Notes under the pieces: generated by a model
Database searches by the model: none
Seen by the model: the letters and a program-made list of their open reading frames with translations, nothing else
Told to the model about the DNA's origin: nothing
In this document: positions 1 to 64,000 of the stretch, piece by piece
Position numbering within the stretch: position 1 is the first letter of the stretch
Layout of the letters: each line of letters opens with the position of its first letter
Program-made: the position numbers and the translations under genes
Assembly (NCBI RefSeq): GCF_036507355.1
Contig: NZ_AP027877.1
From: Escherichia coli
Lineage (GTDB): Bacteria > Pseudomonadota > Gammaproteobacteria > Enterobacterales > Enterobacteriaceae
Length of the DNA: 64,000 bases
Strand: one strand, 5' to 3'

Positions 1-619
1 GCGTCAGCATAATCAGCAACTGTTCAAGAAACGCCGTGCCGGTAAAGTCCGGTGGGCGCGGATAGGTAACCGTGCCGGGATTGGCTTTAGCAAACTCCAG
101 TAAGGCTTGCGGCGTTTGTGGTGGCTGTGGCGTAACATCGCGGCGGGCGATAAATGTCAGTTGTGCGCCCCCCCAGGGCGATTCAGCCCCTTCTGTAGGC
201 ACTGAAAAATCTTCCCGCACCGGCAGCTGTGTGTCGACATAGCGCCAGTTGGGCAGAGTCTCTGCCCAGTCGGTTTGCAGTAAATTGGCCTCTTTTAAGG
301 TGTGGAAGTTTTCGCCGTTCACCCAGAGCAGATCCACCGAGCCGCCCGTTTTACGTCCGGCTGCGGCTTCGGTCTGAATGCGCTTCACCGCGTCTGCGGC
401 ATCCGCCAGACGAACAATCTTCAGGTTTATAGCGTAATGGGTTTTCATCTCGCCGCTCACCCAGTCGAGATAGCGGTTAATTGCGGTATCGCCGCCCCAG
501 GCGTTAAACCAGACGGTTTGCCCTTTGGCCTCATTTTTAATTTCTTGCCAGTCACTGGCATGTGTTGCCAGAGAAAACAGCGATAACAATCCCAGCAACC
601 ACCCACAATGGCGCATCAT
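1..619 (-). CDS. ynjB: YnjB-like periplasmic substrate-binding protein, 3' end beyond window edge
   Basis: Minus-strand ORF open from the window edge to tandem ATGs at 619/616, with GGAG just upstream; my translation begins MMRHCGWLLGLLSLFSLATHASDWQEIKNEAKGQTVWFNAWGG; position downstream of ynjA as in K-12. Not in the ORF track because it is truncated. Confidence 0.75.
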   Translation of the reverse strand, partial: MMRHCGWLLGLLSLFSLATHASDWQEIKNEAKGQTVWFNAWGGDTAINRYLDWVSGEMKTHYAINLKIVRLADAADAVKRIQTEAAAGRKTGGSVDLLWVNGENFHTLKEANLLQTDWAETLPNWRYVDTQLPVREDFSVPTEGAESPWGGAQLTFIARRDVTPQPPQTPQALLEFAKANPGTVTYPRPPDFTGTAFLEQLLIMLT

Positions 620-625
620 CTCTCC

Positions 626-1174
626 TTAAGAACGTTTTTCCGGAATACGGCACAGCCCCTGAGCGGGAATGTCCATGGCAGAATTAAAACGGGCTGACAG
701 ATTTTGCAGGCCGATCAATGCCGTCAGTTCGGTGAGCGCCTGAGCGTCAAAATGCGCAGCCAGTCGGGTGCGCAGGGCATCATCGACCGTTGGCGGTGTG
801 ACGCTTGCGGCTTCGGCGTACTCCAGCGCCAGCCGTTCTTCATCGCTGAAGAGCGGGCTTTGCCGCCAGTCAGCCACTGCCAGCAGTTTATCGCTGCTGC
901 CGGTACGCTCGGCGACTTTCATACTGGTGATATCCACACAAAACTCACACAGGCACATTTGCGCAATGCGCGCGCTGACAAGCGATCGTACTACCGGATC
1001 GAGCGGTGAGCGTTTGCGCTCCAGCCAGCCAACAAACATCGACACCAGATAAAAGATAAACGGGATCCGCCCCCACCAGCGAATGGGGCTTAGCACCTCG
1101 CCGTAATGGCGACGATGCAGCCACGCCTGCGGACGTAAAATGAAAGGAATTTTGCTAAGCGGTGGTAAACCCAT
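626..1174 (-). CDS. ynjA: YnjA, carboxymuconolactone decarboxylase-family protein
   Basis: 182-aa ORF; start codon overlaps ydjZ stop by 1 nt (TGATG on the coding strand), suggesting translational coupling. Confidence 0.85.
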   Translation of the reverse strand: MGLPPLSKIPFILRPQAWLHRRHYGEVLSPIRWWGRIPFIFYLVSMFVGWLERKRSPLDPVVRSLVSARIAQMCLCEFCVDITSMKVAERTGSSDKLLAVADWRQSPLFSDEERLALEYAEAASVTPPTVDDALRTRLAAHFDAQALTELTALIGLQNLSARFNSAMDIPAQGLCRIPEKRS

Positions 1175-1881
1175 CAGGCATTCCTCTTCTGGCGCTCAAG
1201 CCATATTTTCTTCGCCATAAAAATCACCACGGTCAGGGCAAACAGAATAAACAGTCCGGTGACAAACCAAAAGGTACCGCCTGTTAACATGCTGCCCGCC
1301 CAGGAATAAACAATAGTCGCCGGTAACTGACCAAGCCCGGTGGCGATAAAAAACGAGCGAAAACGGATTGAAGTCAGACCGGCAGCATAGCTGATTGGAT
1401 CGAAAGGGACAAAAGGCAATAACCGACAGACCAGGATGGTGTGTTTGCCGTAGCGAGTGAAAAAGCCGTCCATACTGTCAAGTACTGTTTTGCCGGTTAA
1501 TTTTTCCACCACTTCGCGGCCCATCACTCTGGCGATAAAAAAGCACAGCGCCGCGCCGGCCATCGAACTGGTCCACGACAGCAAGCCGCCCCAGAGCGCG
1601 CCAAACAGCGACGCATTGGCAAAGGTGATCAAAAACGCAGGTAGCGGTGCAGCAATGGCCTGTAAAATCATCAACAAGAACGAGACAACTGCCGCCAGTG
1701 CGCCGTAAGACTGAATAAAGCGTTCTATACCCTGTTGGTCCACGGCGGCAAACGCCGCAACGCTGCGATTGATAAACTCATGGACGCCGGGAAGTAGCGC
1801 CCATGCCAGCAGCATAGCGAACAACAGGATGATGAGGGTTATACGGTAGTACCAGATTTTTCGCGATTGCATCTTCATCAT
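1174..1881 (-). CDS. ydjZ: YdjZ, TVP38/TMEM64 (DedA-like) inner membrane protein
   Basis: 235-aa hydrophobic ORF, synteny with ydjX/ydjY. Confidence 0.85.
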   Translation of the reverse strand: MMKMQSRKIWYYRITLIILLFAMLLAWALLPGVHEFINRSVAAFAAVDQQGIERFIQSYGALAAVVSFLLMILQAIAAPLPAFLITFANASLFGALWGGLLSWTSSMAGAALCFFIARVMGREVVEKLTGKTVLDSMDGFFTRYGKHTILVCRLLPFVPFDPISYAAGLTSIRFRSFFIATGLGQLPATIVYSWAGSMLTGGTFWFVTGLFILFALTVVIFMAKKIWLERQKRNA

Positions 1882-1895
1882 CCTTTATCCTGGCT

Positions 1896-2573
1896 TTATT
1901 CGGTGATTTTAAAGGTAACCGTTGCCAGCGTGTTATCCGCCGGGAGAACCGAGGCATTGCCTTTGAATTTAACTTCACCTCGTTTTTCAACCGCACCATA
2001 AGTGTATGTTGCATTGCTGACGATGCCGACCGGGCAGCTATCCAGACACACCAGGCAGCCCGTTTTCTTCTCTTCTGCTGCCGTTAAATTACCGCCAAAG
2101 CGCATGTCCAGTTTCTTGCCATTACTGTCAACAATCACTTCATCGAAGGAATACGCTTTTGCCGCCCCTTGCCAGTTGACCGAAATATCCAGTTTGCTGC
2201 CTGTGACATGAGTCGTTTCTTTATTATCCATCGTCATGTTTTCGCCCGGTGTACCACCTGCCTCTTTCAGGGCTTCATAAAATGCTTTCGGGGTCGCATA
2301 ACCCATAAACAGCGATTTATGTCCGTTGGAGCCATCTTTAAACACAATACCGTGACGAGTGTCGTCGGTGAGGAAACGACCATTAATTTGCACCAGCATG
2401 GTTACCGTATGGTTATTGGCATCGACGCGCAGCGGTTGGCTGTTCGAAAGTCCGTCGTATTCCACTTTTGCCGCCGCATTCTCTTTTTGATCGCAGCCGC
2501 TAAGCCCAGCAACAGCCAGTAAGCAGAGTGCAGTCAGTCCTTTTTTCCATGACACTGAATAATGTTGCAACAT
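1896..2573 (-). CDS. ydjY: YdjY, secreted/lipoprotein-like protein
   Basis: ORF track gives 279 aa; internal Met (MLQHYSVSWKKGLTALCLLAVAGLSGC) gives the 225-aa product with a lipobox-like signal peptide. Confidence 0.8.
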   Translation of the reverse strand: MLQHYSVSWKKGLTALCLLAVAGLSGCDQKENAAAKVEYDGLSNSQPLRVDANNHTVTMLVQINGRFLTDDTRHGIVFKDGSNGHKSLFMGYATPKAFYEALKEAGGTPGENMTMDNKETTHVTGSKLDISVNWQGAAKAYSFDEVIVDSNGKKLDMRFGGNLTAAEEKKTGCLVCLDSCPVGIVSNATYTYGAVEKRGEVKFKGNASVLPADNTLATVTFKITE

Positions 2574-2577
2574 CGTT

Positions 2578-3288
2578 CTATCCTTCATTTTTTGGGTGAG
2601 TAAGTGGGTTGCGGCGCGAAGCAGACAGATCCACATGTTTGTGTCGGGCGTAGAGTTTTGCGAGCTGGACGAGAATAAACAGCGCCAGGCCCGCCAGACA
2701 GAGTTGTAAAATAAAGCGCAGCGTAATGCCTTCATTGGCGAGATCGCTTGCCATCACGGTATAAATAACAATACCGGGCAGGGTCGTGAGTGCCGAAATA
2801 AGGGTATAAGGCCAGAAGGCGATTGTGGTTAATCCGTAAGCGTAATTTTGAATATTGTAAGGAAACAACGGGATTAAGCGGGTCAGAATAAGAAAATCAA
2901 TACCGTTACGCGCAATGCCTTTTTCAATGGCCTGAAAGGTATGGCTATGGCCAACGTATTTCAGCAGTAAATCACGTCCCAGCCAGCGCGCCAGCAGGAA
3001 TGAGCACGAGGAGGCCAGCGTTGCGGCAATTAATGAGAGTAGTGTCCCTAAGAGCAGGCCAAAAACTATTCCTCCCGCGATCACCAGTATGCTTCCTGGT
3101 AACAGAAAGAGGGTGGCAATGATGAATAACAGAATATAGAGGCTATAACCGAACAATCCGCTCTGGCGGATGAGTGTCTGTAAGTGGGGTAAATCGGTGA
3201 GCAGATCGAATAAACCGAAAGCGTGGATAGCGTAAATGACCAGCGCAAAAATAAGACAGGCAAACAGAAATTTACGCTCAGCGTTCAT
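2578..3288 (-). CDS. ydjX: YdjX, TVP38/TMEM64 family inner membrane protein
   Basis: ORF track 252 aa; start chosen at internal Met (MNAERKFLFACLIF...) for a 236-aa product; multi-TM hydrophobic sequence. Confidence 0.8.
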   Translation of the reverse strand: MNAERKFLFACLIFALVIYAIHAFGLFDLLTDLPHLQTLIRQSGLFGYSLYILLFIIATLFLLPGSILVIAGGIVFGLLLGTLLSLIAATLASSCSFLLARWLGRDLLLKYVGHSHTFQAIEKGIARNGIDFLILTRLIPLFPYNIQNYAYGLTTIAFWPYTLISALTTLPGIVIYTVMASDLANEGITLRFILQLCLAGLALFILVQLAKLYARHKHVDLSASRRNPLTHPKNEG

Positions 3289-3454
3289 CGTGGAGTTTCC
3301 TATATCAAACTTGATAATAGAGAAGTGGTCAGACAACTAAAAACGCAGTGACGGTATAACAAAGGACGGCAGGCAACAAATCATTACTGACAGTTTGTTG
3401 ATTTTTCTCAAGGTTAATTCTCCTGGCCCAGTTTGAGCCAGGAGAGCTGCTAAA

Positions 3455-4261
3455 TTAGCGGCGGAAGGTCGCCCAGACGGGGGCGTGATCGGACGGTTTT
3501 TCCATGCTGCGAATTTCATAGTCGATGCCGGTTTCTACGCAACATTCTGCCAGCGGTTGGCTGGCGAGCAGCAGGTCGATGCGCAGACCGCGGTTATCGT
3601 CAAAACCTTTTGAGCGGTAATCAAACCATGAGAAACGATCTGCTGTTTGCGGATTCGCATGGCGGAAGGTATCGACCAATCCCCAGCTCATCAGTCTCTC
3701 CATCCATTCGCGTTCCTCCGGAAGGAAAGAACATTTTCCGGTACGCAGCCAGCGCTTACGGTTCTCTTCGCCAATGCCAATATCCAGGTCGCCAGGACTG
3801 ATATTCATATCGCCCATAATCAGCACCGGATTTTCACGCTTGAGTTCGGTTTCCAAATAATTTTGCAGGTTCTGATAAAACTGCGCCTTCGCCGGGAATT
3901 TTATCGGATGGTCGCGGCTTTCACCCTGCGGAAAGTAACCGTTGATCACGGTGACATTGCCCAGCGGCGAGGGGATTTCCGCCATAATAATCCGCCGTTG
4001 CGCCTCTTCGTCGTCACCGGGAAAGCCGCGACGCACGGCAATCGGCGTCTCTTTGGTCAGCAGTGCCACGCCATAATGGCCTTTCTGCCCGTGATAAAAC
4101 ACGTTGTAGCCGAGCTTCGCCACCTCTTCGAGCGGAAACATATCGTCATGAACTTTTGTCTCCTGCAGGCCAATCACATCCGGTTGGTGCTTTTCGACGA
4201 TGGCTTCAAGCTGGTGGGGCCTGGCGCGCAGGCCGTTGATATTAAAAGAGACAAATTTCAT
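3455..4261 (-). CDS. xthA: Exodeoxyribonuclease III
   Basis: Translation [36 protein letters not shown]... (268 aa); ORF-track start is 4 codons upstream of the likely true start. Confidence 0.95.
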
Positions 4262-4499
4262 AGTCGCTGCCATTTATTCAGATAAAGAGTGCGTGGATGG
4301 TAGCAGAATTTCGCTTTGCTTACCGCCTGTTGTTAAGTGATTTGATCGATGGTTGTTAATGATGTCAACGATGGCGCAAAAAATGCCCGCTTTTGGTGCG
4401 AGCTGCGTCAGAATGGCGCAGTAATTTCCAGTAAATTTCGTCAATGATCACAATTCCAGAATTATATTTTACTTCTGCATAACATTGCGTTTTTTATTC

Positions 4500-4560
4500 T
4501 TTTTATTCACCCACATCGCAAACGTATTCACTTAATATGCACTTTAAATGCATATGGTTT
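4500..4560 (+). promoter_or_regulatory. Candidate ArgR (ARG box)-like AT-rich palindromic sites upstream of astC
   Basis: Sequences such as gtattcacttaatatgcac and tttaaatgcatatgg contain TGAAT/ATTCA-like half sites; ast operon is known to be ArgR-activated. Confidence 0.35.
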
Positions 4561-4618
4561 GGTTATAACTCCTTGATTTCCAGTTAGCCTCCGCGGTTTA
4601 TGCACTTTTATCACTGGC

Positions 4619-4634
4619 TGGCACGAACCCTGCA
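4619..4634 (+). promoter_or_regulatory. Sigma-54 (-24/-12) promoter for astCADBE
   Basis: TGGCACgaacccTGCA with GG and GC spaced 10 nt apart, about 75 bp upstream of the astC ATG. Confidence 0.7.
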
Positions 4635-4670
4635 ATCTACATTTACAGCGCAAACATTACTTATTATTAA

Positions 4671-10734
<6,064 letters not shown>

Positions 10735-10738
10735 TACT

Positions 10739-10765
10739 TACCCGCAGAAATCATTCTGCGGGTAT
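10739..10765 (+). terminator. Stem-loop terminator after astE
   Basis: tacccgcagaa-atca-ttctgcgggta inverted repeat immediately after the astE stop. Confidence 0.7.
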
Positions 10766-11063
10766 TAAGTTGCTTTCTTATAAATTAATACAGATTAATC
10801 CTGGTTATTTGCTTTATTTATCACCAGTCATCCGGTATAGTTCTTCATAATCTCTGCAAAATCATCGTGTTGTAATATTCTCTCATCACTTTCCATCAAA
10901 TTTTCTTTTTTTCTCCATAATTGGCGCAAAAGTGTTTTTTACACTTTCATTGTTTTACCGTTGCTCTGATTAATTGACGCTAAAGTCAGTAAAGTTAATC
11001 TCGTCAACACGGCACGCTACTTAAGAAAGCCGTAATAAATAACTGAAAGGAAGGATATAGAAT

Positions 11064-11549
11064 ATGCGTAAATTAACTGCACTGTTTGTTGCCTCTACCC
11101 TGGCTCTTGGCGCGGCTAACCTGGCCCATGCCGCAGACACCACTACCGCAGCACCGGCTGACGCGAAGCCGATGATGCACCACAAAGGCAAGTTCGGTCC
11201 GCATCAGGACATGATGTTCAAAGACCTGAACCTGACCGACGCGCAGAAACAGCAGATCCGCGAAATCATGAAAGGCCAGCGTGACCAGATGAAACGTCCG
11301 CCGCTGGAAGAACGCCGCGCAATGCATGACATCATTGCCAGCGATACTTTCGATAAAGCAAAAGCTGAAGCGCAGATCGAAAAAATGGAAGAGCAGCGCA
11401 AAGCTAACATGCTGGCGCACATGGAAACCCAGAACAAAATTTACAACATCCTGACGCCGGAACAGAAAAAGCAATTTAATGCTAATTTTGAGAAGCGTCT
11501 GACAGAACGTCCAGCGGCAAAAGGTAAAATGCCTGCAACTGCTGAATAA
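11064..11549 (+). CDS. spy: Periplasmic chaperone Spy
   Basis: 161-aa ORF MRKLTALFVASTLALGAANLAHA... with signal peptide. Confidence 0.95.
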   Translation: MRKLTALFVASTLALGAANLAHAADTTTAAPADAKPMMHHKGKFGPHQDMMFKDLNLTDAQKQQIREIMKGQRDQMKRPPLEERRAMHDIIASDTFDKAKAEAQIEKMEEQRKANMLAHMETQNKIYNILTPEQKKQFNANFEKRLTERPAAKGKMPATAE

Positions 11550-11572
11550 TCTTTCAGCCAAAAAACTTAAGA

Positions 11573-11629
11573 CCGCCGGTCTTGTCCACTACCTTGCAGT
11601 AATGCGGTGGACAGGATCGGCGGTTTTCT
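11573..11629 (+). terminator. Rho-independent terminator after spy
   Basis: ccgccggtcttgtccac ... gtggacaggatcggcgg stem followed by a T tract. Confidence 0.75.
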
Positions 11630-11673
11630 TTTCTCTTCTCAAACAGTTGTAAAAAAAGCCTGATCACCACTAA

Positions 11674-13174
<1,501 letters not shown>

Positions 13175-13187
13175 TGTTAACTCCGAA

Positions 13188-13207
13188 TGCTGGTTATCTA
13201 TCCAGTG
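13188..13207 (-). promoter_or_regulatory. LexA (SOS) box upstream of cho
   Basis: CACTGGATAGATAACCAGCA on the cho strand (CTG-N10-CAG core), 14 bp upstream of the cho ATG. Confidence 0.65.
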
Positions 13208-13324
13208 TAACAGGCGGGAAGCGATTAAAAAAGAGGCGGGTCGATGACAAAGGTTACACCGTCTGACGTGCTACGCTTGTCAGGCCTATTCGACTCCTGC
13301 AATGTATTGAATTTGCATAGTTTT

Positions 13325-13358
13325 GTAGGTCGAATAAGGCGTTCACGCCGCATCCGGC
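13325..13358 (-). repeat. REP (repetitive extragenic palindromic) element
   Basis: Reverse complement reads gccggatgcggcgtgaacgccttattcgacctac, near-identical to the REP consensus; lies downstream of nadE. Confidence 0.75.
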
Positions 13359-13403
13359 GTGAACAAATTACTCTTTTTCGCACAATCCAATATGTGCAAA
13401 TTA

Positions 13404-14231
13404 TTACTTTTTCCAGAAATCATCGAAAACGGTAATTGGCGGACGGCGTTTATGTTCGGTTTTCAGATACCAGTTCTCTATTGTTCTGGCGACCTGTTCA
13501 GGTACGTTTTTCCCTTCCAGATAGTCGTCGATATTGTCATAGGTCACGCCGAGTGCCACTTCATCTGGCAGAGAAGGGCGATCATCTTCCAGATCGGCCG
13601 TTGGCGCTTTCTTATAAAGGTGTTCCGGGCAACCTAATGCCGCCAGTAACTGTTTACCCTGACGTTTGTTGAGACGATACAGCGGATTAATGTCCGTACC
13701 GCCGTCACCATATTTAGTGAAGAATCCGGTAATGGCTTCTGCTGCATGATCGGTGCCCACCACGACACCGCTGGTCATACCCGCAATGCTATATTGTGCT
13801 TTCATCCGCTCACGCGCTTTTTCATTGCCACGGACAAAATCGCTCAGTTCAATGCCTGCTTCCCGCAATGCCTGCTCGCTAGCCAATACCGCGCCCTTGA
13901 TATTAACGGTTAATACGCGATCCGGTTGAATAAAGGCAATGGCATCCTGGCAATCTTGTTCGTCGGCCTGAACACCATAGGGCAGGCGTACGGCAATAAA
14001 TTGCAGTGATTCGTTGCCGGTTTCCTGGCGCAGCTCATTAATCGCCATCTGGCACAGCTTTCCGGCAAGCGTGGAGTCCTGACCGCCGCTGATCCCGAGC
14101 ACCAGTGATTTAATGAACGGATAAGTTCGCAGGTAGCTTTTCAGAAAATCGATACTACGACGAATTTCCTCTTCAGCATTAATCTGCGGTTTTGCGCCCA
14201 GCGCCTTTATTATTTGTTGTTGCAATGTCAT
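13404..14231 (-). CDS. nadE: NH3-dependent NAD+ synthetase
   Basis: 275-aa [34 protein letters not shown]... with SGGQDS PP-loop motif. Confidence 0.95.
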
Positions 14232-14432
14232 TGAACCCCTCCAGACAGAAAAGACAAAACTTCCTTAAAGCTAACCCGTTGCCACTGAAACGACAAGCGA
14301 CAGCGGGCTGAATGGTGGTTAAAACGTCATACAGGAATCCTCTGAAAGCGGAGCCGTTTCGTTCATGGGCTTGAAAAAGCGCCCAATGTATTCCAGGCTT
14401 ATCTAACACGCTGATAAACAAGAGGACGGAAT

Positions 14433-14771
14433 ATGAACAAGAATATGGCAGGAATTCTGAGTGCAGCGGCGGTATTAACCATGCTGGCGGGTTGTACGGC
14501 TTATGATCGTACCAAAGACCAGTTTGTACAGCCTGTGGTGAAAGACGTCAAAAAAGGCATGAGCCGGGCGCAGGTTGCACAAATTGCGGGTAAACCTTCG
14601 TCTGAAGTGAGCATGATCCATGCTCGTGGTACTTGCCAGACCTACATCCTGGGTCAACGTGATGGTAAAGCAGAAACCTACTTTGTCGCGTTAGATGATA
14701 CTGGACATGTCATCAACTCCGGTTATCAGACCTGTGCTGAATACGACACTGATCCACAGGCTGCGAAGTAA
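14433..14771 (+). CDS. osmE: Osmotically inducible lipoprotein OsmE
   Basis: 112-aa ORF with lipoprotein signal (LAGC). Confidence 0.93.
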
Positions 14772-14804
14772 TCACTTCGTCTGAAAGCTTGAGTAACAAC
14801 GGAA

Positions 14805-14829
14805 ACCGGCCATTGCGCCGGTTTTTTTT
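14805..14829 (+). terminator. Rho-independent terminator after osmE
   Basis: aaccggc-cattgc-gccggtttttttt. Confidence 0.85.
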
Positions 14830-15069
14830 GGTCTGAGTTCTTAATTATCTTCGCGAATTATTTGCCCGAAATGTGAAGAGGGTCATAACCGCAGGTCAAG
14901 GAGAGACAATTTATAAGGTCAAAGAAATACTATTGCTCAGGTCTATACCGTATACTCCTTTCAGCCACAAAAAAAGTCATGTTGGTTTCGCAAGTTACCC
15001 AGAGCATGGAAGCAGGTTAAGGCTTGCGGAGTGTCTGGCTGACAGATAATCGTCGATGAGGGCAGTTTT

Positions 15070-15390
15070 ATGGAAAAGAAACACATTTATCTGTTTTGTT
15101 CTGCGGGCATGTCTACCTCTTTACTGGTATCAAAAATGCGCGCACAGGCAGAAAAATATGAAGTTCCGGTCATTATTGAAGCATTTCCGGAAACACTGGC
15201 TGGTGAAAAAGGTCAGAATGCCGATGTCGTGTTATTAGGGCCGCAGATTGCTTATATGTTGCCCGAAATCCAGCGTTTGTTACCCAACAAACCGGTTGAA
15301 GTAATTGACTCGCTGCTTTATGGCAAAGTCGATGGTTTAGGCGTGCTTAAGGCTGCGGTTGCAGCGATTAAAAAAGCCGCAGCAAATTAA
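15070..15390 (+). CDS. chbB: PTS chitobiose-specific EIIB component
   Basis: 106-aa [37 protein letters not shown]... Confidence 0.93.
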
Positions 15391-15474
15391 TTTATTTTAA
15401 ATTTTCCCGTCAAAGAGTTATTTCATAAATCAATACCGCAATATTTAAATTGCGGTTTTTAAGGGTATTTTTCT

Positions 15475-15631
15475 ATGAGTAATGTTATTGCATCGCTTGA
15501 AAAGGTACTCCTCCCTTTTGCAGTTAAAATAGGAAAGCAGCCACACGTTAATGCAATCAAAAATGGCTTTATTCGCTTAATGCCGTTAACCCTTGCGGGG
15601 GCCATGTTTGTATTAATTAACAACGTTTTTC
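15475..15631 (+). pseudogene. chbC: chbC 5' fragment (PTS EIIC), truncated by IS1 after about 52 codons
   Basis: My translation of the frame starting at 15475: [52 protein letters not shown], then runs into the IS1 left end and stops. Confidence 0.85.
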
Positions 15632-15686
15632 GGTGATGCTGCCAACTTACTGATTTAGTGTATGATGGTGTTTTTGAGGTGCTCCA

Positions 15687-15962
15687 GTGGCTTCTGTTTC
15701 TATCAGCTGTCCCTCCTGTTCAGCTACTGACGGGGTGGTGCGTAACGGCAAAAGCACCGCCGGACATCAGCGCTATCTCTGCTCTCACTGTCGTAAAACA
15801 TGGCAACTGCAGTTCACTTACACCGCTTCTCAACCCGGTACGCACCAGAAAATCATTGATATGGCCATGAATGGCGTTGGATGCCGGGCAACAGCCCGCA
15901 TTATGGGCGTTGGCCTCAACACGATTTTACGTCACTTAAAAAACTCAGGCCGCAGTCGGTAA
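15687..15962 (+). CDS. insA: IS1 InsA (transposition inhibitor / N-terminal part of InsAB' transposase)
   Basis: 91-aa [43 protein letters not shown]... Confidence 0.95.
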
Positions 15963-16384
15963 CCTCGCGCATACAGCCGGGCAGTGACGTCATCGTCTGC
16001 GCGGAAATGGACGAACAGTGGGGCTATGTCGGGGCTAAATCGCGCCAGCGCTGGCTGTTTTACGCGTATGACAGGCTCCGGAAGACGGTTGTTGCGCACG
16101 TATTCGGTGAACGCACGATGGCGACGCTGGGGCGTCTTATGAGCCTGCTGTCACCCTTTGACGTGGTGATATGGATGACGGATGGCTGGCCGCTGTATGA
16201 ATCCCGCCTGAAGGGAAAGCTGCACGTAATCAGCAAGCGATATACGCAGCGAATTGAGCGGCATAACCTGAATCTGAGGCAGCACCTGGCACGGCTGGGA
16301 CGGAAGTCGCTGTCGTTCTCAAAATCGGTGGAGCTGCATGACAAAGTCATCGGGCATTATCTGAACATAAAACACTATCAATAA
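15881..16384 (+). CDS. insB: IS1 InsB frame (expressed as InsAB' fusion by -1 frameshift)
   Basis: 167-aa ORF in the -1 frame relative to insA; canonical IS1 organisation. Confidence 0.9.
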
Positions 16385-16399
16385 GTTGGAGTCATTACC

Positions 16400-16894
16400 C
16401 AGAAAGTCGAGAAACAACTTTTTGAGCTGTATAAAAACCCGGAGTTGAAAGTTAAGCCGAAAGAACTGGAACAGCGCGGTGGGGCTTATTACTCTGATGC
16501 AGCGTGCGAAGTGATCAACGCTATCTACAACGATAAGCAAGCAGAACATTACGTTAATATCCCGCATCATGGGCATATTGATAATATTCCGGCAGACTGG
16601 GCGGTAGAAATGACCTGTACGCTGGGGCGCGATGGCGCGACGCCACATCCGCGCATTACGCATTTCGATGATAAAGTGATGGGGCTGATTCACACCATTA
16701 AAGGCTTCGAGATTGCTGCCAGCAACGCCGCACTTAGCGGAGAATTTAACGATGTGTTACTGGCGCTAAACCTTAGTCCGTTGGTGCATTCCGATCGCGA
16801 TGCTGAGCTGCTGGCACGCGAGATGGTTCTGGCGCACGAGAAATGGCTGCCAAATTTTGCCGACTGCATCGCAGAGCTTAAAAAAGCACATTAA
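16400..16894 (+). pseudogene. chbF: chbF 3' remnant (6-phospho-beta-glucosidase C-terminal third)
   Basis: Frame open from the IS1 right end: QKVEKQLFELYKNPELKVKPKELEQRGGAYYSDAACEVINAIYNDK...ELKKAH matches the C-terminus of a family-4 glycoside hydrolase; no N-terminal part present. Confidence 0.85.
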
Positions 16895-17665
<771 letters not shown>

Positions 17666-17675
17666 GTAAGGTGGT

Positions 17676-17704
17676 AAGGTCACTCCCCAGGGGACGTGAC
17701 CTTA
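17676..17704. terminator. Bidirectional stem-loop between convergent chbG and katE
   Basis: aaggtcactcccc-a-ggggacgtgacctt inverted repeat. Confidence 0.6.
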
Positions 17705-17711
17705 TCCATAT

Positions 17712-19973
17712 TTACGCCGGAATTTTGTCAATCTTAGGAATGCGTGACCACACGCGGTGTGCTGCCATCAGCGTTAACAGTTCATCCATAAAACTACCGT
17801 CGGCGCTGTCAGCTTCCACAATCCCTTCTTCACCCTGGTCAGCGACCTTGATTGTTGCTTTAAACTTGCGCGCGTCTCCCGCCAGCGCAATCGGTTTAAG
17901 GTGTTTGTAGGCTTCCATCAGGTAGTAGTTGGCATCGCCGTTGTCAGCGATATCCGCGATATTGCCGCAAGGGACAATGACCGCATCGACCGTCAGCGAA
18001 GGCGCACCGGCAAAGGTAGCGGCTATAGGCAACACCGTACCGTCATCCGCAGTCACTTCACCCATTCGGGAGTAGAGCAGTTTGGCATGAACGCCTTTGG
18101 CCTTCAGCGCCTTGAGAATGGCCAGAAGGTCTGCCGATCTCACTTCATCATTAAGTAAAATCGCTACCACGCGACCTTTCACATCACCGTCAGGAATGGC
18201 GTACAAACTTAAGGATGGATCCTTTTTCAGACCGTTGACGTCCGGAGGTGGGGTGATATTCAGCTGGTCGTCAGTCAGTTCGATACCGAGATTTTTCGCC
18301 ACCGCCTGGGCCAGAGTGAGATCAATATGCGCCAGCTGGTCAACAACGCGCTCACGAATATACGGACGAACGACTTTGCTTAACTCAAAACTGAAACCAT
18401 CGACAATATGGCGCTGCTCGAATGGCGTCTGACTTAGCCAGAACAGACGCGGATGGGAATAATATTCGCCAAAAGATGGACTGCGCTCGCGAACTTTATT
18501 TCCTTCCACGCGTTCCTGATATGATTCAAAACCGCCGCGTTTCGGTCCCGGCGGTGTTTCGCGCGGCCAGTTATCGTTGATCGAGTTCGGTTCGTAATTC
18601 GCCGGGTTAGTGTCGATCCCCATACGATGCATGCCATCACGCTGGAAGTTGTGGTAAGGGCAGGTCGGACGGTTAATCGGAATCTCATGGAAATTCGGCC
18701 CACCAAGACGACTGATTTGTGTATCGGTATAGGAGAACAAACGTCCCTGCAACAGCGGATCGTTGGTGAAGTCCAGTCCCGGCACAATATGCCCAGGATG
18801 AAAAGCCGCCTGTTCGTTTTCAGCAAAGAAGTTATCCGGGTTGCGATTGAGCACCATTTTGCCGACACGCTGAACGGGCACCAGTTCTTCCGGGATAAGT
18901 TTAGTTGGATCGAGAAGATCGAAGTCGAACTTGAATTCATCTTCTTCAGGAATCAACTGGAAGCCCAGTTCGTATTCCGGAAAATCGCCTGCTTCAATGG
19001 CTTCCCACAACTCGCGGCGGTGGAAGTCCGGGTCACGTCCGGTTAGTTTTTGTGCTTCATCCCAAACGAGTGAGGCTTTACCTGCCAGTGGTTTCCAGTG
19101 GAAACGTACAAACGTTGCCTTCCCTTCGGCATTAATCAGGCGGAAGGTATGAATACCAAAGCCTTCCATGGTGCGGTAACTGCGGGGGATGCCGCGATCC
19201 GACATCGCCCACATCACGTTGTGCAGAGTTTCAGGTTGCAGAGAAACATAATCCCAGAAAGTATCGTGGGCGCTTTGCCCTTGTGGAATTGCCCAGTGTG
19301 GTTCTGGTTTTACCGCATGAACAAAATCGGGGAATTTATGCGCATCCTGGATAAAGAAGATTGGCGTGTTATTGCCAACAAGGTCAAAAATACCCTCTTC
19401 GGTATAGAATTTGGTGGCAAAGCCACGGATATCACGCACGGTATCGGCAGAGCCAGCGCCACCCTGAACGGTAGAGAACCTAACAAATACTGGGGTGATT
19501 TTGTTCGGATCTGAGAGGAAATCCGCTTTGGTGATATCGCTTAAGCTTTTATATGGCTGGAAATAACCGTGAGCGGCTGATCCACGTGCATGAACAATAC
19601 GTTCCGGGATGCGCTCATGGTCAAAGTGGGTGATTTTCTCGCGCAGAATAAAATCTTCCAGCAGCGTTGGACCACGGCTACCGGCACGCAGTGAGTTTTG
19701 ATCGTCGGCGATGCGCACGCCCTGATTAGTGGTCAGCGCATAATTTTCACTGCCTTTGCGTACGTCTTCCAGAGAATTAAGTTTTTCGTTACGCGTATCA
19801 GGGGCTTTCAGGCTCCCTGGGGCGGTAGGTTGTGCACCTGGCGGTGTTGGTTCAGCCGCTGGACGATGAGAGCCATCCTCAGGTGCCAGTGAGTCCATCC
19901 CCGGTTTCGCTTCGCTGGAATCGTGTAGTGGTGACTGGTGCTGATGTGGGTTCTTTTCGTTATGTTGCGACAT
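17712..19973 (-). CDS. katE: Catalase HPII
   Basis: 753-aa [37 protein letters not shown]... with catalase core motifs. Confidence 0.96.
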
Positions 19974-20176
19974 TGAACTCGTCTCCTTAATTTATTACTG
20001 AAAGGGCCGCTGTTTTGGTCAAAAAACTCTCTAACTATAGACCACCAGCCAGACCCCGCTTCGGAGACTATTCTGGAAACGGTGTTATGAAATACACGCA
20101 AAGCGGGACGTACAGGGGCTAAATCGGCTAAACTACAGTTTTTCTGATTTTTAATATGCGTTTAGTGAAGCCAGTA

Positions 20177-20419
20177 ATGAAGAAACCGCTCCGCCAGCAA
20201 AACCGCCAGATTATTAGCTATGTCCCACGCACGGAACCCGCACCGCCAGAACATGCGATAAAGATGGATTCGTTTCGTGATGTCTGGATGCTGCGTGGCA
20301 AATATGTTGCGTTTGTACTGATGGGAGAGTCATTTCTGCGCTCACCGGCGTTTACTGTGCCTGAATCCGCCCAGCGTTGGGCAAATCAGATCCGCCAGGA
20401 AGGGGAAGTGACTGAGTAA
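20177..20419 (+). CDS. cedA: Cell division modulator CedA
   Basis: ORF track 87 aa; internal start MKKPLRQQNRQIISYVP gives 80 aa; start choice uncertain. Confidence 0.8.
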   Translation: MKKPLRQQNRQIISYVPRTEPAPPEHAIKMDSFRDVWMLRGKYVAFVLMGESFLRSPAFTVPESAQRWANQIRQEGEVTE

Positions 20420-20695
20420 GGATTACGTACCTCCCGGTTTTGCCGGGAGTTACATGGCCTGAAATTTTGTATTTCATTGCTACATTCATTCAAACCACCT
20501 GTAACAAAAAGCTGCCTTTGACGATCTATTGCTATAAATAAGTGATCTTTTTTCTTTAATTGTTTATTTATTTTAAAATGGTTAAGTTTTGCTAATCATG
20601 ATGAGCTATTTTTGATAGTTCATCCTGTGGCGTCGCTCTTAAACTTATATTGTAAATGACTTAGATTTAAATGAGATAATAATTTTGTTAACAAT

Positions 20696-21511
20696 ATGAG
20701 GTGGGAGATGTTTTCTACAAACTTAATACAGAGTAATTATGGTGATTTAAATATTAAAAGTCTGGCTTTTGACTCTTTTAAAGAAAGGCTTGAGTCTACC
20801 ATGGCGGCACTCACTTTCTTTATATCAACGGGTCAATGTGACTGCGATGAAATAGCAGAATCAAATTTTAATTATATGATTGCCTATATGTCTAACATTA
20901 ACTATGATGCCTCAAAGCCAGGAGCGCCAGCACTTAGTTTTGATACATATCTGCAGGACAATGTTAAATATAAAGTAATAATTAATAATCTTTATGGTAG
21001 TGAAATTCGGATAAGAGGTATAAATAAAGATTTTATTGGAATGGATGTCACTTCTATGTTTCGCCCAGAAAAAATGACGAATTTGATCAATATAAAAAAC
21101 AGGTTGGTTATTCATTATTTAAGGACTATATACTATGAACAAAGTTATATACATCCTGTCGGGAGCATTTTGGCTGCGATTCAAAAAAATGAGAGTCTCC
21201 TAAAGTTTCCTTCGATAATATCAATGCTTAATATCAATCTTCTTTTTAATCCACTAAATCTTCCGGGAATGGGAAGTGGTATACTTGAAGATATTATGAG
21301 TATTCCAGATAGTTCACTTAGAAAACGTCTCGGGTATGAGGTTTTAAGCTTCTCGCTACAGGCACATTTATTGAGCCAGGAATGTATTGATCAGTTGGAC
21401 ATTTTTTTCGCTGACGATCTGTTTAAATATGAGTCAGTATGCATCGCCGCGATGGAACATTTAAAAAGTAAGGCAACGGCCCCTATACAAAACGGACCGT
21501 TGCCAGCATAA
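20696..21511 (+). CDS. ydjO: YdjO, uncharacterised protein in an AT-rich segment
   Basis: 271-aa ORF in visibly AT-rich DNA flanked by GC-normal genes; position between cedA and ydjN; exact start uncertain. Confidence 0.7.
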   Translation: MRWEMFSTNLIQSNYGDLNIKSLAFDSFKERLESTMAALTFFISTGQCDCDEIAESNFNYMIAYMSNINYDASKPGAPALSFDTYLQDNVKYKVIINNLYGSEIRIRGINKDFIGMDVTSMFRPEKMTNLINIKNRLVIHYLRTIYYEQSYIHPVGSILAAIQKNESLLKFPSIISMLNINLLFNPLNLPGMGSGILEDIMSIPDSSLRKRLGYEVLSFSLQAHLLSQECIDQLDIFFADDLFKYESVCIAAMEHLKSKATAPIQNGPLPA

Positions 21512-21514
21512 GAA

Positions 21515-22906
21515 TTAATGGTGTGCCAGTTCGGCGTCGTCTTCGCTATCCAGAATGGCTTTATCGGTTTGCTTCAGCCACTGGCTGGTCAGCGTGCCAG
21601 CTGTCATCGAGCCACTAACGTTTAGCGCCGTACGGCCCATGTCGATAAGCGGTTCAACGGAGATTAACAGCGCCACCAGGGTTACTGGCAGGCCCATCGC
21701 AGGCAGCACAATCAGTGCGGCGAAAGTCGCACCACCACCGACACCGGCAACGCCTGCGGAGCTAACGGTAACAATACCGACCAGCGTCGCAATCCACATC
21801 GGGTCCAGCGGGTTAATGCCAACCGTAGGCGCAACCATCACCGCCAGCATTGCCGGATACAAACCGGCGCAGCCGTTCTGACCAATGGTCGCACCGAAAG
21901 AGGCGGCGAAACTGGCGATGGATTCAGGAACGCCCAGACGACGCGTTTGTGCTTCCACATTCAGTGGGATAGACGCAGCACTGGAACGGCTGGTAAAGGC
22001 AAACGTCAGCACAGGCCATACCTTACGGAAGTACTTCAGCGGACTCACGCCATTAATGCCCAGCAGAATGCCATGCACTGCAAACATAATCAGCAGACCG
22101 AGGTAGGACGCGACAACGAAACTTCCCAGTTTGATGATGTCTTGCAGGTTAGAACCTGCAACCACTTTGGTCATTAGTGCCAGAACGCCGTAAGGGGTCA
22201 ACTGCATGACCAGGCGAACTAGTTTCATCACCCAGCTTTGCAGGGTATCGATAGCGGTTAAGACGCGTTCACCTTTCGGCGCATCATCCTTCAGCAGTTT
22301 CAGCGCAGCTACACCGAGGAATGCGGCAAAAATTACCACGCTGATAATTGACGTCGGATTGGCTCCGGTCAGATCGGCAAACGGGTTTTTCGGGATAAAG
22401 GACAAGACCAGCTGCGGAACGCTCAGGTCAGAGACTTTACCAACATAGTTACTTTCGATGGCGTTCAGACGTGCAGTTTCTGCACCACCCTGAACCAGAC
22501 CTTCAGCCGTCAAACCAAACAGGTTGGTGACCAGCACACCGACCAGCGCCGCAATCAGCGTGGTAAACAAAAGCGTACCGATGGTCAGAAAACTGATTTT
22601 GCCTAACTGAGATGCGTTATGCAGACGGGCAACCGCGCTCAGAATAGAGGCGAAGACTAACGGCATAACGATCATTTGCAGCAGTTGAACATAGCCGTTA
22701 CCAACGATGTTAAACCACTGTACAGAATCTTTAAGTACCTGGCTGTCAGAACCATAAATGGTATGCAGGGCAAGGCCAAAAACCACACCCATCACCAGAC
22801 CCACCAGCACTTTTTTCGCCAGACTCCACTGTTTATGGCGGGTCTGAGCCAGCGCAAACAGCAGTACAACGAACACCACGATGTTCGCAATTAATGGAAA
22901 GTTCAT
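21515..22906 (-). CDS. tcyP: L-cystine/dicarboxylate:cation symporter YdjN (TcyP)
   Basis: 463-aa polytopic membrane ORF, DAACS-family features. Confidence 0.9.
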
Positions 22907-23038
22907 CCCCGTTCTCCTGATCTTATTATTTCTATCACTGCGTAGCAGTCATAGTGTTGGCGCAAGATTAACAGAACTGTGAGCTGGCTCTTATATTCAA
23001 ATGGAATTGCTTATTCCAGAAAGGTGATTTTTGCCTTT

Positions 23039-23629
23039 TTAGTATTCAACCTGATGCTTAATAAGCCGATGAAACTGGATCTGCAAGGTATTGATCATTT
23101 GCGATGACCAACGAACAGCGCTGTTCTCGGGTAATGAATGGGGCATCCATACCGACCAGACAAATAATGCCATGCAGATAAAACGTTCCAGTTGGTTACC
23201 CTTTTGGGGAACCAGGATAGGCAAGCGGAAACGCCAGCGGCATGGCCAGAGCAGGGGAACACCGGCGGGTGTCAGCATATCGGCAAGTATGTGGCTTAAA
23301 TAACCCAGCACCATTCCTTGTAGCGCATCAGCCGGAATGAACCAGCTTTCAGGAACCTTAAGGTAAAAGGTTGCCAGCAGCGCAAATACCGCCAGCAGAC
23401 TGTGGGTAAAACCACGATGCCCAAAAGCGCGGGCGATCGGTTTTGATATCCACTTTAATCGCTGCCCAAGAAACGACTTTGGGTGATCGATGTCCGGTAA
23501 CAAACACGTCAGGATTGCGGAAGGGACAATATGCCACCAGTCACCCTGTGCCAGCACGGGCGTCAGCTCGGCATTTTTGGCAAATACCGCACAAGCAATA
23601 GAAAAGAGAAGGTGACCTTCCGCCGTCAT
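23039..23629 (-). CDS. ydjM: SOS-regulated inner membrane protein YdjM
   Basis: ORF track 200 aa; start at MTAEGHLLFSIACAVF gives 196 aa; two LexA boxes immediately upstream. Confidence 0.85.
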   Translation of the reverse strand: MTAEGHLLFSIACAVFAKNAELTPVLAQGDWWHIVPSAILTCLLPDIDHPKSFLGQRLKWISKPIARAFGHRGFTHSLLAVFALLATFYLKVPESWFIPADALQGMVLGYLSHILADMLTPAGVPLLWPCRWRFRLPILVPQKGNQLERFICMALFVWSVWMPHSLPENSAVRWSSQMINTLQIQFHRLIKHQVEY

Positions 23630-23643
23630 GATAAAACTCACTA

Positions 23644-23681
23644 AACTGTCGATACGTACAGTATAGGATTTTTATACAGTG
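23644..23681 (-). promoter_or_regulatory. Tandem LexA boxes upstream of ydjM
   Basis: On the ydjM strand: TACTGTACGTATCGACAGTT (CTG-N10-CAG) and adjacent CACTGTATAAAAATCCTATA. Confidence 0.75.
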
Positions 23682-23791
23682 CACGGAAGTGGTGACGGTG
23701 TAACTCTTTCTCTTAAATTGACGATTAATCCGTCAGTTGAATGCAAATTCAGATAAAGAACCAGGGGCAGCGTGATCACTGCCCCTGGTCA

Positions 23792-24460
23792 TTAACCGAG
23801 AAGGTCTTTTGCGGTGAGTTCTGTCAGCGATGAGAGTTTGACGTTTGCTAATACAAAACGTGGATCATTTTGCGCTTCTGGCGCAGGAACGACGATGGAA
23901 CGCATGCGGGCTGCTTTAGAGGCGATCATGCCATTTACCGAATCCTCCAGCGCTACGCAGGTCAGTGGGTCAACGCCCAGTTTTGCTGCGCAGTCGAGAT
24001 ATACTTGCGGATGCGGCTTGCTGTAAGGCAGTTTTTCGGCCGAGGCGAGGGCATCGAAACTGTCGCGTAAGTCAAACATGGTCAACACTTTTTCCAGCAT
24101 ATGTAGTGGTGACGCGGAGGCCAGTCCCACCAATAAACCTTGTTCTTTGCATAACGCAACGGCTTCGCGCACGCCTGGTAATAATGGACGTGTCTCTTCA
24201 ACCAGTGAAATGGCACGGGCAATAACCTGTTCTACTACTTCCTGACGGCTTGGCCCATTCCACGGTTGCCGGGCGTACCAAAGATCGACCACCATATCGA
24301 TGCGTAAACCTAAGGTGTCCGGCAGCTCGTTACGACGGGAGATATCCACCCCCAGGCTTGCCATCACATCCAGTTCGGCTCGATCCCATAAAGGTTCTGA
24401 GTCGATAAGTAATCCATCCATATCAAAAATTGCAGCAAGAATCTGACGCGGGGTTGACAT
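23792..24460 (-). CDS. yniC: HAD-family hexitol/2-deoxyglucose-6-phosphate phosphatase
   Basis: 222-aa ORF with DxD HAD motif (IFDMDGLLIDSE). Confidence 0.9.
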   Translation of the reverse strand: MSTPRQILAAIFDMDGLLIDSEPLWDRAELDVMASLGVDISRRNELPDTLGLRIDMVVDLWYARQPWNGPSRQEVVEQVIARAISLVEETRPLLPGVREAVALCKEQGLLVGLASASPLHMLEKVLTMFDLRDSFDALASAEKLPYSKPHPQVYLDCAAKLGVDPLTCVALEDSVNGMIASKAARMRSIVVPAPEAQNDPRFVLANVKLSSLTELTAKDLLG

Positions 24461-24606
24461 TACAACCTCTCCTTTAGAGCATTATGTGTAAGGTATTAAG
24501 CCGTGCTTATGATTAAGCGCCTATCATATCGCCTTTAAAGAATGGGCGAAAACAGATATCTACAGGTAAACTAAGTGAAACGACGCGTCTTAATCAAGGA
24601 GAACTC

Positions 24607-25143
24607 ATGACGTATCAACAAGCTGGACGCATTGCTGTTTTGAAAAGGATTATGGGTTGGGTGATTTTTATACCTGCATTGATCTCTACATTGATTTCTT
24701 TGCTGAAATTTATGAATACCCGGCAGGAAAACCAGGAAGGCATTAATGCGGTCATGCTCGACTTTACTCATGTCATGATCGATATGATGCAGGCGAATAC
24801 GCCTTTTTTGAATCTGTTCTGGTATAACTCCCCGACGCCCAATTTTAATGGTGGCGTGAACGTTATGTTCTGGGTGATTTTCATCCTGATTTTTGTCGGA
24901 CTGGCGTTGCAGGATTCCGGTGCCCGGATGAGTCGCCAGGCGCGCTTCTTGCGGGAAGGTGTTGAAGATCAACTCATTCTGGAAAAAGCCAAAGGGGAAG
25001 AGGGGCTAACGCGTGAACAAATTGAGTCCCGTATTGTTGTTCCGCACCATACTATTTTCCTGCAGTTTTTCTCACTGTATATCCTGCCGGTTATTTGTAT
25101 TGCTGCAGGTTATGTGTTCTTTTCTCTGCTTGGGTTTATTTAA
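24607..25143 (+). CDS. yniB: Inner membrane protein YniB
   Basis: 178-aa ORF with TM segments. Confidence 0.85.
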   Translation: MTYQQAGRIAVLKRIMGWVIFIPALISTLISLLKFMNTRQENQEGINAVMLDFTHVMIDMMQANTPFLNLFWYNSPTPNFNGGVNVMFWVIFILIFVGLALQDSGARMSRQARFLREGVEDQLILEKAKGEEGLTREQIESRIVVPHHTIFLQFFSLYILPVICIAAGYVFFSLLGFI

Positions 25144-25183
25144 TCAAAAGGCCGCACGGAGCGGCCATTATCCTCAACCCATA

Positions 25184-26044
25184 TCATGCTGCTAATAATC
25201 TATCCAATGACTGCTGAGCAATAACCAAATGCTGACCGCCAAATAACCTTGCACGATTTAACAGCGTGTAGAGTTGGTAAACCGGTTGACGTTCAAGGAA
25301 ATCGGCAGGTAGCGGGGATACTGACTGATAGCCGTCATAAATTTGTGGCGGCTGTTCAGTATGCAGCGGTAACATCGCCAGGTCGCACTCTCGGTCACCC
25401 CAGTAGCAGGCCGGGTCGAAAATGTACGGGCCATCCGGACCCAGCGCACAGTTGCCGGACCATAAATCGCCGTGCAACAGAGAAGGCTGCGGTTGATGTG
25501 AGGCGAGACGCTGCTGAATATGCTCGACGATGGCGTCGATATTGCCGAAAGCGATCCCTTTTTCTGCTGCCAGTTCCAACTGCCAGCCAATCCGTTGTTC
25601 AGCAAAAAACGTTGACCAGCGACGTTGCCAGGTGTTGGGCTGTGGAGTTGTGGAGAGCGCGTTATCGAAATCGAGTCCAAATTGTGGTTGGTCGCTCCAT
25701 TGATGTAAACGCGCAATTTGCTGACCAAGAATAAATGCGCTATGCGCATCCAGCGGACGAGGTGGGAGATAATCCATCACCAGAAAACTGTAGTCACGGT
25801 CAGCGCCAACTGCCCAAACCTTAGGCACGGTGACGGTTTTACTACGCGACAGTAACTCCAGTTGGTCGGCTTCGGCGGTAAAACCGGGAAGCAGTTCCCT
25901 TTCATCACATTTGACGAAAAAGTCACGTCCTGCATAGCGCAAATGCCATGCGGCATGGACTTCTCCGCCAGGCAGTTCATTACGCAGTTCGATTTCGCCT
26001 TCACCTAACTGCTCGCTCAAAAGACGACTGATTGCCTGCCACAT
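25184..26044 (-). CDS. yniA: Fructosamine kinase-family protein YniA
   Basis: 286-aa ORF; synteny. Confidence 0.88.
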   Translation of the reverse strand: MWQAISRLLSEQLGEGEIELRNELPGGEVHAAWHLRYAGRDFFVKCDERELLPGFTAEADQLELLSRSKTVTVPKVWAVGADRDYSFLVMDYLPPRPLDAHSAFILGQQIARLHQWSDQPQFGLDFDNALSTTPQPNTWQRRWSTFFAEQRIGWQLELAAEKGIAFGNIDAIVEHIQQRLASHQPQPSLLHGDLWSGNCALGPDGPYIFDPACYWGDRECDLAMLPLHTEQPPQIYDGYQSVSPLPADFLERQPVYQLYTLLNRARLFGGQHLVIAQQSLDRLLAA

Positions 26045-26149
26045 GATGTCTCTCCCATGTTGTCTGCCAGATCATAAGGTTAGCGCAAGAATGCGGTGTA
26101 AAAACACGAGCTAACGCACACCACAGACTGATTTTTGCCCAAAAACCAT

Positions 26150-26440
26150 TTATTTTCTGTTGCTATTCCATTCCTCCCAGGTCGTGATGGCTATTTCAGG
26201 ATCTTTACCGGTTGCACTTTGGGTAAGCCCCGAAACCAGTTCTCTAATTTCTTCTTCACTTTGGGTACTGATAAGTCCAAAAGTGTTAGTCCCCAGCTCA
26301 TGGATATTTCCCTCATCATCCGTCATGGTGAGCAAAAAACCGTCGCGAGTCAGGTAATTATTCAACTCGTTAATTTCAGTCAATGTATCCTCATGCAACA
26401 TGACGGTTATGACATAACGGACAAGATCGCCACTGGCCAT
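26150..26440 (-). CDS. ydiZ: Uncharacterised protein YdiZ
   Basis: 96-aa ORF; synteny upstream of pfkB. Confidence 0.8.
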   Translation of the reverse strand: MASGDLVRYVITVMLHEDTLTEINELNNYLTRDGFLLTMTDDEGNIHELGTNTFGLISTQSEEEIRELVSGLTQSATGKDPEIAITTWEEWNSNRK

Positions 26441-26540
26441 AGTTCACCCCTTTGTTATCACATGACTTTTGAGCATAGTCGGAGAAACGCGTTGCCGACA
26501 GGTTGGTGATGATTCCCCCAATGCTGGGGGAATGTTTTTG

Positions 26541-27470
26541 TTAGCGGGAAAGGTAAGCGTAAATTTTTTGCGTATCGTCATGGGAGCACAGACGTGTTCC
26601 CTGATTGAGTGTGGCTGCACTCCCCGCAGCTACGCCAAAACGAACCATCTCTTCAAGAGAGGCATTTTCTGCCAGTTTCAGTGTCATCGCGCCGACCATG
26701 CTGTCACCAGCGCCAACGGTACTCTGGCTTTTCACCGGTGGTGGCACCACCTGAATGCAGTTTTCACTATCAACACCCAGCGCTCCTTGTGGACCCAGGG
26801 AAACGACAACCCGTTTGGCCTTGCCGCTATTAACGATTTCTTGCGCGGCTTTGCGGACATCGTCTGGCTGGGTGAGTTCGCGATTCACCAGCGCACTGAG
26901 TTCTTTTTGGTTAGGCTTAACCAACTCGATGTTACCAATCGCCAGTGCTGCACTTAACGCTTCGCCAGAACTGTCGATGATGCAGCGGATCCCTTGGCTT
27001 TGCGCAGCGGAAATCAGTTGGGTTAATTTTTCCAGCTTCACACCTGGCGGCAGGCTTCCACTTATGACCAGGATGGCCCCGGATTCAATTTCCAGAACTT
27101 GCTCTTCAAGCTGGCGAAACTCATCTTCATTTAATGCCGCGCCTGGCATAACAAAACGATACTGCTCACCGCTTGCTTCCACATGTACGTGTAAATTCTG
27201 CCGGGTCCAGTCTTTGGCTTCTACAGTAGCGACGGGGACATTTTCATCCGCCAACAGTGAAACCAGGTGTTCGCCGGTCGCGCCACCCGCCGGGAAGATC
27301 GCTGTGGCACTGCCTCCAAGATGGGCAATGGCGCGGGCGACGTTGATGCCACCACCCCCGGGTTCGAACACCGGTGCGGTACAGCGCAGTTTTCCTTCGG
27401 GATAAATTTGCGGGGTAATTGTTGCGCTATCGAGAGAGGGCGCAAGTGTCAACGTATAGATACGTACCAT
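26541..27470 (-). CDS. pfkB: 6-phosphofructokinase II (ribokinase family)
   Basis: Start at MVRIYTLTLAPSLDSATITPQIYPEGK (309 aa); ORF track begins one Met upstream. Confidence 0.93.
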   Translation of the reverse strand: MVRIYTLTLAPSLDSATITPQIYPEGKLRCTAPVFEPGGGGINVARAIAHLGGSATAIFPAGGATGEHLVSLLADENVPVATVEAKDWTRQNLHVHVEASGEQYRFVMPGAALNEDEFRQLEEQVLEIESGAILVISGSLPPGVKLEKLTQLISAAQSQGIRCIIDSSGEALSAALAIGNIELVKPNQKELSALVNRELTQPDDVRKAAQEIVNSGKAKRVVVSLGPQGALGVDSENCIQVVPPPVKSQSTVGAGDSMVGAMTLKLAENASLEEMVRFGVAAGSAATLNQGTRLCSHDDTQKIYAYLSR

Positions 27471-27756
27471 CATTTCCTCCTATAGGCTGATTTCAGTCTG
27501 GCACCGAATCAGCGGAAAGTGAAGAAATTAACAATATGATTTATTGGAGCTTTATTTAAAATTTTGCAGATAAATATATATAAATAAAAATCTGTTTTCG
27601 CCACATGCTTATTCAAAAAATGAAATAAGAATACATTGCTAAGTTATTCGCGCCTTTTTATAATTCGTTACCTTTCCAGGGACGCTAATCTTTGATCCTT
27701 AAGAAAGTTTCCGGGACCGCGATGGTCTCTTTTTTTGTTGTACGGACTCTTGATAA

Positions 27757-28515
27757 ATGAAGCTTTTGAAGACAGTTCCTGCCATCGTTATGTTGGCGGG
27801 GAGCATGTTTGCGTCACTGAATGCAGCTGCCGATGATTCCGTTTTTACTGTCATGGACGATCCTGCCAGCGCTAAAAAACCTTTCGAAGGTAATCTGAAC
27901 GCAGGATATCTTGCACAATCAGGCAATACGAAAAGCTCCTCACTTACGGCTGACACCACCATGACCTGGTATGGACAAACCACTGCCTGGTCGCTGTGGG
28001 GGAACGCCAGTAATACTTCTTCTAATGATGAGCGTTCTTCAGAAAAATATGCGGCGGGCGGGCGTAGCCGTTTTAATTTAACTGATTATGACTATTTATT
28101 TGGTCAGGCAAGCTGGCTGACAGACCGTTATAACGGCTATCGAGAGCGCGATGTGTTGACCGCGGGTTATGGTCATCAGTTTTTGAATGGCCCGGTACAC
28201 AGTTTCCGCTTTGAATTCGGTCCAGGTGTGCGTTACGACAAATATACCGACAATGCCAGTGAAACTCAGCCGCTGGGCTATGCCTCCGGTGCTTATGCAT
28301 GGCAGCTGACTGACAACGCTAAATTTACGCAGGGTGTTTCGGTCTTTGGCGCGGAAGACACAACGCTGAACTCCGAAAGTGCATTAAATGTTGCTATTAA
28401 TGAACATTTTGGACTGAAGGTGGCTTACAACGTCACATGGAACTCTGAACCTCCAGAGTCTGCACCGGAACATACCGACCGTCGGACAACCTTATCGCTG
28501 GGCTACAGCATGTAA
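27757..28515 (+). CDS. ydiY: Outer-membrane beta-barrel protein YdiY
   Basis: 252-aa ORF with signal peptide and C-terminal aromatic residue. Confidence 0.88.
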   Translation: MKLLKTVPAIVMLAGSMFASLNAAADDSVFTVMDDPASAKKPFEGNLNAGYLAQSGNTKSSSLTADTTMTWYGQTTAWSLWGNASNTSSNDERSSEKYAAGGRSRFNLTDYDYLFGQASWLTDRYNGYRERDVLTAGYGHQFLNGPVHSFRFEFGPGVRYDKYTDNASETQPLGYASGAYAWQLTDNAKFTQGVSVFGAEDTTLNSESALNVAINEHFGLKVAYNVTWNSEPPESAPEHTDRRTTLSLGYSM

Positions 28516-28567
28516 AATTATCTGCCGGACCGTGTTATGCGGTCTGGCTGTCTTCGTTTGTCACTGC

Positions 28568-28675
28568 TCAGCCCCAAATCATTGCTGCCCAACGTAGCAA
28601 CAACATAGCGCCACAGATTGCCAGTAGCACCACCACCATCTTCCAGTGTTTTTTATCAAAGCGTTTAGTCGGCAT
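28568..28675 (-). CDS. yniD: Small membrane protein YniD (35 aa)
   Basis: Internal start in 72-aa ORF: MPTKRFDKKHWKMVVVLLAICGAMLLLRWAAMIWG. Confidence 0.7.
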   Translation of the reverse strand: MPTKRFDKKHWKMVVVLLAICGAMLLLRWAAMIWG

Positions 28676-28849
28676 ACCAGTGTCCTGCATATCTCTTGTG
28701 CGTGATAACGGAGTGTAACAAAAGGGACAGGCATCAAGGGATTTTTTGTTATTACAGCCGTCGGGTGGCGTTGTACACCTGATCACTGTTTCTGCGTTTT
28801 ATGAAAAAATAAAATTATGTATCGATATATAAATATCGTAAATAGCTGG

Positions 28850-46396: not shown

Positions 46397-46728
46397 TTTG
46401 TTCTTCCCGTGATGCAGACATAATTCTATGAAAGCATAAATTAAAAACGCACAGAAGCGTAGAACGTTATGTCTGGTTTATAAAATGAACCTTCAATTTT
46501 ATTTTTTATGAAAACAGTATTTCATTTTTATGGTTTCGTTTATACCGATGGTTTATGTGGAAATTGTCGAAGAGAGCAGATTTGCGCAACGCTGGGATCA
46601 GTCTTAAAAAGTAAAAAAATATATTTGCTTGAACGATTCACCGTTTTTTTCATCCGGTTAAATATGCAAAGATAAATGCGCAGAAATGTGTTTCTCAAAC
46701 CGTTCATTTATCACAAAAGGATTGTTCG

Positions 46729-49107
46729 ATGTCCAACAATGGCTCGTCACCGCTGGTGCTTTGGTATAACCAACTCGGCATGAATGATGTAGACAGGGTT
46801 GGGGGCAAAAATGCCTCCCTGGGTGAAATGATTACTAACCTTTCCGGAATGGGTGTTTCCGTTCCGAATGGTTTCGCCACAACCGCCGACGCGTTTAACC
46901 AGTTTCTGGACCAAAGCGGCGTAAACCAGCGCATTTATGAACTGCTGGATAAAACGGATATTGACGATGTTACTCAGCTTGCGAAAGCGGGCGCGCAAAT
47001 CCGCCAGTGGATTATCGACACTCCCTTCCAGCCTGAGCTGGAAAACGCCATCCGCGAAGCCTATGCACAGCTTTCCGCCGATGACGAAAATGCCTCTTTT
47101 GCGGTGCGCTCCTCCGCCACCGCAGAAGATATGCCGGACGCTTCTTTTGCCGGTCAGCAGGAAACCTTCCTCAACGTTCAGGGTTTTGACGCCGTTCTCG
47201 TGGCAGTGAAACATGTATTTGCTTCTCTGTTTAACGATCGCGCCATCTCTTATCGTGTGCACCAGGGTTACGATCACCGTGGTGTGGCGCTCTCCGCCGG
47301 TGTTCAACGGATGGTGCGCTCTGACCTCGCATCATCTGGCGTGATGTTCTCCATTGATACCGAATCCGGCTTTGACCAGGTGGTGTTTATCACATCCGCA
47401 TGGGGCCTTGGTGAGATGGTCGTGCAGGGTGCGGTTAACCCGGATGAGTTTTACGTGCATAAACCGACACTGGCGGCGAATCGCCCGGCTATCGTGCGCC
47501 GTACCATGGGGTCGAAAAAAATCCGCATGGTTTACGCGCCGACCCAGGAGCACGGCAAGCAGGTTAAAATCGAAGACGTACCGCAGGAACAGCGTGACAT
47601 CTTCTCGCTGACCAACGAAGAAGTGCAGGAACTGGCAAAACAGGCCGTACAAATTGAGAAACACTACGGTCGCCCGATGGATATTGAGTGGGCGAAAGAT
47701 GGCCACACCGGTAAACTGTTCATTGTGCAGGCGCGTCCGGAAACCGTGCGCTCACGCGGTCAGGTCATGGAGCGTTATACGCTGCATTCACAGGGTAAGA
47801 TTATCGCCGAAGGCCGTGCTATCGGTCATCGCATCGGTGCGGGTCCGGTGAAAGTCATCCATGATATCAGCGAAATGAACCGCATCGAACCTGGTGACGT
47901 GCTGGTCACTGACATGACCGACCCGGACTGGGAACCGATCATGAAGAAAGCATCTGCCATCGTCACCAACCGTGGCGGTCGTACCTGTCACGCGGCGATC
48001 ATCGCTCGTGAACTGGGCATTCCGGCGGTAGTGGGCTGTGGTGATGCAACAGAACGGATGAAAGACGGTGAGAACGTCACTGTTTCTTGTGCCGAAGGTG
48101 ATACCGGTTACGTCTATGCGGAGTTGCTGGAATTTAGCGTGAAAAGCTCCAGTGTAGAAACGATGCCGGATCTGCCGTTGAAAGTGATGATGAACGTCGG
48201 TAACCCGGACCGAGCTTTCGACTTCGCCTGTCTGCCGAACGAAGGTGTGGGACTTGCGCGTCTGGAATTTATCATCAACCGTATGATTGGCGTCCACCCA
48301 CGCGCACTGCTTGAGTTTGACGATCAGGAACCGCAGTTGCAAAACGAAATCCGCGAGATGATGAAAGGTTTTGATTTTCCGCGTGAATTTTACGTTGGTC
48401 GTCTGACTGAAGGGATCGCGACGCTGGGTGCCGCGTTTTATCCGAAGCGCGTCATTGTCCGTCTCTCTGATTTTAAATCGAACGAATATGCCAATCTGGT
48501 CGGTGGTGAGCGTTACGAGCCAGATGAAGAGAACCCGATGCTCGGCTTCCGTGGCGCGGGACGCTATGTTTCCGACAGCTTCCGCGACTGTTTCGCGCTG
48601 GAGTGTGAAGCAGTGAAACGTGTGCGCAACGACATGGGGCTGACCAACGTTGAGATCATGATCCCGTTCGTGCGTACCGTAGATCAGGCGAAAGCGGTGG
48701 TTGAAGAACTGGCGCGTCAGGGGCTGAAACGTGGTGAGAACGGGCTGAAAATCATCATGATGTGTGAAATCCCGTCCAACGCCTTGCTGGCCGAGCAGTT
48801 CCTCGAATATTTCGACGGCTTCTCAATTGGCTCAAACGACATGACGCAGCTGGCGCTCGGTCTGGATCGTGACTCCGGCGTGGTGTCTGAACTGTTCGAT
48901 GAGCGCAACGATGCGGTGAAAGCACTGCTGTCGATGGCGATTCGTGCCGCGAAGAAACAGGGCAAATATGTCGGGATTTGCGGTCAGGGTCCGTCCGACC
49001 ACGAAGACTTTGCCGCATGGTTGATGGAAGAGGGGATCGATAGCCTGTCTCTGAATCCGGACACCGTGGTGCAAACCTGGTTAAGCCTGGCTGAACTGAA
49101 GAAATAA
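46729..49107 (+). CDS. ppsA: Phosphoenolpyruvate synthase
   Basis: 792-aa ORF; PEP-utilising enzyme motifs. Confidence 0.97.
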
Positions 49108-49114
49108 AATAAAT

Positions 49115-49141
49115 ACCCGGCGGCGTTTTGTCGCCGGGTTT
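49115..49141. terminator. Bidirectional terminator between convergent ppsA and fadK
   Basis: acccggcg-gcgttttgt-cgccgggttt. Confidence 0.75.
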
Positions 49142-49163
49142 ATGTGATCCCCGAAGATGAAAC

Positions 49164-50810
49164 TTATTCAATCTCTTCACAGGCATCCTGAGTTAACCGC
49201 CGCATAATATCTTTTCTTAACAAAAACTTTTGTATTTTACCTGAGGCAGTGCGCGGTAGTTTTTCGATTACCACGATATGTTCAGGATATTTATATTTTG
49301 CGACCCGTTTACGGCTAAAAAAAGCCACCACCTCTTCCAGCGATAATGAATGATGCGGCGCTTTCAGCACGACATAAGCGCATGATCGTTCACCTAAACG
49401 TTCATCGGGCATTGCAACCACACAGGCATCGTGAATTTTAGGATGCTGCAATAAAATATCTTCCACTTCACGGCTGCTAATATTTTCGCCGCCGCGGACA
49501 ATAATATCTTTTTTGCGTCCGGTAATTTTTATATAGCCAGCCTCATCCATGCGGCAGAGATCGCCGCTGTAATACCAGCCTTCTTCATCCAGGGCACGGG
49601 CGGTTAATTCAGGTTCATCAAAATACCCCATAAACACATTGGGGCCACGCGAGGCTTCTTCACCTTCGCAACCTGGCGGTAAGGTCTTGCGTGCGTCATC
49701 GACCACTTTAATCTCTACACCTGCGGCAGCGTAACCATCGGTGTGCATAAAGCGCGACAAAGGATCATCGAGATTCACCACCGCATGCGGCGAACTTTCT
49801 GTGGAACCATAAACACTTAATAATTTAATGCCGCGCTGCTGGCATTCACGTGCCACTTTTTTGGGGATTGTGGTACCGCCGCAAAGAAAGAAACGCAGCG
49901 CTGAAAGGTCTGCGGGCTGTTTCTCTAGTAAATTCAAAAGATCATAGACAAACGGCGTTGCGCCGAGCATACAGGTGCAACGCTGCTGCTCAAGCAGCGC
50001 GAGACACGCATCAGGAGTGAAAATATCTAACAACACGCTGCGAGCGCCAATTAAGAATGGTGCCGTTACGCCATGCAGAAAGCCCGTTGCGTGACCAAGT
50101 GGCGCAGGCATCATAAAGACATCCTGCCAGGTCAGATTCAGCCGCGCGCAATAAGCTCGCTCACTGGCGAGAATATTGTTATGCGTTAGCATCACGCCCT
50201 TTGGCAGGCCCTCGGTTCCGGAGGTAAACAGCACCGCGGCTAATTCATCGCCGTGGGTCGTTATCGCCGTGGTCAGTGGGGTATTGTCGGCGATAATCTG
50301 ACTTAATGAGAGGGAAGAGGTGGCGGGAGCCAGTTTGTCCACGCCGACAATTTGTTGTAGTTGTGGAAGCTGATTTTGCAGCGGCAGGATTAAATCTACC
50401 GGACGCGTTTGTTTAAACAACGTCGGTGCAAAGAACATTTTTGCCTGACACTTATTGAGCACCCACACCAGTTCTGCTTCTCGCCAGGAAGGCAACAACG
50501 GCACGGAAACCGCACCGGTTTTCAGGCAGGCAAGATAGATAACAGTAAATTCACACCAGCCAGGCAGCTGAAAAGCGATGCGATCGCCCGATTCAATACC
50601 GTTAGCCAGTAACCAGCTTGCCAGACAGTTCGCGGCGTGATCGAGTGCGCTATAGGTGTACGATGCACCATGATTATCGACCACGGCAATTTTGTCAGGC
50701 ATCGCACGAGCGGTCTGCTGCCAGTAATCAGCCAGCGAAGCATCGCCCCATAACCCTTGCTGACGATACGCCGCACGACGTTGTTCGTTAAACGTTAATG
50801 TCACTTTCAT
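49164..50810 (-). CDS. fadK: Short-chain acyl-CoA synthetase
   Basis: 548-aa ORF with AMP-binding motifs (TSGTEGLPKG). Confidence 0.9.
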   Translation of the reverse strand: MKVTLTFNEQRRAAYRQQGLWGDASLADYWQQTARAMPDKIAVVDNHGASYTYSALDHAANCLASWLLANGIESGDRIAFQLPGWCEFTVIYLACLKTGAVSVPLLPSWREAELVWVLNKCQAKMFFAPTLFKQTRPVDLILPLQNQLPQLQQIVGVDKLAPATSSLSLSQIIADNTPLTTAITTHGDELAAVLFTSGTEGLPKGVMLTHNNILASERAYCARLNLTWQDVFMMPAPLGHATGFLHGVTAPFLIGARSVLLDIFTPDACLALLEQQRCTCMLGATPFVYDLLNLLEKQPADLSALRFFLCGGTTIPKKVARECQQRGIKLLSVYGSTESSPHAVVNLDDPLSRFMHTDGYAAAGVEIKVVDDARKTLPPGCEGEEASRGPNVFMGYFDEPELTARALDEEGWYYSGDLCRMDEAGYIKITGRKKDIIVRGGENISSREVEDILLQHPKIHDACVVAMPDERLGERSCAYVVLKAPHHSLSLEEVVAFFSRKRVAKYKYPEHIVVIEKLPRTASGKIQKFLLRKDIMRRLTQDACEEIE

Positions 50811-50866
50811 TTTGGACTCTCGAAACAGAACGTCAGGCCCGATGTGCGGGCCTGTGGGATGCGTGA

Positions 50867-51160
50867 TTAGCCGTAACGGAAATCAATACCGAAGGTGCCT
50901 GCGGGGTATTGCCATTGTTCGAGAATAGTGTTGCCACACAGCACCCGACAGGTGCCGCACTCCAGACAACCGGCAGAATCAAAATGAATGTTTCCTGCAT
51001 CATCCTGCTTATACAGTCCGGCAGGGCAGGCTTTCATTAATTTTTGAAATTCTTTGATGTCGGGATTTGCCGCCAGAATGATATGCGGATGGCCCTCATC
51101 AACATGGAATTTATTGACGCCTAATTTGACGTCAACGTTGACCGTAGCGTTCTGGCTCAT
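50867..51160 (-). CDS. ydiT: Ferredoxin-like protein (FixX-like)
   Basis: 97-aa ORF with Cys cluster; 4-nt overlap with ydiS. Confidence 0.88.
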   Translation of the reverse strand: MSQNATVNVDVKLGVNKFHVDEGHPHIILAANPDIKEFQKLMKACPAGLYKQDDAGNIHFDSAGCLECGTCRVLCGNTILEQWQYPAGTFGIDFRYG

Positions 51161-52446
51161 AGCGCGGTTGCTCCCTTAATGCCATCTTTCAGCAGATTGA
51201 TCAGCCCGATTTTCTTCGCATGTCCAAGAATCATTTTTCGTACCGGCTGGTTTGGTTTGCCGTCAATGGTGAACATATCGTTCATGATGTCGGCGACCAT
51301 GCGCGGATACTGACTAAACAGGCGCGGGTTTTCCATCAGCGCCGGGATCTTGCGAAAATGCTGCATATCACGCATGACGCAGCTTTGTTCCAGCTCACGT
51401 TTGTATTGCGCCAGACTGCTGGCGGAGAAATCCGCGCGTTCTTTGGCGGCGATCACCGTTGTGGCGGCAGCCTGAGCCGATGCAATGGCTAAATCCATGC
51501 CGCGGACCGTAAAACCCAAATTCAGGCAGAAGCCTGCGGCGTCACCAACGATCATCACGCCCTCGTTAACCAGTTGTGGCACCATTGCCAGACCGCCTTC
51601 CGGCACCATATGCGCGGAATATTCAAGCAGTTTGCCGCCGCTAATCAGCGGGCGAATGGCGGGGTGTTGTTTAAAATCTTCCAGCATTTGCGGCACGCTT
51701 TTTTGCGCATGGGCGATATCACCCAATCCACAAACCAGCCCCAACGATATGGAATCCTTATTGGTATAGAGGAATCCGCCACCCATCAGACCGTCAGAAG
51801 GGGAACCGGCAAACAGCCAGGCGGCACCTTCCTCGCCCGTAATATTAAAGCGATCGTTGATCTGTTCTGGTGTAAGGCCAATAACCTCTTTAACACCAAC
51901 AGCGTAATGATGCGGATCGGAAGCGGGAACCATTCCCAGCGAGCGGCCAAGCATCGAGTTAACGCCATCAGCCAGAATCACCACATTCGCTTCGAGAATA
52001 TCATCCCCAGCCTGCACGCCAGTGACCTTGTTTCCTTCACGAACCAGCGCATCGACGCGAACGCCTGGGATAAACTGCGCGCCCGCCTGCTCGGCTTGTT
52101 CCATCAACCACGGGTCCAGACGATTACGCAATACGGTATAAGATGCGTGTTGCGGAACATCTGGTTGCTCGCGGTGAAAATCGAGGGTAACGGCGCTTTC
52201 TTCGGTTAAGAAGGAGATTTTCTCGCGTGTGACCTTGCGTTCTACCGGCGCTGATACTGCAAAGCCTGGAATGATTGCTTCAAGTGTGTGGGCATAAAGA
52301 CGCCCGCCGGTCATGTTTTTACATCCGGCACTGTCGCCGCGTTCTATCACCAGGACATCCAGCCCGGCACGCGCCATGACCAGTGCGGCAACGCTACCAG
52401 CAACGCCCGCACCGACCACAATGGCATCAAATTTGTCATCCGACAT
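51157..52446 (-). CDS. ydiS: FAD-dependent ETF-quinone oxidoreductase-like protein (FixC-like)
   Basis: 429-aa ORF with N-terminal GxGxxG (VVGAGVAGS). Confidence 0.9.
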   Translation of the reverse strand: MSDDKFDAIVVGAGVAGSVAALVMARAGLDVLVIERGDSAGCKNMTGGRLYAHTLEAIIPGFAVSAPVERKVTREKISFLTEESAVTLDFHREQPDVPQHASYTVLRNRLDPWLMEQAEQAGAQFIPGVRVDALVREGNKVTGVQAGDDILEANVVILADGVNSMLGRSLGMVPASDPHHYAVGVKEVIGLTPEQINDRFNITGEEGAAWLFAGSPSDGLMGGGFLYTNKDSISLGLVCGLGDIAHAQKSVPQMLEDFKQHPAIRPLISGGKLLEYSAHMVPEGGLAMVPQLVNEGVMIVGDAAGFCLNLGFTVRGMDLAIASAQAAATTVIAAKERADFSASSLAQYKRELEQSCVMRDMQHFRKIPALMENPRLFSQYPRMVADIMNDMFTIDGKPNQPVRKMILGHAKKIGLINLLKDGIKGATAL

Positions 52447-52501
52447 GCGTTATGCTCCCTTCCCGCTGCGTTTACAGCGGGAGATGTGGTTGAAAGGGGA
52501 A

Positions 52502-53440
52502 TTAGCGGCTCAACTGGCTAATCAGGGCAGGGACGACTTTGTAGATATCGCCCACCAGACCGTAGTCGGCATAGTTGAAGATTGGCGCATTTTTATCTTT
52601 ATTGATGGCGACAATCACTTTTGCGCCGTTGCCGCCAACCATATGTTGGATCTGCCCGGAGATCCCCAGCGTCAGGTAGAGATCGGATTTCAGCAACACG
52701 CCGGAGACACCGATATAACGTTCACGCTCCATCCAGTTCTCGCCTTCGGCAATTGGACGTGAACAGCCGACTTCAGCATTCAGCACCGCCGCCAGTTCGT
52801 GGACCATTTTCAGGTCATCCTGCGCCGCCAGACCACGACCGACGCCAACCACACGTTTTGCTTTGCTCAGGTCCACGCTGCTTGCGGCTTTCGCACGGCG
52901 TTCGCGACAGAGAATTTCATGACGCGGAGCAACGTAAGGTACCGTTTCTGTCGGGCACTGATGAGAGGTATCACTGGTGCACGGTTCCTGAACACCGGGT
53001 GCAAGGGTAATGATCGCCAGCGAGCTGTTGATCTTTTCCTGAGCGAACGCTAACCCGCCATACATCCGGTGTTCGACGCAAATGTGACCATCGACAATAT
53101 CCACCGCCGTGGCATCGTTCACCAGCGCCGCATTCAGTTGCACACTTAACCGTGCTGCCAGAGCTTTACCACGTTTCGTCGCGGCCAGTAGCAACATAGC
53201 GGGGTGTTTATCTTTCAGCAGAGCAGCAATGCTTTCGGCGTAATTTTCAGTGCGTTGCAGCGCGTCGTTTTGCGCAAGAACATAAATACATTTTGGCCCA
53301 TAAGGCATAACTGCCTGCGCCTGGTCGGTATTTTGTACAATGGCATACACCTGTTGGCCCCATTGCTGAGCGCCGCCAAACAGTTCAGCATAACGTTCAG
53401 GATTATCGCTAAAGACCCAGACGCTGTTTAATTGACTCAT
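52502..53440 (-). CDS. ydiR: Electron transfer flavoprotein alpha subunit-like
   Basis: 312-aa ORF. Confidence 0.9.
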   Translation of the reverse strand: MSQLNSVWVFSDNPERYAELFGGAQQWGQQVYAIVQNTDQAQAVMPYGPKCIYVLAQNDALQRTENYAESIAALLKDKHPAMLLLAATKRGKALAARLSVQLNAALVNDATAVDIVDGHICVEHRMYGGLAFAQEKINSSLAIITLAPGVQEPCTSDTSHQCPTETVPYVAPRHEILCRERRAKAASSVDLSKAKRVVGVGRGLAAQDDLKMVHELAAVLNAEVGCSRPIAEGENWMERERYIGVSGVLLKSDLYLTLGISGQIQHMVGGNGAKVIVAINKDKNAPIFNYADYGLVGDIYKVVPALISQLSR

Positions 53441-53459
53441 CGTTTCTTCTCCGTAGGCT

Positions 53460-54224
53460 TCAGTTCAGGGCTTTCTTCAGATGTTCCGCCAGCTCGGCAA
53501 TGGCCTCCGGCGAATCGTTATCGAGAATGATGTGCTTACGTTCTGTTTGCGGCGGTACGCGAATGCCGGTCAGTTCAGCAAGTGGTGCGCTCTGGCTCCA
53601 GCCAATATCACTTGCCTGCCACTGATTTACCGGTTTTTTACCCGCGCCGAGAATGGCTTTCATCGAAGGAATGCGTGGCACGTTAATATCGGAGGTGACG
53701 CAGAGCACGGCTGGAACAGAGAGTTCAATAACTTCAACGTTATCTTCAAGCGTGCGTTCAATCACCAGTGTATTTCCCTGACGCTGAATAGCACTCACTG
53801 CATTAATCACCGGAAGTTGCAGAATTTCTCCGACCAGCAAGCCAACCTGCTGGGCATAAAGGTCGCCGGAACCTTCACCAAAGATCAGTAAATCGAAGCC
53901 GATCTTTTCAACTGCTGCCGCCAGCGCTTTTGCGGTATCGAGAGGCAGTGCATGTTCAAGTTGCGCATCCTGCACCAAATACAGGCTGTGCGGCCCGCGA
54001 GATAGCACGTCTTTGCGCACTTTCGAGTTCTGCAACAATGAGCCGCCAACGGTCAGCGCGGCTATCTCATCGTCATCTGTTGCAAGCTGGCTTGCAGCTT
54101 CAATGGCATTGAGATCGAACTGGCTGATTTTGGCGTCGGCATTGTCGAAATTCAGGGTGTATTCTGGAGTGACAACAATGTCCTGTTCTTCAGGCACCAG
54201 CTTAAAGCAGGTTATTATTTTCAT
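53460..54224 (-). CDS. ydiQ: Electron transfer flavoprotein beta subunit-like
   Basis: Start at MKIITCFKLVPEEQD (254 aa) inside the 287-aa ORF. Confidence 0.88.
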   Translation of the reverse strand: MKIITCFKLVPEEQDIVVTPEYTLNFDNADAKISQFDLNAIEAASQLATDDDEIAALTVGGSLLQNSKVRKDVLSRGPHSLYLVQDAQLEHALPLDTAKALAAAVEKIGFDLLIFGEGSGDLYAQQVGLLVGEILQLPVINAVSAIQRQGNTLVIERTLEDNVEVIELSVPAVLCVTSDINVPRIPSMKAILGAGKKPVNQWQASDIGWSQSAPLAELTGIRVPPQTERKHIILDNDSPEAIAELAEHLKKALN

Positions 54225-54538
54225 GATTTCTCCTGTGAGTCGCATACGGAACCATCTCCGATGGAAGGTAAAAATGGCCTGAAAATAGTGTGCGATAGCG
54301 GTGCGGGGTTTTCGACGGAGCAAGCTGTTTTCCTTGCCAACAATCTTGCAAAAAAATGCGATCGCTAAAACAAAAGTGCAATTTGCGGCAATATAGTTAT
54401 TCCATGACCGTACAATCTTGCATTCAGGGTAAATAATCTTGTTTAGCTCTCGCTAAACGCGGTTGTATAACCGCAATACACGCCGTATTTTATCCGGCAT
54501 ATATTGTTTTTGCTTGCTCATGGAATAGGGAGGTTGTC

Positions 54539-55450
54539 ATGTATCAACGCTGTTTTGATAATGCCAGTGAAACGCTGTTTGTCGCCGGTAAAACGCCACG
54601 GCTTTCACGTTTTGCATTTAGCGATGATCCAAAATGGGAGTCTGGACATCACGTTCATGACAATGAAACCGAGCTGATTTACGTCAAGAAAGGGGTGGCA
54701 AGGTTTACCATCGATTCTTCGTTATATGTCGCGCATGCAGATGATATAGTGGTGATAGAACGCGGCAGGCTGCATGCGGTGGCCTCTGACGTTAACGATC
54801 CGGCAACGACGTGTACCTGTGCGCTGTACGGCTTTCAGTTTCAGGGGGCTGAGGAAAATCATCTACTGCAACCGCATTCTTGTCCGGTAATTGCCGCGGG
54901 GCAGGGAAAAGAAGTCATTAAAACCTTATTTAATGAGCTAAGTGTGATTTTGCCGCAAAGTAAAAATAGCCAAACATCTTCGTTATGGGATGCATTTACC
55001 TATACATTAGCAATTCTTTACTACGAAAACTTTAAAAATGCTTATCGTTCGGAGCAGGGGTATATTAAAAAAGATGTTCTGATAAAAGATATTCTTTTCT
55101 ATCTGAATAATAATTATCGCGAAAAAATCACTTTAGAACAGTTATCGAAAAAATTTCGTGCCAGCGTCAGTTATATTTGCCATGAATTTACCAAAGAGTA
55201 TCGTATTTCCCCAATTAACTATGTTATTCAACGGCGTATGACGGAAGCAAAATGGTTACTCACTAATACTGAATTATCACAGGCAGAGATCTCCTGGCGT
55301 GTGGGTTATGAAAATGTCGATCACTTTGGCAAACTGTTTTTGCGCCATGTCGGCTGTTCACCCAGCGATTACCGCAGGCAATTTAAAAACTGTTTTGCGG
55401 AACAAGAAATCCTATCTGAATTTCCTCAACCGGTAAGTCTTGTTGGATAA
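54539..55450 (+). CDS. ydiP: AraC-family transcriptional regulator
   Basis: 303-aa ORF; C-terminal HTH with AraC-type signature; divergent from ydiQ. Confidence 0.88.
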   Translation: MYQRCFDNASETLFVAGKTPRLSRFAFSDDPKWESGHHVHDNETELIYVKKGVARFTIDSSLYVAHADDIVVIERGRLHAVASDVNDPATTCTCALYGFQFQGAEENHLLQPHSCPVIAAGQGKEVIKTLFNELSVILPQSKNSQTSSLWDAFTYTLAILYYENFKNAYRSEQGYIKKDVLIKDILFYLNNNYREKITLEQLSKKFRASVSYICHEFTKEYRISPINYVIQRRMTEAKWLLTNTELSQAEISWRVGYENVDHFGKLFLRHVGCSPSDYRRQFKNCFAEQEILSEFPQPVSLVG

Positions 55451-55492
55451 ATCTGGCGGCGCAGTTTGTTAAGAAGCTGCGCCGCCTGCAGA

Positions 55493-56644
55493 TTATTTGT
55501 TCTGATAGTCTTTCAGGATCTGCCGACCTGCTACGTAAATCATAATTTCGTCTGTACCGCCGCCGATACGTTCACAACGGACATCACGCCAGAAGCGGGA
55601 GACGCGCGCCTCATCGGTATAGCCCAGACCGCCCATGATTTGAATCGCATCATCAATGACTTCCATTGCGGTACGTGCGCAATACAGTTTTGCCAGCGCC
55701 GCGCTGGTGCGCAGTGACTGATGCTGATCGGCTTGCCATGCCACTTTCAGCACCATGTTGCGCATGTTGTCGATCTTAATCGCCATCAGCGCCAGTTTTT
55801 CCTGGATCATCTGGTTATGCCCAATGGGTTTACCAAAAGCGATACGCTGGTTGGCATAGCGAGCGGCATCTTCAAAGGCACACTCGGCAAAGCCGGTGCT
55901 GCGCGCGGCGTTGATCAGGCGCTCCATCTCAAAGTTGTACATCACATTGAGGAAACCCATTCCTTCTTCGCCCACCATGTCGCTCTCTTCAACTTCCACG
56001 TTGTCGAGATAGACTTCGCAGGTGCTGAGCATATGCCAGCCGATTTTATGCAGCGGGTTAATCTTAATGCCGGGCTTACTGGAGTCGACCCACCACAGGG
56101 TGAAGACTTTTTTGGGATCTTTCGGTTCAGGATCGCGCGCCAGCACCAGCATATACGGGTACTCTTTCGCACCGGTAATAAAGGTTTTCTGTCCGTTGAT
56201 GTAAACCTTGCCGTTTTTACGCGTGTAAGTGGTGGTGGCACTGTTGTTATCTGAGCCAGCACCTGGTTCCGTCAACGCTAGGGCATAGGCGGGGTCGCCG
56301 GTTTCCAGGGTGCTTTCTGCCGTTTTACGTAGCTGCTCTGCAGAACCGAAACGGCGCATACTGTGAATACATTGACCGTTGGTGATCAAAAATGCCGGAG
56401 CACCGCATTTTGACACTTCCATCAGCGCCAGCATCTGGGTGACGTAATCCGCAGGGATACCACCAAATTCTTCCGGCACGCCAAGCATGGAAATACCGTT
56501 ATCCGCCAGTGCCCGCATAAATTCACGCGGGTATGTCCCGTTTTGATCGCAGGTGCGGAAATACTCTTCCGGAAAGTTAGTCGTAATCAGTTCGCGAATA
56601 CTGGCCAGCAGCAGTTCTTGTTCTTCAGTTAAAGAAAAATCCAT
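55493..56644 (-). CDS. ydiO: Acyl-CoA dehydrogenase-family protein
   Basis: Start at MDFSLTEEQELLLASIREL (383 aa). Confidence 0.9.
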   Translation of the reverse strand: MDFSLTEEQELLLASIRELITTNFPEEYFRTCDQNGTYPREFMRALADNGISMLGVPEEFGGIPADYVTQMLALMEVSKCGAPAFLITNGQCIHSMRRFGSAEQLRKTAESTLETGDPAYALALTEPGAGSDNNSATTTYTRKNGKVYINGQKTFITGAKEYPYMLVLARDPEPKDPKKVFTLWWVDSSKPGIKINPLHKIGWHMLSTCEVYLDNVEVEESDMVGEEGMGFLNVMYNFEMERLINAARSTGFAECAFEDAARYANQRIAFGKPIGHNQMIQEKLALMAIKIDNMRNMVLKVAWQADQHQSLRTSAALAKLYCARTAMEVIDDAIQIMGGLGYTDEARVSRFWRDVRCERIGGGTDEIMIYVAGRQILKDYQNK

Positions 56645-56657
56645 CGTGATACTCCTG

Positions 56658-64000: not shown

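Follow-up and report, generated by a model that had tools for sequence, protein, structure and literature searches.

Covariation points to a selected sense-RNA stem in the known ChiX decoy spacer between chbB and chbC

Upon induction of the chb operon by chitobiose, the spacer between chbB and chbC pairs with the Hfq-dependent small RNA ChiX (MicM) and promotes its decay, by which the chitoporin gene chiP is derepressed (PMC7815308; bioRxiv 2021.05.11.443692; PMC4474525; PMC4104026). The RIL-seq (PMC5145812) and iRIL-seq (PMC10703908) papers also describe this decoy role, the same decoy circuit has been demonstrated in Proteus mirabilis (PMC4355480), and chbC is a named ChiX target that is enriched in Hfq co-immunoprecipitation (PMC10710024). 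In the published model the chb transcript is processed and the spacer RNA is released (PMC4355480). The chb spacer is a textbook mRNA-embedded sponge for a bacterial sRNA, and attention has so far been directed to the ChiX-complementary site, to which the accessible literature credits the decoy activity. Locus and decoy role are therefore already known, and the hairpin described here had also been spotted earlier, as 'a likely important stem loop', in that literature only in the supplement of a 2026 preprint. The covariation evidence for the stem is a modest addition to this known locus.

The window, the whole stretch of DNA analysed, comprised 64,000 nt of Escherichia coli (RefSeq assembly GCF_036507355.1, contig NZ_AP027877.1). 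Its chbB-chbC intercistronic spacer, 84 nt at 15391-15474 (+), lies within the chitobiose operon at the position of the published ChiX decoy region and is identical at 84/84 positions to that of E. coli K-12 MG1655, where the RefSeq annotation has no feature inside the chbB-chbC spacer. Of 5426 complete E. coli genomes, 5407 contained a 231-nt sequence spanning the chbB/chbC junction, 5386 of them at an identity of at least 99%. The hairpin is therefore core E. coli sequence and is unconnected with the IS1 event described below.

Pairing with ChiX was predicted with RNAduplex and by cofolding, utilizing the annotated K-12 ChiX (L082:405-488) as the query. The ChiX site at 15406-15426 (+), which the preliminary description of this DNA had missed, consists of CCCGTCAAAGAG (15406-15417) and ATTTCAT (15420-15426). 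ChiX CUCUUUGACGGG pairs with 15406-15417 and ChiX AUGAAAU with 15420-15426, giving a predicted duplex of 12 bp + 7 bp with the seed of K-12 ChiX; within the site, GTCAAAGAG was nearly invariant in alignment A1 (defined below). The site is preceded by a U/A-rich tract at 15391-15405 (+), a possible Hfq contact, and the U/A-rich composition at this position was retained in all orthologous spacers. It is followed, after a gap of 8 nt, by the stem-loop (15435-15456), which was still folded in the cofold with ChiX, then by 4 nt and the chbC Shine-Dalgarno sequence AAGGG (15461-15465, +), from which a 9-nt spacer leads to the ATG (15475-15477). AAGG and ATGAG were invariant in A1.

The stem-loop reads A15435-CCGCAAT / ATTTAA / ATTGCGG-T15456 on the + strand. 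Folding and covariation place the 5' arm at 15435-15442, the loop at 15443-15448 and the 3' arm at 15449-15456, giving a stem of 8 bp with 4 G-C pairs and a loop of 6 nt. The preliminary description had reported a hairpin with a T tract within the operon, between chbB and a truncated chbC, and both the sequence and the fold agree with this; its start had been given as 15436, one base off, and is corrected here to 15435, where the 26-nt string quoted at the time begins. Folded alone, the 36-nt segment gave -10.5 kcal/mol against a shuffle mean of -2.8 ± 1.9 (z = -4.1), and none of 200 shuffles folded as well. In the fold of the 84-nt spacer the stem was dominant in both the minimum-free-energy and the centroid structures. 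The T run comprises 5 T at 15456-15460 (+), was not conserved among genera and directly abuts the AAGGG; because T15456 may be taken up in a pair with A15435, the unpaired U number only 4-5. The motif was single-copy in the window. A scan of 14000-17000 against Rfam 15 gave no meaningful match, the two matches returned being at chance level (E above 0.6).

Other candidate pairings in the spacer were rejected. AAUACC (15432-15437) is a perfect complement of GGUAUU (15464-15469), and this pairing would hide the chbC Shine-Dalgarno sequence and compete with the hairpin, but it is specific to E. coli, without conservation beyond Escherichia, and was not kept in Citrobacter or Enterobacter. Pairing of CCC (15406-15408) with GGG (15463-15465), present in the minimum-free-energy fold, showed no consistent covariation among genera. 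The predicted duplex between CUUAAA at the 5' end of ChiX and UUUAAG at the Shine-Dalgarno sequence is a 6-mer match of a kind expected by chance between two 84-nt RNAs.

The operon around the spacer is disrupted in this window. chbB, encoding the PTS chitobiose IIB component, is intact at 15070-15390 (+), its 106-aa product being 100% identical to E. coli ChbB proteins. The truncation of chbC by IS1 stated in the preliminary description was confirmed from the sequence, the open reading frames and the K-12 annotation: only the first 157 nt of chbC remain (15475-15631, +), cut by a 768-bp IS1 at 15632-16399 (+), whose ends were read directly and which is annotated as IS1A family in matching E. 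coli records. On the far side lies a 3' remnant of chbF (16400-16894, +), annotated as celF in a matching record. The open reading frame at 16907-17665 occupies the position of chbG, and a 753-aa open reading frame on the opposite strand lies where katE is found in K-12; both are presumed to be these genes by position only. No target-site duplication was found around IS1 (flanks 15623-15631 and 16400-16408), which marks a deletion. Relative to K-12, about 3415 bp are missing, a size derived from K-12 coordinates, comprising chbC from nt 158, chbA, chbR and the 5' 858 nt of chbF. As IS1 is joined directly to mid-chbF without target duplication, an IS1-mediated adjacent deletion of ∼3.4 kb is implied. 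The chbC-IS1-chbF arrangement was reproduced in no record among the 5426 E. coli genomes; in strain MIN14, the single record examined more closely, IS1 interrupts chbC at a different position. Absence of the arrangement from the E. coli collection would, we presume, fit a Shigella-like lineage.

chbR is named as a transcriptional regulator in the K-12 annotation. ChbR is an activator, and induction of the chb promoter depends on it. The operon in the window is unable to function, and its chb promoter is probably not inducible; with chbA, chbR, most of chbC and the 5' part of chbF gone, the decoy is probably no longer inducible either. The hairpin in the window is an inherited relic of a dead operon, as opposed to a special terminator that arose from the IS1 event or bears on it.

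Conservation of the stem was assessed across orthologous spacers. A scan of one genome per species yielded 80 chbB loci, from which the spacers were extracted, and loci from Hafnia, two Klebsiella, Pantoea, Mixta, Providencia, a second Kosakonia and Vibrio were added. Alignment A1 contained 64 distinct sequences. Alignment A2 was based on a covariance model and contained 51 matches, one of them weak (E = 0.11) and outside the spacer. In A1 the 8-bp helix was paired in 93.8% of cells, compared with 18-56% when the 3' arm was slid by 1-3 columns. Both-sided changes were found in 5 of the 8 pairs (53 cells), and the observed covariation was reached by 0 of 500 column shuffles. In A2, which is biased toward structure by construction, 95.3% of cells were paired. 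Compensatory and G-U changes retained the stem over 50-64 distinct spacers from Escherichia, Citrobacter, Salmonella, Enterobacter, Klebsiella, Hafnia, Pantoea, Mixta and Proteus, and the loop sequences varied freely among orthologues. In A1, 25 cells held G-U pairs, which become A-C mismatches when read from the opposite strand; the structure is therefore one of the sense chb RNA and not of the DNA or of an antisense transcript. On this comparative evidence, base pairing in the sense-strand RNA, and not the U tract, is demonstrably under selection, which is both purifying and compensatory across Enterobacterales, and the covariation is the strongest evidence against a chance stem. Very probably, then, selection maintains the element as a sense-RNA stem within the known ChiX decoy spacer.

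The covariance model built from A1 gave exactly one match per chb locus in 50 loci, the sole extra match (E = 0.11) lying elsewhere in L085. Vibrio, Aeromonas, Providencia and the chiP/ChiZ leader gave no match, and the window contained just the one. Membership of a REP or other repeat family was rejected on this basis, the element having one copy in the window and one match per chb locus. AAGG lay 4 nt from the stem in almost every locus, the exceptions being Proteus and one Pluralibacter with 5 nt, whereas the distance from the ChiX site to the stem varied from 15 to 19 nt. In Aeromonas and Vibrio the spacers are 10-14 nt long with neither ChiX site nor stem, and the ∼70-nt module therefore appears as a unit in Enterobacterales. 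In Kosakonia oryzendophytica (L064) the stem and the Shine-Dalgarno sequence are kept and no ChiX seed is recognisable, and Providencia (L091) and the other Kosakonia sp. (L093) have unrelated spacers; the module of ChiX site and stem has been lost or replaced in some lineages. In Proteus the stem is weak, with 4-5 bp only.

Several orthologous spacers had features of their own. In the Hafnia alvei spacer the conserved stem is preceded by two ChiX-like GTCAAAGAG sites in tandem (L083 1873-1881 and 1889-1897), and this spacer may be a double decoy. The Klebsiella and Raoultella spacers (L084 1841-1890; L085, L048, L052, L054, L055) are ∼85 nt longer and carry an extra G-C-rich hairpin upstream of the ChiX site, e.g., GACGCCTGGCGGCTGCCTGTTGCCGGACGTC; a 38-aa open reading frame is called in this extra region in one annotation. 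A record titled Chryseobacterium sp. (L033) contains an Enterobacteriaceae-type chb locus with a ChbB 95% identical and a typical spacer, and is probably a contaminated or mislabelled assembly.

For the function of the stem, the reading we favour, tentatively and as a roughly even call, is that it serves, once transcribed, as a structural boundary and a barrier to nucleases. Exonucleases working 3'-to-5' would be halted there, and possibly RNase E in its scanning, so that the segment carrying chbB and the ChiX-binding site could persist as a defined, stable RNA, separated from the ribosome-binding region of chbC. Leaky termination at the U5 tail may play a minor part in Escherichia. In other sponge fragments predicted stems protect the ends, and 3' ends lie just downstream of the sRNA pairing sites, which fits the barrier. 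Against it, the constant distance of 4-5 nt to the Shine-Dalgarno sequence is not needed for such a role, the Proteus stem is weak and yet the Proteus decoy is functional when overexpressed (PMC4355480), and the stem is kept in K. oryzendophytica despite the lack of a recognisable ChiX seed. No experiment on stem function was found in the accessible literature; the published and synthetic decoy fragments examined all include the hairpin, and no deletion test was found among them. The selected stem next to the ChiX site offers a concrete and inexpensive hypothesis on what delimits or stabilises the decoy segment, and with it a rule for designing synthetic sponges.

A further reading, which we consider somewhat improbable, is that the stem defines the 3' end of a discrete, stable, sRNA-like sponge made of the chbB 3' region and the ChiX site. 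Leaky termination would produce this end in Escherichia and Klebsiella, exonucleases that trim as far as the stem would do so in other lineages, and this short RNA, not the full polycistronic chb mRNA, would be the real decoy. Were this true, decoy dosage would be uncoupled from chbCARFG expression.

Termination had been given a larger part in the preliminary description, according to which the hairpin would terminate most transcripts. This was unsupported: the U tract of 5 nt abuts AAGGG, the tail is not conserved, chbC, chbA, chbR, chbF and chbG lie downstream in the intact operon, and a reporter placed downstream of the element is expressed. [quoted passage not shown] Neither chbB nor chbC is listed in the Term-seq supplement of PMC7815308, as expected with chb not induced in the media used. 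The hairpin is probably not a strong transcription stop.

A leaky intrinsic terminator or attenuator, mainly in Escherichia, by which a fraction of transcripts would be released at the U run to give short chbB-plus-decoy RNAs and to lower chbCARFG relative to chbB, is judged unlikely as the main role of the stem. The element does have a stable, G-C-containing stem on the transcribed strand, with 7-8 bp and 4 G-C pairs, followed directly by 5 U. It also belongs to a class of sites that was strongly enriched in the window: the strict pattern (perfect stem of at least 7 bp, at least 4 G-C pairs, loop of 3-8, at least 4 T in the next 5 bases) gave about 8 distinct sites (15 nested hits) in 64 kb, compared with 0.57 hits per shuffle, so the class is non-random, and the other sites mostly resemble terminators at gene ends. 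Under a loose terminator rule, 13-20 kb showed no excess (10 found, 7.6 expected), and the chb site went uncalled on the + strand, the extended stem being followed by only 4 T. A d'Aubenton-Carafa-type score with modern energies was uncalibrated, rating the genuine osmE terminator equal to the chb site, and was kept only as a relative measure of the tail.

The tails themselves argue against termination as the conserved function. UUUU follows the stem in Escherichia (GCGG-UUUUU), Citrobacter amalonaticus, C. sedlakii, Klebsiella pneumoniae, Raoultella, Trabulsiella and some Enterobacter, but the first tail base toggles between T, A and C among close relatives. The tail is AUUU in the Citrobacter freundii group, C. 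koseri and Salmonella, AUUU or CUUU in most Enterobacter, Lelliottia and Leclercia, CAUU in Kosakonia oryzendophytica and one Enterobacter, AAUA in Buttiauxella, and AUUA or GUUA in Cedecea and Hafnia. In Pantoea (GUGC) and Mixta (GCGA) it is not a U tract at all, and the stem is retained; stems without any U tail were if anything stronger (-12 to -17 kcal/mol). The tails thus vary while the stem covaries. In length, too, the E. coli run falls short, with one of its 5 U pairable with A15435 and AAGGG directly after it, whereas published accounts of terminators describe U tracts of 7-9 nt (PMC3993855) or at least 7 T for Hfq-binding sRNAs (PMC5558911). For Escherichia the guarded reading of the preliminary description, an attenuator or processing site, is plausible, and stem and U5 would make a plausible weak terminator there.

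As unlikely as the leaky terminator is a role in chbC translation initiation, in which the stem base, at -19 from the AUG, would set the 5' edge of the ribosome-binding region (e.g., for 30S platform docking or a standby site) and would carry the repression by ChiX-Hfq, bound 8 nt upstream, over the distance to chbC. The near-constant spacing between stem and AAGG, set against the variable spacing between ChiX site and stem, the high conservation of the 3' segment TTTAAGGGTATTTTTCTATG and the naming of chbC as a ChiX target all speak for it. The constant spacing is not strong evidence of a geometric constraint, however, as a 4-nt gap is a small indel target and may be neutral. In 74 orthologous contexts the energy needed to open the ribosome-binding site or the ChiX site was computed for an intact, a disrupted and a deleted stem, and the effect on either site was not consistent; the median change in ribosome-binding-site accessibility was -0.01 kcal/mol with the stem disrupted and +0.59 with the stem deleted. 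A chance palindrome, or a site bound by a protein at the DNA level and without RNA function, is very improbable: loose-rule sites are not commoner than in shuffled sequence and, with 2 mismatches allowed, the motif has an expectation of 0.5 per window, but both half-sites are altered together by compensatory changes, the G-U pairs occur on the sense strand only, the pairing register is sharply defined, and a protein operator would keep base identity, not complementarity.

Compared with canonical intrinsic terminators, the element shares a G-C-containing stem-loop on the transcribed strand with T residues immediately after it. The osmE terminator of the same window (14801-14834), strong and canonical with a CCGGC/GCCGG stem, served as an internal comparator; it has 8 consecutive T and stands at a gene end, whereas the chb element, with 5 T, lies inside an operon and abuts a Shine-Dalgarno sequence, and its T run is not conserved.

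The sponge fragments ChiZ and SroC resemble the chb spacer in having an sRNA-pairing site and end-protecting stems. They arise by termination or processing, whereas a discrete chb RNA ending at the stem is undocumented in the Term-seq data, in which chb is not expressed. The K-12 chiP leader/ChiZ (L088 487-584) contains a U-rich tract, a hairpin and a ChiX site overlapping the Shine-Dalgarno sequence, the same kinds of part as the chb spacer in another order. Homology between the two was rejected, as the order of elements differs and the covariance model had no match there.

The REP sequences of malE-malF and the iscR-iscS structure, the latter acting in the RyhB-induced partial decay of iscRSUA, are intercistronic protective stem-loops that give differential stability within operons. 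The chb element resembles them in layout, as a stable stem in the first intercistronic region of an sRNA-targeted polycistronic mRNA whose upstream part could be retained; it differs in being a single-copy stem and not a REP, and in its order of sRNA site, stem and ribosome-binding site. The chbBC ChiX (MicM) decoy of E. coli, Salmonella and Proteus is the same locus, K-12 carrying the same 84 nt, and the hairpin lies inside the decoy fragment.

Follow-up and report, generated by a model that had tools for sequence, protein, structure and literature searches.

The window, a 64-kb (64,000-nucleotide) stretch of Escherichia coli DNA, carries a truncated, presumably non-functional chbBCARFG operon with a complete IS1 element in its middle. 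On the plus strand we find chbB, an 84-nt spacer, 157 nt of chbC, IS1, 495 nt of chbF and chbG, followed by the convergent gene katE. On both sides the window is collinear with K-12, and the surviving genes keep their proper order and orientation. The features of the locus are the following.

14772..15069, plus strand: osmE-chbB intergenic region with the chb promoter and regulatory region, kept; collinear with K-12 and gapless.
15070..15390, plus strand: chbB (PTS EIIB), intact; 106-aa ORF, 106/106 residues identical to K-12 ChbB.
15391..15474, plus strand: chbB-chbC spacer with the ChiX sRNA decoy site, kept; 84/84 nt as in K-12.
15475..15631, plus strand: chbC 5' remnant, 157 nt (52 codons and 1 nt); 100% identical to K-12 ChbC residues 1-52.
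15623..15631, plus strand: left flanking 9-mer ACGTTTTTC, probably the surviving copy of the original target duplication; a recurrent IS1 target.
15632..16399, plus strand: complete IS1 (IS1A type), 768 bp, with IRL, insA, frameshift motif, insB and IRR.
15687-15962, plus strand: insA, 91 aa; InsA identical to K-12.
15881-16384, plus strand: insB, 167 aa; InsB one residue off K-12.
15938-15944, plus strand: A6C frameshift motif TTAAAAAACTC, at IS1 position 307.
16400..16408, plus strand: right flanking 9-mer CAGAAAGTC, equal to K-12 chbF nt 859-867.
16400..16894, plus strand: chbF 3' remnant, the last 495 nt (164 codons); ChbF residues 287-450, 97% identical to the K-12 C-terminus.
16907..17665, plus strand: chbG (chitooligosaccharide deacetylase), intact; full length, 252 aa, the common E. 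coli allele.

The 5' part of the operon is well preserved. The osmE-chbB intergenic region, which we take to hold the NagC, ChbR and CRP sites, has four mismatches to K-12 within the 298 nt that precede the chbB start codon ATG. In the chbB-chbC spacer, a 12-nt core at 15406-15417 (CCCGTCAAAGAG) is a perfect complement of K-12 ChiX; the duplex energy is -36.1 kcal/mol, compared with -18.0 +/- 3.8 for 500 shuffles. Once induced, chb mRNA acts as a decoy that titrates ChiX through this spacer, so that the chitoporin gene chiP is de-repressed (PMC4098024). We observe that the decoy site is kept although the operon meant to induce it is presumably non-functional.

A tblastn search of the window with the six K-12 Chb proteins returned ChbB at 106/106 residues, ChbC over residues 1-52 only and ChbG at full length. 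ChbF aligned over residues 285-450, the first two of which lie inside the IS1 end, so that the remnant proper covers 287-450. ChbA had no match in the 64-kb window, and the only match of ChbR there was a weak AraC-family one in ydiP; the same search found no further copy of chbC, chbA, chbR or the chbF 5' part within these 64 kb. The chbC frame enters IS1 as cGG TGA and closes two codons into the element, giving an ORF at 15475-15636 with a 53-aa product. On the other side, the chbF remnant ORF can start at the earliest with the TTG at 16445 and spans 149 aa, its sole domain match being PF11975 (Glyco_hydro_4C, the GH4 C-terminal domain). For annotation, both ORFs are remnants and not genes, and chbB and chbG are best regarded as orphans of a dead operon.

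The 252-aa ChbG matches the 249-aa K-12 protein over its full length with 91% identity, and the deposited protein BED22205.1 / WP_338388326.1 matches it exactly. As a side observation, the stretch 16400-17671, comprising the chbF remnant and chbG, is only 93.5% identical to K-12, compared with 98-99% in the flanking DNA, and the chbG-katE spacer measures 46 bp in the window versus 257 bp in K-12. The stretch has the look of a tract of old allelic variation or recombination that is common to other E. coli.

The element itself is of the IS1A type by its length, its repeats, its insA/insB' arrangement and its A6C motif. It differs from K-12 IS1A by 3 nt (99.6% identity), and both terminal inverted repeats, imperfect and about 23 bp long, are present (GGTGATGCTGCCAACTTACTGAT / GGTAATGACTCCAACTTATTGAT). 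In IS1, the A6C motif directs a programmed -1 frameshift that yields the InsAB' transposase. We see no sign of a defect in the chb copy, an active-looking element.

Alignment of the window to K-12 MG1655 shows that 3,415 bp are gone (K-12 1817643-1821057). The left flank ends at window position 15631, corresponding to K-12 1821058 and chbC nt 157, and the right flank starts at 16400, corresponding to K-12 1817642 and chbF nt 859. Missing are 1,202 nt of chbC, the entire chbA and chbR genes, and 858 nt (63%) from the 5' end of chbF. The initial annotation of this DNA had described the locus in the same terms: chbB and chbG intact, chbC ending after about 52 codons at a 768-bp IS1, C-terminal chbF directly to the right of the element, and the remainder of chbC, chbA, chbR and the first two thirds of chbF absent. 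All of this is borne out by the alignment, as is the corresponding list of lost functions: the permease EIIC except for its first 52 codons, EIIA, the activator ChbR and most of the phospho-beta-glucosidase, ChbF having lost its N-terminal 286 residues.

The 9-mers flanking IS1 are unequal, ACGTTTTTC on the left and CAGAAAGTC on the right, so no target-site duplication surrounds the element, and the earlier reading that this is not a simple insertion holds. The absence is informative, because two simple IS1 insertions in the same operon do have perfect 9-bp duplications: one at chbR 669-677 (L019), the other at chbF 833-841 (L021). It is expected for an IS1 copy at a deletion joint and is no argument against the identity of the element. 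The structure is as expected of an adjacent deletion: a single complete IS lies exactly at the joint, the deletion runs from the last base of the IS end, and there is no target duplication.

Is the joint real? IS1 is a multi-copy repeat and our inspection covered 64 kb of the genome, so the joint could be an assembly artefact, a false connection of chbC with chbF made when the repeat collapsed, or the missing genes could lie elsewhere. We consider this very improbable. The 53-aa junction-specific product was found by exact-sequence look-up on 14 contigs. Three of them (L005, GCA_905398635.1; L007; L009) match the window with 99.95-100% identity for 4-6 kb and break off in the same IS1 end. The 149-aa chbF-remnant ORF was found on contigs that start in the other IS1 end and are 99.95% identical to the window (L011, GCA_905398585.1; L012). 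L009 and L012 stem from one sequencing run, SRR32181686, which therefore contains both junctions; independent short-read assemblies end in IS1 at precisely these two points. The lineage also includes SRR31122001. Furthermore, a deposited E. coli chromosome of 4,643,937 bp annotates the 149-aa ChbF remnant (BED22204.1) beside ChbG (BED22205.1). Since the same two junctions recur in independent assemblies of the lineage, the joint is no artefact, and a small natural lineage carries the deletion as a fixed feature. It is unlikely that the genome has another chb copy, because E. coli genomes hold a single chb locus (median of one in 5,425 of 5,426 genomes).

The window as a whole is collinear with K-12 1836688-1768401 at 98.2-98.6% identity, and of 5,426 complete E. 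coli genomes the one that matches it best reaches 99.5% over 12 kb. Apart from the two IS1 joints that it contains, all of its approximately 60 K-12 genes are full length and free of stops. The region is not decayed in the manner of Shigella. A Shigella origin had been suspected from the two IS1 deletions in 64 kb, the lack of a close complete E. coli match and the S. flexneri and S. dysenteriae models without a chitobiose PTS. We reject it: the other K-12 genes of the window are intact, the database entries that match the ChbF remnant and ChbG exactly are E. coli proteins, and LR213455.1, whose ChbF fragment is named S. flexneri by one source, has other chb lesions.

Loss of the operon is rare in the species, at least 80% of the K-12 chb operon being present in 5,391 of the 5,426 complete E. 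coli genomes (99.4%). A survey of related genomes, suggested in the initial annotation, placed both junctions of the window in assemblies of its lineage and neither of them in any of the 5,426 complete genomes. Seemingly full-coverage junction matches in complete E. coli are two-piece joins that arise from IS1 at nearby but different positions. The left junction had no exact match in species-representative genomes, and its opposite-orientation form was not found in complete E. coli genomes. In our literature search, nothing specific came up on this deletion or on a loss of chb in Shigella.

IS1 lies within chbC, chbR or chbF in many complete E. coli genomes, and four other deletions of the operon are bounded by it. 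They are given here with the window, each by its two end points and the amount of K-12 sequence missing.

Window: chbC+157 / chbF+859; 3,415 bp missing.
AHB3: chbC+441 / chbF+982; 3,254 bp missing.
KTE102-type contigs: chbR+553 / chbF+832; 1,225 bp missing.
2017-01-4CC: chbB+261 / chbF+1255; 4,112 bp missing.
MEI soil strains: chbB+153 / chbR+297; 2,315 bp missing.

The four share with the window the operon, the element, the orientation of IS1, the lack of a duplication and the removal of 1.2-4.1 kb; they differ in that every end point is distinct and neither junction of the window is shared. As all end points differ, we count them as independent events. Where we met chb loss in public genomes it is usually bounded by IS1, and the window adds one case. 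The orientation of IS1, with insA to insB co-directional with chb, is uniform in the window and in L001, L015/L022, L027 and L028, which with n=5 is not significant. Separately, in L019 (LR213455.1, 2363389-2373838, on a 4.63-Mb chromosome) a divergent IS1 of 91% identity lies in chbR with a 9-bp duplication. The chbC and chbF ORFs of L019 are split as well, a case of multi-hit chb decay; here one source names the shared ChbF fragment Shigella flexneri.

The left target appears to have been used by IS1 repeatedly. On five further contigs (L003, L004, L006, L008 and L010, with the junction at locus positions ~6157, 6157, 6157, 4931 and 2297, respectively) IS1 abuts the identical chbC nucleotide after ACGTTTTTC, in the orientation opposite to that of the window. 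The 2.1-kb flank of L003 and L004 is identical to K-12; those of L006, L008 and L010 show 11-34 differing sites per 2.1 kb with respect to K-12, the window and each other. Two distinct IS1 end variants occur among these opposite-orientation insertions. Judging by flanks and end variants, the site was hit in that orientation at least two other independent times, probably four; this one 9-bp chbC target would then have received at least three independent IS1 insertions, probably five, in both orientations. Such reuse suggests that ACGTTTTTC is a local IS1 hot spot, although the 53-aa look-up, made in a very large collection, catches only insertions at the exact site and so speaks for recurrence and not for a rate. 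Similarly, chbF nt 830-980 has been hit by IS1 repeatedly, at 833-841 in L021, at 832 in L015/L022 and at 982 in AHB3.

Two further truncations lie near the same point of chbC. In P0010, a truncated ChbC of the same protein cluster, IS1 is inserted 36 bp upstream of the junction of the window. P0003, a 45-aa ChbC fragment present on 239 contigs including complete genomes, is much commoner than the truncation of the window; it ends after residue 45, which suggests a further recurrent lesion some 20 bp upstream of our junction. We raise, tentatively and as a somewhat unlikely idea, that ACGTTTTTC, the chbC 5' end and chbF nt 830-980 form an IS1 hot spot determined by sequence or structure, that selection for, or at least tolerance of, IS1-driven chb loss may recur in certain host-associated lineages, and that the uniform orientation may reflect adjacent deletions made from one specific IS1 end. 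Two points may be of modest interest to biologists of insertion sequences: one 9-bp target was used several times, and five deletions share a single IS1 orientation.

A second IS1 lies at the far end of the window, close to an intact sRNA gene.

61066-61833, same orientation as the chb copy: second IS1, 1 nt different from it.
61922-62029, minus strand: RprA sRNA gene, intact; the second IS1 has its right end 88 bp away.

This copy likewise sits at a deletion joint, with the flanking 9-mers GAATAGCAG and CAGCTTGCT. About 2.2 kb of K-12 sequence (about 1770567-1772775) is gone there, comprising ydiL, ydiM and 264 nt from the start of ydiN. The expression of RprA is probably unaffected, as the element is downstream of its terminator. 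A search against Rfam gave no match in the chb region and, elsewhere in the window, only RprA, Phe_leader, STnc540 and ES036. In another part of the window (28850-30748, minus strand) we note an uninterrupted 632-aa ORF, the counterpart of the K-12 pseudogene arpB; annotations of other E. coli genomes give this locus as the type III effector EspL1.

We now propose that the chb joint probably arose from a simple IS1 insertion in chbC and a subsequent IS1-promoted adjacent deletion, an order of events that we infer together with the deletion step itself. IS1 would first have entered the AT-rich 9-bp target ACGTTTTTC at chbC codons 50-52 and duplicated it. The transposase would then have joined IRR to a new target on the same chromosome, chbF nt 859, by intramolecular transposition, removing all DNA between both points, the right-hand copy of the duplication included. 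A single IS1 with unmatched flanks would be left. The chbC junction is favoured as the site of primary insertion because ACGTTTTTC is recurrently used by IS1 elsewhere. We count two further observations for an adjacent deletion: the second IS1 of the window is also at a deletion joint, of about 2.2 kb, and the four other independent IS1-bounded chb deletions make this a common outcome for IS1 in the operon. No intermediate with IS1 and its duplication in chbC and an intact downstream operon was found in the lineage of the window by look-ups of exact protein sequences, a search limited by the product of a 5'-truncated chbC being not reliably predictable.

The usual causes of a missing target duplication are adjacent deletion and recombination between two IS copies (PMC11708052). 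In the latter case two simple IS1 insertions of the same orientation, in chbC at ACGTTTTTC and in chbF at CAGAAAGTC, would have been followed by RecA recombination that looped out 3.4 kb together with one IS1. The expected product is identical, one IS1 with its left flank from the first insertion and its right flank from the second, and the earlier description of the event as an insertion followed by an adjacent deletion was on this account too definite; the IS1 at a deletion joint is what stands of it. Recombination is a frequent cause of an absent duplication (PMC11708052), the genome contains several near-identical IS1 copies, other strains have IS1 insertions near the chbF site, and chbC and chbF are often hit in complete genomes. 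A second independent IS1 in chbF is indeed plausible, given that nt 830-980 are repeatedly hit. Nevertheless, this route requires two independent, co-oriented insertions within 3.4 kb before the deletion; no simple insertion at the exact right junction was seen in any of the 5,426 complete E. coli genomes, and no two-IS1 intermediate of the lineage was found. We regard it as possible but rather unlikely, and prefer the adjacent deletion since it needs one insertion instead of two and since the right junction is not met as a simple insertion in those genomes. A single event may also be envisaged, in which IS1 transposed and deleted at once, with no prior IS1 at either junction and no duplication. 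Movements of IS elements with large rearrangements, lacking duplications and any sign of recombination or adjacent deletion, have been described, and duplication-free movement was proposed for some IS5 and IS481 events (PMC11708052). Such a mechanism is not known for IS1, and the left junction is the exact 9-bp target of ordinary IS1 insertions elsewhere, as if a normal insertion had come first; the single-step account seems to us improbable.

Certain consequences for the cell can be predicted. Without EIIC and EIIA there would be no Chb-mediated uptake of chitobiose or cellobiose, without ChbR the chb promoter would not be inducible, and ChbF lacking its N-terminal 286 residues would be inactive. 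Uptake, induction and hydrolysis of chitobiose are thus all expected to be lost. The gene chbB, the ChiX-decoy spacer and chbG would survive as orphans, IS1 cutting chbG off from the promoter. As chb mRNA should no longer be inducible, the decoy action on ChiX and the induction of the chitoporin ChiP should be lost too.

The gene content of the locus implies that neither a point mutation nor IS excision would reverse the loss, and that repair would come only from recombination with foreign DNA. The initial annotation had called it an irreversible loss of both Chb function and cellobiose use. The former can be kept in the sense just given; the latter is overstated, as E. coli has in asc a second cryptic route for cellobiose (PMC4488073). 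The asc genes lie outside the window, and a cellobiose-positive phenotype could in principle arise through them. The statement that the K-12 operon is "only cryptic" was imprecise: there chb is functional and chitobiose-inducible, and cryptic for cellobiose only (PMC4488073). The predicted phenotype, chitobiose-negative and non-revertible in one E. coli lineage, would have little import beyond the strain.

Parker and Hall in 1990 and Kachroo et al. in 2007 are said to have reported cellobiose use through a cel/chb operon activated by IS insertion. The window resembles these cases in that IS elements, IS1 included, land in chb, and IS1 is present in the chbR gene of many complete E. coli genomes. 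However, activating insertions alter regulation and keep the structural genes; the event in the window cannot be an activating mutation, since the transporter, the regulator and the hydrolase are destroyed. Mutations in ChbR and NagC also take part in the activation of chb for cellobiose (PMC4488073).

Among IS-rich lineages of E. coli and Shigella, the chitobiose pathway is lost recurrently. In the metabolic models of Hawkey et al. 2020 (PMC7373316, S11 Table), the references for S. flexneri and S. dysenteriae lack the chitobiose PTS reaction CHTBSptspp, and those for E. coli, S. boydii and S. sonnei have it. The window differs from Shigella in that its other K-12 genes are intact except at the second IS1 deletion and its deposited proteins are labelled E. 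coli.

A close likeness is to the IS1 adjacent deletions, classically in gal and lac, and to the IS-mediated deletions of the Lenski long-term lines (PMC11708052): an intact IS at the joint, no duplication, a deletion that begins precisely at the IS end and a size in the kilobase range. Unlike those cases, the window holds a chb allele of a natural isolate, for which the order of steps is deduced rather than observed. It is a new instance of a well-known, textbook process and of ordinary gene loss.

Follow-up and report, generated by a model that had tools for sequence, protein, structure and literature searches.

The LexA operator in front of ydjM in Escherichia coli: a conserved palindrome overlapped by a half-site at a candidate -10 hexamer

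The interval 23644..23681 of the window (the whole 64,000-nucleotide stretch of E. coli chromosomal DNA that was analysed) is very probably the known LexA operator of ydjM, which has already been described and is not in itself new. Read on the minus strand, its 38 nt are CACTGTATAAAAATCCTATACTGTACGTATCGACAGTT. They are identical to positions 1810159..1810196 of K-12 MG1655, where the proximal box occupies 1810177..1810196. The K-12 ydjM boxes (Fernandez de Henestrosa et al. 2000, as cited in PMC6590174 and PMC4951493) are the same locus and the same 38 nt, without any difference in the operator. Single-base differences between the window strain and K-12 are found further upstream, for example CTGAAT in the former against CTGAAA in the latter. 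Little of this is novel: the membership of ydjM in the E. coli LexA regulon dates back to 2000, and reviews and comparative papers already mention both of its boxes. The comparison of lexA(Def) and lexA(Ind-) backgrounds was reportedly already made by Fernandez de Henestrosa and colleagues in 2000. What the cross-species comparison brings is a small clarification, namely that the "second box" consists of a conserved half-site linked to a probable -10 element, in a geometry like that of recN boxes 2 and 3. It seems likely that this weak distal site truly contributes.

Sequence and significance of the two boxes

Both 20-mers lie on the minus strand where an earlier note on this DNA had placed them. 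That note called them abutting, yet they are not side by side: they share 2 nt (TA at 23663..23662), and it is this overlap that allows two 20-mers to fit in 38 nt. The end of the proximal box is 14 nt 5' of the ydjM ATG at 23629, and that of the distal box 32 nt (Table 1). The start codon corresponds to ATGACGGCGGAA, which is conserved in all related loci; the GTG at 23641 that appears in the list of open reading frames is not the annotated start. A gammaproteobacterial LexA box is an imperfect 20-bp palindrome resembling TACTG(TA)5CAGTA, and its core, CTG-N10-CAG, is complete in the proximal box, whereas only the left half of this core is present in the distal one. The matches of the distal box to the consensus are restricted to its left half CTGTAT and to C16, T19 and A20, with an A-rich center in between. 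In its right half CTA replaces CAG, so that two of the three invariant CAG positions are lost. With their 2-nt overlap and an offset of 18 nt, the sites have the geometry of tandem operators, in which two LexA sites overlap or lie within about 10 bp of each other.

Table 1. Features of the ydjM promoter region, in window coordinates
Feature	Position	Strand	Sequence or description
ydjM coding sequence	23039..23629	minus	196 aa, ATG start; RefSeq annotation of matching genomes
Proximal (strong) LexA box	23644..23663	minus	TACTGTACGTATCGACAGTT; full CTGT-N8-ACAG palindrome
Candidate -10 hexamer	23660..23665	minus	TATACT; spans the box junction; invariant in 81/81 sequences and in Erwinia and Pantoea
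Distal (weak) LexA box	23662..23681	minus	CACTGTATAAAAATCCTATA; left half CTGTAT good, right half CCTATA against the expected ACAGTA
Weak candidate -35 hexamer	23683..23688	minus	TTCCGT; 17 nt upstream of TATACT
Conserved block	23691..23704	minus	GTTACACCGTCACC; upstream of the boxes, just upstream of the candidate -35
Terminator-like hairpin of the upstream gene hxpB (yniC)	23759..23790	minus	14-pair stem with 9 G-C pairs, then a short T-rich stretch

The identity of the gene is supported by the RefSeq annotation, by Pfam (PF04307, YdjM, 7e-36) and by an NCBIfam equivalog (NF008651, 'metal-dependent hydrolase', 7.6e-113). Among solved structures, none is related to YdjM by sequence. The wording "inner-membrane protein of unknown function", under which the protein had been presented, is fair.

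The bare core CTGT-N8-ACAG has a single exact occurrence in the window, at the proximal box. Since 0.54 occurrences are expected per window and 42 of 100 shuffles contain at least one, this match is not significant on its own. The full 20-mers were scored with a heterology matrix of the Berg-von Hippel type, built from 18 published E. coli LexA boxes from which ydjM was excluded (PMC3009722 Table 4). Both ydjM boxes rank within the top 5 of 127,962 window positions, together with the cho box, counted on each strand (13188..13207), and a half-site at 46500..46519. The scores of this ad hoc matrix, which are not published HI values, are 10.2 for the proximal box and 9.75 for the distal one, which is thus rated slightly better. 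By the published HI, it is the proximal box that is stronger (about 9.0-9.1; the distal equivalent in Salmonella has 12.85; PMC11228462, PMC8072944). First-order Markov resamples contain 0.24 such sites per window, and a tandem pair was seen in none of 300. When the A+T-rich composition of the surroundings is used, about 1e-5 sites are expected per position and strand, so that a second one 15-25 nt away would be expected about 2e-4 times.

Conservation of the operator and its surroundings

A scan of one genome per species recovered 80 loci, all from Enterobacteriaceae and with YdjM identities of 85-99%, and the boxes were aligned across 81 Enterobacteriaceae sequences by the CTG-N10-CAG anchor. 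The proximal box is conserved in the manner of a LexA box: its half-sites (TACTG[T/G]A...ACAG) are invariant in 81/81 sequences, and the spacer between them is free to vary, with 23 variants. The replacement of T by G at position 6, which produces CTGG, also occurs in genuine boxes, such as those of cho and ruvA. In the distal box, the CTG at positions 3-5 is kept in 78 of the 81 sequences and the CAG expected at positions 16-18 in none (0/81). Because this half is missing in every species, the distal box alone would bind LexA poorly. Two other parts of this box do not vary across the Enterobacteriaceae sequences, the AAA at positions 9-11 and the CCTATA (81/81); owing to the latter, every species has TATACT across the boundary between the two boxes.

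More distant relatives carry the same arrangement. Erwinia amylovora and Pantoea, whose YdjM proteins are 66-69% identical, have both boxes in the same layout and keep TATACT. The distal half-site of Pantoea is CTGG, and the distance from CTG to CTG is 17 nt there, against 18, and 19 nt in one Leclercia locus (L062). These offsets of 17 and 19 count against a rigid cooperative geometry.

The conserved block extends from about 23716 to the ydjM ATG. Further upstream, only Escherichia sequences can be aligned, since in the others a different gene ends close to the position equivalent to 23727. Immediately upstream of the candidate -35, almost every column of GTTACACCGTCACC is shared by 90-100% of 80 distinct sequences, with a single variable position at about 60%, and GTTACAGCGTCAC is also found in Erwinia and Pantoea. 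No known motif could be assigned to this block, which may act as a promoter element or be bound by a second regulator. Within the species, 5422 of 5426 complete E. coli genomes carry the 91-nt promoter region, 3585 of them with an identity of at least 99%, and 5423 carry the stretch 23000..24500, annotated as ydjM and hxpB, with an identity of at least 95%.

The gene neighborhood itself varies. In most non-Escherichia species (loci L002-L081 and L085), a gene other than hxpB ends directly before the ydjM promoter; in Pantoea it encodes a short-chain dehydrogenase, and in Klebsiella the yniC and ydjM orthologues are separated by an additional gene. On the downstream side, a tcyP-like SDF transporter is kept in Erwinia and Pantoea.

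The candidate promoter and a model of repression

The promoter was sought with an approximate sigma-70 matrix, derived from published compilations, by which the 175 nt upstream were scored in seven species. With this matrix, the top candidate uses TATACT as its -10 in all seven, and both boxes, 14 and 32 nt upstream of the ATG, overlap this best candidate hexamer. The -35 candidates begin with TT and lie 16-17 nt upstream, the orthologous hexamers being TTCCGC, TTCACA, TTTATT and TTCTCA. In the window, TTCCGT-17-TATACT would direct transcription from a putative start near 23653, in which case the boxes would span about -10 to +10 (proximal) and about -28 to -9 (distal). We lean slightly towards this geometry, with TATACT as the -10. 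A stricter consensus scan of 23500..23900 returned no sigma-70 site, and no ydjM start site is given in the supplements of Kim 2012, Conway 2014 and Mendoza-Vargas 2009 or was retrieved by full-text literature searches.

Several other candidates were set aside. GTTACA-17-(C/T)ACTGT ranks lower and loses its T6 in Pantoea, TATAAA ranks lower and has no -35 at a usable spacing, and GTCACC-17-AAAAAT ranks lower and is not conserved. A CRP-like TGTGA-N7-TTACA, visible in the cross-species consensus, is wrongly spaced, and E. coli lacks it. On the upstream side, the terminator-like hairpin of hxpB, which includes an 11-nt perfect inverted repeat, separates ydjM into its own transcription unit. A search for repeats found only this terminator and weak inverted repeats, and an Rfam scan of 23400..24000 only a sub-threshold raiA (19.6 bits for a cut-off of 101.3).

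The following model can be proposed from this layout. One LexA dimer would sit on the full palindrome, which overlaps the 3' part of the likely -10 and the putative start. A second dimer may occupy the overlapping weak site, where one subunit would make specific contacts with the conserved CTGT half-site and the other would lie on the -10 hexamer. Together, both sites would cover roughly -28 to +10 of the promoter and exclude RNA polymerase. After DNA damage, RecA-stimulated self-cleavage of LexA would free the promoter and ydjM, coding for a predicted inner-membrane metal-dependent hydrolase, would be transcribed. The occupancy of the weak site in vivo and the cooperativity between dimers are inferred.

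Regulation, related operators and rival explanations

The repression of ydjM by LexA within the SOS response, which the earlier note had deduced, is well supported. The gene is listed among those regulated by LexA (PMC6590174), and its induction by DNA damage depends on LexA cleavage: AZT induces it 2.5-fold, its expression is 8.6-fold lower in lexA3 and its HI is about 9.0 (PMC11228462), and a multi-omics time course reports a log2 induction of up to about 2.6 (PMC11002266). Among the genes of PMC11228462 whose best box has an HI of 8.2-9.4 (insK, uvrD, dinG, rmuC, ftsK, dinB), ydjM has the largest LexA dependence, a value compatible with the contribution of a second site without proving it. 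The same two boxes, also 14 and 32 nt from the ATG, are present in Salmonella (HI 9.12 and 12.85), where ydjM is induced 2.1-fold by nalidixic acid and a gfp fusion gave no detectable fluorescence (PMC8072944). A YdjM-family gene is also regulated by LexA in Staphylococcus aureus (PMC11442139). That the repression is tight, as had been suggested, is not evident, since the published induction ratios are modest (about 2 to 9-fold). Cooperative and tight repression by the two boxes is nonetheless plausible.

Other SOS operators resemble that of ydjM to different degrees. The closest is recN of K-12, in which box 2 is TACTGTACACAATAACAGTA and box 3 TAATGGTTTTTCATACAGGA (750..769 and 768..787 of locus L083). 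As in ydjM, a strong palindrome is paired with a weak box at an offset of 18 nt, with TA as a 2-nt overlap, the weak box has its degenerate half on the side of the strong one and the boxes are close to the start codon. Unlike in ydjM, the weak box is downstream of the strong one, in mirror order, and a third, strong box is found 22 nt upstream. The response to AZT also differs (19-fold for recN and 2.5-fold for ydjM, PMC11228462). In Salmonella, the recN boxes are at distances of 8, 26 and 48 nt (PMC8072944). The lexA gene likewise has two LexA sites close together in an SOS promoter, but both are well conserved and 1-10 bp apart without overlapping (PMC4951493), whereas the second site of ydjM is a half-consensus. 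In colicin operators, LexA binds cooperatively to a strong and a weak site with overlapping ends (Gillor et al. 2008, as cited in PMC4951493). Cooperativity is demonstrated for these operators, which unlike that of ydjM are plasmid-borne, and is plausible for ydjM. The overlap and the offset of the colicin tandem boxes, about 15 nt, differ from those of ydjM.

Several rival explanations of the boxes were weighed. That the boxes would be a chance LexA-like sequence in A+T-rich intergenic DNA, without any regulatory role, finds an argument in the bare core, which is expected about once in two windows and found in 42% of the shuffles. Yet the scores of the full 20-mers and the tandem layout far exceed chance, the half-sites are invariant across 80 species and LexA-dependent induction has been published, so that conservation and expression data have already effectively refuted this reading and its probability is negligible. 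A more serious possibility is that the proximal palindrome is the sole functional LexA site, ydjM being an SOS gene with one operator, and that the distal "box" is promoter sequence (an A-tract in the spacer and TATACT) carrying a CTGT by chance. The right half of the distal box is indeed never CAG, and TATACT would suffice to explain its invariance; the AAA at positions 9-11 is more constant than is usual for LexA spacers, the distance to the proximal box differs by 1 nt in Pantoea and Leclercia, and RegPrecise gave only one site for ydjM, according to PMC4576408, which lists CACTGTATAAAAATCCTATA as a second site missing from that database. Nevertheless, CTG is retained in 78/81 sequences and in Erwinia and Pantoea, at positions without an obvious role in a promoter spacer, and the change seen in Pantoea is to CTGG, a variant tolerated by LexA. 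The strong-plus-weak geometry recurs in recN, and the lexA3 dependence of ydjM is greater than that of every gene of similar HI in the table of PMC11228462. Moreover, tandem LexA sites at E. coli ydjM are stated to have been experimentally reported (Fernandez de Henestrosa et al. 2000, as cited in PMC4951493). A single operator thus seems unlikely.

A further reading would keep the distal half-site as a contact for LexA but fuse it to the -10, making a three-half-site operator (CTGT ... [TATA]CTGT ... ACAG) in which the third subunit would need contact with the neighboring dimer; in addition, the invariant GTTACAnCGTCAC block just upstream could be bound by a second regulator, providing an input beyond LexA. 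We regard this combination as tentative and rather doubtful. If true, the module with an 18-nt offset, also found in recN, would be a cooperative building block that SOS promoters can reuse, kept in both Enterobacteriaceae and Erwiniaceae. Alternatively, the ydjM promoter could be further upstream, at the RpoD-SELEX-associated CTGAA(A/T)-17-ATTAAT (about 23752..23724), in which case the LexA boxes would lie at about +36 to +73 and act as a roadblock to transcription instead of excluding RNA polymerase. A constitutive-promoter peak was reported in the yniC-ydjM spacer with CTGAAA-17-ATTAAT as its prediction (Shimada et al. 2014), and both K-12 and the window have this sequence. Yet these hexamers are a computational guess within the SELEX peak, ATTAAT lacks the key A at position 2 of the -10, and the candidate scores poorly with the approximate sigma-70 matrix and ranks first in none of the species to which this matrix was applied. 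In addition, the stretch cannot be aligned outside Escherichia, a different gene ends at the equivalent of about 23727 and conservation is limited to the region from about 23716 to the ATG. This upstream promoter is quite improbable, and two LexA sites of unequal strength, over the candidate -10 TATACT, are the preferred reading. The window itself reads CTGAAT-17-ATTAAT on the minus strand at 23724..23752, the -35-like hexamer being one base off the CTGAAA of K-12.

Some observations concern other parts of the window. The known LexA box of cho (ydjQ), CACTGGATAGATAACCAGCA, is on the minus strand, 13 nt before the GTG codon that starts an open reading frame of 295 aa (12287..13174). It scores best of all LexA-like sites in the window, although it also belongs to the training set of the matrix. 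The half-site in the ppsR-ppsA intergenic region, TATTTTTTATGAAAACAGTA on the plus strand, scores like the ydjM boxes with the ad hoc matrix, but the right half-site (ACAGTA) is the only one that it contains; the match probably arose by chance, the DNA being A+T-rich. Finally, upstream of ydjM (about 9600..20000) the window is not colinear with the best-matching strain, TB06051: cho is at 9639..10526 in that strain, and this shift in position indicates an insertion or deletion of about 2.6 kb between cho and ydjM.
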